NCBI GenBank assembly: GCA_030747675.1 | Contig: JASLKH010000035.1 | Span: 1-64,000 of the forward strand | Origin: Candidatus Thalassarchaeaceae archaeon | GTDB taxonomy: Archaea > Thermoplasmatota > Poseidoniia > Poseidoniales > Thalassarchaeaceae | Direction: 5' to 3' | Length of the DNA stretch: 64,000 nt | In this document: positions 1-64,000 of the stretch, piece after piece | How positions within the stretch are numbered: the first letter of the stretch is position 1 | Layout of the letters: each line of letters begins with the position of its first letter | Program-made: the position numbers and the translations under genes | The notes under the pieces: generated by a model | Told to the model about the DNA's origin: nothing | Database searches by the model: none | What the model saw: only the letters and a program-made list of their open reading frames with translations

Positions 1-1029
1 ATAGGCCTCTGCACCACGAATCTCGCCGACGATGATGTATTCGGGACGTTCTCGGAGAGCTGCTTTCAGCAACTCGAATTCACCAATCTCACCTTCACTT
101 GATTCACCACCAAAACCTTGACGAGTCAAACCTGGAATCCAATTTGGTTGTGGGATGTTAACTTCTCGAGTTGACTCAATACTAACAATTTTCATTTGCC
201 ACGGAATAAATAACGCCATGGCGTTTAGAGTAGTGGTCTTCCCTGATGCTGTACCTCCTACGAAAAGCATTGAAATTTCGTTCTGGAAAGCAATCCAAAG
301 GTATGCAACCATCAAGCTGGTCATTGTTCGAAAAGCAACAATGTCACAAGGGCTGAAGGGATCTTCGCGGAATCGCCGAATACAAAATGTCGAACCTCTT
401 GTAGAAATTTCATGCCCCAGTTTCATTACAATTCTGGATCCATCCATCAGTGTGGCGTCAAGTAGGGGTTCTGCAACAGAAATATGTTTACCACATCGTT
501 GAGCTAATTTGATTACATACGATTCCAATTCATGATCATCTGGCCAAGCAACAGTAGTTTCTACGGATTCAAATTTTCTGTGATAAGCGAAAATAGGTAT
601 CCCTGTACCATCAAGAGATACGTCTTCCACATTTGCATCTGACATCAAGACATCCATGCGGCCATAGCCAATCAAATCACGCTTGAGATAGTAAAAAATC
701 TTTGACCTAGATTTTTTATTGATTTTAAGGCGATATGACTTGACGATTTGATCCATTGCTGCACGTAAATATAATTCGGGGTTTGCATCGATTTCTTCGA
801 TGTCTGCAGTTAATGCTTGGATGAAAATGGTCATAATTTCTTCTCGTATTTCTTCCTCTTTCTTAGTTAAAGGGGGTTCTATAACTTGATAGATAATATT
901 CAGTGTACGGAGGTCTCGAACAATTCTAGCAAATGCATGTGGAGGGGCCACGGGATACTTGTCTAATTCTTCATATTGAACTTGCTGACGACGCTGCCGA
1001 CGCCGGCCACCCCCACCTTTTTGAGCCAT
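1..1029 (-). CDS. Type II/IV secretion system ATPase (FlaI/ArlI/TadA/VirB11 family), 3' part runs off the left edge
   Basis: Not in the ORF track; I translated the minus strand from ATG at 1029 (MAQKGGGGRRRQ...). It has Walker A GGTASGKT, the Asp-box region SIESTRE, and Walker B region ALRERPEYIIVGEIRGAEAY at the window edge. Confidence 0.92.
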   Translation of the reverse strand, partial: MAQKGGGGRRRQRRQQVQYEELDKYPVAPPHAFARIVRDLRTLNIIYQVIEPPLTKKEEEIREEIMTIFIQALTADIEEIDANPELYLRAAMDQIVKSYRLKINKKSRSKIFYYLKRDLIGYGRMDVLMSDANVEDVSLDGTGIPIFAYHRKFESVETTVAWPDDHELESYVIKLAQRCGKHISVAEPLLDATLMDGSRIVMKLGHEISTRGSTFCIRRFREDPFSPCDIVAFRTMTSLMVAYLWIAFQNEISMLFVGGTASGKTTTLNAMALFIPWQMKIVSIESTREVNIPQPNWIPGLTRQGFGGESSEGEIGEFELLKAALRERPEYIIVGEIRGAEAY

Positions 1030-1043
1030 CGAATTCACTACCT

Positions 1044-1102
1044 GCATCCTTCGGATGCCCCTTCGCCCACTATAACATTCCGCAGGGAACCTATGGTTCC
1101 CT
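1044..1102. promoter_or_regulatory. Two perfect inverted repeats upstream of the secretion ATPase
   Basis: GCATCC-TTC-GGATGC (1044-1058) and AGGGAACC-TAT-GGTTCCCT (1084-1102). Function is not established. Confidence 0.35.
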
Positions 1103-1164
1103 AGGTACTGTGGAGTTTTTTGACACTACCGAGATAAAAATTGTGAAAATAAAAAAATCGTCAT

Positions 1165-2814
1165 TTAATTCTCAAATGCTGCCCGACCCCATCGCCTTTC
1201 TAATAGCGCTAGAAAAGCAATTGCTAGAGTAATCAAACCTATTGAAATAGCAAGTATTCCGCCGTAGTAAGTCTTGGCTTCTTCTGGTTCGTAAACTCTC
1301 GCATTGGCATCTAAACCTTCAGCCGAAACTTGACTATAACCACTTTCGTACAATGACATGTCGCCTTGAGTAAATGAAAGCAAAAATAATGAGACAAGAG
1401 GAAGTACTGTTGCAACCCAAAATATAGCCATGACTGATGTATCAAAAATCGCCTTATTTGGCCGTAAACCCATTAGTAATGCGCATAATGCTACGATGTA
1501 GATTGAATTTGCAATCATCACCAAAAGAGCAGGTATCAATCCTGCCCATTGATCAAGCATCCACGCCATCAATACAAGGAAAATTACCGATATCCAAGTT
1601 GTCATCAGAAAATAGACGATTATTTTCGCTCGAAGAAGTTGAGGGACCCTCACTGGTAATCCATTGAAGAAATCAGGGCTATCAACTGCGTTTAACCATG
1701 AGTAAAAATTGAATCCAAAGAAACCCAAAAAGGGAGCGTAACTTAGTAAATTAAACGGAATTGGGAATCTAGCAAAGTCTGCCATCCATGCTAAAGCGAG
1801 CAAAAAAAGCAAGGGTACACAGTATGAACCAAGCATTTTGACTAAAGTTCCTGAACGTAAAACGTCAACTATTTCTTTGGAGACTAGCATTCTCATATTT
1901 CCATTCCCCAAGAAAAATAATCGGCGATGTACAGGCTCTAACATGTCATCTCTTGAAGTCACTTGGATTTCAAAATCATCGGGAACCAAATGTGCCCCCA
2001 CTGTAGCTACTGTTAAAGAACCAATTATTGCAAATGGGATCAATGAGAAATTGTGTGTTAATTGTACTTGTAACCCCAATACGGCCCATTCCATCGGAAC
2101 AAAATCAACAGCAATGATAATGCCAGCAATAACTGCAATTAAAGGCACAAAAAAAGCACCCATTTTTGATTTCGACCAGATTGCACTAGCAAAGAAGGAT
2201 AAAGCAAGGCCTTGCATCATCGTAATTAGCATACAAACGAGAATGATTGGTAACGATGACCAAACCAGAGGCGTAGATATCCCAAACAATACTTCAGCAA
2301 ATATCCCTAATGCCATGCCAAATACAGCAGGGGAAAGTATCAAACACAAATAAAAGGCAACTTCTTTGCAATAATATGCCAAATAAACGGGGGGTAATTC
2401 CAATGGCAACAATGCTGGTCCTGCTAGCAAGTAGGACTTCCCGCCTGCTCGTTGGCTAATCATATTACGCCCAATAAATGCAAAAGAGCCCATGCCTAAA
2501 CTGAACATGAAAAGCGAAATATGCAAAGCTATCTTCAATTCATTCCAAGTAAACGTCTTCTCTGATTGAGCTGCTATTGTTTCTGCAGTATCTTGAGCAT
2601 ATGAAATTTCAGATTCACCAGTTAGAAATCGTAACCCAATGGTGATTATCATTGTGACAAGTGCCAACATTATTGGGAACATCATGATATGACGCTTTTT
2701 TGCAAAATCAATGTTCTGTCTCCACTCTTCACGGAACATCATCACGAAATTTGTATGGAACGAAACCAAATAAGAGGGAGGTTCCCTTCCCTCGGCAAAA
2801 GTCATTTTTCTCAC
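1165..2814 (-). CDS. Multi-pass membrane protein, probable ABC-2-type exporter permease
   Basis: 549 aa with about 12 hydrophobic segments in two similar halves; overlaps the ABC ATPase stop by 4 nt. Confidence 0.7.
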   Translation of the reverse strand: MRKMTFAEGREPPSYLVSFHTNFVMMFREEWRQNIDFAKKRHIMMFPIMLALVTMIITIGLRFLTGESEISYAQDTAETIAAQSEKTFTWNELKIALHISLFMFSLGMGSFAFIGRNMISQRAGGKSYLLAGPALLPLELPPVYLAYYCKEVAFYLCLILSPAVFGMALGIFAEVLFGISTPLVWSSLPIILVCMLITMMQGLALSFFASAIWSKSKMGAFFVPLIAVIAGIIIAVDFVPMEWAVLGLQVQLTHNFSLIPFAIIGSLTVATVGAHLVPDDFEIQVTSRDDMLEPVHRRLFFLGNGNMRMLVSKEIVDVLRSGTLVKMLGSYCVPLLFLLALAWMADFARFPIPFNLLSYAPFLGFFGFNFYSWLNAVDSPDFFNGLPVRVPQLLRAKIIVYFLMTTWISVIFLVLMAWMLDQWAGLIPALLVMIANSIYIVALCALLMGLRPNKAIFDTSVMAIFWVATVLPLVSLFLLSFTQGDMSLYESGYSQVSAEGLDANARVYEPEEAKTYYGGILAISIGLITLAIAFLALLERRWGRAAFEN

Positions 2815-3581
2815 TCCTCTTCTCCGATAGAATCTTCGCGCAATTCAATCTCGTGTACAGAGGAGCCTACTAATCTGATGAAAATATCTTCAAGATCCTC
2901 TTCTTCACTTATGCGCAATTCATCCATAGTTCCTGCTGCCAAAACTCGACCATGATCAATTACAGCAACACGAGTGCACATTCTTTCTGCAACTTCAAGG
3001 ATATGTGAGCAAAGAAAAATTGTACCCCCACTTTCAATGTGATCCATCAGTAATTGACGGCATTTTCGCTGATAAATTGGGTCCAAATTTACAAACGGTT
3101 CATCCAAGAATAATAAGCGTGGTTCGTGGATAAAGGCTCCAGCAAGCATTACTTTTTGCCGTTGTCCTTTTGAAAGGTCCTTGCAAAGTGTATTTTTCTT
3201 GTCATTTAGTCCAAACCAATCGAGCCAATATTCTACTTTCGAAGAAACCTCTCTAATTCCCCTTATCTGACAAACGAAATGAAGATATTCTGCTGCGGTT
3301 AAATAAGATGGTGGACTTTCTGATTCTGGAACAATCCCAACATTGGCTTTTACTTTCTGAGGGTCATTAGCAACATTCGTGCCAAGGATTTTTGCCCCCC
3401 CGAGTGAAGGTGATAATTGTCCAGTTAGGAGTTTAATAAATGTTGATTTACCGGCGCCATTCGGACCAAATACTCCGAAAAACTCGCCTGCAAAAACAGT
3501 AACATCAAGGGGATGTAACGCCACAAAATCTCCAAATCTTTTCCCAAGATCTTTTGCCTCAACTAATGCTTCAGAAGACAT
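2811..3581 (-). CDS. ABC transporter ATP-binding protein (CcmA/NatA-like)
   Basis: Walker A GPNGAGKST, signature LSKGQ, Walker B LFLDEP, H-loop SH. Confidence 0.95.
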   Translation of the reverse strand: MSSEALVEAKDLGKRFGDFVALHPLDVTVFAGEFFGVFGPNGAGKSTFIKLLTGQLSPSLGGAKILGTNVANDPQKVKANVGIVPESESPPSYLTAAEYLHFVCQIRGIREVSSKVEYWLDWFGLNDKKNTLCKDLSKGQRQKVMLAGAFIHEPRLLFLDEPFVNLDPIYQRKCRQLLMDHIESGGTIFLCSHILEVAERMCTRVAVIDHGRVLAAGTMDELRISEEEDLEDIFIRLVGSSVHEIELREDSIGEEE

Positions 3582-3584
3582 ACT

Positions 3585-4433
3585 TTAGGCACCCTTCCAC
3601 TCAGCATTTTCTCTATTTAGAAAAGCATTCACGCCAATTTCTTTGTCAGCTGTATCAAATAAGGCACAAAAAGCATCTCTTTCCGCTAAGATTCCTTGGG
3701 TGAATGGCAATTCTAATGAAGCTCTGACTGCTGCTTTAGCTACTTTGATTGTATGGGGGGATTTGCTTCCTAAATTCTGAGCGATTTCCATTACTTTCAA
3801 CAATAATTGGTCGGGTTCTACCAAGTGATTGATTAAACCAATTCGATAGGCATCCTCACCACTAACCATTTCTCCAGACATCACCATTTCTATTGCACGC
3901 CCATATCCTAGTAATCGACAAAGGCGCTGCGTACCACCACCACCAGGAATTAATCCAAGATTAATTTCAGGCGTTCCAAATTTTGATTGCGGAGTAGCAA
4001 TGCGCAAATCACATGATAATGCAATCTCAGAACCACCTCCAAGAGCAAATCCATCAATCATAGCAATTGTCGGTTTTGTCAAATTCCAAATTGCTTCCCA
4101 AGAATTGTCGTCAAAGATTGGGCGCGCCTGCTCACTTCTCATTCCTGAAAATTCAGAAATGTCGGCTCCTGCAACAAACGATTTGGGTTTAGAGCGCTTC
4201 CCTTCTGGTGGCTCATTTGGAGGGGCACCAGTAATGACAATAACCCTTACGTCATCATTCGATTCTGCCAATTTGCAAGCAGATTTGATAGCTGAATGAA
4301 CTTCGGAATTGAGCGAATTTAATTTATCGGGACGATTAATTGTCCATACTGAAATGACACCCCCGGAAGGACTTGAACTCTCCAAAGGTATATTTTCAAT
4401 TCCCAGAACATCACTTTCAGGCATCTCGCTCAT
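3585..4433 (-). CDS. Enoyl-CoA hydratase/isomerase (crotonase family)
   Basis: FVAGADI oxyanion motif, GFALGGGSEIALSCDLR, PEINLGLIPGGGGTQRL with both catalytic Glu. Confidence 0.93.
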   Translation of the reverse strand: MSEMPESDVLGIENIPLESSSPSGGVISVWTINRPDKLNSLNSEVHSAIKSACKLAESNDDVRVIVITGAPPNEPPEGKRSKPKSFVAGADISEFSGMRSEQARPIFDDNSWEAIWNLTKPTIAMIDGFALGGGSEIALSCDLRIATPQSKFGTPEINLGLIPGGGGTQRLCRLLGYGRAIEMVMSGEMVSGEDAYRIGLINHLVEPDQLLLKVMEIAQNLGSKSPHTIKVAKAAVRASLELPFTQGILAERDAFCALFDTADKEIGVNAFLNRENAEWKGA

Positions 4434-4469
4434 GGCCTCCCGATGGCAACCATGTACTCAAGCCTGCGG

Positions 4470-5375
4470 TCAGTCGTCATTCGATATTTCATCCCTTAAA
4501 GCATCTAATTTTGACACACTAGGAAGAGGTGGGAGGGGTAAATCGCCAAGAGCAGGGGGCGGAGGTAATGGTAAATCGCCAAGATCTGGGAGAGGGGGGA
4601 GTTCTGGAAGGGGCTCTTTCCCAGCCACGAAACCCTGGTCAAGTGGAACTAATATTTTCAACACACGTTCAGAATCAATTCGTGTATAAACAGCCCCAAT
4701 AGGAGATCCCTGGGGCAAGGTGTTTGATTCCTCTATAACTGTTAAACCATGGTTTTCTTTACCTAACAGTGAAACTAGATCTTCAGACTGATCTGCACTT
4801 TGGTAAATTTTTGCTGCATCTGCCCGGATGTCGGCTAGTTGCTCTCGACGACGTGCTTCAATTCGTCGACGGATTAACGAATGGTGGTCTCTTCTTTCTT
4901 CAATAAAACCTTCAATGTCTGCTTCCTCCATAGATTCTGCATCGACTTCTGCAACGTATTCTTCTGCAACATGCACATTTTCTTCAATTACTCCTACAGA
5001 AACTGTTTCTTCTGCCAATGACACAGATACTTCTTCATCAGATTCAGATTCATCATCGTCATCAGCAATTGTTTCAACGCTACCACGACTTCGAGAAAGT
5101 TTCTCATTTCGACGCGTAGAAGCATCCTCTTCAGATTGTACAGGAACTGGGATAGATTCAGTACTGTCTTCTTCTTCATCAACCACTTCAGAACGACGGC
5201 GAACACGTTTTACTTTGCGACCACCGCCCGTTCCCGTCAGGAATATCCCAAGTAGGAAAATCATTCCAATCAAAATCATTCGTTCCTTATCACTGATGCG
5301 TCCAGCAATTATAGCATATGTGATTAAGCCTACGCCAAGAGCGAACCACAGCAAAAGCCGCTTGAACGTTACCAC
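4470..5375 (-). CDS. Hypothetical membrane-anchored protein with an acidic linker and a Pro-rich C-terminus
   Basis: Two N-terminal TM segments, a D/E-rich region, a short coiled coil, and a repeated LGDLPLPP motif. Confidence 0.7.
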   Translation of the reverse strand: MVTFKRLLLWFALGVGLITYAIIAGRISDKERMILIGMIFLLGIFLTGTGGGRKVKRVRRRSEVVDEEEDSTESIPVPVQSEEDASTRRNEKLSRSRGSVETIADDDDESESDEEVSVSLAEETVSVGVIEENVHVAEEYVAEVDAESMEEADIEGFIEERRDHHSLIRRRIEARRREQLADIRADAAKIYQSADQSEDLVSLLGKENHGLTVIEESNTLPQGSPIGAVYTRIDSERVLKILVPLDQGFVAGKEPLPELPPLPDLGDLPLPPPPALGDLPLPPLPSVSKLDALRDEISNDD

Positions 5376-5432
5376 AATTCATCCCTCGACCCATCGAGTA
5401 ACTCGTCTGTCTTGAGGATGCCGACGACCAGT

Positions 5433-6023
5433 TCAGTTTTCTGAAAGGAATTCTGCAAGCTGTCGAAGTGCCTTACCTCTATGACTGAAGCGAGACTTTT
5501 CTTCATTATTCATTTCAGCGAAAGTTCGTTGCCCGTCGCCCTCAAGTGGGATGAAAATCGGATCGTAACCAAAACCTCCTTCGCCTTGAATTTTTGTAGA
5601 AATTAATCCGTCACAACGGCCAACAAATACTTCAACAATTTCACCTGTCCAATATGCTGCTACTGTAATAAAATGTGCTTCCCTATTACTCTCAACTAAT
5701 TTCAAAACCCTTTCTAAACCCAATGATTGAAAAATATGAGATGAATAAACTCCTGGGAAGTTAGTAAGGCTATCAATGAATAATCCTGAATCTTCGACCA
5801 ATAATGACTCAGAAAGTCTTCCTTCTTGGGCGAGAATTTCTACACCTTGCGCCACTTTTGCTAAAGCAACTGTAGTTAAATCATGCGCTTGCGGTTCAAC
5901 TAAATCAGGTACTTTCCCGTCAACTTCAAAGGAATTAACTGAATACCCAAACGGTGACAACAGCGCTTGGACTTCTGATAGTTTTCCCGGGTTTCCTGTC
6001 AAGAAGTTCACAGTAGGCATCAT
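5433..6023 (-). CDS. rdgB: Non-canonical purine NTP pyrophosphatase (Ham1/RdgB/ITPase)
   Basis: FLTGNPGK, EDSGL, FPGVYS, GFGYDPIF, SHRGKAL. Start trimmed to MMPTV at 6023 because the longer ORF overlaps fluc. Confidence 0.93.
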   Translation of the reverse strand: MMPTVNFLTGNPGKLSEVQALLSPFGYSVNSFEVDGKVPDLVEPQAHDLTTVALAKVAQGVEILAQEGRLSESLLVEDSGLFIDSLTNFPGVYSSHIFQSLGLERVLKLVESNREAHFITVAAYWTGEIVEVFVGRCDGLISTKIQGEGGFGYDPIFIPLEGDGQRTFAEMNNEEKSRFSHRGKALRQLAEFLSEN

Positions 6024-6075
6024 GTCTCGGAAAAGAGGGTGTGGATTGAAGTCTTCTCTAGTTCCCGCAGGTATC

Positions 6076-6432
6076 ATGGAGCCGAAGATGTTGACATTAG
6101 TGGCGATAGGTGGGGCCATAGGTGCTGTACTCAGATATCTAGTTGGAGAATGGCTTCCCAATGATTTCCCATGGGGCACTCTAACAGTGAATCTGATTGG
6201 TTCATTACTTCTAGGAATGATTGTTGGACTTTCTGTTTCTGAAGAAATGGCATTACTACTTGGAACTGGATTGATGGGAGCTTTTACAACGATGTCGGCA
6301 TATTCAGTAGACATTGTCAAATTGTTCGATGAGGGGAAATTTGGGACCACCAGTGTATACATTATTATGACTTTAATTGGCTGCCCTCTGCTGGCCTATG
6401 TTGGGTGGAAGTTTTCTACTCAATTTGCTTAA
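6076..6432 (+). CDS. crcB: Fluoride channel Fluc/CrcB
   Basis: GGAIGAVLRY, PWGTLTVNLIGS, GAFTTMSAYS; four TM helices. Start trimmed to ATG 6076. Confidence 0.92.
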   Translation: MEPKMLTLVAIGGAIGAVLRYLVGEWLPNDFPWGTLTVNLIGSLLLGMIVGLSVSEEMALLLGTGLMGAFTTMSAYSVDIVKLFDEGKFGTTSVYIIMTLIGCPLLAYVGWKFSTQFA

Positions 6433-7064
6433 CCATGATAACGAACTCGACTACGTATACCATCAAATCGTAGAATTACCGCCTTAGCCATGTCTTCCTC
6501 TGTCTCTAAATATCCCTCCACAACCAAATCAATTCCGCATTCAATACTTGGATGGCTGGCTTTCAAGCATTCATTCAGGACCTGCAAATCTAGTCCAAGC
6601 GGTTCAAGATCGTACGTAATTGAGGAAAGACCGAAATCGATGATAGAAAGGCCCGATTCTTCATCCCACAATATGTTGTGAGTGGTTAAATCTCCATGAG
6701 TCATGCCAGCGGCATGAATTCTACGAATCAACATCCCCACGTCTCGTAATATTTCTTTTTGTATACCTACGCGAAGGGCTTCAAACAATGGTATACCTGG
6801 GCATTTTGAAATTATAATCCACCCTTCTGTTGCATCAATTGCAAGTAATTCTGGGACTGGCAACCCATTTTGGTGAAGGCGACGCAATAATCTTGTTTCA
6901 GCAGATAAACGAGATTTAGTTAATCTTGCATCCAAATCAGGATGACGCCAATTTCTAGGTTGGCGGCGTTTCAATACTGCATCCCGGCCCATCCATGTAC
7001 CCGAGAAAACAATTGCTTCAGCCCCCCTGTGCAACAAAGAATCTTCAATCCAAGGCCCCACCAT
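6429..7064 (-). CDS. bud32: KEOPS complex kinase/ATPase Bud32 (stand-alone)
   Basis: RGAEA, LKRR, HGDLTTHN, IDFGL, DLQVL. Start at MVGPW (7064) with a GAGGGG SD-like site upstream. Confidence 0.9.
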   Translation of the reverse strand: MVGPWIEDSLLHRGAEAIVFSGTWMGRDAVLKRRQPRNWRHPDLDARLTKSRLSAETRLLRRLHQNGLPVPELLAIDATEGWIIISKCPGIPLFEALRVGIQKEILRDVGMLIRRIHAAGMTHGDLTTHNILWDEESGLSIIDFGLSSITYDLEPLGLDLQVLNECLKASHPSIECGIDLVVEGYLETEEDMAKAVILRFDGIRSRVRYHG

Positions 7065-7137
7065 ACTGCTCCCCTCAGAGGCGCCGAGAGGAGATGACTT
7101 CAAAGCGGTTACACCTGACGGCTAATTGGCGATATCG

Positions 7138-8214
7138 ATGGCAATTGAGCTACCGAACGTTCCTTTGCCATCAAATCAACTTGTATATTCAAACTGGAGT
7201 GATGATGAAATCGAGCAAGAAGCTTTGCGCCTTCAATGCGCAATTCAACAACATCAAAGATGGCCAATTGAAACATGTCGAAATATTGCGCATTTAACCT
7301 TGGAAATTAATAGATTAAAGGAAAAAAATGGTGTGTTCTTAATCGCCCATTCATATCAAACCCCAGATATCATTTACGGAGTAGCAGACGAAGTGGCTGA
7401 CTCTTATACACTCTCAAAAGCAGCACGCGATGCGCCACAACAAACCATCCTTTTCTCTAGTGTTCGGTTCATGGCTGAAACTGCAAAAATTGTGAGCCCA
7501 CACAAAACTGTCCTTCATCCCTCACCGGAAGCAGGTTGTAGTCTTTCAGATGGGATCTCAGCACAAGACGTTAGGGATTTACGAGCACGACATCCTGGCG
7601 TCCCGGTTGCTTGTTATATCAACACTACAGCTGCAGTTAAAGCCGAATGTGATGTTAGTGTCACAAGTAGTAATTATCTCCGAATTTGTGAACGTTTACC
7701 TGGAAATAAACTCATCTTTGTTCCAGATCGATTCATGGGGGCACACTTGCAAAAATCTCTTTCCGGGAAAAAGGAAGTTATTGTTTTCGATGGTGAGTGC
7801 GAAGTCCATGCAGTGTTTACAGGAAGTAAAGTTCGAGAATGGAAAAACAGAATCGGGGATGAACTTACAGTTTTGGCACATCCGGAATGCAGTGCTGAAG
7901 TATTGGAGGAAGCAGATTTTGTTGGTTCTTCGGAAAAATTGATCCAAGAAGCAATTCGACTCGGGATTGAAAATAAACCCGATGTGATGTTAATCACAGA
8001 ATGCGGAACTGCTGAACGCGTGTTAGCAGAAACGAAAGTTGAACTCAACTTGTATGGTGCCTGTGTCATGTGTCGTCATATGAAAGCAACTCAATTGGAG
8101 GACATTCTGCAAACACTTCAAAATCCAAGAGATAATCAAATTATTGAAATTGATTGTGATATCATTGAACGAGCACGAAAAAACCTCGATGAAATGTTTC
8201 GATTAGCTGAATGA
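7138..8214 (+). CDS. nadA: Quinolinate synthase A
   Basis: AHSYQTP, FMAETAK, AGCSLS, YINT, CEVH, HPEC, and a C-terminal CxHMK cysteine motif. Confidence 0.93.
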   Translation: MAIELPNVPLPSNQLVYSNWSDDEIEQEALRLQCAIQQHQRWPIETCRNIAHLTLEINRLKEKNGVFLIAHSYQTPDIIYGVADEVADSYTLSKAARDAPQQTILFSSVRFMAETAKIVSPHKTVLHPSPEAGCSLSDGISAQDVRDLRARHPGVPVACYINTTAAVKAECDVSVTSSNYLRICERLPGNKLIFVPDRFMGAHLQKSLSGKKEVIVFDGECEVHAVFTGSKVREWKNRIGDELTVLAHPECSAEVLEEADFVGSSEKLIQEAIRLGIENKPDVMLITECGTAERVLAETKVELNLYGACVMCRHMKATQLEDILQTLQNPRDNQIIEIDCDIIERARKNLDEMFRLAE

Positions 8215-10338
8215 TTATTCTTCCTCTGTATGAGAGGATAATATATGGCCTTCATTTTCAGTTAATCGTTGTCCAATCCACATTACAATAAGCAATGGCG
8301 CTAAGAGAACAAAGAATTGTAAAACATTGGATGAATATGGTTCAAGCACTACCTCTATTGTGAAAATACGAATCTCAGAGTTACCATCATCATCTAATTG
8401 CCTCCAAGCGATATGGTCTTCCATAACTTGGGGATCTAATTGATCGATGCTGTCGGGTGTATGCAAAGGATATGAGCGATTATCAGCAATGATATGGAAA
8501 TCAACTTCCCAGTCTAAATAATCTGGATTCGGATCATTTGATATTAGGAACTGCTGCTGCTGCCATGCAATGTGGCCATGTCCAATACTTGGAGAGGCAA
8601 CAGGGAATACAGGATCACCAAGAATCCGCTGATCTCCGGACATAAGATCAACTAGAACTAGACGGTCAACAGCAGTCAAATTGACCAAAGCCACGAGATG
8701 GTTTCCCTCCAACGCAATTTTGGTGACTTGTGCATTCTCATAATCTACAATTGTATCAGTCATAGATTGAACTTGTTGGTCACGTGGAGTATCTATTTTT
8801 GCATCTATTTCAACAGACAAGTATCTCTCTATTCCACTAATTGTTTGCACGTGGACTACATTCGGTTCATTTGTCTCAACATAAGCCACACTATGCGCAT
8901 CAGTTGCAATTAATGAAACTGGAGCATTCGGTGGATAGGAAAGAGGCGTCGCATTTCCCATTCCTCGCGCACGCATCTCAATATCTCCGCCATTCAACAT
9001 AACCATGTGCGGCCAAGCAGCATCACCGTTTGACAACATAGAAATGTCATCGAATAACGGGCCAGTCACCCATTGACCTTCCCATTGATTATTACTAATG
9101 TTGAAGAATTCCAATTGATATCCATGCCAAATCACAATGTGCGATTCTCCAATTAAAATTTCTACAGGATAGTTGCCCCAAGTTGTAACAAGACCAATGT
9201 TGCTTTGATAGGACTCTTCAGCAGAAAGATTCCACATAGTAACAGAGATATTACCTTCATCTATGGACTCGTAACTAGCCAACCAACCATCTGCTCCAGT
9301 TGCTGCACTCGGTTCAGAAATTCCTTCAGCAGAGAAATGTTGGTGAGTTGTGTCCCAAAGCAATACACCTGCAGTGCTCGCAGTTAGCAACATAATGGCA
9401 ACCCCAGTTTGTCGACTCCCTGGTACTTTCAGCCAAGTCCAAACACGGCTCAAAATTACTTTGGCTTCAATAAATGGTCTCCGCCAATCTGCCAAAAACC
9501 AAGACAATCTATGGGTGAATAAGCGTTCATCTAATCCCCTCCAAATAGTTGGGGCGATATATTCTGCAACATGAACTGCAGCGGCTCCAACAAGTAAACC
9601 TCCAATAATATCGCTAACCCAATGTATTCCAAGATATAAAATTGTAAATGCTGTGAGAATGATGTATGACACCAAAAACTGGCGCCATGTTTTCCATCTT
9701 CCATCTAAATCATTTCGGGCATAGCAATACCATATTGCAAAAGGCATCCCAATATGCAAACTAGGCATTCCATTTGTGAATGGGTCGATACGGGTGAACC
9801 AAGTCTGAATCTCAGGAGTTAAATTGTAACCTAATGTTTGCATACCAGGGATATAATCTCCTGTAACTCTTACATTGAAAAATAAGTAAAATGGTAACGC
9901 TAACATGTAAACCATCAATATTGTTAGAGTAAGTCGATCAGCCATATGGCGATCATCAAAATAACAAGTATACACAAATGCAGAAAACATAATCATCATA
10001 TATCCTGCAATATAGAAATGAGTTAAGATGAAAGTGAGAATTTTGTTTTCAAATTCCTTCTGGATTTGTAATACAATGTCGCCTTCGATAGCATAGATGT
10101 ATGCGGTCATATCTAAACGAGTATTTGCCATAATTATACGATCGATACCATCGAAGATATCTTTCCAGATATAGATTGAAAATACAATGATTGCATGCAT
10201 CCAATAACGACGGAACATATCTAAAAATCCAGATACTGTAATTCGAGACCAAGATGGTTTCAGAATATACATTAAAGCTACAGAAGTGACAATTGCTCCA
10301 GTCACCCATGTGACGTAAATTCCAGTTCCTCCCGCCAC
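8215..10338 (-). CDS. PAP2 superfamily (AUR1/inositol-phosphorylceramide-synthase-like) membrane enzyme fused to a large beta-rich extracytoplasmic domain with a C-terminal TM
   Basis: MPSLH and LYLGIHWVSDIIGG motifs; roughly 330 aa of beta-strand-rich sequence follows (HIAW/DHIAW repeats). Confidence 0.8.
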   Translation of the reverse strand: MAGGTGIYVTWVTGAIVTSVALMYILKPSWSRITVSGFLDMFRRYWMHAIIVFSIYIWKDIFDGIDRIIMANTRLDMTAYIYAIEGDIVLQIQKEFENKILTFILTHFYIAGYMMIMFSAFVYTCYFDDRHMADRLTLTILMVYMLALPFYLFFNVRVTGDYIPGMQTLGYNLTPEIQTWFTRIDPFTNGMPSLHIGMPFAIWYCYARNDLDGRWKTWRQFLVSYIILTAFTILYLGIHWVSDIIGGLLVGAAAVHVAEYIAPTIWRGLDERLFTHRLSWFLADWRRPFIEAKVILSRVWTWLKVPGSRQTGVAIMLLTASTAGVLLWDTTHQHFSAEGISEPSAATGADGWLASYESIDEGNISVTMWNLSAEESYQSNIGLVTTWGNYPVEILIGESHIVIWHGYQLEFFNISNNQWEGQWVTGPLFDDISMLSNGDAAWPHMVMLNGGDIEMRARGMGNATPLSYPPNAPVSLIATDAHSVAYVETNEPNVVHVQTISGIERYLSVEIDAKIDTPRDQQVQSMTDTIVDYENAQVTKIALEGNHLVALVNLTAVDRLVLVDLMSGDQRILGDPVFPVASPSIGHGHIAWQQQQFLISNDPNPDYLDWEVDFHIIADNRSYPLHTPDSIDQLDPQVMEDHIAWRQLDDDGNSEIRIFTIEVVLEPYSSNVLQFFVLLAPLLIVMWIGQRLTENEGHILSSHTEEE

Positions 10339-10391
10339 AATATCACCGCTTTGTTAGGTTTAACCGCGTTCAGGTCAAGAGCGTTGCCACG

Positions 10392-11408
10392 TCAGAGGAT
10401 AGTTGGAGCACTATCCTTAGAATTATCAAGTTCAGCCATCAAATTCTGAACAACCCTATCAAATGCCAAAGCAACATCACTTTCTGGGTCAGCTACAATC
10501 CTATGAACTCCATCATCCCCACCTCGAACAACACCTGGGTCGAATGGTAATGACCCAAGGAAGGGGACTCCCATCTCTAGAGCCGATGCCTCTCCACCTC
10601 CTTTTTTGAAAACTTCAAGGCTGACCGACCAATTTCCATTTTCATCTGATGTAGTTTCTATTGGAACTCCACGTGGCCCCATTACTGAAATTTCAGAATT
10701 AGGTTTCGTCATACCTCTAAGGGTGTATCCAGACATATTCTCAATGACTCCCAATACTGGAATTTTAACCGTTTTAGAGAAATTAATCGATTTGCGGCTA
10801 TCTAAAAGTGCGACTTCTTGAGGAGTAGTCACAATTACCATACCATCGATATTTGGAAGAGATTGCGCTACAGTCAATGGCTCGTCACTAGTCCCTGGGG
10901 GAAAATCAATAATGAGGGCATCCAATTTACCCCATGCAACATCTCCGATGAATTGTTGAATTGCACCTAACTTGATTGGACCACGCCAAATTACAGGCTT
11001 ATCTGGATCTTCCAACAAAAATGCCATCGATATGACTTTGACACCATGAGGTCCTTCAGCAGGGTGTATTTGACTATCTTCAACATGTAAATCAATTTGA
11101 CCAATGCCAAGCATCTTTGGAATATTGGGTCCTGTGATGTCAATATCCAATATCCCTACTTTCTTGCCTTGACGGGCCAAACTCAGTGCCAACCCTGTGG
11201 CAACTGTTGATTTCCCTACTCCGCCTTTTCCAGATAAAACCATAATTTTGTGACCTATGTCTTCCGCTAATCTTGTCATGCGAAGTTTACGTCGCATTTG
11301 CGCATAGGCTTGCTCCATCTGTGCTTTTTGATCTTCTGTAACAGGGGCTTCAACGGCATCATTTGGTGATTCTTCATCTGGCTGATGGTGCGATATTGGG
11401 CCAGACAT
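10392..11408 (-). CDS. mrp: Mrp/NBP35 (ApbC) family P-loop ATPase
   Basis: SGKGGVGKST, DIDITGP, WRGP, DFPPGTSD, TTPQ, ENMS. Start trimmed to MSGPI at 11408. Confidence 0.92.
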   Translation of the reverse strand: MSGPISHHQPDEESPNDAVEAPVTEDQKAQMEQAYAQMRRKLRMTRLAEDIGHKIMVLSGKGGVGKSTVATGLALSLARQGKKVGILDIDITGPNIPKMLGIGQIDLHVEDSQIHPAEGPHGVKVISMAFLLEDPDKPVIWRGPIKLGAIQQFIGDVAWGKLDALIIDFPPGTSDEPLTVAQSLPNIDGMVIVTTPQEVALLDSRKSINFSKTVKIPVLGVIENMSGYTLRGMTKPNSEISVMGPRGVPIETTSDENGNWSVSLEVFKKGGGEASALEMGVPFLGSLPFDPGVVRGGDDGVHRIVADPESDVALAFDRVVQNLMAELDNSKDSAPTIL

Positions 11409-11466
11409 CGTGCTCTCTCCGGAATCGCCGTGTAGTATTCCATACTTCAAGTCGTGGCTGTGAGAT

Positions 11467-11895
11467 TTATTCTTCTTCATGATGGGGATGGTATACTCTT
11501 CCTCCCCAAACAATGCTCCTATTGACTGGTTCTGGCAACAAAACGGGATAGACAAACATCGAGAAAAGTGGGCTAAACAATGCAGCTATCCACATTGATT
11601 GAGTATGAACTTGTCCATTTAATCCCCATAGCCAAGAATATGTCAACAAATATCCAATTAGACTCGATATATACCATGCACTTATCCCTTGCTTGTCTAA
11701 ATAACGAATGCCGCCACACCAGGCCACCCAAATCGGGAAAGTAAATACCATGATTCCTGTGGCATATGAAATTATAATTGCAGACGAATCCCATCCAATC
11801 ATATGAAGAACAATATGGGCAATAAACCCAATTGAAAATATCGTTAATGATACGATGAGGCCGCGTGATGCTGAACCCTCTTCCATCAGACCCAT
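11467..11895 (-). CDS. Hypothetical 4-TM membrane protein
   Basis: Hydrophobic C-terminal part of ORF 11467..12111; start uncertain (11937, 11895 or 11886). Confidence 0.6.
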   Translation of the reverse strand: MGLMEEGSASRGLIVSLTIFSIGFIAHIVLHMIGWDSSAIIISYATGIMVFTFPIWVAWCGGIRYLDKQGISAWYISSLIGYLLTYSWLWGLNGQVHTQSMWIAALFSPLFSMFVYPVLLPEPVNRSIVWGGRVYHPHHEEE

Positions 11896-11987
11896 TGATT
11901 GCGAGTGTACCACTTTGCTCAAGAGTGCAGCGGTCATTATATATTCAATACATAGGTTTTGAAAGTAGTTGATATTGCCGAAAACAT

Positions 11988-12371
11988 ATGCGAATTCTGT
12001 TTGTTTGTGTTGGTAATTCTTGCCGAAGTCAAATAGCAGAGGGATGGGGCCGCCATTTCGGACTTGAGGTTGCAAGTGCTGGCACGAATCCAGCAAAAAA
12101 AGTCGCACCAAAAAGTGTAATTGTCATGGAAGAAGTTGGTATTGATATTTCACAACAATCTCCTTCGGTGATTGACAATTACAAAGAAAATGAATTTGAT
12201 TTTATAATCAGTATGGGCTGTGGAGTTTCATGTCCATCAATCAGGATTGATGTGGACTGGGAATTAGAAGACCCCATTGGACAATCCCTCGATGTTTATC
12301 GCACCACTAGAGATATCATTGAACAAAATGTTCGCACCTTATTGGAAACGGAGACACGCACCGACGCTTAG
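11988..12371 (+). CDS. arsC: Arsenate reductase ArsC (LMW-PTPase fold, thioredoxin type)
   Basis: P-loop CVGNSCRSQ, MGCGVSCP redox cysteines, and DP motif. Confidence 0.88.
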   Translation: MRILFVCVGNSCRSQIAEGWGRHFGLEVASAGTNPAKKVAPKSVIVMEEVGIDISQQSPSVIDNYKENEFDFIISMGCGVSCPSIRIDVDWELEDPIGQSLDVYRTTRDIIEQNVRTLLETETRTDA

Positions 12372-12400
12372 AAAAAGGGATGGCTAATGGCCGAGATACT

Positions 12401-12475
12401 GCGAGCGTAGTGTAGCGGTTATCACCGGGCGTTGCCAACGCCTGAACCCGGATTCAAATTCCGGCGCTCGCACCA
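12401..12475 (+). tRNA. tRNA-Gly(GCC), CCA encoded
   Basis: Acceptor stem GCGAGCG/CGCTCGC, anticodon arm GGGCG-TTGCCAA-CGCCT, T arm CCGGA-TTCAAAT-TCCGG, discriminator A followed by CCA. Confidence 0.96.
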
Positions 12476-15400
12476 TTATTCTCCATTACTCAATTGCTCA
12501 GAATATTTCTCTGCATGTGCCCGAGCTACATCTTCTGAGTATCCTTGAAGCACCAATTTCTGGACATATGCTTCTTTGGGATCCAAGGTTACTGATCCCA
12601 TCATTTGTTCCAAGTCACCTTTTCTCATTGCTGTAAAAATACCAATTCCTGCTAATACTGTAATCAACAAAATCACTCCCAAAATAAACCACCATTGACT
12701 AGCACCTTCAAACAATTTCTCCCCACCACCAGAATTTGTTTCAGGTGCGTTTATTGTAACTGAAAATGCTCTTTCCTCTACTGGTGTTTGGGCTAATTGA
12801 GCATCAATTCCTCTAATCTCAAATGAAACTACACCTGTTGGGACTCCAGAACGGACCTCAACTTGTACTGAATAAATACCATCTCCTGCCACCAAATCTA
12901 CTCCGGCACCATCATCACGCATTGGTTGCCATGATTCACTTTGACCGGCAGGAGCAATAACTGATAATTTGGCTTGAACTATACTAATAGAATCGCCATC
13001 AGTTACCTTCGCTGTAAGAGTGTATACATTTGCACCCTCATTAGGTGATTCCAAAGAATTGACTACACTTTGGTCGTCCCAGAAAGTGACATTAGAAATC
13101 GAAGGGCCCTCATTAAGAAGGTGAACGGGAGGCATTTCTTCGATATTATAAGGCCCAGTTGCAGTGTTATCTCCAGATTGAATTAACGTAAGCATCGTCG
13201 TAGTACCTTGCCCCCCCAATTCATCTTCAACCCTGACAGGTAGAATCTGATCACCACTAGGGATATTCAACGGCATTTTTATTTCTCCGGTCCAACTTTC
13301 CCCATTTTTTGTTAACAATGTTAAACCACCACCCCATTGTGTTGTATCAACCCCTACACTAGCTACACCTGATGAATCAATAACTGTCATGGTCACGGTT
13401 GTATTTTCACCACGATGCAGCGTGTTTGGCGAATAGGACATTTCAGTGACCCTTGGAACGCGATTCAAAAGTTGAATCGTTTGTGTTTCTTCAACAGAAG
13501 CAAAATCATCGACTGCTAAGACATCTACAGACACAAACCCTTCAATTACCCCTGGATAAACTATTTCAGTTGTGAATATATCATCATGTATTGCATAATC
13601 ACCATTCAATCCACGATCATTCAATGTGACAATCCCAAGATTAATTCCAGACATATCTACTGACACACTACGCACATTCCAATCAGGGTCATCAACCTCA
13701 ACTTCAAGGTGGCCTATCATGCCATTTTCATTGACCAAACTACCTTCTCTAAAAGCCACACTAACAATCTCTGGAGCCGAGTTTTCACCTGATGTGATTA
13801 TCGACGGAGAAAGCACCCTTTCAAGTGATTGTGATTCAGATAATGTTACTGATTCGCCTTCGCCTTCTAGTGGAACTGATACTTGCCGTGATACTTCAGC
13901 AATTAATCCAGCGAGAATGCCTTCGCTAACAACTGCTCCTGAGGCAGTGCCATTCAAATCATAATTTCCCAACCAATGAGTTACTGGAATTGAATGGCCA
14001 TCCCTATTTACAGTCCCGGTATGTGTAGCAGTAACAGTTAGGTGCATAAACTCAGAATCAAGCAAAGATACCGTATCGCCTACTTTCATTTGTGATGGGG
14101 AAAAACCTGTTTCCCTGGTAATATCTACATCACCAATCGCACTATCTGGCTCAGGGACGTCCATCTCATTCATGATTGGGCTTTCCTCAGGGTATTCGTC
14201 ACCAGTAGAGGTTTCACCACCCTCATTAGAATCCCATCGCAAGCGAACCGTACGATTATCCCAATGATTTTGAGGGACTTCATATTCCCATGTATTATTG
14301 TGAACCGCCTCCATTTCAAATATATTTGAACCACCACCTGTAAGGTTGACCCAAGACTCCTGGTGGATTACATTTACCTGAAACATTTGACCTGTAGCAT
14401 TCGATTGGGGACCAGATTGAACAATATCTCGAACTACCCCGAAATTTCCATCAATATCTCCTGAAAAAGTTCCATCAATATGAAGTTGATCAGCCGTCTT
14501 CATTCCATTAATTGATTCTTGGAAAATATTGTGCACCGTTCCATTTACCACCATCGAACTATTTTCTTCTGAATCTGAAAAATCAAACGTCCCATCTGCC
14601 TTCAGCACATTTTCTGAAGAAGTAAATTGCCCATTGTCCCAGCGTTCACGCTGAATTAATTGCTGAACATCTAATTCTAAGTGTGCATCGTCGGAATGGA
14701 TAACCATGTCCGCTGTAGCCTCTATTTCTGTATTGGATAATATCCTCTGGCCATCGATATCATGAGTTTCAATCAAAAACAAGGCTAAGTCCCCATCTGC
14801 TTCCATGAACTCTCCACCTCCAGATTCCTCCAAAGATAGATTACCGCTTGCCTCTATTCGCAATTTTTCTTCAACTACTCCTTCTACCCAATTTCTTACA
14901 ATATGTGAATTCACAACTTGGCCATATACATCAATATCCATTCCATCATCCGAAGTGTGCATCTCAAGTGTTCCATTTCCATACATTTCAAACACTTGAG
15001 ATTGTAATTCTACTCCGACTGTTGATTCATTCAACCAAACTGTACTCAACCAAAGAACAATACTAATCGTGCCGCCATCAATTGATTCATTAATTTCTAA
15101 AGTACCTGTACCTAATTCATTAGATTCTAGACTTTCACCGACGCGGCTTTGCCAACCCTGGCCAATGAAGTTTAGAGTATATGACTCCGATGCTGTTGCA
15201 TTAATTGCTTCATGTGTCATTTGAATTAGAGTAGTTCGAGTGATTTCATGATCCGAAAGTGGTTCATTCCAAATTGTAACGACAATCATTCGATTGCCGA
15301 TTTCCGCATCATCATATAAAACAACAATTTCTACTTCATCTTTCCAATTAATTTCTGAATTTAACATTATACGTAATTCTGTGTTGTTACCTCCAGTCCA

Positions 15401-15682
15401 ATTGAATTGCCATAACCCAACTAATTCTCCACTAGCATTATGATGGTTCACACTCACATTGAGCTTCTCCAAATTGGCAAAATCAACTGATTCACTCAAA
15501 ACAATTCGATAAGCATGAGTGGTGTTCCCTGACCCATCATCGACCCAATCAGTGAGGATTTCTGCAGTAAGTGATTCAGAGGCAGGATCTGCTAAAATTA
15601 TTGGGGATAAGGATACAATTGACAAAAGTAATACTCCCGCTATGCAACGAAGGTTCGGAGAATTGGATTGCATTGTGTACAC
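12476..15682 (-). CDS. Large secreted, C-terminally membrane-anchored surface protein (Ig-like/choice-of-anchor-X-like domains)
   Basis: Signal peptide, acidic beta-rich body, two motifs LNDRGLNGD..DDIFT and MRDDGAGVD..GDGIYS, then a TM helix and a short cytoplasmic tail. Confidence 0.8.
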   Translation of the reverse strand: MYTMQSNSPNLRCIAGVLLLSIVSLSPIILADPASESLTAEILTDWVDDGSGNTTHAYRIVLSESVDFANLEKLNVSVNHHNASGELVGLWQFNWTGGNNTELRIMLNSEINWKDEVEIVVLYDDAEIGNRMIVVTIWNEPLSDHEITRTTLIQMTHEAINATASESYTLNFIGQGWQSRVGESLESNELGTGTLEINESIDGGTISIVLWLSTVWLNESTVGVELQSQVFEMYGNGTLEMHTSDDGMDIDVYGQVVNSHIVRNWVEGVVEEKLRIEASGNLSLEESGGGEFMEADGDLALFLIETHDIDGQRILSNTEIEATADMVIHSDDAHLELDVQQLIQRERWDNGQFTSSENVLKADGTFDFSDSEENSSMVVNGTVHNIFQESINGMKTADQLHIDGTFSGDIDGNFGVVRDIVQSGPQSNATGQMFQVNVIHQESWVNLTGGGSNIFEMEAVHNNTWEYEVPQNHWDNRTVRLRWDSNEGGETSTGDEYPEESPIMNEMDVPEPDSAIGDVDITRETGFSPSQMKVGDTVSLLDSEFMHLTVTATHTGTVNRDGHSIPVTHWLGNYDLNGTASGAVVSEGILAGLIAEVSRQVSVPLEGEGESVTLSESQSLERVLSPSIITSGENSAPEIVSVAFREGSLVNENGMIGHLEVEVDDPDWNVRSVSVDMSGINLGIVTLNDRGLNGDYAIHDDIFTTEIVYPGVIEGFVSVDVLAVDDFASVEETQTIQLLNRVPRVTEMSYSPNTLHRGENTTVTMTVIDSSGVASVGVDTTQWGGGLTLLTKNGESWTGEIKMPLNIPSGDQILPVRVEDELGGQGTTTMLTLIQSGDNTATGPYNIEEMPPVHLLNEGPSISNVTFWDDQSVVNSLESPNEGANVYTLTAKVTDGDSISIVQAKLSVIAPAGQSESWQPMRDDGAGVDLVAGDGIYSVQVEVRSGVPTGVVSFEIRGIDAQLAQTPVEERAFSVTINAPETNSGGGEKLFEGASQWWFILGVILLITVLAGIGIFTAMRKGDLEQMMGSVTLDPKEAYVQKLVLQGYSEDVARAHAEKYSEQLSNGE

Positions 15683-15784
15683 CTTCCTTCACTAATTGTG
15701 CTGAGGACCTAATTGAATCAATTGGATATTTGTTTATTCATTTCAAGAGTTTTTCTCCAATAATTAGGGCCGATTGAGATATAA

Positions 15785-16006
15785 TTAAGCGTAAAACATC
15801 CTTAACGCTTGAATGCTGCCAGCAATAATCAAAACAAAATACCAAAATAAAGTGAAATAATAAGATTTAGGATGTTCCTCTTTTGTTACCCAACCTTTAC
15901 CGCGAAGATGAGTCCCCCCCTGTGACACACAGTACGCTATATAGAACAAACAAAAAATCGCAACAAGAGCAGATATTGCCGCTAACAATTCATTGCGCAG
16001 AGCCAT
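15785..16006 (-). CDS. Small 2-TM hypothetical protein
   Basis: 73 aa with two hydrophobic helices; co-oriented with its neighbours and 11 nt from the upstream gene. Confidence 0.6.
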   Translation of the reverse strand: MALRNELLAAISALVAIFCLFYIAYCVSQGGTHLRGKGWVTKEEHPKSYYFTLFWYFVLIIAGSIQALRMFYA

Positions 16007-16017
16007 GAGAAAAAACC

Positions 16018-16425
16018 TCAGAAGAGTGGTTCTTCATAATCATCATCTGAAAGAGTTCGCCATAGTCCATCGGGTACATCATCATAGATACCAGCGTATG
16101 GATCATCTTCAACGAGTACCTTCTTTGAAGATTTGATGTTCGTCAATGCTTCAGGCTTAAACTTCCAATAATGTATTCGCCATTCACGGCCATCCCAAAG
16201 GGTGGTTTCCTCGGATTCTGTTGTCAATAAATCGTAATCTTGGAACATGTAAAACAAGTTTCTGTCCGTAGGTTCAAGCGCATTGTCAATAATGCGATCA
16301 TAGAATCCAAAAAAGCCGAGAGCATGTTCCGCCATACCTTCTGCTGTAACCTTGTCCATATCTGGATCAATATGAGTTTGAATTGCTGATGTTAATTGTG
16401 CTAAGGACATTCCCATATTTGTCAC
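16018..16425 (-). CDS. Conserved Thermoplasmatota protein (DUF6015-like, probable winged-helix)
   Basis: FFGFYDRIIDNALEPTDRNLFY...EETTLWDGREWRIHYW matches my recollection of this family. Confidence 0.65.
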   Translation of the reverse strand: MTNMGMSLAQLTSAIQTHIDPDMDKVTAEGMAEHALGFFGFYDRIIDNALEPTDRNLFYMFQDYDLLTTESEETTLWDGREWRIHYWKFKPEALTNIKSSKKVLVEDDPYAGIYDDVPDGLWRTLSDDDYEEPLF

Positions 16426-16471
16426 CCCGGGCGGCCCACATGCCGCGCGATATGGTACATGTCTGCTACCG

Positions 16472-17482
16472 GTGCTATATCAACAATTGGCGAGTTCCGC
16501 CCCTAAAGGGGCGTCTACTCCTTCATTCGGCACGATTAAACGAGCGTTTGTTTGCCCCCCTTTTGTGTCAGACTTAGCCACGCGAAATTTTCTCGGTTTG
16601 CCCGAGATTGAAGGTCACCCTGATGTTACCATTCTCTCCGTTCCATACGAATTAACAACATCATATGGACAAGGTACAACTTACGGACCTAAAGCAACAA
16701 TAACTGCTTCTTCTCAAGTTGAACTCTATGACCCATTGCTTCCAGAAGATCTCCCTTGTGGATTCAAAATAAAAACTGCTGAATCATGGAGTGGTGAAGG
16801 TAATACGCTTAGAGAGCAATTGGATGATATTGAAAAATATCTTAACTCACATCAAAATAATTCATTCCCAATTATCCTTGGTGGAGAACATGGAATGCTT
16901 CCCGCAATAGTCAATGTCATAGGAAAGAAAGTTGAATTGAAGGATTTGACTATCGTGCAAATCGATGCTCATGCCGACCTAAGAAACGAGTTAGATGGCG
17001 ACTCAGATAGCCATGCATGTGCAGCACGACGTTGCTTAGATTTGGGTGTAGGAAAAATTCTTCAGATTGGGATTAGATCATTCTCTCGTGAAGAATCAGA
17101 ATTTACTACAAAGGATAAACGCGTTGAGGCATGGCTCGCTAGGGATATACTGAACCCATGTGGAGGTGAAATTGCTTGGCGAAAATGGTTGAACACTCTA
17201 TCGGAGATTAGTGGACCTGTTTGGCTAACCTTAGATGTAGATGGATTAGATTCTGTATATGTCCCAACAACGGGAACACCTGTACCAGGAGGACTGGCTT
17301 ATTGGCAAGTTGTCGAAACAATCGAAACCATAGCCGCTGCTCCAAATGTAGACTGGTTAGGAGCTGATGTGAATGAAATCGTCCCTGATCAAAATAATCA
17401 CGTAACTGAATTTACCGCAGCAATGTTAGTGACAAAAATTATTGCAGCACATCTTGCAAATAAGTTGGAGGAACAAGCATGA
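16472..17482 (+). CDS. speB: Agmatinase (arginase/ureohydrolase family)
   Basis: GGEH, DAHAD, DVDGLD Mn-binding motifs and TGTPVPGG. The true start may be downstream (for example GTG near 16564). Confidence 0.88.
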   Translation: MLYQQLASSAPKGASTPSFGTIKRAFVCPPFVSDLATRNFLGLPEIEGHPDVTILSVPYELTTSYGQGTTYGPKATITASSQVELYDPLLPEDLPCGFKIKTAESWSGEGNTLREQLDDIEKYLNSHQNNSFPIILGGEHGMLPAIVNVIGKKVELKDLTIVQIDAHADLRNELDGDSDSHACAARRCLDLGVGKILQIGIRSFSREESEFTTKDKRVEAWLARDILNPCGGEIAWRKWLNTLSEISGPVWLTLDVDGLDSVYVPTTGTPVPGGLAYWQVVETIETIAAAPNVDWLGADVNEIVPDQNNHVTEFTAAMLVTKIIAAHLANKLEEQA

Positions 17483-17841
17483 AGGCAAAAGGGCGTCATA
17501 TTACTCTAGATTACGCCGGTTTTTCAGGAAATGGGGGTTGGGTCCTTTCAATTCTAAGAAACGCTGTTTCTAATTCAGAAGCACGGGAAGTACATTCTCA
17601 TGTTTCAGAATTTGATGGAAGTGAAAGCCCGTTAGGATTTGCAGCTGTTGTATTAATTGATGAAAGTCATGTGAGTGCACATTGCTATGCAGATGATGAA
17701 ATCTTGGCTGTTGATTGTTTTACTTGTGGAGAGATTAATCCTGCTTCTATAATCGATCAAATACATTCACAACTATCCAAGCACATTCCCACCCTGCATT
17801 TAGTACAGCGGCAAGAATGGGACCGGTTTATAATTGAATAA
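17479..17841 (+). CDS. speD: Pyruvoyl-dependent decarboxylase proenzyme, class 1B AdoMetDC/arginine decarboxylase family
   Basis: Self-cleavage site E-SH (IDESHVSAH) and DCFTCG; overlaps the agmatinase stop by 4 nt. Confidence 0.82.
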   Translation: MKAKGRHITLDYAGFSGNGGWVLSILRNAVSNSEAREVHSHVSEFDGSESPLGFAAVVLIDESHVSAHCYADDEILAVDCFTCGEINPASIIDQIHSQLSKHIPTLHLVQRQEWDRFIIE

Positions 17842-17936
17842 TTCAATTGTAAAATTAAATTTGCAATTGATTTTTTTGCACAATATTCTTGATTCGCCAA
17901 ACCATATCCTAAAATCAACAAGACCACACCTACGGT

Positions 17937-19313
17937 GTGATGCGCACCTTCGCTGTTCTCGCCATGCTCCTTGCCGCCTCCGCGGTTCCAATAGCAAGTG
18001 CGCAACAGCCAGACATAGTCCAGGAACATTGGTATCACACCTATACAACACTCACAATTGATGTCAATGCATGGGCGGATGATTACCCTGAAATTGTAAA
18101 TCTACTCGTCGCAGGTCAAACCGAACTTGGAAGAAACCTCTGGATGTTACAGATTTCTGATTGGAGTGCTGAAACCAAACCAGATGGGGCACAGAAAGAA
18201 ATTGTTTACATTGATGGTGGGCATCATGGAAATGAGCATCTTGGGACTGAATTAGCATTCTTGACCGCAGAATATTACATTGAAGGTTGGGCTGCTGGAG
18301 AACAAGATGCCCTTGATGTTTTGACGACGACTGAACTGCATATCCTCATCATGCTCAATGCAGATGGGAATGATTTTGATACGCGCTGGAATATTAATCA
18401 AGTTGACTTAAATCGAAACTACGATCATTACTGGAATACATGCCCCACGACCCAACCTGGAAGCAGTGCATTCAGTGAATCCGAAACACTTGCAAATTCA
18501 ATCTACATGAACACAGTTGTACCAGATGCAGATTTGTATGTAACCATGCACACTGGTGTTTGGATTATGCTGTATCCATGGGGTAAATGGCCAGAGCAAC
18601 CTTCGGATTGGGAGTTGTTCCATTTCATCAGAGATGATGTCCACGATAGCGTTTCAGACATTCCAATCCAAAATGCAAATCAAGGGCTCTACCCCAATTG
18701 TGGAACCAGTAGAGATTATGGATATGGAGTAATGGGGTTCCCCACTTTTACATTTGAAACCGATGATGAACAATGGGCGCCGGGGACCGTTGAATCATTG
18801 TCAAGCAGACTCGGTGAGGAAATGGACGTGATGCGATATCTGATCAACAACATTTGGTACTGGAGAGCAAGGTTGTCTGTAACTGCGTTTGATTTTGATG
18901 GCGACTCAATCAAATTGAGGGTCGACAATTTGGGTCGGGCGACTACTGAAAATGCAACCATCAGATATATCGATGAAGGTGAAGTGTTGTGGACTTCCGA
19001 GTTATTTAGCGTCAATGCAACCAATAGTACGCAAGCCAATCTCGCAGCCTCGAACTTGACCTTGTCAGCCTCGGGTCATTTTGAATTGTATTACCAAAAA
19101 CGCGTCATTGATTCAAGTCAGTGGGTCAACGAATCAATTCCTGAAGAACAAATCAATATCTCAGATGGCGAGGATGAGGGTTGGCTCCCCTTTGCTTCAC
19201 CTGTTTGGGCGATTTTAGCCATCGGCTTAGCTGGTGTAAGAGTAAATTGGCGTTTTTGCACCGATTTTGAGCAAATCAAATGCAAAAAAATGCCTCAAAA
19301 TGCGGATTCTTGA
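17937..19313 (+). CDS. Secreted M14 zinc carboxypeptidase with a C-terminal membrane anchor
   Basis: Signal peptide, HHGNE, DLNRNY, MH, and FTFE catalytic Glu. Confidence 0.9.
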   Translation: MMRTFAVLAMLLAASAVPIASAQQPDIVQEHWYHTYTTLTIDVNAWADDYPEIVNLLVAGQTELGRNLWMLQISDWSAETKPDGAQKEIVYIDGGHHGNEHLGTELAFLTAEYYIEGWAAGEQDALDVLTTTELHILIMLNADGNDFDTRWNINQVDLNRNYDHYWNTCPTTQPGSSAFSESETLANSIYMNTVVPDADLYVTMHTGVWIMLYPWGKWPEQPSDWELFHFIRDDVHDSVSDIPIQNANQGLYPNCGTSRDYGYGVMGFPTFTFETDDEQWAPGTVESLSSRLGEEMDVMRYLINNIWYWRARLSVTAFDFDGDSIKLRVDNLGRATTENATIRYIDEGEVLWTSELFSVNATNSTQANLAASNLTLSASGHFELYYQKRVIDSSQWVNESIPEEQINISDGEDEGWLPFASPVWAILAIGLAGVRVNWRFCTDFEQIKCKKMPQNADS

Positions 19314-19361
19314 ACACAATCATTTGTATATCGGTGCTGAATCGGTAGATTCAGTGATTAC

Positions 19362-20840
19362 ATGGAAACAGCAGTAAGCGAATTCAACGATGTTGGCGAC
19401 ATTCTGGTTTTACCTTTATTCGAGGGAGTTGTAAAAGCCCCAAATAACACCTTAGCAGGCCTTTCTAGGACACAGAGAAGCCTAGTAAACGAAGCTCTCG
19501 CAAGTGATAGTTTCACCGGCAAGGCTGGAAAACACCTCGACGTATGGACTGCCGGGTGCCAGGTTGTTTTAGTCGGCATGGGGGAAAATCCAAGTGACAA
19601 ATCATGCCGAGACGGCGGTGCGAAGACATTGGCAGCATTATCCAAAGATCATGGTACAAACGTGACCGTGCGATTCACGACTGGCTGGTCAACCTCGAAA
19701 ATGGCACTTTTCGTAGAAGGTATGATTCTACGAGATTATTCATTCGACAAATACCAACATAAGGAAGATGGTGAAATCCAATCTGATTGGAATCTAACAT
19801 GCCAAGCGAGTCCACGACATCAACCCAAGTTGTCCGCAGCTGTTTCCAAATCTACAGCGATTGCAACTGGAGTTCATGTTGCCCGCGAACTAGGTAATGA
19901 ACCTGCTAACGTGATGTATCCTGATGAATACGCTCGGCGTGCGATGGAATGGGCCAAAGGGAAATCGAATGTCGAAGTTGAAGTGTGGGATTATGACCGA
20001 TTAAAAAAAGAAGGGATGCACGGCGTCATCGCAGTAGGGAAAGGTAGTGAGCGCAAGCCCTGCATGGTATACTTCCGCCTAAATCCAAACGTACAGAAAG
20101 GTGATCAAGTGCCCTGTATTGTTGGAAAAGGAATCACCTTTGACACTGGCGGAATTTCAATAAAACCATCAGCAGGAATGGAGGATATGAAATTCGATAT
20201 GCATGGGTCAGCAACGGTCTTTGGACTGTTTGTCGCACTCCAAGCAAGTGGTTATCAAGGCCGCGTAAACGGAATAACTTGTATGGCAGAAAATATGCCA
20301 AGTGCTGGTGCATACAGGCCAGGAGACATCATCGATACATATTCTGGAAAGACGATTGAAGTCCTCAACACCGATGCAGAAGGGCGTAACGTCCTCTCAG
20401 ATGGACTATGGAAAGCAAGTGAGCTCGACCCATCCTATATTATCGATTTAGCAACACTAACTGGTGCTTGTGTCGTTGCATTAGGGCATGAAGCAAGTGG
20501 TCTGTGGTCAAATGATGATGCACTTTCTGCCCGAATCCATGCAGCAGGAAACGCTGAAGATGAGATTGCTTGGCCAATGCCTTTGCTACCTGCTTTTGAG
20601 AAAGAAATGACCGGTTCCAAAGTGGCCGATGTTCAGAATTTAGGCAAGGGCCGATGGGGAGGAGCCTGTACTGCAGCTGGTTTTCTCAAACAGTTTGTGC
20701 AAGATAGAGATGGGGCGCAAATTCCATGGGCACATCTCGATATTGCAGGTACCGCATGGGGTGCATCAACAAATGCAATGGTCGCCAATGGTGCAACAGG
20801 AATCCATGTACGAACTCTACATCGCCTGATTACCGAGTAA
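19362..20840 (+). CDS. pepA: Leucyl aminopeptidase (M17)
   Basis: VGKGITFDTGG, MKFDM, NTDAEGR, ATLTGA, HLDIAG. Confidence 0.96.
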   Translation: METAVSEFNDVGDILVLPLFEGVVKAPNNTLAGLSRTQRSLVNEALASDSFTGKAGKHLDVWTAGCQVVLVGMGENPSDKSCRDGGAKTLAALSKDHGTNVTVRFTTGWSTSKMALFVEGMILRDYSFDKYQHKEDGEIQSDWNLTCQASPRHQPKLSAAVSKSTAIATGVHVARELGNEPANVMYPDEYARRAMEWAKGKSNVEVEVWDYDRLKKEGMHGVIAVGKGSERKPCMVYFRLNPNVQKGDQVPCIVGKGITFDTGGISIKPSAGMEDMKFDMHGSATVFGLFVALQASGYQGRVNGITCMAENMPSAGAYRPGDIIDTYSGKTIEVLNTDAEGRNVLSDGLWKASELDPSYIIDLATLTGACVVALGHEASGLWSNDDALSARIHAAGNAEDEIAWPMPLLPAFEKEMTGSKVADVQNLGKGRWGGACTAAGFLKQFVQDRDGAQIPWAHLDIAGTAWGASTNAMVANGATGIHVRTLHRLITE

Positions 20841-20845
20841 TATCC

Positions 20846-22735
20846 TTACGCACTGTCGTCGTCATCAACAACTTCGAAGTCAGCATCGACGACATCTTCT
20901 GCACCATCCATTCCAGTATGATCTCCGCCTTGTTCATCTTCCATTGATGCTGCTGCTGCCTCATACAACTTTGCAGAGATACCATGCATGGCTTCTTCCA
21001 ATTCTTGGACTTTTGTTTGAATTGCCTCTTCATCAAGGTCATCATCATCAACAGGGCCTTCATCAGTTCGAATTAAAGCCTCAAGTTCAACCAATTTAGC
21101 TTCAATCGGTTCTGTATCTGATTCTTCTAACTTATCTCCGGCTTCCTTCATCGTTCGGCGTGTTTGATAGACAATGCTGTCAGCAGTATTGCGGAGTTCA
21201 ACCTTCTTTTGACGAGATTCGTCCTCAGCAGCGAATTCCTCGGCTTCAGATATTTTTTGCTGGATTTCATCTTCTGATAGGCTAGTGGCACTTTCAATAC
21301 GAATCGATTGTTCCTTACCCGTGCCCATGTCCTTAGCAGATACGCTAACGATGCCATTTGCATCAATGTCAAAGGTCACTTCTATCTTTGGAATTCCACG
21401 AGCAGCCGCTGGAATTCCTTCAAGGAAAAATTTTCCAAGCGTTACATTATCCTTGGCGAACTTTCTTTCGCCCTGAAGGACGTGTACTTCTACAGCTGGT
21501 TGATTATCAGCGGCAGTACTGAACACTTCTGAACGACGTGTTGGGATGGTTGTATTGCGTTCAATCATAGGTGTTGTGACACCACCAAGTGTTTCAATGC
21601 CAAGAGAAAGAGGTGTTACATCCAGAAGAAGAACATCTGTGACTCCTTCGTCACCAACAATGATGCCGGCTTGTAGAGCTGCACCCATCGCTACCGCCTC
21701 ATCAGGATTAATTCCCTTGAAGGGGGTCTTTCCTGCTTCTTTCTCTATTGCTTCTTGAACTGCAGGAATACGAGTACTACCTCCAACCAGGAGGATTTTA
21801 TCGACATCTCCTGCTTTGATTCCCGAATCCTTCATTGCTCGACGAGTCGGGCCCATCGTAGCCTCTACAAGATCTGCTGTGAGGTCATCAAATTGAGCGC
21901 GTGATAAATTAAGATCAAGGTGCTCTGGATTACCATCTTTCATAGTGATGAAAGGTAAATTAATGTGACTTGTTTGAGTACCCGATAGTTCAATCTTAGC
22001 TTTTTCAGCGGCTTCCTTCAATCGGCTCATAGCCTGACCATCTGTTGATAAATCAATTCCGCTACTTTTCTTAAACTCAGAAACACACCAATGGATTACA
22101 CGCTCGTCAAAGTCGTCTCCACCAAGTTTGTTATTACCCGCAGTAGCCTTTACTTCAATTTGTGGTTGACCATCTACCTGATATATTTCAAGGACTGATA
22201 CATCAAATGTACCTCCTCCAAGGTCGTAAACAAGAATTGTTTGATCATCATCCTTGTCAACGCCATAGGCCAAGGCTGCAGCTGTTGGTTCGTTGATGAT
22301 ACGTAATACTTCTAGTCCTGCAATACGACCAGCATCTTTTGTTGCCTTTCGCTGAGCATCTGTGAAATAAGCCGGACAAGTGATGACCGCTTGCTTTACT
22401 TCTGCCCCCAAATATGCTTCTGCATCAGCCTTTAGTTTCTGTAAAATGAATGCGCTTACTTCTTGAGGAGTGTAGTGATTATCGTCTACTTTACCTTTCC
22501 AATCTGTACCCATTTCTCTTTTAACAGAGAGGAAAGTACGTTCCGAATTAGTTACAGCTTGTCGCTTTGCTGTCACTCCAACCAATCGCTCTCCATCTTT
22601 AGCAAATGCTACTACGCTTGGAGTGGTCCTAGCACCTTCTGCATTAGGGATGACTATTGCTTCGCCCCCCTCAATTGTTGCTACACAACTATTTGTCGTC
22701 CCTAAATCAATACCTATTACTGCATTTTTAACCAT
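20846..22735 (-). CDS. dnaK: Chaperone DnaK (Hsp70)
   Basis: [38 protein letters not shown]. Confidence 0.98.
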
Positions 22736-22736
22736 T

Positions 22737-23369
22737 TTAATTTCCTCCCTTCGGTGAAACCGATTCCTTCGGTTCTCTCAAAGTGAATGTGATATCAAGT
22801 ATACCGTTATTAATCTCCCAATTATCTACGCTTTCAGCTGCTTTGGGTAATTCAAAACGTTGAATTGGATGTAATTGAGTTGCACGCATCAAGTGCAAAG
22901 TTGATCCTCCTCCTGTGAGGTTCAATTCAACTTCAGAATCATCAATACCATCATGACGAGATACATCAATTGTAATATTCATAGAATCACCGTCAACATA
23001 AACATCGGCAATTGGAATTGAATTTACAGAATCATCATCATCTTCGGATTCCTCCTCAATTTCAATTTCAACGAGTTCCGGTTCGGATTTCTTTCCCATC
23101 TTGATATCCACGCCCATCTGGTCAAGAATACTGGATATATCTGGTGCACCTTTGCCAAGGATTTCTCCAATATCTCCAAAATCAGATTGTAAATTTATTT
23201 TTACATCGCCTGAACGAATTTTCTCAGGGTCAATACCAAGGTTATCAAATTGAGATTGGATTTGGTCCATCATACGCATGAGGTCGTCTTCATCAACATC
23301 CATGCCCATCTTGCGAAACATTTCGAGCATCTGCTTCAAAATTTGGTCTTCCCATTCATCTTTATCCAT
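22737..23369 (-). CDS. Hsp20/alpha-crystallin-domain protein with an acidic helical N-terminus
   Basis: C-terminal ADVYVDGD...RFELP...NNGILDITF pattern; 1 nt upstream of dnaK. Confidence 0.7.
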
Positions 23370-23423
23370 GTCTCACCCTCCACTACTTAACCTCGGGTTG
23401 TATAGTGGCAGTGTTTAGACATA

Positions 23424-23443
23424 TATCAATCATTGCCTTGATA
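23424..23443. promoter_or_regulatory. Palindromic candidate operator in the hsp20-dnaK / thermosome divergent promoter
   Basis: TATCAA-N8-TTGATA. Confidence 0.3.
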
Positions 23444-23495
23444 CAAGCCCGGGACCTTTAGCGGCGGATTCAAGATGGGATGATTATTCGGAACC

Positions 23496-25082
23496 ATGTC
23501 CCCCATGGTACAGAAAGATCAGGATCGTGTCCTTTCAGATACCGAACAGGTATCCGGAAAAACGGCATTACGAAATAACGTTGAGGCCGCAGTTGCCCTC
23601 TCTGGCGCCGTCAGGAGTACATTGGGGCCCAAGGGTTTGGACAAATTACTCATCAGTGCCGAGGGAGATACATTGGTTACAAATGATGGTGTCACTGTTC
23701 TAGAAACTGCATTAGTGGAACATCCTACTGCTAAAATGCTGATTTCTACTTCGCGTGCACAAGATGATGAGGCAAAAGATGGTACAACTTCAACCGTAAT
23801 CCTCACTGCTGAACTATTGGTAAATGCTGCTGAACTTGTTGAACGTGGTGTTCATCCCGCAATTATTTCTCATGGATTTCGACTTTGTGAGCCGATTATA
23901 GATGAGGTCCTTAACGAAATTGCGATTGAAGCCGGTGAAAATGAACGCCTTTCTGCTGTTTTGACTGCTTTATCGGGCAAAGGTGATGACGGGTTGAGAG
24001 AATGCCTTGCGAACCTTGCTCATGAGGCTGCAATATTGATTGGCACAGGCGATACTGAGCATTGCAGAATAATCACAGAATGTAGTGGGAATATACGAGA
24101 TAGTGAATTAATCCAAGGTGTTGTTCTCCAAAAATCAAGTGTGCATCGAGAAATGCCAAATAGGCATTCAGGTGGTAGTATTCTTGTTCTCGATGGAGGG
24201 CTAGAAAGGAGAAAACCAGCAATTGAGGCCACTCTTAACATCACAAATTTAGGAGCATTGGATTCATTTAATGAAAGGGAACGTGCAGATTTACAGAAAC
24301 GTGTTGATTCTCTAAGTAATGCTGGTATCGATTTGTTAATTACTCGTGATGGCATTGATGATGGAGCGCATATAATGTTAGCGAACGCTGGAATCATTGC
24401 ATACCGGCGAGTTGAGAGGCCTGATATTGAGCATGTTTGCCGTGCTACAGGAGCGCGTCCTGTATATTCATTGGAAGATATTAATGGGGCAGATGTTGGG
24501 TCCTTTGATGCGCTACGCGAGGAAAAATGGCAAGGCACGAGTCATATGATCCTCATGGGGGCAAAAAAGCAAGGTGTTACTGTAGTTTTGCGCGGATCCA
24601 CAGAAATGCGGTTGGAAGAGGCGCGACGTGCCTTCGATGATGCACTTGGAGTTGCAAGCCAATTGGTCGAAGAAACTCGCTTACTCCCAGGAGGGGGAGC
24701 AACACAAATTGCATTAGCGCGTAGACTTCGTAGATTTGCGGAAACTATTCCAGGAAGAGAACAAATGGCAATCGAGGCTTTTGCTGCTGCTCTTGAAGTA
24801 ATTCCAAGAGTATTGGCTTCAAATGCTGGACTTGATCCGATTGACGAATTGCTACGAGCAACAGCAGCACAATCTGACTCAGGCTCTGCTTGGAAAGGAC
24901 TTGATGTAAGAACGGGGATGATTGTAGACATGTCAGAAGCAGCTGTTACTGAACCAATTCGGATTACACGTCACTCTATCGTAGGTGCCACTGATGCTGC
25001 TATTTCAGTATTGAGAATTGATGACATTTTATGGGCCAAACAAGATGCTCAAGAACCTAATTGGAAAACTGAAGATGATTAG
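23496..25082 (+). CDS. ths: Thermosome (group II chaperonin) subunit, divergent
   Basis: STLGPKGLDKLL, TNDGVTVL, DGTTS, GGGA, LRIDDIL. Confidence 0.93.
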   Translation: MSPMVQKDQDRVLSDTEQVSGKTALRNNVEAAVALSGAVRSTLGPKGLDKLLISAEGDTLVTNDGVTVLETALVEHPTAKMLISTSRAQDDEAKDGTTSTVILTAELLVNAAELVERGVHPAIISHGFRLCEPIIDEVLNEIAIEAGENERLSAVLTALSGKGDDGLRECLANLAHEAAILIGTGDTEHCRIITECSGNIRDSELIQGVVLQKSSVHREMPNRHSGGSILVLDGGLERRKPAIEATLNITNLGALDSFNERERADLQKRVDSLSNAGIDLLITRDGIDDGAHIMLANAGIIAYRRVERPDIEHVCRATGARPVYSLEDINGADVGSFDALREEKWQGTSHMILMGAKKQGVTVVLRGSTEMRLEEARRAFDDALGVASQLVEETRLLPGGGATQIALARRLRRFAETIPGREQMAIEAFAAALEVIPRVLASNAGLDPIDELLRATAAQSDSGSAWKGLDVRTGMIVDMSEAAVTEPIRITRHSIVGATDAAISVLRIDDILWAKQDAQEPNWKTEDD

Positions 25083-25160
25083 GATTTGATGTAAATCATG
25101 CATCAGAGTGGTTAATCTTAGCTGATGTAAGTCTATATCGACGAAGATTGTCGGCAATTT

Positions 25161-26678
25161 ATGGCACGACTGAAATCAATGATGTTGGCACTCTTAATGC
25201 TGTCTTCATTAACTGCTGGCTGCCTTAAAGATGATTACTCGCCACCCCCCTCAGATGAGGAAGTTCATCCCAAAGGTGTTTTTGTAACCGGGCCGGATGG
25301 ATTACCTGTTGATGTGGCACCATTACCACTAATTTTCAATTTCAGTGATGTTGGGGAGGATGGTCCAGAGCCAAGTATAGGTGTCACATCTAGTGGCTGT
25401 ATTTTCTTTATTGCCATGGAGAAAGTTATGCGTTCCTGTGACCATGGAGAAACCTGGGAAGAAGTGCAATATGAGCCTGCATGTTCACCGACTACCAGTG
25501 ACCCCTATGGTTGGGTTGACCCTATCACAGATAGAATTTTCAATGTGCAAATGATAGGTTTGGAAACATCGTGGATTTGCTGGAGTGATGATGATGGTGA
25601 AACTTGGGTCGGCAATCCACACGATTCAGGCACAACTCCAATCAATGATCACATCAAATTGGCAACCGGTCCTTGGACAGGCAGCGGTTATGGTATTCCC
25701 GGCTCCATCACGCAAGAAATAATCTACGAAACCGCGGTTTACTATTGCTACAACAAACTCGCAGGCATATTCTGTTTCACAAGTTTTGATGGTGGGGCTA
25801 CATTTGAAGCAGGTGGCCAAATCTTTGGATTAGCCACCACCAACGGTGGCCTTCATGGGGCCATCACCTCAGCTCCAGACGGCACTGTTTACGTGACTCC
25901 TCGAGTCGAAACACCAACTGTCATCATATCGAAGGACAACGGTTTGACATGGTTTGAGCGCACGATGGGCACAGATGTAGGTACACCTTATCCACGCAAA
26001 AACTCAGAGGTTGCGACAGACACTGAATCCAATGCTTATCACGTTTGGACTGGACCCGGTGGGCCTAATGAAAATGGATCATTTAACGGTTACAATGGTG
26101 AAGGAATTTACATGTCGAGGAGTACTGATTCTGGAGATTCATGGGAATCGGACAGCATTCGCATTAGCCCCATCGACATTGTATCGTACGCATTCCCACA
26201 AATTGATGCTGGCGACCCTGGCAGAATTGCAATTACATACCTAGGGAGTGAGAATTCCGGCGAATTGGGACAACCCAACTTGGACGGTGCCGCTTGGGAT
26301 GGAAATGCACACTATGCAAATTCAAACGTCAGTTACCACCTGTATGTTACTTACAGTTTGAACGCACTCGATGCGAACCCAGTGTTCCACACCATGCGAG
26401 CTTCTGCAGATCCAGTACAGGTCGGCAGCATTTGTTTGAACAGTGGTGACTGTCGCGACATCGGCGGTTCGAATCGCAACCTACTCGACTTCAATGATTT
26501 GCACATAGATAGTGATGGGAGAGTATACATTGCATTCGCTGATGGATGCACAGGTGAATGTGCTACTGGTAACAATTCGCAACCTGAAGATTCTCGAAGT
26601 AGGCGTGCTACAATGTGCTATCTTGGAAGTGGGCCTAGTCTGTATGAATCCGTTGGAATTCTCCCTGAATTTTCATGA
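25161..26678 (+). CDS. Lipoprotein with BNR/Asp-box repeats (sialidase-like beta-propeller)
   Basis: Lipobox LTAGC; five Asp-boxes SCDHGETW, SDDDGETW, SFDGGATF, SKDNGLTW, STDSGDSW. Confidence 0.85.
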   Translation: MARLKSMMLALLMLSSLTAGCLKDDYSPPPSDEEVHPKGVFVTGPDGLPVDVAPLPLIFNFSDVGEDGPEPSIGVTSSGCIFFIAMEKVMRSCDHGETWEEVQYEPACSPTTSDPYGWVDPITDRIFNVQMIGLETSWICWSDDDGETWVGNPHDSGTTPINDHIKLATGPWTGSGYGIPGSITQEIIYETAVYYCYNKLAGIFCFTSFDGGATFEAGGQIFGLATTNGGLHGAITSAPDGTVYVTPRVETPTVIISKDNGLTWFERTMGTDVGTPYPRKNSEVATDTESNAYHVWTGPGGPNENGSFNGYNGEGIYMSRSTDSGDSWESDSIRISPIDIVSYAFPQIDAGDPGRIAITYLGSENSGELGQPNLDGAAWDGNAHYANSNVSYHLYVTYSLNALDANPVFHTMRASADPVQVGSICLNSGDCRDIGGSNRNLLDFNDLHIDSDGRVYIAFADGCTGECATGNNSQPEDSRSRRATMCYLGSGPSLYESVGILPEFS

Positions 26679-26692
26679 GATTTAAGTTCAGG

Positions 26693-26764
26693 TGCGCACG
26701 CCGGAATTTGAATCCGGGTGGCATGGTTGGGAACCATACATCATAACCGCTAGATCACGTGCGC
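26693..26764 (-). tRNA. tRNA-Gly(CCC), CCA not fully encoded
   Basis: Minus strand: acceptor stem GCGCACG/CGTGCGC, anticodon arm TATGG-TTCCCAA-CCATG, T arm CCGGA-TTCAAAT-TCCGG, then A-CC-T. Confidence 0.95.
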
Positions 26765-26768
26765 TTCA

Positions 26769-27407
26769 TCAGAATCGACGCTTGCGATATTCGCGGGTGC
26801 AGTCGATTCCGGGGAATTGATCCTCTGATTCTCGATAAACTGTTTTCAAATTCTTAACAAAATTGTCATCATTGACGAGGAGAACAAAGTCACCGACCTC
26901 AGGGTCTTCTTCTGCATCCAGCCATCCGAGTACAATCTCCATTGTCATTCGTGCACCTTCTCGGTGAGGATAAGCGAAAATCCCCATTGAGAGAGGGGGG
27001 CAAACCATAGTTTCAACTTTACCAATTTGGTTAACTTGTTCGAATAATGAAGCATAAGATTGAGCAATTAATTCCCGACGGCCTTCATCTTGGCTGGGCC
27101 GCCTACAATCGGGTCCGACCACGTGAATTAGATGCTCACAAGGTAAATTGAAACCTTTCGTGGTTACTGCGTGCCCAACGGGGCAGGGTTGAAGGTTCTG
27201 AGCGCGTTGTTTTTTTGCAATTTCAAGGCAAGCCGCCCTCAATTCTTCTCCTGCCACATTATGCATTTTGGCATCTAATCCTTCACGGCCCGCAAGTCGG
27301 TTATTTGCACAAGTTACGCTGACTTGTGCCTCGTATTTTGTGAGGTCTCCTGCAATGACCCGCAATCGAGCATGACGGCAGTTGCGAGCGATGATTACCT
27401 CGGACAT
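26769..27407 (-). CDS. Macro domain protein (ADP-ribose binding/hydrolase family)
   Basis: GDLT, CPVGHAVTTKGFNLP, IHVVGP, PPLSMGIFAYP. Confidence 0.88.
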   Translation of the reverse strand: MSEVIIARNCRHARLRVIAGDLTKYEAQVSVTCANNRLAGREGLDAKMHNVAGEELRAACLEIAKKQRAQNLQPCPVGHAVTTKGFNLPCEHLIHVVGPDCRRPSQDEGRRELIAQSYASLFEQVNQIGKVETMVCPPLSMGIFAYPHREGARMTMEIVLGWLDAEEDPEVGDFVLLVNDDNFVKNLKTVYRESEDQFPGIDCTREYRKRRF

Positions 27408-27534
27408 ACTTTATGCGAGAGGGGGCGGAGGGATTTATGTCAATCGTCGAACCAATCTGGTGATTTAGACTAGACCATAAGTGTAGAGGCATTTCTCCGA
27501 CATGGTGAAAAGTATGCGACAGGGGCGATAAGGT

Positions 27535-30500
27535 GTGCGTTCGCGAGTTTCTTACGCCCTCGTTCTGCTTTTCTTGTTGCAGATTTGGACTCCAGTATAT
27601 TCAATCGAGCTTGATGCCCACTCTAGTGCGAGGCAATTTAACGCCAATGATGCTTGGAATGAGACAACATTCCGAGATATTGCTGTGCTTGAACCGTTTT
27701 CACACCAATCATTTGCAGATTATAGCGATGTAGCCATAATCATCAATAATCAAAGTGTGGAAAGTAAAATCATTGGAACTGCATTTGCACTATCCCGAAA
27801 CATTCCTCCAGAGAGAATTTTACTATTGACGAATGAAAGCACACCATCGAGCGAAATTATCAATTCAAATCAATTTACAACATTCTTTGCCGATCCAATT
27901 TCCCAGATGATTAATACTCGAAACCTCACAAATTTGAACGTCCTAGTGACGACGAAGGGGGTCCCATTGGGCGTCAATGGTGGTACAAACTCACGGGCAT
28001 CCTTTGATTCTGAATTGGCACTCATAAACGGACCTTATGCGTCATCTATCTTCGCTGATTTACATGTAAATTCAAACTATGGGTTGGCAGCTGGAAACGA
28101 AATGAAAGCCTTTGATCGAGACGAACAAGGATACTACCTTGTTAGCCGATTGACAGGATATGACGTAGAGACAGCATTAGGGTTAATTGCCAAAACCAAC
28201 AACAGTATAGGGCAAAATGGTTTTTCCGTTCTCGATTTAGCCACTAACCGAAATGGTTCGGGATATAAATGGTGGAATGATTTGCTATATACAACGAATG
28301 AGACTCTAACGAATATGGGATTCCCTGTACATTTCAATCAAAATAGTACATTTGTTACCAATATGGAAAATGTCTCGATGTATGCTGCTTGGGGGAGTAA
28401 CGATGGTTCTTGGGATGGCAATCACTTGGCGAATGCCGGATACGATACATCGGATGGTAGTTGGTCTACGGGGTCGCGATATTGGGATGGAGTCGCTCCT
28501 TCACTTTCGCCAGGAGAACAATGGTGGTGGGCCCGACAAACTGATACTAAAAGGAATGGGAATGCGGCAATGGAAGGGCGCCTTGAAGATGCGGCATGTG
28601 GTGCCAATGATGCGGCGACAACTCATGGTTTACTTGCAGAATATTTCGACAACAATGGTATCACATACAATATCAGTACGATGGTCAATCTCTCAGGGCG
28701 TACCCCTGACTTCGTTCGTCATGAGCCGAATATTGATTGGCCATCAACTCAAAATGCTTGGACTGGTTTGGATAGTCGGTTCCTTGAATATTGGAGTGCA
28801 CGACATTCCGGAATTATCCACGTTCCAGCTGCCGGTAATTGGACATTCTACTTGCGCAGTGATGATGGTTCAAAGCTGTGGATAGATGATGTGGAAATTG
28901 TTGACAACCAAGGTCACCATTCCATGCGAGAAATATCAGGTTCCGTTTGGTTAGATTCTGGAGAACATACATTGAGAACAGAATTTTTTGAACACGGAGG
29001 GTATGCAGGTTTAGAACTAAAATGGGAAGGCCCAGGGGTTTCCAAACAAACAGTTCCAACCAATGTATTGACTCGCGGAAGTAGTTTCCCAGTCCGTGAA
29101 TCTAGTTTGATTCATCATTGGGAATTCGATGAAAGTAGTGGTGATATTGCAAACGATTCTGTCGGTTCAGCACACCTCAATTTCACAGGGACCAATGGGA
29201 ATCAATGGCGGACCTGTGTACTGGGAAATTGCGCTTTTTTTGATGGTATTGATGATGAAGCGAGAGTTGATGTCGCAGATTCAGTAACAGATTTTACCGT
29301 CAGTCTTTGGGTTCAAGCCAATCATTCAGGACAATCGATACATGCCTCTGCCATCGCAGTCAACGATGTGGCTGGTGACGATGATTCCTTCCAGATTCAA
29401 ACTGGAGGAGGTAACCCCGGAGATTGGGAGTTATACCACAATAATTCGTACAGCTTCGGGACTGTCGACCCAACAGTATGGCAGCACCTCGTTACAACAT
29501 TTGAGAATGACAGTGTCACACTCTACCTCGATGGTACAGAAATCATCAGTCAAAATGTGCCAAACGGGACTGTAAATAGCATTGAAATTTACAAATTTGG
29601 TGTAAACCGCGCAGGAAATACTCATTTTGCAGGAGTCATAGATGAGGTTCAAATTTGGGATTCAGCATTGACAAGTCAAGAAGTTGAGGACATACATGAT
29701 GAAATTGTTTGGATTTGCCCTGGTTTCAATACTACCAACAATTCAGTAACCTATGTCGAACAAACTGTCACCATCATGGAGTCTGGAGATTCTCTCGATG
29801 CCAATCATGCTTGGATACTAGATGGTTATTCGATGAGAGAAGGTTGGGTCGAAGGTGACTGGTGGTTGGAAGTTGAAGCGTACGATGTAAATGGTACTTC
29901 TCTCTCCATCAATGTGTCCGATCGTCGGTCCTTTTCAGATGATTGGCAAAGTAGACAACTTCGCTTCCGCCCCGATATACAGGTGGCCAGTTTTTCTATC
30001 CGTCAAGTTGCAGAGTTTTCCGATGGGACTTACAATGGTTCTATTTTCTTTGATACTTTGAAACTCTATCCAATTAGACCACATTTCACTTGGTTGAATG
30101 GGAGTATTGCTGAAACAGCAGTGAGTACTGGTGGGCGTACATTCATGTTTAATTCCAGTTATGGACAAAGTTTGGTCGCCGACTTGCTCGAGGATGGTGT
30201 GTCGGGCGTCAAGGGTTATGTCTACGAGCCTTACCTTTCAGGAGTTTCCAATCCAGAGCAACTTCTCTCATGTTATGGAAATGGATTTACGATGTCAGAA
30301 TGTTATGCTGCATCAAATGTCATGCTATCTTGGATGGGGACGGTCGTAGGAGATCCAAAGATGGCGGCATATTCGAACCGATTACATGATGTGAATATTT
30401 CAAACATCAGAGCCCCTGAAATTCTAAGCAAAGGTTTCAATGGTTCCGTGGAAGTTCTTCTAGAAAATTTAGCCCCAGCAGAAGCGATTGGACAAATTGA

Positions 30501-32676
30501 AGTTCGTGACAGACAAAACAATATTTTATTGGCCAACATTTCATTGACAATACCTGGGGGAAATGAAATCGGTAGCCGGTTAATATTACCAGTAAATATT
30601 ACCCCAATTCGAACTGGGTTTGTCGAATTACTAGTACGCTGGATTCCCTCTGATACATCGTCTCCTGAACGAGTGACTACAAACAATCTAGGTATTTTGA
30701 ATATTCAAATTAATGCTGTTCCTGAAATCACAGCAAGTAGTTGTTCTACAACACAAGTAACAAGAGGAGGCGTTGTAACTTGCGAGGTTCAAGTCGAAGA
30801 CGACTTTGGAGTGATTCGTGGAAGCATGTTTTGGCAAATCAATGCTACTACATCTTCAGCAAATTGGACCGAAGTTAATGCAGGGGGTTTGGCATCAGAT
30901 ACACGTTGGATAGCAAGCATAACTATCCCTGCAAATATTACTCTAGGGTATGTGGATTTACATTGGACTGTTTTTGATGCTCAAAACTTATCTGATGAAA
31001 TTTGGATTGAGAACGCATTTTCCATTTCAGATGCGCAAGCAACTTGGTATGGACCACATGTTCAGAATGTTGATCAATCACCATGGATAGGCATGAATAA
31101 TCCACCATCCAATGCAATCGGTTGGATACGGGGGCAAACACATATATTATCGGCATGCGTTGTCGATTTAGACCACAATATCGAACTTGATTTGCCAATA
31201 TTTCGCGTCAATGGGGATGAACTCCCACCTTCGTCTATTTCAGGGGTGTCGGGTAGTCAAACATGTTACCAAACATTGTGGGCACCCCCTGCTGGTGGTT
31301 CTTTAGATTCAGTTCACATCACTTTGTATTCAAAAGGGATTGAATGGAATAACCGAACACTCACTCCAATTGATTTGCCCCCAACAGCTGAAATAATCGA
31401 TGTCGAATATCTCAATGGAGCAAATGATGAAATCGAAATCAGAATAATCGATGAAGATGATCCCAGTGCTATCTTTGAATTCGATGCAATGATTACTTGG
31501 CCTGGTTTAGAAATTCAACAGGCAATTGATGGACCTGTAACTGCACCTGCAGGTTTGCAACAAGGAGAGGCAACCATCCATGCTATGATTACCAATGGAG
31601 ATTGGACTAATCTCTCTTGGGAATGGGCCCGGAGCGTATACCTTTTACCACCAGTGATTTCCACACCTATCATATGCAAAGAAAGCACGATAGTAAATCA
31701 CCTAACAAGGGGAGTTGGAGGTTCTTATGTATGGGTTGGTGTCTCCGATGGGCGGCCAATTGATACCGGCGAAATAGAATTTTCAACCGATTCAAATCAA
31801 AACTTGATTGTCTCCTTTCCAATTGTCGAAAAATTGACTCCCCCTCCAACGTGCACCCCAGGTTCAATTGAAACCACTGAATATTATAGATTGATGATTT
31901 CTGAGGAGGCTGTCAAAAGTAATTCTCTCGGCGAATCTGAAATGCGTGTCATTTTACATGATATTGATGGGTATACTGGTTACTCTGATTTCAACAATAT
32001 AGACATTAGGGGAGCTTCGCCGAAACTCAATTTTACACTAATTCCATCAAACATTACATCTGGTAAAGAAACTACTCTTGTAGTGAAAGTCAATGATGCA
32101 GATGGAAATGAGGGTACCGAATGTTCAGTTCTGTTATCAAATTCAGATGGAATTACACTAATTTCTGCTGTATATTATCCTGCTGAAAATGGAGAATGGA
32201 ACAATACTTGGATTCCACCAGGGCGAGATGCTGGAAATTACACATTGCAATTTGCGTGTCTAGATATTTCTGGATTGGATGCAAAGGAAGAAATTATCTT
32301 GCAAGTAGCCCAAGGTACTACTGTTCCAACAGGGGAAAATAACACAGGTAAGTCAGCCGATTTGGAATCACAATTTTTGAGTACACAAATGATCATTGCG
32401 ATTGTCATTCTGATTGCATTGTTTCTAATTGTATCAAGCTTATTGTTTACAAAAAAGGATGGGGCTGAATTTGAAGATATTGAAGAGGAATTGAGCGAGG
32501 ATGCTTGGTCACGAAATGCCGGAGAAGTAAGTGATGATATTCTTCTTGAAATGGCTGGTATTTCAAATGAAAAAAGTGATTTAATGAATGAATCAATTTC
32601 CGATTGGTCTGACAATGAACTTCTTGCTGCAGGTTGGACGCGGAAGCAAATTGATTCGTATCGAGAGGAAGAATAG
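27535..32676 (+). CDS. Giant surface protein: TIGR03790-family domain interrupted by CBM-like, PA14 and LamG domains, followed by Ig-like repeats and a TM anchor
   Basis: YLVSRLTG, YAAWGSND, then later AETAVSTGGRTF...GQSLVADLL..GVSGVKGYVYEP...WMGTVVGDP. PA14 motifs GLLAEYF and FYLRSDDGSKLWID; LamG motifs HWEFDE, WQHLVTT, GVIDEVQIW. Confidence 0.85.
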   Translation: MRSRVSYALVLLFLLQIWTPVYSIELDAHSSARQFNANDAWNETTFRDIAVLEPFSHQSFADYSDVAIIINNQSVESKIIGTAFALSRNIPPERILLLTNESTPSSEIINSNQFTTFFADPISQMINTRNLTNLNVLVTTKGVPLGVNGGTNSRASFDSELALINGPYASSIFADLHVNSNYGLAAGNEMKAFDRDEQGYYLVSRLTGYDVETALGLIAKTNNSIGQNGFSVLDLATNRNGSGYKWWNDLLYTTNETLTNMGFPVHFNQNSTFVTNMENVSMYAAWGSNDGSWDGNHLANAGYDTSDGSWSTGSRYWDGVAPSLSPGEQWWWARQTDTKRNGNAAMEGRLEDAACGANDAATTHGLLAEYFDNNGITYNISTMVNLSGRTPDFVRHEPNIDWPSTQNAWTGLDSRFLEYWSARHSGIIHVPAAGNWTFYLRSDDGSKLWIDDVEIVDNQGHHSMREISGSVWLDSGEHTLRTEFFEHGGYAGLELKWEGPGVSKQTVPTNVLTRGSSFPVRESSLIHHWEFDESSGDIANDSVGSAHLNFTGTNGNQWRTCVLGNCAFFDGIDDEARVDVADSVTDFTVSLWVQANHSGQSIHASAIAVNDVAGDDDSFQIQTGGGNPGDWELYHNNSYSFGTVDPTVWQHLVTTFENDSVTLYLDGTEIISQNVPNGTVNSIEIYKFGVNRAGNTHFAGVIDEVQIWDSALTSQEVEDIHDEIVWICPGFNTTNNSVTYVEQTVTIMESGDSLDANHAWILDGYSMREGWVEGDWWLEVEAYDVNGTSLSINVSDRRSFSDDWQSRQLRFRPDIQVASFSIRQVAEFSDGTYNGSIFFDTLKLYPIRPHFTWLNGSIAETAVSTGGRTFMFNSSYGQSLVADLLEDGVSGVKGYVYEPYLSGVSNPEQLLSCYGNGFTMSECYAASNVMLSWMGTVVGDPKMAAYSNRLHDVNISNIRAPEILSKGFNGSVEVLLENLAPAEAIGQIEVRDRQNNILLANISLTIPGGNEIGSRLILPVNITPIRTGFVELLVRWIPSDTSSPERVTTNNLGILNIQINAVPEITASSCSTTQVTRGGVVTCEVQVEDDFGVIRGSMFWQINATTSSANWTEVNAGGLASDTRWIASITIPANITLGYVDLHWTVFDAQNLSDEIWIENAFSISDAQATWYGPHVQNVDQSPWIGMNNPPSNAIGWIRGQTHILSACVVDLDHNIELDLPIFRVNGDELPPSSISGVSGSQTCYQTLWAPPAGGSLDSVHITLYSKGIEWNNRTLTPIDLPPTAEIIDVEYLNGANDEIEIRIIDEDDPSAIFEFDAMITWPGLEIQQAIDGPVTAPAGLQQGEATIHAMITNGDWTNLSWEWARSVYLLPPVISTPIICKESTIVNHLTRGVGGSYVWVGVSDGRPIDTGEIEFSTDSNQNLIVSFPIVEKLTPPPTCTPGSIETTEYYRLMISEEAVKSNSLGESEMRVILHDIDGYTGYSDFNNIDIRGASPKLNFTLIPSNITSGKETTLVVKVNDADGNEGTECSVLLSNSDGITLISAVYYPAENGEWNNTWIPPGRDAGNYTLQFACLDISGLDAKEEIILQVAQGTTVPTGENNTGKSADLESQFLSTQMIIAIVILIALFLIVSSLLFTKKDGAEFEDIEEELSEDAWSRNAGEVSDDILLEMAGISNEKSDLMNESISDWSDNELLAAGWTRKQIDSYREEE

Positions 32677-32719
32677 CAAATGTTTGAAGAATGATTACAT
32701 CGTCATAGTGATGATTCAG

Positions 32720-32953
32720 ATGGCAATTGGATATGTTTTGATCAATGTCAGCCCCGGAAAAGAGCTTGAAGTATACCAGATTGCAAGTAACATTGATGCA
32801 GTGAAAGATGCTACTCTTTTATTTGGTGATTACGACATCATTCTCAAATTGGAATCTGAAAGCTTAGGGGATATTGCAGGAGTGGTTGTAGAAAAGATTC
32901 GACAAATAGAAGGAGTAACTGAAACAAAAACTCTTGCTGGTGCTGATATTTGA
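32720..32953 (+). CDS. Stand-alone Lrp/AsnC ligand-binding (RAM) domain protein
   Basis: GYVLIN...LFGDYDIILKL...IRQIEGVTETKTL; no HTH domain. Confidence 0.88.
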   Translation: MAIGYVLINVSPGKELEVYQIASNIDAVKDATLLFGDYDIILKLESESLGDIAGVVVEKIRQIEGVTETKTLAGADI

Positions 32954-33018
32954 AATTGTAAAATCGATACAAACCCATTACGAGATAAAGTTATACGGGG
33001 TTTGGTATTAGGAATTCC

Positions 33019-33342
33019 ATGGCAACATACTCACAGAGCAGATTTTGGGCACTTTTCACATTCAAATGGCTACCAACCCTCATCTTCCCCAGTAAGATGT
33101 CTGTATCAACAAATACAGTGGAATTTTTCAAGCGTCGTGGAGTGATTCTTTTTTGGCTTGTTGACGAAGAGCGAATGTCTGGGAAACAGATTTCTTCCGT
33201 TCGCGTAAAGAAAGGTATTTTTTGGGATACTGTTTCTATTGATACCACTGGTGGTTCTAATGTTCTTGAACTTAAGGGCATGAAGAAGAGTACATCAAAT
33301 AAACTTCGGGACGAGATTCAGAACGTCATCATGAATCATTGA
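33019..33342 (+). CDS. Bacterial PH-like domain protein
   Basis: Beta-rich pattern ISSVRVKKGIFWDTVSIDTTGG followed by a C-terminal helix. Confidence 0.55.
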   Translation: MATYSQSRFWALFTFKWLPTLIFPSKMSVSTNTVEFFKRRGVILFWLVDEERMSGKQISSVRVKKGIFWDTVSIDTTGGSNVLELKGMKKSTSNKLRDEIQNVIMNH

Positions 33343-33725
33343 TTCCCATGCAAGTCCAACCTTCTGGTATTGCGATACAAGATAGTGTCGTTGGAGGGGA
33401 TCTCCATACAGGTAATGTCGTTCACAACCATTACCATTTAGTTCAAAAAAATCCTCGTGATGATGATGCCAAAATAATTCAACCAGTGGGCTGTGCATCA
33501 TCAGGCCAATTAGAAGAAAGGCAATTATCGGATGCATATTTGCTTTGGTTTTTGTTCGGTTTGTTAGGTGGGCACAGATTTTATCTTAGAGATTTTACAG
33601 GTGGTTTTCTTTATTTCTTTACAATTGGATTTTTTGGAATAGGCTGGTTCGTAGATGCTTTTCGATTACCAAGCCTAGTCCAATCCTCTAACAATGATCT
33701 CAGTATCCAGTCCCATCACCCTTGA
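33339..33725 (+). CDS. TM2/NINE domain protein
   Basis: AYLLWFLFGLLGGHRFYL...FFTIGFFGIGWFVD; 4-nt overlap with the upstream gene. Confidence 0.88.
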   Translation: MIPMQVQPSGIAIQDSVVGGDLHTGNVVHNHYHLVQKNPRDDDAKIIQPVGCASSGQLEERQLSDAYLLWFLFGLLGGHRFYLRDFTGGFLYFFTIGFFGIGWFVDAFRLPSLVQSSNNDLSIQSHHP

Positions 33726-33907
33726 GTGAAAATGCGCTAGTTTTTCTTATTCCGTTTCCAAAAAAACCTCTAAAAGAGGGGTTGCTCAGAAGTCAATGTA
33801 CAGCAGTGGTAACCGAAAAAAACTACCAATTGGGGCGCAGTGATGCGTTTTTTAGACGGAAACATTAAGACCCGTTGTAAAATCGTGCTAAGCAGAGGTG
33901 TAACCTC

Positions 33908-34177
33908 ATGGGAGAAAAGAAATACTTCGTCCTGATGAAGGGCGGTAAGGACACAAGCCAGGTCTTCGCAAGCCGACAACCACGTGGTGCGGCATTGAAG
34001 GCGGCCACTCGTGGCACAACAGACATACATCTGCGTGAGCGCGGTACAAAGCGCGTACACGTGTTTAACGGATGGACTGAAATGGTTGACCCTCCGGCAT
34101 CTGCGCCGGCATGGCTCAAAGGCAAGGGTAAAATCAAGAAGGCTAACGTGAAGAAACTTCGCGTTGACCATCTCTGA
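33908..34177 (+). CDS. Non-histone chromosomal protein MC1
   Basis: YFVL...FASRQPRGAALKAATRG...LRERGTKRVHVFNG; basic, 89 aa. Confidence 0.92.
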   Translation: MGEKKYFVLMKGGKDTSQVFASRQPRGAALKAATRGTTDIHLRERGTKRVHVFNGWTEMVDPPASAPAWLKGKGKIKKANVKKLRVDHL

Positions 34178-34221
34178 TCAATTAATGCGAACCTGACTTA
34201 ATCAAACACAAGATGACACAC

Positions 34222-34266
34222 GGGCTCGGATGAGGCGTTAATGCGCCTCATTCGAGTCTTTTTTTG
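34222..34266 (+). terminator. Long hairpin followed by a T-tract (intrinsic terminator-like) after MC1
   Basis: CTCGGATGAGGCG-TTAATG-CGCCTCATTCGAG (13 bp, one G-U), then TC and a run of T. Confidence 0.75.
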
Positions 34267-34285
34267 TTTCAAATAGCCGATTTGA

Positions 34286-35056
34286 TTACTTCCGTAGCCC
34301 GAGTTTCTTTGCAATTATGGCAACTGGGTCGTAATATTCAGTGACTACGCGTTCCTTGAGGGGAATTATTGCATTGTCAGTGATGTTGATTCCAGCTGGA
34401 CAAACTTCAGTACAGCAACGTGTAATATTGCAATATCCCAAACCATAGTCATCCTTAATCATACTAATTCTGTCATCTTCATCCATTGGATGCATCTCAA
34501 GATTCGCAAGTCGGACGAAGAATCTAGGGCCTGCAAATTCATCGAATAATTGGTGCTCTCGCATTACGTGGCATGTGTTGACACAAAGCATGCATTCGAT
34601 ACATGCTCTGAATTCCTGCACTCGATCCGCTTCATTTTGATTGAATGCCCAATCCATTTCTTCTGGCCCCTTCAATGGAGGGATTGTTTTGTTGAGGTCG
34701 TACGCCCATCCAATATCAGTCACCAAATCCTTCGTTAGAGGGAATGCCTGCATTGGTTTGACAACAACAGGTTGACCTTCAGGAGTTTCCTCCATGATAT
34801 CTTCCATCCTTGTCATACACATTAGACGGGGTTTTCCGTTGACTTCAGCACCACAAGAACCACACTTTCCAGCCTTACAATTCCATCTACAAGACATATC
34901 AGGAGCATGTTCAGCTTGGATGCTATGAATGACATCTAGTACGACCATCCCTTCATCCATGTCAACAGTGTAGTCTACCATCTGCCCCGTTGGAACACCA
35001 TCTTCGTTTGGCTCACCTCGGAAGACTCGGAAAGTAACATCTTCAGTCATTTTCAC
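34286..35056 (-). CDS. sdhB: Succinate dehydrogenase/fumarate reductase iron-sulfur subunit
   Basis: CRWNCKAGKCGSC, CIECMLCVNTC, CNITRCCTEVCP. Confidence 0.95.
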   Translation of the reverse strand: MKMTEDVTFRVFRGEPNEDGVPTGQMVDYTVDMDEGMVVLDVIHSIQAEHAPDMSCRWNCKAGKCGSCGAEVNGKPRLMCMTRMEDIMEETPEGQPVVVKPMQAFPLTKDLVTDIGWAYDLNKTIPPLKGPEEMDWAFNQNEADRVQEFRACIECMLCVNTCHVMREHQLFDEFAGPRFFVRLANLEMHPMDEDDRISMIKDDYGLGYCNITRCCTEVCPAGINITDNAIIPLKERVVTEYYDPVAIIAKKLGLRK

Positions 35057-36885
35057 TCCTCCTCATGCAAGTCTGCCGCATCAAGCAATTTCTTTAGTCG
35101 TTCAGGAATTGGTGGATACGAGACGTGTGATAGATTCATCTCACCGTTATCATCCATCACAATCACACTGTTGATATTACCCCACTTTCCATGGTCTGGA
35201 ACTGGGAAATCAAGTCGTGTGTGCCCCCCCCTACTTTCTTCACGAGACAGTGCTGCCATAGCACACATCTTGCTGATGTCAATCATTGCTCCAATTTCTA
35301 ATGCCTGATGCCAGCCAGGGTTGTAAATTCTAGTGCCGCCTGGAGATGTACTGATTTCTCGATCTCTAAAACTCTCCAACTCTACAAGTGCTTCCTGAAG
35401 TTGCCCACCATCGCGAATAATTCCCACCTTCAATTGCATCAATTCGCGCAGATCTTGGACTACCTTTGCTGGGTTTTCTCCACCTTTTCTTTTCAGTGGG
35501 GCAAGAGTTTGTTCAATTGCCTCATTAATTTCCTTAGAATCTATGTCTAGATACTCTTTGATTTCAACAGCAGCAGCAGCAGCATATTCACCAGCTCGCT
35601 TTCCAAATGTTATGAGATCTGACAATGAATTTCCACCAAGTCGATTTGCACCATGCAAACCTGTGGCAGCTTCACCTGCGGCATAAAGACCCGGGATTGT
35701 AGACTCCTGTGTTTCAGGATTTACTTTGACTCCCCCCATCACATAATGTGCAGTCGGACCCACTTCCATTGGTTCCTTGGTAATATCCACTGCTGCAAGT
35801 TCCATGAATTGATGATACATTCCTGGTAATTTCTTCTTAACCTGTTCTTCAGGTCTCCAAGAAATGTTGAGATATGCACCTCCATGAATGGATGCTCGTC
35901 CTGCTTCTCTTTCAGAATTAATCGCTTTTGCCACCACGTCGCGAGTTAACAATTCAGGGGGGCGGCGGGCTGTTGGAGTTTCATCCGCAACAATAGACTG
36001 TACCCAATCCATCGCTTCTGCTTCTGTATCTGCAAACTCCTCGCGATACATTTCAGGGACATAATCAAACATGAAACGCTTGCCTTCAGAATTAGTCAGC
36101 ATTCCACCTTCTCCCCGTACACCCTCAGTAACCAGAATTCCTTTCACCGATGGTGGCCATATCATTCCAGTTGGATGAAATTGAACAAATTCCATATCGC
36201 CCATCTCTGCTCCAGCCCAATATGCTAGAGCATGCCCTTCTCCGGTATATTCCCACGAACCAGAGCAGACTGCCCAGCACCGAGTAATTCCACCTGTTGC
36301 AAGAATTGTTGTTTTTGCCTTGAATACATGGAGGGAGCCATCAACGCGATTATAGGCAAAACAACCTGACAAACGGCCGTTTGTTTTGAATAAGTGACGT
36401 ACAGTATATTCCATAAAAACCTCCATCCCAGTATGGATTCCACGTTCTTGTAATGTTCGAATCAACTCGAGACCAGTTGCATCTCCAATATGTGCTAATC
36501 TTGGATAAGTATGCCCTCCAAAATTTCGTTGATTGGTTAGTCCACTGGGTGTTCGATCAAATATAGCACCCCATTGCTCAAGTTCTCTAATCCGATCTGG
36601 TGATTCCTTGGCATGGTATTCAGCCATCCTCCAGTCTCCAAGATATTTCCCTCCCTTCATCGTATCTCGGAAATGAGTTTCCCATGAATCTCGCGGATCT
36701 TTGTTCCCTAAGGCTGCCGCAGCCCCTCCTTCTGCCATTACTGTGTGTGCCTTCCCCAGCATGGATTTACAAATCACTGCCACAGATGCGCCTTTTTTTG
36801 TAGCTTCAATCGCAGCACGTAGACCTGCTCCTCCAGCACCTATGACAACAACATCGTACTCATGGGTTGTATACTTCTCACTCAT
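35053..36885 (-). CDS. sdhA: Succinate dehydrogenase/fumarate reductase flavoprotein subunit
   Basis: GAGGAG, AHTVMAEGG (FAD-linked His), QFHPT, EGVRGEGG, HYVMGG, HGANRLGGNSL, ESRGGH. Confidence 0.96.
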   Translation of the reverse strand: MSEKYTTHEYDVVVIGAGGAGLRAAIEATKKGASVAVICKSMLGKAHTVMAEGGAAAALGNKDPRDSWETHFRDTMKGGKYLGDWRMAEYHAKESPDRIRELEQWGAIFDRTPSGLTNQRNFGGHTYPRLAHIGDATGLELIRTLQERGIHTGMEVFMEYTVRHLFKTNGRLSGCFAYNRVDGSLHVFKAKTTILATGGITRCWAVCSGSWEYTGEGHALAYWAGAEMGDMEFVQFHPTGMIWPPSVKGILVTEGVRGEGGMLTNSEGKRFMFDYVPEMYREEFADTEAEAMDWVQSIVADETPTARRPPELLTRDVVAKAINSEREAGRASIHGGAYLNISWRPEEQVKKKLPGMYHQFMELAAVDITKEPMEVGPTAHYVMGGVKVNPETQESTIPGLYAAGEAATGLHGANRLGGNSLSDLITFGKRAGEYAAAAAVEIKEYLDIDSKEINEAIEQTLAPLKRKGGENPAKVVQDLRELMQLKVGIIRDGGQLQEALVELESFRDREISTSPGGTRIYNPGWHQALEIGAMIDISKMCAMAALSREESRGGHTRLDFPVPDHGKWGNINSVIVMDDNGEMNLSHVSYPPIPERLKKLLDAADLHEEE

Positions 36886-36886
36886 T

Positions 36887-37744
36887 TCAGGCCCCTCCTA
36901 AAAGGACCGCATCGGTCCACCAACCCATGGTACATGCATAGATGTAAAAATCTGCAAACATTACCCAAAATAAGGAGTATAAAGCCCAATCTTTGTGATG
37001 CTCATTCAATTTCGTGCTAAAGTTCCACAATTTGTATTTCAATCTAGCTATGGGTGTTGAAGTCCAATCATTTGAGCCCCCACCTATGATATGACGAAAT
37101 GCATGGCAGCCAAGAGTATACCCTGTCAACATTAGGACATTTAATGCTAAAACAAGAGTACCCACAGAAATAACCCATGTCCCACCATCATGGCGTGCTG
37201 CAAGATAAACATCCCAAGAAAGAAGTGGTAAATAGGCTAAAGCGGCATACATGAAATATCGATGTAAATTTTGGACTACTAATAACCCAGTTTCACCCTT
37301 GTAAGCATTCCATGGTTTGCTAACTGCACATGCAGTAGGGTGTTGGAAAAAAACACGATAGTATGCTTTACGATAGTAATAGCAAGTTCCACGAAATCCG
37401 GCTGGGAAAATCAGAATAAACATTGCAGGAGACATCCACCACATCCATTCAGGTATGGGTCCACCCAAAGTTCCCTCACCTGGAAGAATGAGCGGACTAA
37501 AAAGTGGAGAAAGAATGTGGCTGCCCTCTTCTATCGCCATTGTCCCTGCCGAACCACCTTGATTTCCCGACAAACCAAATTCAGAGAATATCCAAAAATC
37601 GGCTTCCATAAATCCACGCCAAGTAGCATAGATAATCATTATTCCAAGATAAAATACCATTGCAGTAGGGCCCTTCCACCAAGCATCAATGCGATCTGTT
37701 TTCCCAAAACCTTTCTTCATCGGAAGAGGAATATTCTCGGCCAC
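36887..37744 (-). CDS. Succinate dehydrogenase membrane anchor, mycobacterial Sdh1/Rv0249c-like (type F)
   Basis: FRGTCYYYRKAYYR, NLHRY, GCHAFRH in a multi-TM protein directly upstream of sdhA. Start uncertain (GTG 37744 chosen). Confidence 0.8.
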   Translation of the reverse strand: MAENIPLPMKKGFGKTDRIDAWWKGPTAMVFYLGIMIIYATWRGFMEADFWIFSEFGLSGNQGGSAGTMAIEEGSHILSPLFSPLILPGEGTLGGPIPEWMWWMSPAMFILIFPAGFRGTCYYYRKAYYRVFFQHPTACAVSKPWNAYKGETGLLVVQNLHRYFMYAALAYLPLLSWDVYLAARHDGGTWVISVGTLVLALNVLMLTGYTLGCHAFRHIIGGGSNDWTSTPIARLKYKLWNFSTKLNEHHKDWALYSLFWVMFADFYIYACTMGWWTDAVLLGGA

Positions 37745-37838
37745 AAGTACCACTGTTGACCAAGGCCCCTCGCCCACCATCCATATATGTTCGCTGAACC
37801 CCATAGGGGTTCATATCACATCACTTATACGCGCCTCT

Positions 37839-37946
37839 ATGGATTTCATTGATGATGTACTGAGCATCTGCCTCGCTTGTGGCTATATGCCGGGAGCCTT
37901 CATTCCAGGAATGGAATGCCCACAATGTGGAGAGACCATCTTGTAA
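37839..37946 (+). CDS. 35-aa small zinc-finger protein (CxxC...CPxCG)
   Basis: MDFIDDVLSICLACGYMPGAFIPGMECPQCGETIL, taken from the internal ATG of ORF 37689..37946. Confidence 0.6.
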   Translation: MDFIDDVLSICLACGYMPGAFIPGMECPQCGETIL

Positions 37947-37983
37947 CAGAGTATTTGATAACCGGGGCCGTTGCGGTAAGGAC

Positions 37984-39996
37984 ATGGATGATGTACGGAA
38001 GAAGACACTAGCTTTTTGTTTAGTTCTGGCAATTCTAATGCCGGGTTGCTTGAATAATTCAGATGATAATGCAGTTGAAGAAGATAATCAATTGTTAGAT
38101 AATGGCATCGTTGAAACACCTGTTGCAGTACCACAAACCGATGGTTGCGACAACCTAAACCCAACCCATTGTATGCTGCCCTTCCCATCAGATGCATTTC
38201 TAGATGCTGACAACACAACTGAAACTGGAATGAGGGTTAACTATGCAACAAATACTCTTCCAACATCAGGATTTGGCCATATTCCAGATATCCCTTCACT
38301 GAATCTGCTAGACGGGATGAGTCCATCAACTCAAATAATGACCGCTTTTTCTTCAAAAGCAAATCTAACGGGAGTTGCAGACCAACACACAGTCTCTCTA
38401 TCTCTTGAAGATGGACATGCTACAATTCTTCTGAACCTTGACACCAATCAAAGGGTTGCACACTGGGTCGAAAATGATGCAAGGCAAACAGATAATACGA
38501 AAACAATACTATTTATTCGAACCATGGAACCACTAGAACCCAACACGAAATATGGTGTAGGAATCTCAAATTTGAATGTCGAATCATCATTGGCCTTTCA
38601 GGCTGTTCTAGATAATTTATCTACTGATGCTCCAGACATAGAATCTAGAAAAGAGTCGATGACTACATTACTCACTGCTTTAGATTCAAATGGTCATAAT
38701 CGAAGCGGATTGAAAGCAGCATGGGCATTCCATACGGCATCGATTAATTCAATTTTGGGCGGAATGTTGCATATGCGCTCAGATGCATTAACAAGATTAG
38801 GAGATGATGGAATTGCCTGTAATGTAACAACTGTAGAAGATGATTGGCACGATAATGGGAAAGGATTCAGGCTCATCGGTGGAACTTACACAGTTCCTAG
38901 TTATCGAACACCAGCAAACAACGCAGTGTCCATGATTGACCGTGATGAAAATGGGATGCCACAATTTGTAGGATATGAGGAGATACCATTTACAATGGCC
39001 ATACCTCAAACTCTCGCTAACCAAAGTAAATCAGGGCCGCTTGTGGTTTTCGGTCACGGTTTCCTTGGATGGGGGGAGATTTACATCAGAGAACTTGTTG
39101 TTGATTGGGCAGATGAATACGAAGTTGTCTTCGTCGGCACTGATATCACAGGGTGGGCAAATCAGGATGTCGACACCATTGGTTTAGGCCTTTTCAATGC
39201 AAGTTATTTCCAGCATCAGTCTGATCAGTTACAACAAATGCTGGTTAATCAAATGGCATTGGCTAGAACCTTCAAAGGAGTCTGCTCTGACCTACAAGAA
39301 ATGTATCATAATAATACAAACCTAGTTGATAGTTCTGACATCAATTACATGGGTTATTCGTTAGGAGGGGTTTACGGTTCGAGTATCGCTGCATTCTCTC
39401 CCGACATCGACAGAGCAGCTCTTTGGGTGGGAGCCACCGGTTTCTCATCAATGATTGAGCGCTCTACAAATTATGCTAGCTTTGGGGATAGTTTTGCCGT
39501 TGAAAATGCTTACCCTGAGAGGAATGATCGCGCTCTATTAATTGCACTATGCCAGCATATTTGGGATCCTTCCGATGGTGACGTGTGGCTTCGGTTTACG
39601 GATGAAGGGTATGGAAATACTATCGATCCATATCGTATTTTCTCAATAATTTCAGTAAATGATGCCCAAGTACCTGGTCTTTCATCGGACCGTGCTGCCA
39701 GAGTAGCAAATGCATCTGTACTCGATTCTTCTGCAAGATTACCATGGGGAATTCCAACTGCAGCAGGCCCTATTGAAAGTGGTTCTATCATTGTATATTG
39801 GGATGGTAATTATCCAGCAATGCCTGAAGATAATTCCCCGCCACCTACGAGTGATTCAGGATTAGCACATAACAAAATTGCACCAATTATTGGTGTCAAT
39901 GTAATGGTTGAGGCTTTCTTGAATGAAGGAATCGTCCCAGACACGTGTGATGGTGTTTGCACTTTCGATGAAGAAACTGATTCTGCCGATATTTGA
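37984..39996 (+). CDS. Lipoprotein, extracellular lipase-like alpha/beta hydrolase (Pla-1/cef-like N-terminal domain)
   Basis: Lipobox LMPGC, CMLPFPSD N-terminal motif, HGFLG, and nucleophile elbow GYSLG. Start trimmed to 37984. Confidence 0.78.
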   Translation: MDDVRKKTLAFCLVLAILMPGCLNNSDDNAVEEDNQLLDNGIVETPVAVPQTDGCDNLNPTHCMLPFPSDAFLDADNTTETGMRVNYATNTLPTSGFGHIPDIPSLNLLDGMSPSTQIMTAFSSKANLTGVADQHTVSLSLEDGHATILLNLDTNQRVAHWVENDARQTDNTKTILFIRTMEPLEPNTKYGVGISNLNVESSLAFQAVLDNLSTDAPDIESRKESMTTLLTALDSNGHNRSGLKAAWAFHTASINSILGGMLHMRSDALTRLGDDGIACNVTTVEDDWHDNGKGFRLIGGTYTVPSYRTPANNAVSMIDRDENGMPQFVGYEEIPFTMAIPQTLANQSKSGPLVVFGHGFLGWGEIYIRELVVDWADEYEVVFVGTDITGWANQDVDTIGLGLFNASYFQHQSDQLQQMLVNQMALARTFKGVCSDLQEMYHNNTNLVDSSDINYMGYSLGGVYGSSIAAFSPDIDRAALWVGATGFSSMIERSTNYASFGDSFAVENAYPERNDRALLIALCQHIWDPSDGDVWLRFTDEGYGNTIDPYRIFSIISVNDAQVPGLSSDRAARVANASVLDSSARLPWGIPTAAGPIESGSIIVYWDGNYPAMPEDNSPPPTSDSGLAHNKIAPIIGVNVMVEAFLNEGIVPDTCDGVCTFDEETDSADI

Positions 39997-39999
39997 TTA

Positions 40000-41547
40000 T
40001 TACTTGAACTTCGGTTTACGTATTTCATCAAACCATGTCTCCATCCCGTTCCAATCGGGATTGATGCCCATATCTGCACAAATCAATTTACTACTTATTC
40101 GTCCACTTTCCAGAATCGTTGGAAGGCCGCTTCCAGGATGTGTGCCTCCACCAACCAAGTAAAGGCCTTCAAATTCTTCAAAGCGATTTTGAGGACGTTT
40201 CCACAACATTTGATCTAAACCATGAGCCAAATTGAACACTGCGCCTTTGTAGACATCTCGATTCCCCCAATCATCTGGTGTCACAATTGTTTCAGAAACA
40301 ATGTGCTCTTTTACATCTTCAAACCCTAGCTTAGGCAACTGTGAAATGATTAAATCTCTAAACTTAACTTTTATTTCATCCCAATCTACAGATTCGTGCA
40401 TATGTGTTACTGGGACCAATATATACAATGTTGAGCAACCTTTTGGGGCCAGTTCTGGATCCGTAATGCATGCATTTTGGACATAGAAAGATGGGTCGTC
40501 CCATGTAACTCTATGTTTCACAATATCTTCTAAATTATTCTGATATTCTGACGATGCATAAATTTGGTGATGAGGGGTGTCATATTTATTATCAAGACCC
40601 AAATATAACATAAAAGTAGAACAGGAATAAGATTTCTTTTCCAACTTTTTGTTAGACCACTTTTTCCTCATTTTATCTGGTACCAATGCTTTCATTCCCG
40701 ATGCGAAATCAGCATTCATAACAACACAGTCCGACTTATAATTTCCTTTGGGTGTTCTAACCCCCACTACTTTTTTATTTTCAAAAAGAAGTTCTTCAAC
40801 TGCTTCAGATAATCTAATTTCAACCCCCATTTCTAAAGCGATTTCTGCCATCTTTTCAGTAATTTTTCCTAATCCTCCCTTCGGATGAAAAATACCATAC
40901 TCATATTCAAGATATGCCAAAATTGTGAACAAGCTAGGGGCATGGAATGGACTCATTCCCAGATATTTGGTCTGAAATGACATTGCCAATTGCATCCGTT
41001 CATCTTTGAATGATTTGGATAAGTCACTTGCAACTGATCGCCATGGACGTAAAACCCGTGATACTCTAAATGCACGTTTACTAAAAATATCCCAAACACT
41101 TTTCCAAGGAGTATTGAGGCATTTTTTTGACATCTCTAACTTACGACGATTATCTCTGATATATCGGCGGAATCCTTCCGCGTCTTTTTCCCCGCATAAT
41201 TCACGTATCTGTTCAACCATATGTTCAACGTCGGTGGTCGCATCAATACATCCACCTTGCCCAAATATCAATCGATAATTTGGATCAAGTCTAATCAAAT
41301 CCAATTCATTATGGGCATCAAGCCCGATTGCTTGAAATATTTCTTCCACAACTTCAGGGTAATGAAAAAATGTAGGCCCTGTGTCGAATGTATATCCATC
41401 TTTAGTGAAAAGTTTAGTTCGACCTCCCACTTTGTTGGACTTCTCAATAATCTGAACATTTAATCCTGCTTTAGCGAGAAGAAGTGCACTGGCCAAACCT
41501 CCTGGTCCGGCTCCAACAATCAGTACATTTGTCTCTGAATCACTCAT
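40000..41547 (-). CDS. crtI: Phytoene desaturase (CrtI/CrtN family)
   Basis: GAGPGG FAD site, FDTGPT, SCSTFMLYLG, GGGTHPGSGLPTILESG. Confidence 0.9.
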   Translation of the reverse strand: MSDSETNVLIVGAGPGGLASALLLAKAGLNVQIIEKSNKVGGRTKLFTKDGYTFDTGPTFFHYPEVVEEIFQAIGLDAHNELDLIRLDPNYRLIFGQGGCIDATTDVEHMVEQIRELCGEKDAEGFRRYIRDNRRKLEMSKKCLNTPWKSVWDIFSKRAFRVSRVLRPWRSVASDLSKSFKDERMQLAMSFQTKYLGMSPFHAPSLFTILAYLEYEYGIFHPKGGLGKITEKMAEIALEMGVEIRLSEAVEELLFENKKVVGVRTPKGNYKSDCVVMNADFASGMKALVPDKMRKKWSNKKLEKKSYSCSTFMLYLGLDNKYDTPHHQIYASSEYQNNLEDIVKHRVTWDDPSFYVQNACITDPELAPKGCSTLYILVPVTHMHESVDWDEIKVKFRDLIISQLPKLGFEDVKEHIVSETIVTPDDWGNRDVYKGAVFNLAHGLDQMLWKRPQNRFEEFEGLYLVGGGTHPGSGLPTILESGRISSKLICADMGINPDWNGMETWFDEIRKPKFK

Positions 41548-41570
41548 TCAATTCACTCCCACGGTCCGTA

Positions 41571-41599
41571 TGTTCTTCTCGAAGTACAATACATACTTC
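41571..41599. promoter_or_regulatory. Overlapping palindromes in the crtI divergent promoter
   Basis: TGT-N12-ACA (41571-41588) and GAAGTA-N7-TACTTC (41581-41599). Confidence 0.3.
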
Positions 41600-41678
41600 A
41601 ATATGACCAAGTCGCGTCAAGAACAATCAAACCTAAGTGCTGTACATTTGGCGACAAAATGAGGACACAGGTGTTTTG

Positions 41679-43058
41679 ATGCGTCAATTCAAATGGCAAA
41701 CTGAAACAACTTGTCCCAAAGATGTGACATTTGCATGGTTTGAACATCGTGGCTCATTTCGAAGACTTATGCCTCCTTGGGAGGTCGCTGAAGAAATAAA
41801 AGCAGACAATACTCTGGAAGTTGGGTCACAGAGGGTTTTCCGATTTCCAATGGGTCCAATCAAGATGACTTGGGTTGCTGAGCATACCTCTTATGACCCC
41901 CCACACCACTTTACAGACAAAATGGTGAAAGGACCATTTCGTTACTGGTGTCATAATCATACTCTTACTGAAGCCAATGGTGTTACTACTGTGACAGATG
42001 AAGTCACCTATCAAGTTCCATTTCGCAGTTTAGGGCATCTTATTGCAGGTAGAAGTATTCGAAAACGATTAGCACGCATGTTTCATGCTAGAGAATTACG
42101 GTTACGAAGAGATCTCAAAAGACATATGGAATTTTCAGATTTTTCTAGGAAACGCATCCTCATTGCAGGGTCTTCGGGCCTAATTGGAACTCAACTTTCT
42201 GCTTTTTTGGACACTGGAGGACATGATGTTTGGAAATTGGTGAGGAGAGACCCACTTTTTGAAAATAAGGAAATATTCTGGAACCCGAATCAGGGCGAAA
42301 TTAATTCATCAGATATCGAAGGATTTGATGTGATTATCCATTTAGGTGGGGAAGGTATTGGTGACAAAAGGTGGAGTCAAAAAAGAAAACAGGCTATCTT
42401 GGATAGTAGAGTCAATAGTACCATCCTTTTGGCAAAAACAATGTCTAGAATAGACAAAAAACCTGATTTATTCATTATCGCTAACGCCATAGGTTGGTAT
42501 GGGGATAGAAAAGATGAGATATTGGATGAAAGTAGTGAAAACGGTGAGGGTTTTTTACCTGAAATTTGTAAAAAATGGGAAGAAAGTTCGAAACATGTTG
42601 AAGGTACAGGGATTCGAAAAATTCATCTCCGCACAGGAATTGTTCTTGATGCCACGGGTGGGGCTTTAGCGAAAATGCTACTACCAGCCAAACTAGGAAT
42701 TGGAGGTCCAATTGGAAGGGGGAAACAATGGATGTCTTGGATTTCAATGGATGATCAAATATATGCAATAAACCATCTTTTGATGATGTCGAATACTGAA
42801 GGTGTGTACAACCTTGTTTCACCAAATCCTATCCAGCAGAAATTTTTCGCTAGAACTCTTGGCAATGTATTACGGCGACCTGCATTCATCCCAACCCCAC
42901 CACTTGCTATTCGGGTACTGTATGGACAAATGGGGGTATCTCTGACGACAGAAAGTCAAAGGGTATTACCAAAACGCTTGATTGAAAGCGGATATAACTT
43001 TGAACATGATGACCTTAAAATTGCACTTCAAGACAGTTTAGGGAAATGGAAACTGTAA
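41679..43058 (+). CDS. SRPBCC (START-like) domain fused to a TIGR01777/YfcH NAD-dependent epimerase-like SDR
   Basis: N-terminal FTDKMVKGPFRYWCHNH; C-terminal GSSGLIG, LRTGIVL, GRGKQWMSWI. Start probably MRQFK. Confidence 0.88.
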   Translation: MRQFKWQTETTCPKDVTFAWFEHRGSFRRLMPPWEVAEEIKADNTLEVGSQRVFRFPMGPIKMTWVAEHTSYDPPHHFTDKMVKGPFRYWCHNHTLTEANGVTTVTDEVTYQVPFRSLGHLIAGRSIRKRLARMFHARELRLRRDLKRHMEFSDFSRKRILIAGSSGLIGTQLSAFLDTGGHDVWKLVRRDPLFENKEIFWNPNQGEINSSDIEGFDVIIHLGGEGIGDKRWSQKRKQAILDSRVNSTILLAKTMSRIDKKPDLFIIANAIGWYGDRKDEILDESSENGEGFLPEICKKWEESSKHVEGTGIRKIHLRTGIVLDATGGALAKMLLPAKLGIGGPIGRGKQWMSWISMDDQIYAINHLLMMSNTEGVYNLVSPNPIQQKFFARTLGNVLRRPAFIPTPPLAIRVLYGQMGVSLTTESQRVLPKRLIESGYNFEHDDLKIALQDSLGKWKL

Positions 43059-43060
43059 AT

Positions 43061-43618
43061 TTACCATGGGTACTTAGCTACCCAAATAATACCATCATTT
43101 CCAATAACTTGTATTGATAGCATTGCAGCACCCATGACTGGCCAGATAGCATCTTTTTCCAAACCTTGTTGATGGGCATTCCATGCAAGTAAACCAAGTA
43201 ATATATTTCCTAGACAGACTAACCATAGGGTACCAATCACTACCCATTTTGACCAATCAGCATCCGTACGTATGTGCAATGATGTTGACTCAAGCCATAG
43301 CATTGAAGGAATAAGCACGAGTGAAAATGCAATCAAAAGACGACCGTGGCCTCCTGAATCTCTATTTGACCCCCATGGCCATTGGATTTGATCTACTGTT
43401 GCTGTATCCCAGCGATAAAGAAAGAACCACCACATCACAAGGAAACCTGCCGCAGATACAAACATGCAAGTGACATTCAACGGTCTCCAAGATTCTGGAA
43501 TACCACCCCACAATTGATTCGGATCATTCATTCGATATATTCCAACAACATACGAAACTAGGACTAATGGACCTAATATGTACACTGCAAGTCGAACTGT
43601 TTCTCGAGATATTTCCAA
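43061..43618 (-). CDS. Hypothetical membrane protein (about 5 TM, Trp-rich)
   Basis: Hydrophobic 185-aa ORF, 9 nt downstream of ALDH on the same strand. Confidence 0.7.
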   Translation of the reverse strand: MEISRETVRLAVYILGPLVLVSYVVGIYRMNDPNQLWGGIPESWRPLNVTCMFVSAAGFLVMWWFFLYRWDTATVDQIQWPWGSNRDSGGHGRLLIAFSLVLIPSMLWLESTSLHIRTDADWSKWVVIGTLWLVCLGNILLGLLAWNAHQQGLEKDAIWPVMGAAMLSIQVIGNDGIIWVAKYPW

Positions 43619-43627
43619 AATATCGCC

Positions 43628-45271
43628 TCAGGCTAACGTGGTATAATCTACTTCAGCCTCTTCGATTTCAATTTCATCTACATCCATTTGAGCTAATTGT
43701 AATTTACCAGATAATTCATCATTAACTGCATGCCAATACGAATATGCTTCAATCACCCAAATTCCTGATTCTCGGGTGCCATTTCCTGAGCCTTTAACTC
43801 CTCCAAAGGGTAGATGTGCTTCTGCACCAGTAGTTGAGTTGTTTATTCCAGTCATTCCAGCCTTAATGCCACTCTTGAATTGGTATGCTTCTAATCGATC
43901 ATTTGTATAACAAGCACTTGAGAGACCGTAGGGGCTAGCATTTGCTAAATGTAGCCCATGTTCAAATGATTCAGTACGCACAATTGTCACCACTGGACCA
44001 AAGATTTCCTCGTGGAAGCATTCCATGTCTTCAGTGACATCAACATATACATGAGGCCACATGTAAACTCCTTCAGATGCATCTCCCAAGAATCCCGACG
44101 GTTTGTTTTCATTGGTGATTCTACCATTTCCGAATATTTTACGGGCACCGCTTGATTCACACATTTCTAAACCATTCAAGAAATCGGACGCATATTTCTC
44201 CGATAACATTGGTCCGTAAAGAACGTCGTCATTACGCATAGAATCACCAATTGAGGTGGATTCTACCTTAGCCATGAACTTCGTCATAAATTCATCATAA
44301 ACATCATTGTGAATAATCAAATTTCCTAAACTAGTACAACGTTGACCTGCTGTTCCAAATGCAGCCCAATATGCACCTTCAACTGCATTCTCAATATTTG
44401 CGGAAGGCATGACTACAAGTGGGTTTTTACCTCCAAGTTCAAGAGAACATGAAACCAAGTTTCTGCCACATGTTTCACCAATCATTTTGCCCACAGCAGT
44501 TGATCCTGTGAATGAAATTTTGTTTACCATCCCCTTGTCTACTGCATTCACCAAGTGTTGTCCAGCCCCACTTCCTTTACCATGGATTAAGTTGACTACT
44601 CCATCTGGTAAACCAGATTCATGCATAATTCGAGCTAAAATAAATGATAACAGAGGTGCATCTTGTGGTGATTTCCAAACACACGTGTTTCCACACATAA
44701 TTGCTGGAATCATTTTCCAAAAAGGTACTGCTGCTGGGAAATTGCATGCATTAATAATGCCACAAACACCCAGTGGTCTTCGATAAGTGAATAATTCTTT
44801 ATTTGGTAATTCAGAATTGACAGTTTGCCCATAAAGACGACGGCCTTCCGACTGGAAAAACAAACATGTGTCAATCGCTTCTTGAACTGAACCTGCGCTT
44901 TCTTTCAGAGTTTTACCAATTTCACGAGTTTCGATTGCAACAATAGCATCTTTGTGCTCCATTAGTAGCCGCCCCATATTTCCAATAATCTGACCTCGAG
45001 TTGGAGCTGGGGTATTCGACCAATTGCTGAATGCATCACGTGCGGCCCTAAGTGCATCGTGTACGTCATCCTCAGTAGAAAGAGGGAATTCGCCAACACA
45101 GTCTTGTAACCAAGCAGGATTAATTGATTTGAAGGTTGAACCATCACTGGCTTGCTTCAATTGTCCATTAATGATATTCCATCCCCGAACGGACGGACTA
45201 CCATTCGGATTTACGATGTTGAGATGCTCAATGCCTGCTTCAAGGACGTGTGTCATGGTACTTCGACTCAC
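43628..45271 (-). CDS. NAD(P)-dependent aldehyde dehydrogenase
   Basis: FTGSTAVG, LELGGKN (catalytic Glu), GQRCTS (catalytic Cys), EEIFGP, HLPFGG. Confidence 0.95.
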   Translation of the reverse strand: MSRSTMTHVLEAGIEHLNIVNPNGSPSVRGWNIINGQLKQASDGSTFKSINPAWLQDCVGEFPLSTEDDVHDALRAARDAFSNWSNTPAPTRGQIIGNMGRLLMEHKDAIVAIETREIGKTLKESAGSVQEAIDTCLFFQSEGRRLYGQTVNSELPNKELFTYRRPLGVCGIINACNFPAAVPFWKMIPAIMCGNTCVWKSPQDAPLLSFILARIMHESGLPDGVVNLIHGKGSGAGQHLVNAVDKGMVNKISFTGSTAVGKMIGETCGRNLVSCSLELGGKNPLVVMPSANIENAVEGAYWAAFGTAGQRCTSLGNLIIHNDVYDEFMTKFMAKVESTSIGDSMRNDDVLYGPMLSEKYASDFLNGLEMCESSGARKIFGNGRITNENKPSGFLGDASEGVYMWPHVYVDVTEDMECFHEEIFGPVVTIVRTESFEHGLHLANASPYGLSSACYTNDRLEAYQFKSGIKAGMTGINNSTTGAEAHLPFGGVKGSGNGTRESGIWVIEAYSYWHAVNDELSGKLQLAQMDVDEIEIEEAEVDYTTLA

Positions 45272-45273
45272 TT

Positions 45274-45354
45274 CCCCACCATCAAACCTCGCTTTTCGGC
45301 GCCAGAAAAGTACCTCTGGGATTGGACTCCAACAGAGAATTCCAACTGGTGGGG
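45274..45354 (-). promoter_or_regulatory. Candidate structured 5' leader of ALDH with anti-SD/SD pairing
   Basis: CCCCACCA/TGGTGGGG 8-bp helix enclosing two hairpins; its 3' arm is the SD-like GGTGGGG, 2 nt before the GTG start. Confidence 0.4.
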
Positions 45355-45399
45355 TTTTAGATGGTCAAGTGAATCGGCGTTTTGTCTGGAGACTTGAAT

Positions 45400-47625
45400 A
45401 TGGCAGATGATGACGACAAAACACTTCCACTAAGAGTGGCAAAAGCAATACCAAGCGATGTGGGTCATGGGCGTGCACGTGTGCCTTTTGACAACGATTT
45501 AAACCTGAAACCTGGAGATGTTATCGAAATTAATGGTGAACAAAGTACTGCGGCAATTGTCTGGAGGTGTCGGCCGGAAGATGCGAATTTAGGTGTAATA
45601 AGAATTGATGGCATTATTAGAAAGAATGCTGGGGTTAGTTTAGGGGACAAAGTTACTGTTAGAAAAGTCGAAACAAAACCTTGTACTAGATTAATCCTAT
45701 CTCCTGTAATGGCAAAGAAGCAGACCGTTCGTTTTGGGCCTGGAATTGAAGGATTTGCTCGCAGAGGCCTCAACAAAAGACCTGTGGTTGCTGGTGATCG
45801 AATCTTTATCCCTGGTATGACTCTCTTTGCTGAGGCATTGCCATTTGCCATTGTTTCTACGGTGCCTAAGGGCATTGTGCAAGTATTACCTGATACTGAA
45901 ATAGTCATCAAAGAGGAAGTTTTTGATGAAGAAGATGGAGGGGATGTTTCTTCGATAATGTACGAAGATATAGGTGGCCTAGGTAATCAATTACAGAAAG
46001 TACGAGAAATGATAGAATTACCACTAAAGCACCCAATTCTGTTCCGCCGGTTAGGAATAGACCCTCCAAAGGGAGTCTTACTCCACGGCCCCCCTGGGAC
46101 TGGAAAAACAATGATTGCAAAAGCGGTCGCAAATGAAACGAATGCCCATTTCACAAGTATTAATGGGCCCGAAATTATATCCAAATATTATGGTGAATCA
46201 GAGAAACAATTACGTGAAATTTTTGATAATGCTTCCAACAATGCACCTGCAGTTATTTTCATTGATGAGCTTGATAGTATCGCACCAAAACGAGAAGATG
46301 TTTCAGGGGAAGTTGAACGACGTGTTGTCGCTCAATTACTCACTCTAATGGATGGAATGCAAGGTCGAGATAATGTCGTTGTTATTGGAGCAACAAATCG
46401 ACCTGATGCTATCGACCAAGCTCTACGTAGACCTGGTCGATTTGATCGCGAACTGGAAATTGGAGTTCCCGATAAAAATGGACGCAGAGAAATTGTCAAC
46501 ATTCACACTAGAGGTATGCCTATTGCTGATGATTTTGATATGGAATGGATTCTAGAAAACTCATATGGTTTTGTTGGTGCTGATGTTTCTGCACTTACTA
46601 GAGAAGCTGCAATGAAAGCATTGCGACGATATTTACCTGATATAGACTTAGATCAAGATGAAATTCCTCCTGAAGTTCTTGAGAAAATGGAAGTTCAAAT
46701 GGATGATTTCAAACTTGCAATACGCGAAATTGAACCAAGCGCATTGCGTGAAATTTATGTTGAAGTTCCGGAAGTTTCTTGGGCAGATGTTGGTGGCTTA
46801 GAAGAAGTTAAAGAACGCTTGAAGGAGTCTGTTGAATGGCCACTCACAATGCCAGATAGATTCGAACATTTCGGAATAAAACCACCCCGTGGAATTGTTC
46901 TATTCGGTGCACCTGGTACTGGAAAAACGTTGATTGCGAAAGCAATTGCAAATGAAGCAAAAGCCAATTTCATTACCATAAAAGGGCCTGAATTAATTTC
47001 CAAATGGGTTGGTGAGTCCGAACGAGCCGTTCGAGAAGTCTTCAAGAAAGCGAAGCAAGCAAGTCCCTCTATCATATTCCTAGACGAATTTGAATCAATA
47101 GCAGGAGTTAGGTCACAAAGCAGTGGAGAAGGGTCTGATGTTTCAAATCGTGTTGTAAATCAAATGCTATCCAGTATGGATGGTGTCGAATCAATGGAAG
47201 GAGTGATTGTTATTGCTGCTACTAACCGTCCTGAAATGATTGACCCCGCGCTGCTCCGAAGTGGCCGCTTTGAACGAGTATTGCACATTCCACCCCCTGA
47301 CCACTCCAGTTTGAAAGAAATTCTAAAAATACATTCAAAGGACATGCCACTCGGGAAATTTGAACTCGATAATTTGACTGATAAAATGACTAATTTCACA
47401 GGCGCCGATGTTGAAGCTGTTTGCAGGGAAGCCGCTTTAATTGCAATGCGGGCAGAAAGAAAGACTGTTTCAAAGAAACATTTCGAAGAAGCAATTGGAC
47501 GTGTACGTCCAACTATAACCCCTGAAATGCTCGAGTATTATGGCAAATTAGAATCTAGACTTACAAGTGGACTAGATAGTATTCGTAGAAAAACAGATAC
47601 TCTAGCCGGAATAGAAAGTGTGTGA
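45400..47625 (+). CDS. cdc48: Cdc48/VCP/VAT AAA+ ATPase
   Basis: Double-psi barrel N domain; two AAA modules with GPPGTGKT and [13 protein letters not shown] and LDEFE, and SRH ATNRP/RPGRFD. Confidence 0.97.
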
Positions 47626-47635
47626 GGTGAACAAG

Positions 47636-47878
47636 ATGCCTGCGGCTTTTAGTACTGAATTATCTGGCCGTAGAGTACTAGATCGACGTGGTGATTTGAT
47701 TGGAAAAATCGTCGATTTAGTTGTTGACGAAGCAACTGGGAATATATTGGGAATGCTGTTAAATCTTGATACTGGTTTGGATTCAAACCTGTTGCCATGG
47801 CCTAAACATGGAGACTATCTTCTCATTCCGACAGAAGAAATTGAGAGTGTAGATGAAGATATTCATATCGCTCGTTAA
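47636..47878 (+). CDS. PRC-barrel domain protein
   Basis: ELSGRRVLDRRGDLIGKIVDLVVD..TG; SD GAGGTGA overlaps the cdc48 stop codon. Confidence 0.88.
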   Translation: MPAAFSTELSGRRVLDRRGDLIGKIVDLVVDEATGNILGMLLNLDTGLDSNLLPWPKHGDYLLIPTEEIESVDEDIHIAR

Positions 47879-47895
47879 CCCGCCCGTAGGGCGGG
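47879..47895. terminator. GC-rich hairpin immediately after the PRC-barrel stop
   Basis: CCCGCCC-GTA-GGGCGGG; no T-tract follows. Confidence 0.35.
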
Positions 47896-47989
47896 ATGCA
47901 ATAGCCACCCATCACCACGCAACGGTCTTAAGGCTCGGTTCGGCGTCTTCCCCGTGCACATCGGACTCGATGTGGAGAGGTATCTGTAA

Positions 47990-49657
47990 ATGAATCTCCC
48001 TAATATCGACCTCAAAACCGTATTGCGGTCAAAGAAAGTGAGGCGCAGTGGCCTGACTTTGGCATTTTACTTAGTTCTGGCTTTGCTCTTGTATAGTATT
48101 GTCAGTTCGTACCTAGTCGATGGTGAACCACACCTTTCCGCATACGATGATGACTGGGACGACTTGTCCACTTTCAGAAATGATTTGATAGATATGGGAG
48201 TTGAAACTGGAAGTCTTGTTTCTTCTGCTGTTTTACTTGAAGAAATTGATAATCCGGAGGATACTGTATTTGTCATAACCGGAGTTGAACAGGATACAAT
48301 TTCACTTCCGAGGTTTACAGGAGATACTGATGTGGTTCAATGGCAAGAATCTGAAGGATATACAACAACTGAAATTGAATCTATCTTTTCCTTTGTAGCA
48401 AAAGGTGGAACAATTATTGTCATGGATGATTTTGGTTGGTCTGGTGCACTTGCCGAAGCCTTTGGTCTACAATACAGTGGACACAGATTGTACGATGCTG
48501 AATCTTGGGCACGAGAACTGGATCACAATTATATTTGGATGAATGTGACTGACCCTTACACATACACAACAATGGATATGTCGTCACAACACCCTTGTTT
48601 CTCAGACTCCGATGGTGATGGAATTATAGATAGATTAGATAATCTCCCCAATAATCCCACAAACCCACAACAAATCACAGAAAGTGATGCCGGACTATGT
48701 GCACACCATTTAGAACAAAATGGAGATTGGAATTTTTCAACAAATTATAATGTTCTTCTCAACAGTCCATCTGCATTTGACAAGGATGCTGCAGAATTAC
48801 AAACACAACGTCGATATGCAATAGGAACTTCTAGTCAAGATTCCTATCTTGATTCAAATAATGACGGTAACCTAACTGTAGGATTTGAAGGCGGTGGAGT
48901 GGAGAGTGATGAACAAGGACCTTTCACAATGGCTGTCAAAGTTTGTCAAAATGTGGATTGTGAGGAAAATGGGGGCATGCCAATGGGTCGAGCAATTTTC
49001 GTCACAGATGGTTCCGCTCTAATCAATGTCATTTATGATCACGATGATGCAAATGAGGGCGACTATGGCAGTCTTGATGGAAAAGAAATTCCACTGAATG
49101 ACAACCGGAAATGGATGCTAGACATGATTGCTGAATCGTTGTTATCACATGACAATTCGACTGATTCTAATGGAGAGCCCACTGGAGCTTCTGGCTCAGG
49201 AAAACAAGTTATTTTTGATGAAAGTCGTCATCAACAACCCAGTGCTATGGGAGATACATACAATCTAATTTACTACATATTGGTATACTTCACAAATGAT
49301 TGGATGGCAATGCTATTCCTCTTTCTGGCTTTATTCATTACATTTGAAGCAATTATCATTAAGAAAATTGACCCTGAACCATGGCGACATGTATTCAGTA
49401 TTATTTACTATGGATTTGGAGACGCTAGGCGCTATGGCTATTATGGGCGTGCAAACAAAGTAAAGCAAGTTTTACTTTCCAGAGTAAGGAATCTAAATTC
49501 TCTTACGAGAGATGAATTTGATGCTCTTCCCGCCAGAGAATTACAAAGAATGATTGGTGATCCTGTACTAGTTAAATTCGTATTTGAGGATAGGAACTAC
49601 AGTCTAGAACAATTAGTTGCAGTCGTAAAACGAGTCAAAATGTGGGGCCGAAAGTAA
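47990..49657 (+). CDS. DUF4350-domain membrane protein with a thrombospondin type-3-like Ca-binding insert
   Basis: N-terminal TM, FVAKGGTIIVMDDFG, IFDESRH plus a C-terminal TM, and DSDGDGIIDRLD. Confidence 0.75.
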   Translation: MNLPNIDLKTVLRSKKVRRSGLTLAFYLVLALLLYSIVSSYLVDGEPHLSAYDDDWDDLSTFRNDLIDMGVETGSLVSSAVLLEEIDNPEDTVFVITGVEQDTISLPRFTGDTDVVQWQESEGYTTTEIESIFSFVAKGGTIIVMDDFGWSGALAEAFGLQYSGHRLYDAESWARELDHNYIWMNVTDPYTYTTMDMSSQHPCFSDSDGDGIIDRLDNLPNNPTNPQQITESDAGLCAHHLEQNGDWNFSTNYNVLLNSPSAFDKDAAELQTQRRYAIGTSSQDSYLDSNNDGNLTVGFEGGGVESDEQGPFTMAVKVCQNVDCEENGGMPMGRAIFVTDGSALINVIYDHDDANEGDYGSLDGKEIPLNDNRKWMLDMIAESLLSHDNSTDSNGEPTGASGSGKQVIFDESRHQQPSAMGDTYNLIYYILVYFTNDWMAMLFLFLALFITFEAIIIKKIDPEPWRHVFSIIYYGFGDARRYGYYGRANKVKQVLLSRVRNLNSLTRDEFDALPARELQRMIGDPVLVKFVFEDRNYSLEQLVAVVKRVKMWGRK

Positions 49658-49671
49658 CGAGGTGAGCAAAG

Positions 49672-50922
49672 ATGTGGACACGGAAAGCAGCGTTGATGCT
49701 AGCATCAGGTATTTCTCTTGTTCTAATTGGAATGATGATTGCAAACTTCGCATTAATGATTCTAGGGCTGATGTTTTGCTCATTCCTTGCTATCAATGGA
49801 TGGGTCTCAGGACATGGGGATTTAGAAATCGTGCGTACTCTCTCTGCGGATAACCTCTACAAAGGAGACGATTTGTATGTTGAACTTGCAATCACCAATA
49901 ACTCATTTCGAAGGACTCAACAAATTGAAGTCTTTGACAACGTCCCTCATGAAATGAAATTGCGTAGTGGATTAAATTACATGCGTGTTAATCTCGGACC
50001 TAACGAAACCACACGTATTCGTTATGTCCTACGGTGTCCTTTACGAGGACACTATTCATTTGGCCCTGTATCCATCAGATATCGAAATACATTCAATTTG
50101 TTTAGCCAGGAGATGTATGTCGACCATCGCTCTGGGCTAATCGTCTTCCCTCAAGTTCGAGAAATTGAAGAAGCAATGATTCGTTCTCGTACCCCAAAAA
50201 TGTACACTGGTGCAGCCACACTACGGACCCCTGGCCCTGGTACCGAATTTTATTCATTGAGAGAATATGTACCTGGTGATCCATTCAAGATCATCAATTG
50301 GAAAGCATTTGCAAGAACTGGTGTAATGATGGTCAATGAAAAATGTCGAGATGCTGTAACAGATGTTTTCATATTGCTAGATTCACGTGATGTTTCAAGA
50401 ATCGGAACTGTTCTAAAAAACCCATTAGAAATGGGAACTATTGCTGCAGCCAGTTTGGCATCATATTTCATCAAAAGGCGTGATTCAATTGCACTGGCTG
50501 TATTTGATGATAAGCTATCTTACCTTCCTGCCGATGGAGGAGATAAACAATATTTCAAAATTCTAAGTAGCCTGGCAGGTGTTGCTCCTCGTGGCAATAT
50601 GCCTTTACAGGCAGTTACCAATGCATTAGCACCAAGGTTCAGTCGTGGAAGCCCTGTTTTCATTATCAGTAGTTTAGAGGGCGATGGAACGGTACCTCAT
50701 GCAATCCGGGATCTTGCTGGAAGAGGGCATGAAGTAGTCATATTATCGCCAAGTAGTATTGACTACGAGAGGTTAGTTAGTCGGATACCCCGGATGTCAT
50801 ATGAAGTCATGAAACTTGAGCGCCAGAATCGTCTTTCTGCTGTTGCAGGTTATGGAGCACGTGTAATTGATTGGATGCCTGATGTAGAACTATCTCAGGC
50901 ACTCCTTCAGGTGAAAATGTGA
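49672..50922 (+). CDS. DUF58 family protein (Ig-like plus VWA-like)
   Basis: GTEFYSLREYVPGDPFKIINWKAFAR...MVNE. Confidence 0.92.
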   Translation: MWTRKAALMLASGISLVLIGMMIANFALMILGLMFCSFLAINGWVSGHGDLEIVRTLSADNLYKGDDLYVELAITNNSFRRTQQIEVFDNVPHEMKLRSGLNYMRVNLGPNETTRIRYVLRCPLRGHYSFGPVSIRYRNTFNLFSQEMYVDHRSGLIVFPQVREIEEAMIRSRTPKMYTGAATLRTPGPGTEFYSLREYVPGDPFKIINWKAFARTGVMMVNEKCRDAVTDVFILLDSRDVSRIGTVLKNPLEMGTIAAASLASYFIKRRDSIALAVFDDKLSYLPADGGDKQYFKILSSLAGVAPRGNMPLQAVTNALAPRFSRGSPVFIISSLEGDGTVPHAIRDLAGRGHEVVILSPSSIDYERLVSRIPRMSYEVMKLERQNRLSAVAGYGARVIDWMPDVELSQALLQVKM

Positions 50923-52187
50923 GAGGTGAAACTATGGCAGATGATGTTCAACCTCAAGCAGAAGGGATGACTACACTACATCTTCGTGCTTTACGTAAAG
51001 ATTGGCGCGTCGTTGGTTTGCAAATGGTCGCAAGTCTTGCTTTAATTTGGCTATTCCTTACGATGACTCAAGTTTTTGGAAGTTGTCATCCTTCTTATGA
51101 AGACCAAGGAGCATGGTGTCCAGCACTAGATCATACTCTCACTCTGGATACGATGGATGAATATCTTGAAGACGCTGGTGGTGATTTCTCTGAATTACCA
51201 ATACCTGACTGGATGACTGGACAAGGCAACGATGGTGATGGCCGTTACCTTATGCCAATTTTCATCATGCTAACTATCGCAGCAGGATGGGTTTTACTAA
51301 ATTTTCAAGCTCCAAAATTACGTCGTAAAATTACCTTAGGTGTACTTGGGGGTTTAATTTTCTTCTTAGCGGGAATGTTTCTATTAACTTGGACATTTGG
51401 AATGTTAACTAGTTTTGATCTCTATTTACCATTTGGCCATAGCGATGAATCGATGAATCACGCCAATAGATTAGTGTGGCCGTTAGCAGTGTATATTGAA
51501 TCACTTATTGTGGTTCTAATATTATCACCTGTCCTCTTTGGATTGATGGGGATTTGGGGTTTATCAAAACGAATGATAAATTGGTCTGTCGCTGTGATGC
51601 TAATTTATCTCGCTCTATACGCTCTTCTCTCTTATGAAGGAGTAGTCAATCAATTGGCAGATAGTTCAGACCCGTACAAACCGGGGCTAAATCCCTTACC
51701 AACTCAAATTGGAGAAGCAGATACCCTTGGAGGCTTAATCTCCGGAGAAATTTGGAGTCTTCTTCTCATCGCAATTCTATTGATGGTTTATTCAGAGACT
51801 GCACATGCAATAATTCGATTCTTGGAGTATGCATTCCGTCTACCTGAATCGTGCAAAAAAGACCCAGAATACGTAGGGCAATTCAAAAATTTGTTAAACA
51901 GTCACATGCAACACACTGTGGTGATTATGTTTGCGATGGCTTTTGTCACAATGCTTGCACTAAAATTTGATGATTTAATAATTGAAGTTGTCTCTTGGGT
52001 GGGTTCAGGTCAGTGGAGTGGGCAAGTAAAAGATTCGCTTGAACTCAGATTGGTATATGGGAAAGTAATCTCAGCAATGCTTTTCCTGACTTTCGTTGCA
52101 GGTATGCGCTATGTGGTTCCATGGCAACGTGTTGCTGGAATGGTTGAAGCGGCTATTCGTAAAACTAAAGGTAATTCCAATCCCTAA
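50919..52187 (+). CDS. Hypothetical polytopic membrane protein
   Basis: About 9 hydrophobic segments; 4-nt overlap with the DUF58 gene. Confidence 0.75.
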   Translation: MRGETMADDVQPQAEGMTTLHLRALRKDWRVVGLQMVASLALIWLFLTMTQVFGSCHPSYEDQGAWCPALDHTLTLDTMDEYLEDAGGDFSELPIPDWMTGQGNDGDGRYLMPIFIMLTIAAGWVLLNFQAPKLRRKITLGVLGGLIFFLAGMFLLTWTFGMLTSFDLYLPFGHSDESMNHANRLVWPLAVYIESLIVVLILSPVLFGLMGIWGLSKRMINWSVAVMLIYLALYALLSYEGVVNQLADSSDPYKPGLNPLPTQIGEADTLGGLISGEIWSLLLIAILLMVYSETAHAIIRFLEYAFRLPESCKKDPEYVGQFKNLLNSHMQHTVVIMFAMAFVTMLALKFDDLIIEVVSWVGSGQWSGQVKDSLELRLVYGKVISAMLFLTFVAGMRYVVPWQRVAGMVEAAIRKTKGNSNP

Positions 52188-52471
52188 TTGCGCCTAATAT
52201 GAATTGCATTGATTAGGCGCCCAAACGCTTCAGAAATAATCAGTATCGCAATTGGTAAGCCACAAATTGTGGTTGTCCAAATCAGGTAGTTAGCCCAATT
52301 ACTATCATTCCATAACCAAATTCCTGCATAAACAGCAGAACAGAAAGTGAGGACAAAGGCTAATTTTTCCACTACATGTGGGTAGGCGCGACCACGGTAT
52401 TCAGTTCGACCAATTAAAGTCCCTGCTCCTTGAGCCGCGTCCATTGGAGACTGAGGCGTCTCATCCATCAT
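52184..52471 (-). CDS. Small 2-TM membrane protein
   Basis: MMDETPQ... with SD GAGGTGA overlapping the stop of the upstream coiled-coil gene. Confidence 0.75.
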   Translation of the reverse strand: MMDETPQSPMDAAQGAGTLIGRTEYRGRAYPHVVEKLAFVLTFCSAVYAGIWLWNDSNWANYLIWTTTICGLPIAILIISEAFGRLINAIHIRRN

Positions 52472-52478
52472 TTTCACC

Positions 52479-55400
52479 TCAGAAATCAAGATCCGAAAGT
52501 TCTCTTTCCAAGTCATCAAGCGCATCTCTATGTTCAGGATTTGCTGGAGGTGGTACACCATTTTCTGTTGATTCTCTTAAATCAGCAGAGGCATCGACTT
52601 TAGATAACTCAACATCAATTTGTGCCATTAATTCAACTTCTGAAGGAATTCCAGGGGCATCTACAGGTACAAGGCCTGCAGAAATCCGAGTTGAGATATC
52701 AATGCCATCGTTTTCAGCAGCTTCCTCAATTGGTTCCCACGTTGAATTTGATGCAGGTGCTTGCTTAACATCTGAATTAGGAACTGCCGTAGAGGCACTT
52801 GAGGTGACCATATCTGGAACAATTACTACAGGTGTATCTTTCTCAATTGGATTCATTTGAATCACAGCATCATTGTTAATCTCTGGTGTTTCATGACGGG
52901 CCAAACCATCCGCCTCAAACGGAAGGCTTCCCGTACGTTGGAACGACCAAATTGCCCCCACTGGTTCATCACCAGATAGTCCTGCAACATCCAGCCTTCG
53001 TAGTAACTGTTCCAACACCTCAACAGTTTCTGCTAAACCAACAGCATCTCCTGCATTCCTGCGATCAGCATCAAGATATATTTCATCTAATGAACGTTGA
53101 ATCATTCTGCGTACTTCAACTGAAAGGTGAGGTAATGCTTCAGGCATATGACTAAATCGTTCCAATGGCTTAATCTCCTCTGCTGGTAAACCAAGATCAA
53201 CTAGGCCTCGAAGTACCTCTTCTAATTGGGTTAACATTGTTACTGAAGTCTCATATTCATCAAGGAGACCTTCAAGATCAATAACAACATGCTGCACAGT
53301 TTCTGCCAATTGATGCTCGAGTCGAGATTGCACACTCCACCGTGTCAACCCACGCACCGTATTTGCTGTTTCGGGGGCCTGACGTTCAAGTAAATCCATG
53401 ACCTCAGTTGAAAGAAGATAACGCGGTGTTCTTGCTACTTCGTCGACACTGTGTTGAATTATGCTAAGTGCGCGCTCAACTGCTCTGTCCAATAATACAA
53501 TGCTGTATCCTCGACTCCTTGCATTTGCCATACGATTCAATACTGGTTCAAGACCTGAAAGGCCACGGTCATCACCAAGTAATGCTTGAGCGAGGGGTTC
53601 TTCCGAGAGGCGAGCTCGAATTTTATCTGCTTCCTGTAAATCAACTAAGGCCAATTCATGCGCTTCTTCCAAATCTTCAGCTTGTTCTAACAACATTCTT
53701 AATTCAGTTTCAGATTGAGCTTTACGTGCATCTAAATCCCCTAATTCACGTAATAGTAAGCGTCTTTCTTCCATCATTTCTCGCAATTCTGATTGCATTA
53801 TCGTTGATTTTCTCTCTGAATCAGATAAGCGCCCTCTTTCCTCTTCCATTAATCGACGATGAGCATGAGATTCAGCCTCCAAATCTCCAAGTTCGGCTCG
53901 TTGTGATTCTATGCGACGTTCAGTTTCATCCAATTCTGCTTGTCCTAAACGATGCCTATCTCTTTGGGCACCGACCTGTTCTGTGAGAACTCTTTGCAAG
54001 CGTTCATCATGATCTAATGATTTTCGCACCTCGTCCAAACGTGTATCTGCAGCAGAAAGTTCCGATTTCACGCGTGCTTCTTCTTCGGATAACTCTCGTA
54101 AATCTTGAAGCAAGGATTCTCGTGAATCAAATTCACCGAGGGCACTGGCTAACTCTTCAGCCCTTTTTCCAACCATATGCTCTAATTCAGCAACTCGTTT
54201 CGATAGCCTATCGGATAATGATGTCGCTTCATCTGATGAACCCTCAGCTGAGCGAATTCTTGCAGTCAAATCATCAATATCTCTATGCAAAGAACTTCGC
54301 TCGTCTCTTGATTCTGATAAAGAATTCTCCAAGTCATGCATCGTTTCTCTAGCATCATCTCTAGACGAGCGTGCATCTGATAATTCCCTTTCCAAACGTG
54401 CCTTCTCACGCTCTAAGGATATTCTCGAATGCTCAAGTTGTTCTAACCGCTGCTTGAATTCACCAGATGCTGGAGTCAATACTTTCCCTTTTGGACCTGG
54501 CATTAATTTGGCAGTTCCTGAACCAGCTTCAATCATTTTCCAGGACGTACGGCCTACTTCCATCGCTTCAACTCCGAGTGCAAAGCCAAAGAGTGCATCT
54601 AGACGATTTGAAAGTAATTTCTTACGATCTTCAGATCGAGTACGTGAGTTTGTAATTGCATCAACAAGGTGGGCTAAAGACCAGTCCTCAACAGTGGATC
54701 CAGCTAGTCCGAGACGTGAGCCTCTATCTAATCGATGAAGTCGTAACCTTCGAGTAGATGCAGTCATGGAATGTACTGAGTCTGACAATGTCGCCCCTAA
54801 TGATTCACGTATTCCTGATGGGACTCCATCAATCAAAACTATTGATATTGAATCATCTGAATCACTCATTGATTCTAAATGCCCAGTGATTTTGTCTTCA
54901 TCAGAAATTCGAAGCATGGATATTAATTGATCAATTCCACTTTTACTTTCCTTTACAATGAAACCTTCGGAAAGTTCACCACCTTCTGTAATTACGTCAT
55001 CTGGTTCACCAACGACTAAACTAGCAGCATTGGACAATACTGCATATCCATCCGCTGAATGGCGACACCATAGACCTACGATTGCTTGACCTGTCTCAGA
55101 AAAAATTAGTTGCCCTTTATCTAGGCGTATGCTTGCAGATAATGGATCTGATTGTCCGAACTCTGAAGCCATACTGCGAAGTGCATTCATTCTCTCTTGA
55201 CCTGTTTCAGCTAATCCCTGTGGGGTGCTAGGCAAATTGCCTGAATTATGAATCAAAACACCGTCTTCAAATGCAAGTGCACCCATGATTTCATCTGATT
55301 CTGTCAGTTTATCGACGAGTAAAGCAATGTCCTTTGTATCTACAGGTAAGGCCGCTGCCCCTTGAGCAAGTAAAGAGGCCACATCTGTTGGATCAGGGAA

Positions 55401-55715
55401 TGCCTCAGGGATTCTCTGAGCCACTTCAGTAAATTGCATTATCGACCAAATGGCTCCCCGTGCACGTAAATCATGACCGTCTGATATTTCCAACAACCTC
55501 GCTTTAGCAGCCATCCCAGCAACAAAAGTTTGCTTTGCTTCTGCTTCCGCTAACCACCCTACAACTCGTCCACCGTGAACTAGGCAATGGGCTGATGCTG
55601 TTTTTGCTCTGGATTTATAGTGTGAGACGACGCCTGTTTCAAATGGCATTTGTGTCTGAATAACACTCAAATCAGCTTCTGGATCGACTGGGTCACCTGG
55701 TGGTAAATTAAACAT
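52479..55715 (-). CDS. 1078-aa protein: PATAN/DUF2226-like, Roadblock/LC7 and long coiled-coil regions (SMC-like composition, no ATPase motif)
   Basis: Roadblock pattern at about aa 130-235; heptad E/R/L-rich coil at about aa 420-715; no Walker A or B and no TM segment. Confidence 0.75.
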   Translation of the reverse strand: MFNLPPGDPVDPEADLSVIQTQMPFETGVVSHYKSRAKTASAHCLVHGGRVVGWLAEAEAKQTFVAGMAAKARLLEISDGHDLRARGAIWSIMQFTEVAQRIPEAFPDPTDVASLLAQGAAALPVDTKDIALLVDKLTESDEIMGALAFEDGVLIHNSGNLPSTPQGLAETGQERMNALRSMASEFGQSDPLSASIRLDKGQLIFSETGQAIVGLWCRHSADGYAVLSNAASLVVGEPDDVITEGGELSEGFIVKESKSGIDQLISMLRISDEDKITGHLESMSDSDDSISIVLIDGVPSGIRESLGATLSDSVHSMTASTRRLRLHRLDRGSRLGLAGSTVEDWSLAHLVDAITNSRTRSEDRKKLLSNRLDALFGFALGVEAMEVGRTSWKMIEAGSGTAKLMPGPKGKVLTPASGEFKQRLEQLEHSRISLEREKARLERELSDARSSRDDARETMHDLENSLSESRDERSSLHRDIDDLTARIRSAEGSSDEATSLSDRLSKRVAELEHMVGKRAEELASALGEFDSRESLLQDLRELSEEEARVKSELSAADTRLDEVRKSLDHDERLQRVLTEQVGAQRDRHRLGQAELDETERRIESQRAELGDLEAESHAHRRLMEEERGRLSDSERKSTIMQSELREMMEERRLLLRELGDLDARKAQSETELRMLLEQAEDLEEAHELALVDLQEADKIRARLSEEPLAQALLGDDRGLSGLEPVLNRMANARSRGYSIVLLDRAVERALSIIQHSVDEVARTPRYLLSTEVMDLLERQAPETANTVRGLTRWSVQSRLEHQLAETVQHVVIDLEGLLDEYETSVTMLTQLEEVLRGLVDLGLPAEEIKPLERFSHMPEALPHLSVEVRRMIQRSLDEIYLDADRRNAGDAVGLAETVEVLEQLLRRLDVAGLSGDEPVGAIWSFQRTGSLPFEADGLARHETPEINNDAVIQMNPIEKDTPVVIVPDMVTSSASTAVPNSDVKQAPASNSTWEPIEEAAENDGIDISTRISAGLVPVDAPGIPSEVELMAQIDVELSKVDASADLRESTENGVPPPANPEHRDALDDLERELSDLDF

Positions 55716-55717
55716 GT

Positions 55718-56059
55718 TTATGCCTCGATTAAATCTTCAATTATGGGGTTCAGTGCTTGTGCTTCATGGCGAAGTCTGCCGATGGGAGTAGTTACTGAAG
55801 ATGCAATCCATATACTGCCACCTCCACGTAGTGTACTTACAACTCGTCGTTTGTTTTCAGATTCAAGCCAAAGTTGATCAATTACTCCTAAATTCAGAAC
55901 TGATGCCATGCGTGCTGCATCGTGCAATAATTCAGCGTATAGCGCACCAACTGGTGGCTTTTCTCCTGTCGTAACTACTGGTGTGCCATCTGCATTCAAA
56001 ATAGAAGCACCATTCACACCCTCGATTTCATCAAGAGTTGATAACAATCTATTGAGCAT
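55718..56059 (-). CDS. Roadblock/LC7 (MglB-like) protein
   Basis: LDEIEGVNGASILNADG...LGVIDQLWLESE...IGRLRHE; start MLNRL with a GAGGGG SD-like site. Confidence 0.88.
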   Translation of the reverse strand: MLNRLLSTLDEIEGVNGASILNADGTPVVTTGEKPPVGALYAELLHDAARMASVLNLGVIDQLWLESENKRRVVSTLRGGGSIWIASSVTTPIGRLRHEAQALNPIIEDLIEA

Positions 56060-56349
56060 TGGACCCCTCAAAATCATTTGAGGATGAAATTGAGTTCAAG
56101 AACTTGTCCCAATTCGGCCCCTAAGGGGGCCGTTTCTAGAGGGGTTTCAAATCGCCAACTGAAATGCGGGTTTTTTCGAATTAAAGTCGTTTATTGATCC
56201 TTCAATATTAGGCTATCGAAGTTTTTAGACTGGCTCATATCGAGATTTTCGACTTTGATAAATTTCTAATTGTAAATTTAAAAAGTCAATTGGTAAATTA
56301 TTCTCAAAACCATAGTTGATTTGAAGAATAGAACCACTTCGCAGGATTT

Positions 56350-57363
56350 GTGACCACCGGACTAGATGTACAATCGTGTAGTCGATGTGACAATCCTGCA
56401 ACAATTCATCAAATCTACAGTGGGCAGCATCTTTGTGGAATGCATCTTTCACAATCAATTCGAAAACGTGTTTCAAAAGCACTACGAACTCAATTGGTAT
56501 TGCCAAGTAATGCTCGTGACGAAGAAGGGAATCCTTCTGTAATATTGGTTTGTATATCGGGTGGCAAGGATTCCGCGGTTCTATTAGACATGTTAGTACG
56601 AATTGTGGGCGATCGAAGAGATATTGAGTTAGTCTGTGGTTGTGTCGATGAAGGAATTGATGGCTACCGTTCACCATCAATGGAGTGTGCTAGAGAATTG
56701 GCTGGAAAGCATGGTCTGAGATTCGAAACAATTGCGTATCCAGAGTTGGGATTCGAACGAATGGATGAAGTGGTGAAATGGATGCCACTAATTGGGGAGA
56801 ATCATCGAGAGGCTCGAGGAATGAAGTCTTGCTCATATTGTGGTGTTTTTCGCCGTCAAGGATTGAATGCTTTAGCAGAACGAATTGGGGCGAAATGGAT
56901 GGCATTGGGACATAATCTCGATGATATGGCTCAATCTGTATTGATGAATCTGCAAAAAGGGGAAATGGAACGTATCATTCGTTTAGCACCACATACTGAT
57001 TTTCCATTAGAAGGCCTTGCTCCGAGAATTGTTCCTTTACGTTGGATTCCTGAAAGAGAAATCCATGCTTATGCGATGGGGGCCAAATTACCATTCCATC
57101 ACGAAGATTGCCCGCATGCACCAGGAGCGTTGCGTCAAAAACATCGGGCTCATATTGCTGAAATGGAAGCTCAAAACCCTGGGACAATGCATGGATTATT
57201 GCATTCAATGGATGCGATTAGAGCATTGTGGGCTTCAACAGAAAATCCCCCTGAATCTTGGAAACAGGGGCAAGCGAGACCCTGTACTAACTGCGGAGAA
57301 CCTACTAGCCAACCAATTTGTCAAGCATGCCTATTCAAAGAATGGTTGAAAGAAGCCATGTAA
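56350..57363 (+). CDS. ncsA: tRNA 2-thiolation protein, TIGR00269/NcsA/TtuA/Ctu1 family
   Basis: N- and C-terminal CxxC zinc fingers, PP-loop SGGKDS, CSYCGVFRR, GHNLDD. Confidence 0.9.
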   Translation: MTTGLDVQSCSRCDNPATIHQIYSGQHLCGMHLSQSIRKRVSKALRTQLVLPSNARDEEGNPSVILVCISGGKDSAVLLDMLVRIVGDRRDIELVCGCVDEGIDGYRSPSMECARELAGKHGLRFETIAYPELGFERMDEVVKWMPLIGENHREARGMKSCSYCGVFRRQGLNALAERIGAKWMALGHNLDDMAQSVLMNLQKGEMERIIRLAPHTDFPLEGLAPRIVPLRWIPEREIHAYAMGAKLPFHHEDCPHAPGALRQKHRAHIAEMEAQNPGTMHGLLHSMDAIRALWASTENPPESWKQGQARPCTNCGEPTSQPICQACLFKEWLKEAM

Positions 57364-57834
57364 TCAAATAAGATTGTTAGCCAAATCACTCATTTCTTGA
57401 GGTCGGCCGCAATACCTACACCTAACTTCAAGTGGGTCTGATTTGACAACCTTGAGCCTGTGGTCAAGAGGCTCTCGAGAATTTTGTGTTATGCAGTTGG
57501 TAAATGTACAGCGTGCGATATTGACAAGTTCTTTGCCCAAATCAACCGTCCTCTTCTCTGCAACAGCATATGAGCGTATAATGGCAACATTGGCATGTGG
57601 GGCTATTAAGGCCAAGCGATCTAATTCATCTTGCGTTAATTCTCGGTCCTCAACTTTGATGATGTCTTTTCGACCATGTTTAGAAGAGGGGACATTCATT
57701 ACCAAACTGATTGGGCTTGAACGGCCTCCATCTAATCCAAGCATTCGCAATACACCCATAGCAGAACCAGATGGAATATGATCAATTACCGTGCCATTAT
57801 TAATTGCAGTTACACGACGCATTTCAGACATCAA
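57364..57834 (-). CDS. pyrI: Aspartate carbamoyltransferase regulatory chain
   Basis: NGTVIDHIP, KDIIKVE, CTFTNCIT...CRYC. Confidence 0.96.
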   Translation of the reverse strand: MMSEMRRVTAINNGTVIDHIPSGSAMGVLRMLGLDGGRSSPISLVMNVPSSKHGRKDIIKVEDRELTQDELDRLALIAPHANVAIIRSYAVAEKRTVDLGKELVNIARCTFTNCITQNSREPLDHRLKVVKSDPLEVRCRYCGRPQEMSDLANNLI

Positions 57835-58778
57835 ACATCACCACCCGGGATTGTTACGCCCAACAACTTACACATCAGTGACATGCGAGCCACTACGCCA
57901 TTGAACGCTTGTTCAAAGTAGCGGGCATGCCGGGTGGAATCGATATCTGGATTGATTTCATTTACACGAGGAAGTGGGTGCATGATAATCATCTCACCTT
58001 TAGCTCCAGCAAGATCCGAGGCCTCAAGACAGTAAATTCCTGCAACCTTAGCATATTCATCTTCATCTGGGAATCGTTCTTTCTGTATCCGGGTCATGTA
58101 AATGACATCTACCTCTGGAATGGCTCCATAAAGGTCTTCTGTAATCATAATATTTGCACCGTGAGATGTCAAGTCTTCAACAATTTCATCCGGCATCGAT
58201 AATTGAGCAGGGGAAATAAAAATTAATTCACAATTAAATCTTGAAAGTGCGTGAGACAAACTGTGAACTGTACGGCCATATCGTAAATCGCCAACTAATG
58301 CAACCTTCAACCCATCCAATTTTCCAAATTCTTGCTGTATTGTGAATAGATCAAGAAGTGTCTGAGTAGGATGATGTCCAGCCCCATCGCCACCATTCAT
58401 GATTGAGATAGAACAAGCATCTCCTGCATACTGTGCTGCACCTTGTCTTGGATGGCGAAGTGCCGCAATGTCGCAATATCCATCCACCATTCTCATCGTA
58501 TCATACAGAGTTTCTCCCTTTACAGCGCTACTTGATTTCACATCACCTAGATTGACAACATCACCACCTAAGCGCTTCATTGCTGTCTCAAATGACATTC
58601 TAGTACGAGTGCTTGGTTCAAAAAACATGTTCGCCAAAAGTTTGCCCTGTAGCAGAGGAAGATATTTTTCGCCCCGTGCAACTGGTAAGAGTCGTTCAGC
58701 ATCATTGAGGAGAGACAATATCTCCTCGTTCGTCAGGTCGTCCATTGTGATGAGGTCCTTATTCATCCGTCCCGCCAA
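57831..58778 (-). CDS. pyrB: Aspartate carbamoyltransferase catalytic chain
   Basis: FFEPSTRTRMSF, HPTQTLLD, GDLRYGRTVHS, HPLPR. Confidence 0.97.
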   Translation of the reverse strand: MAGRMNKDLITMDDLTNEEILSLLNDAERLLPVARGEKYLPLLQGKLLANMFFEPSTRTRMSFETAMKRLGGDVVNLGDVKSSSAVKGETLYDTMRMVDGYCDIAALRHPRQGAAQYAGDACSISIMNGGDGAGHHPTQTLLDLFTIQQEFGKLDGLKVALVGDLRYGRTVHSLSHALSRFNCELIFISPAQLSMPDEIVEDLTSHGANIMITEDLYGAIPEVDVIYMTRIQKERFPDEDEYAKVAGIYCLEASDLAGAKGEMIIMHPLPRVNEINPDIDSTRHARYFEQAFNGVVARMSLMCKLLGVTIPGGDV

Positions 58779-58888
58779 TTTAGTCCGTTAGACCCCCGGA
58801 CTTATTCATTGGGGTCGGAGCAAGAGGCGATTCCTATGGAATCGGAAGCCGAAGGACTTGAAGAGTAAGCGCTAGGTCGGAGGACTCG

Positions 58889-59881
58889 ATGATAATCAGT
58901 CGGACACCCGTTCGTGTCTCATTTTGCGGAGGAGGAACCGACCTCCCTGCATATTATTTGAACAGTGAAAACGGTGGACTGGTGACTTCTTTCGCATTAT
59001 CAAAACATATTCATGTTACAGTAAACAAGCGATTTGATGATAGCGTACGAGTCAGTTATTCTCGCACAGAAATTGTCGACGACTTTGAAAATATTGAACA
59101 TGAGTTAGTTCGTGAGGCGATGAGAATGACTGGAGTAACCTCTGGAATCGAAATTACCACCATTGCAGATATCCCCTCCCGAGGCACAGGATTAGGATCT
59201 TCATCTACATTGACTGTTGGATTATTGAACGCTTTGCATACCTTTGCTGGAAGGAATCCGGATGCAACGCAACTAGCTGATGAGGCTTGCCAAATAGAAA
59301 TGGAAATTCTCGGTCAGCCTATTGGACGCCAAGATCAGTATGCCGCCGCTTTCGGTGGAGCGAATCAAATTTCATTCATGCAAGATGATTCAGTAATTGT
59401 CACACCGCTAAATATGAAGCGTGAAGCAATAAAGGAGCTTTCAGAGGCATATTTCCTAGTATATACTGGGCTAACGCGAAAGGCCTCAGATATTCTAACA
59501 AAGCAATCAGCATCGAGTGAAGAGAGAAGGGGGGAATTAAATTCACTAAGACAACAAGCTGTTGATGTTAGAACTGCTCTAGAACAGGGAAAGCACCACA
59601 CTGTTGGAGAACTTCTTGATGCATCTTGGAAAATCAAGAGAGAATTAGTCACAGGAATAACGGGGCAAGAATTAGATACATTATACGAGAAAATAATCGA
59701 AATGGGTGCGACTGGGGGGAAATTACTTGGCGCAGGCGGTGGTGGATTTTTCTTATTCCATGCACCGTCTGGTGTGCGCGAAAAGGTTGCAGAGATGCTC
59801 GAGTCAAAACACCGTATTCTACCACTAACAGTAGATACTATTGGTTCAACAATTATCTTCGATGATGGGGCTCGATTGTAG
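58889..59881 (+). CDS. GHMP-family sugar kinase (D-glycero-D-manno-heptose-7-phosphate kinase HddA-like)
   Basis: RVSFCGGGTD, PSRGTGLGSSS, GRQDQY, GKLLGAGGGGF. Confidence 0.85.
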   Translation: MIISRTPVRVSFCGGGTDLPAYYLNSENGGLVTSFALSKHIHVTVNKRFDDSVRVSYSRTEIVDDFENIEHELVREAMRMTGVTSGIEITTIADIPSRGTGLGSSSTLTVGLLNALHTFAGRNPDATQLADEACQIEMEILGQPIGRQDQYAAAFGGANQISFMQDDSVIVTPLNMKREAIKELSEAYFLVYTGLTRKASDILTKQSASSEERRGELNSLRQQAVDVRTALEQGKHHTVGELLDASWKIKRELVTGITGQELDTLYEKIIEMGATGGKLLGAGGGGFFLFHAPSGVREKVAEMLESKHRILPLTVDTIGSTIIFDDGARL

Positions 59882-59890
59882 GGTGAAAAT

Positions 59891-62152
59891 ATGCGTAAGG
59901 CAATGATTTTTGTACTTATTATGTTGGTTTCAATAATTCCAATACAAGCCAAAGTATATGCCGAATCATACTCAACAGCAAAAGATCATGAATTTATCCA
60001 TTTATCATCGCAGTTCGCACCTGGTGCGGTCCTATTGTTTGATGAAAATGGGACAATTTTTTCTGTTAATGCACACATCCCAATTGATTTACAATTGGAA
60101 CCAAAAAATTGGACCCTTGTGCGGATGTTTGATGGTGTACCCCAAGTGGAACGTATGCATTTTAATAGCGATAAAAACGTTACGAGTTTTCTAAACATCA
60201 CTATCGAAAATCCCCTAGAAATTGATGGATTAGCACATATTAACATACTTGGACCAATTGCTGAAATCACCCCTTCCGATGCAATTTGGAATTCATCTAC
60301 TTCTATTCCCAACACACTCGGGCATCCAGGTTTACCAAACGCACATTTAGGCATAACAAGTCAAATTGAAATTGAATTTGAAAATAATTTCACTGCCTTT
60401 GAATCATGGGTCGTTACAAATACAAGTGTCGGTTGTTGCTCTTATGATCGCACAGAAATGACCGTTCAGGATTTGGAAATTACAGTCAATGCCCCCACTC
60501 TAGGGCTGAATGGATCATGGGGGTGGTCAACAATTGCAAACCTTACAGGTCAAGGCGATGGCCGAAGTACTCGATTGCTGTGGGTCCCAATTACTGGCGA
60601 ATTAATTGACTCAACTGATTTGAGAATTACATTACCTACGCCTCATGAAATTAGATTCTCTCCTCAGGAACAGTATATTTCAGGACTACCATATGACTTT
60701 ACAATACACAGAGGTGAAATTCCAGTTACTGGTAACGTAACTATCGCTTTGGGCCATAATTCACCTCCAACTTCCTATTTCAGTTCCCAAAATCGGCAAA
60801 TTCCTTTTTTACCAATTGCAGGAGTATCCTACATTGATGCTCAATGTGATGATAATTCCATTACCAAACCAAGTTCTCGTTTTGTGCTTCGAAATGGGAA
60901 TCAGACAATGCTGGATGAGTCTGTTGAAGTGTTGCCTATTGACCCTATTTATCACGGAATAACACCTGGATCCACACTCAATTTGACATTAGAATGTACC
61001 GACCCACAAGGGCTAATGTCGAATTTTTCAGTTGATTTGTACTTTGATGGCATACCTCCATCTAGAATGTTGAATATGCAATATCTACACCCTGAAGATG
61101 GGGTGCCTGTTGATATCTCTCACGGGCAAACCGAATTCAGTATTCCATCAGGTTCAGTAATTAGTGGATCAGTACAGTCAACAGATGAATCAACCTCTGC
61201 GGTCGATATTATTTGGACCTCCAACAAAACATCAGGATGGAAACATGAAGCAATGAATAATATGGCTTGGAATGATCTCTTTGTTCAAGGACCTCAAATC
61301 AATGGTCAGCATCTTTCTGTGGAAGAAAGACATCAAGAGAAACCACTTACAGTATATCATTTACAACTCAACCTTAGTGATGCTGCTGGTAATTCATTGA
61401 TTCAATCATGGGATGTTACTGTTACAGACCGGACGCCCCCCCATCCACGACCTGCTCTCAGCATTGATGCTCAATACTATGGTGAATTAAATCACCCTAT
61501 TGAAGGCGGTTCGAATGTAGATGTAGATTTATCTCAATCATGGGATGACATCAGTGCAATCACCGCATTGTCGTGGGAAGTCTCACTGAATGGTGAACCA
61601 CTAGACATCGGTACAACTTGGGAAGATGTTGAAACCTTTGCATTACCAACATTACCCTCTGGCCGTCATGTTTTGGTTGTCAATGCAACCGATGCTGCAG
61701 GAAATATTGGAACTCATTCGTCCTTAATCGAAGTTGAGCCGCCTGTTGGTCCATTCTTTTCAATTGTCGATGTAGTCGTGATTGGGAATGATGAGCCAGG
61801 AGAACCTGGTGTATTGGATATCACAATTGAAAATTCGGGGCAGGGAGAATATGAATTGAGAATCTGTTATTTGGAAACATGTACTGTTAATCTAACTGCA
61901 GTTCAAGCAACAGTCAATGGACCTGCAAATATGACCCATAGGATCGCATTTGAAGAATGGAATTCAGGTGAGGTTACTATTCGTTTAGAAATTGAAGATG
62001 GCACTGTAATTGAACATGATACTGGGATAAGAATTGAAGCGAAATTGTCCCCATTGCACTGGCTTTTACTACTTGCTCCTTTACTATGTGGTTTGTGCGT
62101 ACTTTGGTATGTTGGTTCTAAAGATCGAGGAGATTCAAATAAATCGGATTAA
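59891..62152 (+). CDS. Secreted Ig/PKD-like repeat surface protein with a C-terminal TM anchor
   Basis: Signal peptide, repeats of the type (L/V)NxxDAAGN, C-terminal hydrophobic helix. Confidence 0.75.
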   Translation: MRKAMIFVLIMLVSIIPIQAKVYAESYSTAKDHEFIHLSSQFAPGAVLLFDENGTIFSVNAHIPIDLQLEPKNWTLVRMFDGVPQVERMHFNSDKNVTSFLNITIENPLEIDGLAHINILGPIAEITPSDAIWNSSTSIPNTLGHPGLPNAHLGITSQIEIEFENNFTAFESWVVTNTSVGCCSYDRTEMTVQDLEITVNAPTLGLNGSWGWSTIANLTGQGDGRSTRLLWVPITGELIDSTDLRITLPTPHEIRFSPQEQYISGLPYDFTIHRGEIPVTGNVTIALGHNSPPTSYFSSQNRQIPFLPIAGVSYIDAQCDDNSITKPSSRFVLRNGNQTMLDESVEVLPIDPIYHGITPGSTLNLTLECTDPQGLMSNFSVDLYFDGIPPSRMLNMQYLHPEDGVPVDISHGQTEFSIPSGSVISGSVQSTDESTSAVDIIWTSNKTSGWKHEAMNNMAWNDLFVQGPQINGQHLSVEERHQEKPLTVYHLQLNLSDAAGNSLIQSWDVTVTDRTPPHPRPALSIDAQYYGELNHPIEGGSNVDVDLSQSWDDISAITALSWEVSLNGEPLDIGTTWEDVETFALPTLPSGRHVLVVNATDAAGNIGTHSSLIEVEPPVGPFFSIVDVVVIGNDEPGEPGVLDITIENSGQGEYELRICYLETCTVNLTAVQATVNGPANMTHRIAFEEWNSGEVTIRLEIEDGTVIEHDTGIRIEAKLSPLHWLLLLAPLLCGLCVLWYVGSKDRGDSNKSD

Positions 62153-62200
62153 GGCATATAATACACTCATCATGGCGTACTTCTCTTAGGCATTCAGGGT

Positions 62201-63952
62201 TTGGGTGGGGTAATGGCGGCACTGGATTCACTACCTTCGCAAATTGATGCGGAGATAGGTAAGCAGCATGAACGCATTACATCTTTAGCCTTATTTTGTG
62301 CACTTGCTACAATTTCATCGGCTGCATGGTACATATGGCCAGCAATCGATGGAGATGCGCAACTGTTTGATCGATTAGGTGCAGTTAGTCTACTCCTTAT
62401 CGCAGCTTTACTTTTGCAAGACTTAGCTGAACCTGATGCCCGAGCACGAGGGCGATTAGGTGCCTCCAGTTCTTTAGCCTGGCCTGCCTTGATGATTTTA
62501 GGTATTGATGTTGTATCAACTAATGGTTCAACTCAATTAGGTCATGGGTTCATGTTTGTAGTAGCCGGATCCTGTTTGTATGGGTCAAGATATCTGCTAC
62601 AGGGTAGCCTTGAAGCACAACGATTTCGGGGCATCATGACAATTGGAGGATTTACAATTGGGACTGCTATTCTAATGTCTAACTTACCAAATGGATCTAC
62701 ACTTTACTTGGGGATTTTATTACTTTCAATCACAATTACTTCAGCAATTATTGATTTATTTAGTGGCGATGACAATCGAAAAGAGAGAAAGAGATTTAGT
62801 CAAACTCTAGATAAATTAGAAATGAGAATTTTAGAATTACAAGCACAAGGTGTTGGCTTGGATCAAGCCGCATCTCTATGCAGGAATGCTGCTGATGTTG
62901 GATACAAAGATCCATCTCATGGATTCAGCATTTTGGAAGAGGCTGAAGAAAATATTGAACGGACTCTGGCACTAGCAGAAGATATCAGTGAAATTCGTGA
63001 TGTATGTGCTGCCACTGTCAATGAGGCTTCCAAAATTGCCCCATTGGCTAAAAAACCTCAGCGGTCAATGGATGCTGGAGCAAGAGAACAAGATTTAGGG
63101 AGTCTGCGTGAGGCTGAGCAATTATTCCGTCGGGCAAAGAAATTAGCACTCAACATCATCAAGCATTGGGAAAATGCTGACAATCAAATTATAGAATCAA
63201 GCAAATTGATTTCTGGACTTGGAGGAAGTCAACATGAACAATTACACGAACTATTACGACAAGCAAAAGAGGCTATGGCAAACGAAGATTGTCTATTAGC
63301 CTTGGAAATTGCGGAAACTATACCAGAACATGTAGCCAACCTTGGCCAAGCATCTGATGGGGCAAAGGTAGCCTATGATGAAGCCATAAAAATAATGGAA
63401 GAATCAGAAGGACTCGATCTAACACTATGGGATGAGCGACTAGAACAAGCAAAAGCGCATTTGGATTCAGGAGACTTTAGTCTCACTCGGGGAATAGCTG
63501 ATGGCATCATTCGTGAAGTTCGAAAAGAGCGTGGAGCAATGGGTGATGTTCAACGTGCACTGCGTCAGAAGAAAACAATCAGAGGCCGCTGGAAAGGAAG
63601 AGATGATGCTGATACATGGGGTTCCCGTCTGAAAAATATTGAAGATGCTACCAAACGTAAATCTTGGTCACATGCCGCAACACTTCTAGAACGATTAACT
63701 TCTGACCTCGATGCGTTAGATGCTGCCAGTGGGGATGCCAATGAACTATTGACTTACGTTCAAAATGAATGGACTGAACTTCGAAAGAAATTAGAAAGTC
63801 GTGGCATCAAAGCAATTGATGGTGAACGGGCAGCTTGTGAAAAAGCAGTTGGAGCCGCCCATGAAGGATACAAAACTGGTAATCTTGAAGAATGTCTATC
63901 AGCTTTAGGTCAAGCAGATGAATTAATGGAAAAATTGCGACGACGTGCCTAA
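62201..63952 (+). CDS. Membrane protein with N-terminal TM helices and a long helical-repeat/coiled-coil cytoplasmic domain
   Basis: About 5-6 hydrophobic helices in the first 190 aa, then about 390 aa of A/E/L/R-rich helices. Start may be ATG 62213. Confidence 0.75.
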   Translation: MGGVMAALDSLPSQIDAEIGKQHERITSLALFCALATISSAAWYIWPAIDGDAQLFDRLGAVSLLLIAALLLQDLAEPDARARGRLGASSSLAWPALMILGIDVVSTNGSTQLGHGFMFVVAGSCLYGSRYLLQGSLEAQRFRGIMTIGGFTIGTAILMSNLPNGSTLYLGILLLSITITSAIIDLFSGDDNRKERKRFSQTLDKLEMRILELQAQGVGLDQAASLCRNAADVGYKDPSHGFSILEEAEENIERTLALAEDISEIRDVCAATVNEASKIAPLAKKPQRSMDAGAREQDLGSLREAEQLFRRAKKLALNIIKHWENADNQIIESSKLISGLGGSQHEQLHELLRQAKEAMANEDCLLALEIAETIPEHVANLGQASDGAKVAYDEAIKIMEESEGLDLTLWDERLEQAKAHLDSGDFSLTRGIADGIIREVRKERGAMGDVQRALRQKKTIRGRWKGRDDADTWGSRLKNIEDATKRKSWSHAATLLERLTSDLDALDAASGDANELLTYVQNEWTELRKKLESRGIKAIDGERAACEKAVGAAHEGYKTGNLEECLSALGQADELMEKLRRRA

Positions 63953-64000
63953 ATGAAGCACTGCATATTGTGATATTTCTACAAGAGTTCTTGATTCAAT

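Follow-up and report, generated by a model that had tools for sequence, protein, structure and literature searches.

A Roadblock protein encoded beside a Roadblock-bearing coiled-coil protein in Poseidoniales archaea: a candidate scaffold pair with no small GTPase found

Layout and domain composition of the locus

Three co-directional minus-strand genes, A, B and C, lie in that order in the window (the whole 64,000-nucleotide stretch that was analysed) and, as the ORF listing and a direct reading agree, are packed as first described. The tight coupling claimed for them in the earlier note is confirmed in the coordinates, in the gap of 2 nt between the TAA of A and the ATG of B, and in the overlap of the stop of B with the Shine-Dalgarno sequence of C; hydrophobic segments number two in C and none in B.

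55718-56059, minus strand: gene A, 113-aa stand-alone Roadblock/LC7 protein with its stop at 55718-55720
52479-55715, minus strand: gene B, 1078-aa acidic cytoplasmic protein without transmembrane segment
55380-55715, minus strand: B domain D1, aa 1-112, alpha/beta, order b-b-b-b-a-b-a (AlphaFold2 pLDDT 85-92)
55005-55340, minus strand: B domain D2, aa 126-237, predicted Roadblock/LC7 fold (AlphaFold2 model, pLDDT about 80-90)
54681-54980, minus strand: B domain D3, aa 246-345, alpha/beta, order b-a-b-b-b-a-b-a (model)
53616-54473, minus strand: B coiled-coil rod, aa about 415-700, about 285 residues (coil-only matches, composition)
52881-53615, minus strand: B all-alpha C-terminal domain, aa about 700-945 (alignment; model pLDDT 80-92)
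52482-52880, minus strand: B acidic linker from aa 946 to about 1020, followed by a conserved helix and by the tail at the C-terminus
52472-52485, minus strand: B/C junction, the TGA stop of B lying inside GAGGTGA, the ribosome-binding site (Shine-Dalgarno) of C
52184-52471, minus strand: gene C, two-helix membrane protein, 95 aa from MMDETP

The open reading frame of A spans 55718-56077, and within it the ATG at 56059 (MLNRLL), 3 nt after GAGGGGT, is the conserved start, lying at the residue where most A homologues also begin; the longer frame up to 56077 is probably unused. By sequence, over a domain of roughly 100 residues, A belongs to the Roadblock/LC7 superfamily, as had been proposed. 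Among solved Roadblocks, its family profile matches 7f8m with E 7e-11 (107 of 114 positions covered), 7yh1 with 2e-7, MglC with 1e-5 and MglB with about 0.03. Pfam Robl_LC7 (PF03259) recognises 13 of the 22 members of the family, at best with E 1.2e-5; the copy in the window scores 18.8 bits by itself, under the 23-bit cut-off.

Regarding the head of B, the internal Roadblock-like domain previously suspected is borne out by a weak Pfam Roadblock match at aa 132-211 (E 0.03), by a match of the B family profile to CvnB5 (3leq, E 6e-4) and by the AlphaFold2 model. In the model, aa 126-237 take up a Roadblock fold, alpha-beta-beta-alpha-beta-beta-beta(-alpha), which superposes on solved members: VIA-align gives Z 14.0 to 2zl1_B, 13.7 to 7yh1/9jue and 13.1 to MglB 6hjm, that is Z 13-14 with 108-111 residues aligned across p14/MP1, the Asgard Roadblocks and MglB, and Foldseek gives E 2.6e-6, TMt 0.78 and a probability of 1.00. 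The profile similarity between A and D2 themselves is weak (hhalign E 0.0016, probability 16%).

The domains flanking D2 had been described as similar to each other and PATAN/DUF2226-like. The likeness stands for the strand and helix order of D1 and D3 in the AlphaFold2 model, but not for their sequence profiles (as sequence repeats they were rejected, hhalign giving only E 0.08 over 10 columns), nor did Pfam provide a match: the PATAN (PF14332) and DUF2226 (PF09987) HMMs match none of 23 B members at E <= 1 and nothing in the six frames of the window's own genome at E <= 10, and DUF2226 gives a single match among 251 genomes of the phylum. A search with ESM Atlas language-model features, taken as a lead, places D3 near PatA_N (0.83) and DUF2226 (0.82), with nine of ten named matches in one clan; B 1-400 falls near the same clusters too (scores of 0.82-0.89 overall for B 1-400 and D3), and one neighbouring Myxococcota cluster joins PatA_N with Robl_LC7. 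D3 is thus possibly PATAN/DUF2226-like. As for D1, its N-terminus, MF(N/E)LPxG, is near-invariant among B homologues, and no relatives beyond the B family were found among 1.84 billion proteins; D3 likewise has no relatives by sequence.

The long heptad coil attributed to B is present as a stretch of about 285 residues, of which aa 419-691 are charged, poor in proline and glycine, and show only compositional matches of the SMC/Rad50 coil type. It is this part that could suggest an SMC/Rad50-like or other DNA-organising coiled-coil protein, since it is hit by the NCBIfam models SMC_prok_A, Rad50 and ASRP with E values from 3e-10 to 1e-4. The matches nonetheless score no more than 20-38 bits where the cut-offs lie at 300-1087 bits, and they cover the coil alone; B is strongly acidic (204 D+E vs. 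121 K+R), and neither an ATPase head, a hinge or a DNA-binding domain nor a Walker A motif conserved among 55 B homologues was found, so that such an identity is very improbable. The earlier statement that the protein lacks Walker motifs and is not SMC or Rad50 accordingly holds, and no SMC or chemotaxis family matching B over its full length was found. The motif DHDERLQRVLTEQV, at mid-rod (aa 568-581), is strongly conserved, and heptad quality dips at aa 560-640; this dip is also compatible with a fold-back hairpin.

Beyond the rod, the helical tail of the original description resolves into a conserved all-alpha domain followed by a conserved acidic C-terminal helix. The all-alpha domain is the best-conserved part of B; it has no sequence match in Pfam or the PDB and, as a fold, its best structural hit (Z 7.5) covers a helical hairpin only, with no Foldseek match at E <= 0.001. 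The acidic linker is modelled with low confidence (pLDDT 30-50). In the tail, 55 homologues share the consensus RDALxxLExELSDLD-hydrophobic, with L-13 kept in 53 of 55, L-10 in 54 of 55, and E-9 and L-6 invariant. A likeness of the tail to an ESCRT MIM1-like motif, considered by eye, was dropped, the leucine spacing fitting but the charges being opposite. B is conserved over its whole length, most of all in the C-terminal domain and the tail, and this speaks for specific partners.

Distribution of A and B and the separate history of C

Full-length B amounts to about 13 clusters among 1.84 billion proteins, in Poseidoniales only, and none was found in the other Thermoplasmatota families sampled. 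Colinear full-length homologues with 36-83% identity, far above chance, occur in 70 species-level genomes, and the 77 matches of an exhaustive B profile search comprise family members or fragments together with four Roadblock-only proteins. A is present in 17 of 24 Poseidoniales genera and B, with the same pattern, is present in 13 and absent from 6 of the 19 genera scored, the two co-occurring in every genus that has either. In terms of families, they are carried by 57 of 58 genomes of one and by all deep branches of the other, and were lost together a single time, in seven Thalassarchaeaceae genera with small genomes that form one clade (SH-aLRT 100), a loss that coincides with shrinkage of the genome from about 1.9 to about 1.4 Mb. 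A spacer of 360-410 nt is left at the site in that clade, where C alone is encoded and no remnant of A or B was found. The expected co-conservation of the three genes therefore holds for A with B, in their shared genera and joint loss, but not for C, which is kept without them.

A and B are adjacent and closely spaced in essentially every locus with assembled flanks, and the order A-B-C is found in essentially all 67 loci. Adjacency alone is weak evidence here because the 15-kb neighbourhood, including ncsA/TtuA, pyrBI, DUF58, DUF4350-like and Cdc48 genes, is syntenic across the whole order. The clean presence or absence of A and B together at one fixed site could also be that of an accessory or defence element lodged by chance between ncsA and C. 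The absence is nevertheless a single nested loss rather than scattered gains, the base composition of the A/B locus is unremarkable, B diverges in step with its flanks, and PADLOC returned no match for A or B and one weak, transmembrane-only match for C (E 0.0035); an origin of this kind is hardly credible.

C occurs in 24 of 24 genera, including all seven lacking A and B, and in the same slot, between the gene of a 422-aa membrane protein and ncsA. Since it is retained there in the A/B-less clade, C is not a dedicated anchor or partner of B, and its proposed part as the membrane tether of B was not upheld; because it persists without A and B, it has a function of its own. At its cytoplasmic N-terminus the motif TLxGRxExxGxxYPxWxE(K/R) is kept whether A/B are present or not, which points to a partner that is probably something other than A/B. 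In the window, C is putatively co-transcribed with B.

These observations bear on a further alternative, in which the complex of A and B is soluble, cytoplasmic and has nothing to do with the membrane, C is functionally part of the convergent, equally conserved cluster (the 422-aa polytopic protein, DUF58, DUF4350-like, PRC barrel and Cdc48) and B has borrowed the transcript of C. Besides the persistence of C and its motif, the overlap of the C stop with that of the 422-aa gene, the two genes adjoining in 67 loci, speaks for it. Against it, most A/B-bearing loci keep the B stop/SD overlap and the spacing of 8-11 nt to C, a sign that the two are expressed together in a fixed ratio; genes in convergent orientation do not share a transcript; and in genus g2 the DUF58 cluster downstream of C is replaced while C remains beside B. 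On balance this alternative appears rather unlikely.

GTPase search and a possible role for the pair

No small GTPase is encoded near the A/B/C locus. In the window's own genome (78% complete), the Ras, Arf, Gtr1/RagA and Roc models gave no small match, with none for PF04670 (Gtr1/RagA) at E <= 0.01, and the MMR_HSR1 matches all fall in ORFs of at least 245 aa, four confident ones being in ORFs of 374-599 aa and the 245-aa ORF having a weak P-loop match only (MMR_HSR1, E 0.05). A survey of 121 genomes from the order, 59 being 90% complete or better, gave nothing beyond weak Ras-model matches; all lie inside ORFs of 370-680 aa, and none comes from the window's family. The earlier claim of a system with no GTPase has thus survived the genome search for an MglA/Rab-like protein that had been suggested along with it.

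Small GTPases are commonly regulated by Roadblock dimers, and A and B could still act, as a GAP/GEF module of the MglB kind, on a GTPase whose gene lies elsewhere, maybe a divergent or non-canonical one, with the coil localising the regulator as in Myxococcus polarity. The reach of the A profile to MglC and, at about 0.03, to MglB, the Z of 13 between D2 and MglB, and the incompleteness of the window's own genome can be cited in its favour. Yet an MglB-type GAP role is unlikely because no small Ras/Arf/Rag-type GTPase was found, whether in that genome or in the 121 genomes of the order, and MglB-family genes without a coupled MglA are in any case numerous, at 328 of 749, none of them characterised as of a 2014 survey (PMC4316618); the module in question is considered improbable.

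It is tentatively proposed instead, at somewhat less than an even chance, that A and B are a lineage-specific scaffold working without a GTPase, namely a Roadblock heterodimer seated on a rod that is itself dimeric. Domains of the Roadblock/longin type are obligate dimeric platforms, e.g. MglB2, MP1-p14 and LAMTOR (PMC10933270), for which reason A would cap the Roadblock of B as a pseudo-symmetric heterodimer, as the known behaviour of the fold suggests; the same genus distribution and joint loss of A and B fit such a Roadblock-Roadblock partnership, which in this superfamily runs through the edge of the beta-sheet and helix alpha2. Two B chains, assumed to pair in parallel via the coil of about 285 residues, would make a rod of about 40 nm. 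One end of it would carry D1, the Roadblock pair and D3 as a head, and the other the orphan alpha-domain and acidic C-terminal helix as putative client-binding sites. The Roadblock pair would serve as an adaptor surface, as in Ragulator, rather than as a GAP, and C, translated off the same transcript, may touch the complex at the membrane.

The most speculative step concerns the client, which might be a machine of the type IV pilus-like kind, Tad-like or archaellar. Two or three T2SSE ATPases are encoded in every A/B genus, and the A/B-less genera have none or the archaellar one only; because this perfect genus pattern traces to one loss event, the link of A/B to non-archaellar type IV pilus-like machines is only suggestive. 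On contig 95 of the window's own genome, a 417-aa T2SSE gene adjoins two T2SSF genes. PATAN domains are output modules that work by binding proteins, PilB and PilC in the case of Synechocystis (bioRxiv 10.1101/2021.06.11.447907). A link to the archaellum was rejected, archaellin (PF01917) not tracking A/B: genera g2, g3 and g10 have A/B without archaellin and g9 the reverse. The fuller reading, that A/B is a GTPase-free polar or positional organiser of type IV pilus-like machines, its Roadblock heterodimer carried with PATAN-like flanks on a 40-nm rod, is offered as a long shot. Were it true, scaffolding alone would do the job of bacterial MglA/MglB/SgmX-type systems, and the planktonic archaea that are most abundant in the surface ocean would have their first proposed system of spatial organisation.

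Relation to known Roadblock systems

Marine Group II archaea are uncultured and their cell biology is essentially unknown; nothing in the literature searched links Roadblock proteins to this lineage (Poseidoniales), in keeping with the earlier impression of novelty, and the A/B gene pair is previously undescribed. Roadblock/longin platforms have been studied almost wholly as small-GTPase regulators, although GTPase-less orphans make up nearly half of prokaryotic MglB-family genes. A/B is a clean case of an order-wide, strongly conserved Roadblock pair for which no small GTPase was found, fused to a long rod and an orphan domain. It is tractable via heterologous expression for learning how such a platform functions when no GTPase is there, and the streamlined Thalassarchaeaceae clade, having lost the pair once and cleanly, provides a natural comparison set.

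Among known systems, MglB and MglC of Myxococcus xanthus (6hjm, 6h5b, 7ct3) have the fold common to A and D2 and act together, just as two paralogous Roadblock units are encoded together in A/B, and Myxococcus polarity control likewise uses long coiled-coil and PATAN-domain partners. Unlike in MglB/MglC, no MglA-like GTPase was found in the genome or in the 121 genomes of the order, and one of the two Roadblocks forms part of a 1078-aa fusion; the sequence similarity of A to MglB is, moreover, marginal. Ragulator MP1-p14 (LAMTOR3-LAMTOR2; 2zl1, 1veu), the best structural match of D2, is a heterodimer of two different Roadblock proteins and a membrane-proximal adaptor platform, but it serves Rag GTPases and has the lipidated anchor LAMTOR1, whereas A/B comes with no Gtr1/RagA homologue and its candidate anchor C is not co-inherited. 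The actinobacterial conservon (CvnA-D) was set aside, the neighbours including no histidine kinase, DUF742 or GTPase genes and the likeness to CvnB5 being that of the Roadblock only.

The closest solved sequences to A are the Asgard Roadblocks 7f8m (Thorarchaeota) and 7yh1/9jue (Prometheoarchaeum), the latter also close to D2 in structure. Asgard archaeal Roadblock proteins form Roadblock dimers (PMC10933270), but they are small stand-alone or GTPase-fused proteins of GTPase-rich genomes and none has the D1-Roadblock-D3-coil-alpha architecture. PATAN/DUF2226 proteins, including bacterial PATAN-Roadblock ones, resemble the head and D3 of B by language-model features; unlike them, B has no family HMM match and no REC domain. 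Finally, the 2014 survey of orphan MglB genes covers single-domain proteins, whereas A/B has two Roadblocks and a giant coiled-coil partner.

Gene layout and Roadblock folds

The three co-directional minus-strand genes are packed as the earlier note had described, both in the ORF listing and by direct reading of the window:

52184-52471 (-): gene C, two-helix membrane protein, 95 aa; its GAGGTGA ribosome-binding site contains the TGA stop of B
52479-55715 (-): gene B, coiled-coil protein, 1078 aa; start 2 nt past the stop of A
55718-56077 (-): ORF of gene A, stand-alone Roadblock/LC7 protein; conserved start at the ATG at 56059, 3 nt past GAGGGGT

This same residue is the start in most A homologues. 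Two hydrophobic segments are present in C and none in A or B, the latter being strongly acidic in composition. The AT-rich divergent spacer common to A and ncsA holds a perfect GC palindrome, GGCCCC-TTA-GGGGCC (56116-56131), ~55-70 nt upstream of the A start; it may serve as a leader hairpin or operator. At the opposite end, the stop codons of C and of a convergent 422-aa polytopic membrane gene (+), retained in 67 loci, overlap by 4 nt (52184-52187).

Against Pfam Robl_LC7, A scores 18.6-18.8 bits, under the 23-bit cut-off. Its claimed identity as a Roadblock/LC7 protein is established by a profile of 22 orthologues compared with solved structures, which matches the Thorarchaeota Roadblock 7f8m (E 7e-11, 107/114 positions), Prometheoarchaeum 7yh1 (E 2e-7), MglC (E 1e-5) and MglB (E ~0.03). 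As regards B, residues 1-420 were folded with a 23-sequence alignment (mean pLDDT 79) and the internal Roadblock-like domain is borne out at aa 126-237 (D2), the model of which resembles p14/MP1 (Z 14.0), Asgard Roadblocks (13.7) and MglB (13.1) and is assigned to Roadblock by Foldseek (probability 1.00); the B profile also matches CvnB5 at the sequence level. On either side, the model places the alpha/beta domains D1 (aa ~25-105) and D3 (aa ~250-340), previously taken for two similar PATAN/DUF2226-like domains. Their strand/helix order is alike in the model, except for one additional helix in D3, and in a language-model feature search both B 1-400 and the isolated D3 fall close to the clusters of PatA_N and DUF2226 (0.82-0.89), but profile comparison shows no similarity between D1 and D3 and neither has any Pfam match, PATAN and DUF2226 included; the PATAN/DUF2226 likeness of D3 is a lead consistent with that reading, not a demonstration.

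Further along, B ~415-700 gives coil-type matches alone to SMC/Rad50 models, far under cut-offs, and no Walker A motif is conserved across 55 B homologues, in line with the claim that B has no Walker motif. The C-terminal part (residues 691-1078, folded separately; pLDDT 74.5) contains an all-alpha domain (~700-945), the best-conserved portion of B, with no relative found by sequence or by structure. It is followed by a low-confidence acidic linker, a conserved helix and the tail RDALxxLExELSDLD-hydrophobic, in which E-9 and L-6 are invariant and L-13 and L-10 almost invariant among 55 homologues. In one single-contig, near-complete genome (G037:C1:1852802-1853910), an in-frame TGA cuts off the last ~100 residues of the B orthologue, which could reflect a pseudogene, a sequencing error or recoding.

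Inheritance of the three genes

B homologues that align colinearly over the full length (36-83% identity) came up in word-indexed and pattern searches, all of them in Poseidoniales (Marine Group II) genomes. When 1.84 billion cluster representatives were searched exhaustively by HMM, the N-terminal B profile gave 77 matches (~13 full-length clusters, the remainder fragments) and, outside the B family, matched just four Roadblock-only proteins. The C-terminal profile, searched in 401 Thermoplasmatota genomes, detected 57/58 genomes of one Poseidoniales family, 11 of the 36 in the window's own family and none in other families. The A/B cassette is not universal in Poseidoniales: A, whose genus-level distribution is exactly that of B, occurs in 0 sampled genomes of genera g4, g5, g6, g7, g9, g12 and g162 and in every sampled genome of most others, with one miss each in g8, g15 and g17. 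Since all genera devoid of A/B form one clade (SH-aLRT 100, tree of three flanking proteins), one loss explains the pattern; A and B are inherited together.

Among 67 loci with a B hit, flanks are assembled upstream in 56 and downstream in 66, always with a small ORF directly adjoining B, which belongs to the A family upstream (54/56) and to the C family downstream (64/66). By itself this adjacency is weak evidence, because the entire 15-kb surroundings are syntenic throughout (pyrBI, divergent ncsA, the convergent 422-aa membrane protein, DUF58, DUF4350-like, Cdc48). More telling are the genera where B is missing: there ncsA adjoins the 422-aa gene across a 360-410 nt spacer that keeps a C homologue in unchanged orientation in 5/5 genomes inspected (hmmsearch E 2e-10 to 6e-7), and the C profile is found in 24/24 genera (179/201 genomes), including those without A/B. 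The supposed co-conservation of the three genes thus holds for A and B but not for C, which is older or independent and no dedicated membrane anchor. In g2 (L005:9645-13883 (-), also genome G005), a 1412-aa CARDB-domain protein replaces the DUF58/membrane cluster downstream of C, and A-B-C remain together despite this swap.

Some Poseidoniales encode a second stand-alone Roadblock paralogue (loci L103:4988-5338 (+) and L104:2294-2614 (-)), which in two genomes of different families has a DUF7121 gene (289-296 aa) beside it or close by; in L103 it comes after a protein of 282 aa for which Pfam gives weak matches of the coiled-coil type. Roadblock proteins may repeatedly be paired with a helical partner. 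The 929-aa protein P0095, outside the B family, has five distinct stretches that match the profile's Roadblock portion and is therefore a multi-Roadblock protein.

GTPase and candidate client

The lack of a GTPase extends beyond the operon. In the window's genome (78% complete), no small GTPase is detected with the models for Ras, Arf, Gtr1/RagA or Roc, and every MMR_HSR1 match lies within an ORF of at least 245 aa. Across the order (121 genomes), matches to the Ras model are all weak and confined to ORFs of 370-680 aa, and the window's family has none. A/B are hence unlikely to act as a GAP in the manner of MglB. A missing GTPase is not unusual per se, as 328/749 MglB-family genes are orphans, none characterised as of 2014 (PMC4316618).

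Regarding possible clients, a link to the archaellum was tested, and archaellin presence does not track A/B. T2SSE ATPases, by contrast, follow the A/B pattern, with 2-3 copies in genera having A/B and, in those without, exactly one if the archaellum is kept and otherwise none. This co-loss has little statistical weight, since it happened once, on a long branch along which the genome also shrank (~1.9 to ~1.4 Mb). In the window's genome, one non-archaellar T2SSE adjoins two T2SSF genes in a Tad-like arrangement, in which no pilin was identified:

L106:5866-8801 (contig 95): Tad-like cluster of 323-aa and 114-aa proteins, two T2SSF-domain proteins (194 and 248 aa) and a 417-aa T2SSE ATPase

The window itself opens inside another T2SSE-family (PilB/ArlI-like) secretion ATPase gene (4-555 (-)), one of three in the genome and ~52 kb from the Roadblock genes. 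In Synechocystis, PilB and PilC are binding partners of PATAN domains (10.1101/2021.06.11.447907); taken with the lead that D3 may be PATAN-like, this makes a client of the type IV pilus kind attractive.

Proposed assembly and known systems

Given that Roadblock domains are dimeric platforms (PMC10933270), that the genes lie 2 nt apart and that A is never found without B, the simplest reading would be that A pairs with D2 of B as a heterodimer of the MP1-p14 kind, each protein carrying a single Roadblock, internal in B. We further infer that B would dimerise through its coil to give a rod of ~40 nm, with the orphan alpha-domain and acidic tail serving as client-binding ends. What the analysis shows is confined to the folds, the linkage, the joint inheritance and the missing GTPase. 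The literature searched gives no description of the D1-Roadblock-D3-coil-orphan domain architecture, of its pairing with a stand-alone Roadblock, or of its restriction to one archaeal order without detected small GTPase; the parts are of known kinds, namely the Roadblock fold, the coiled coil and possibly PATAN-like domains.
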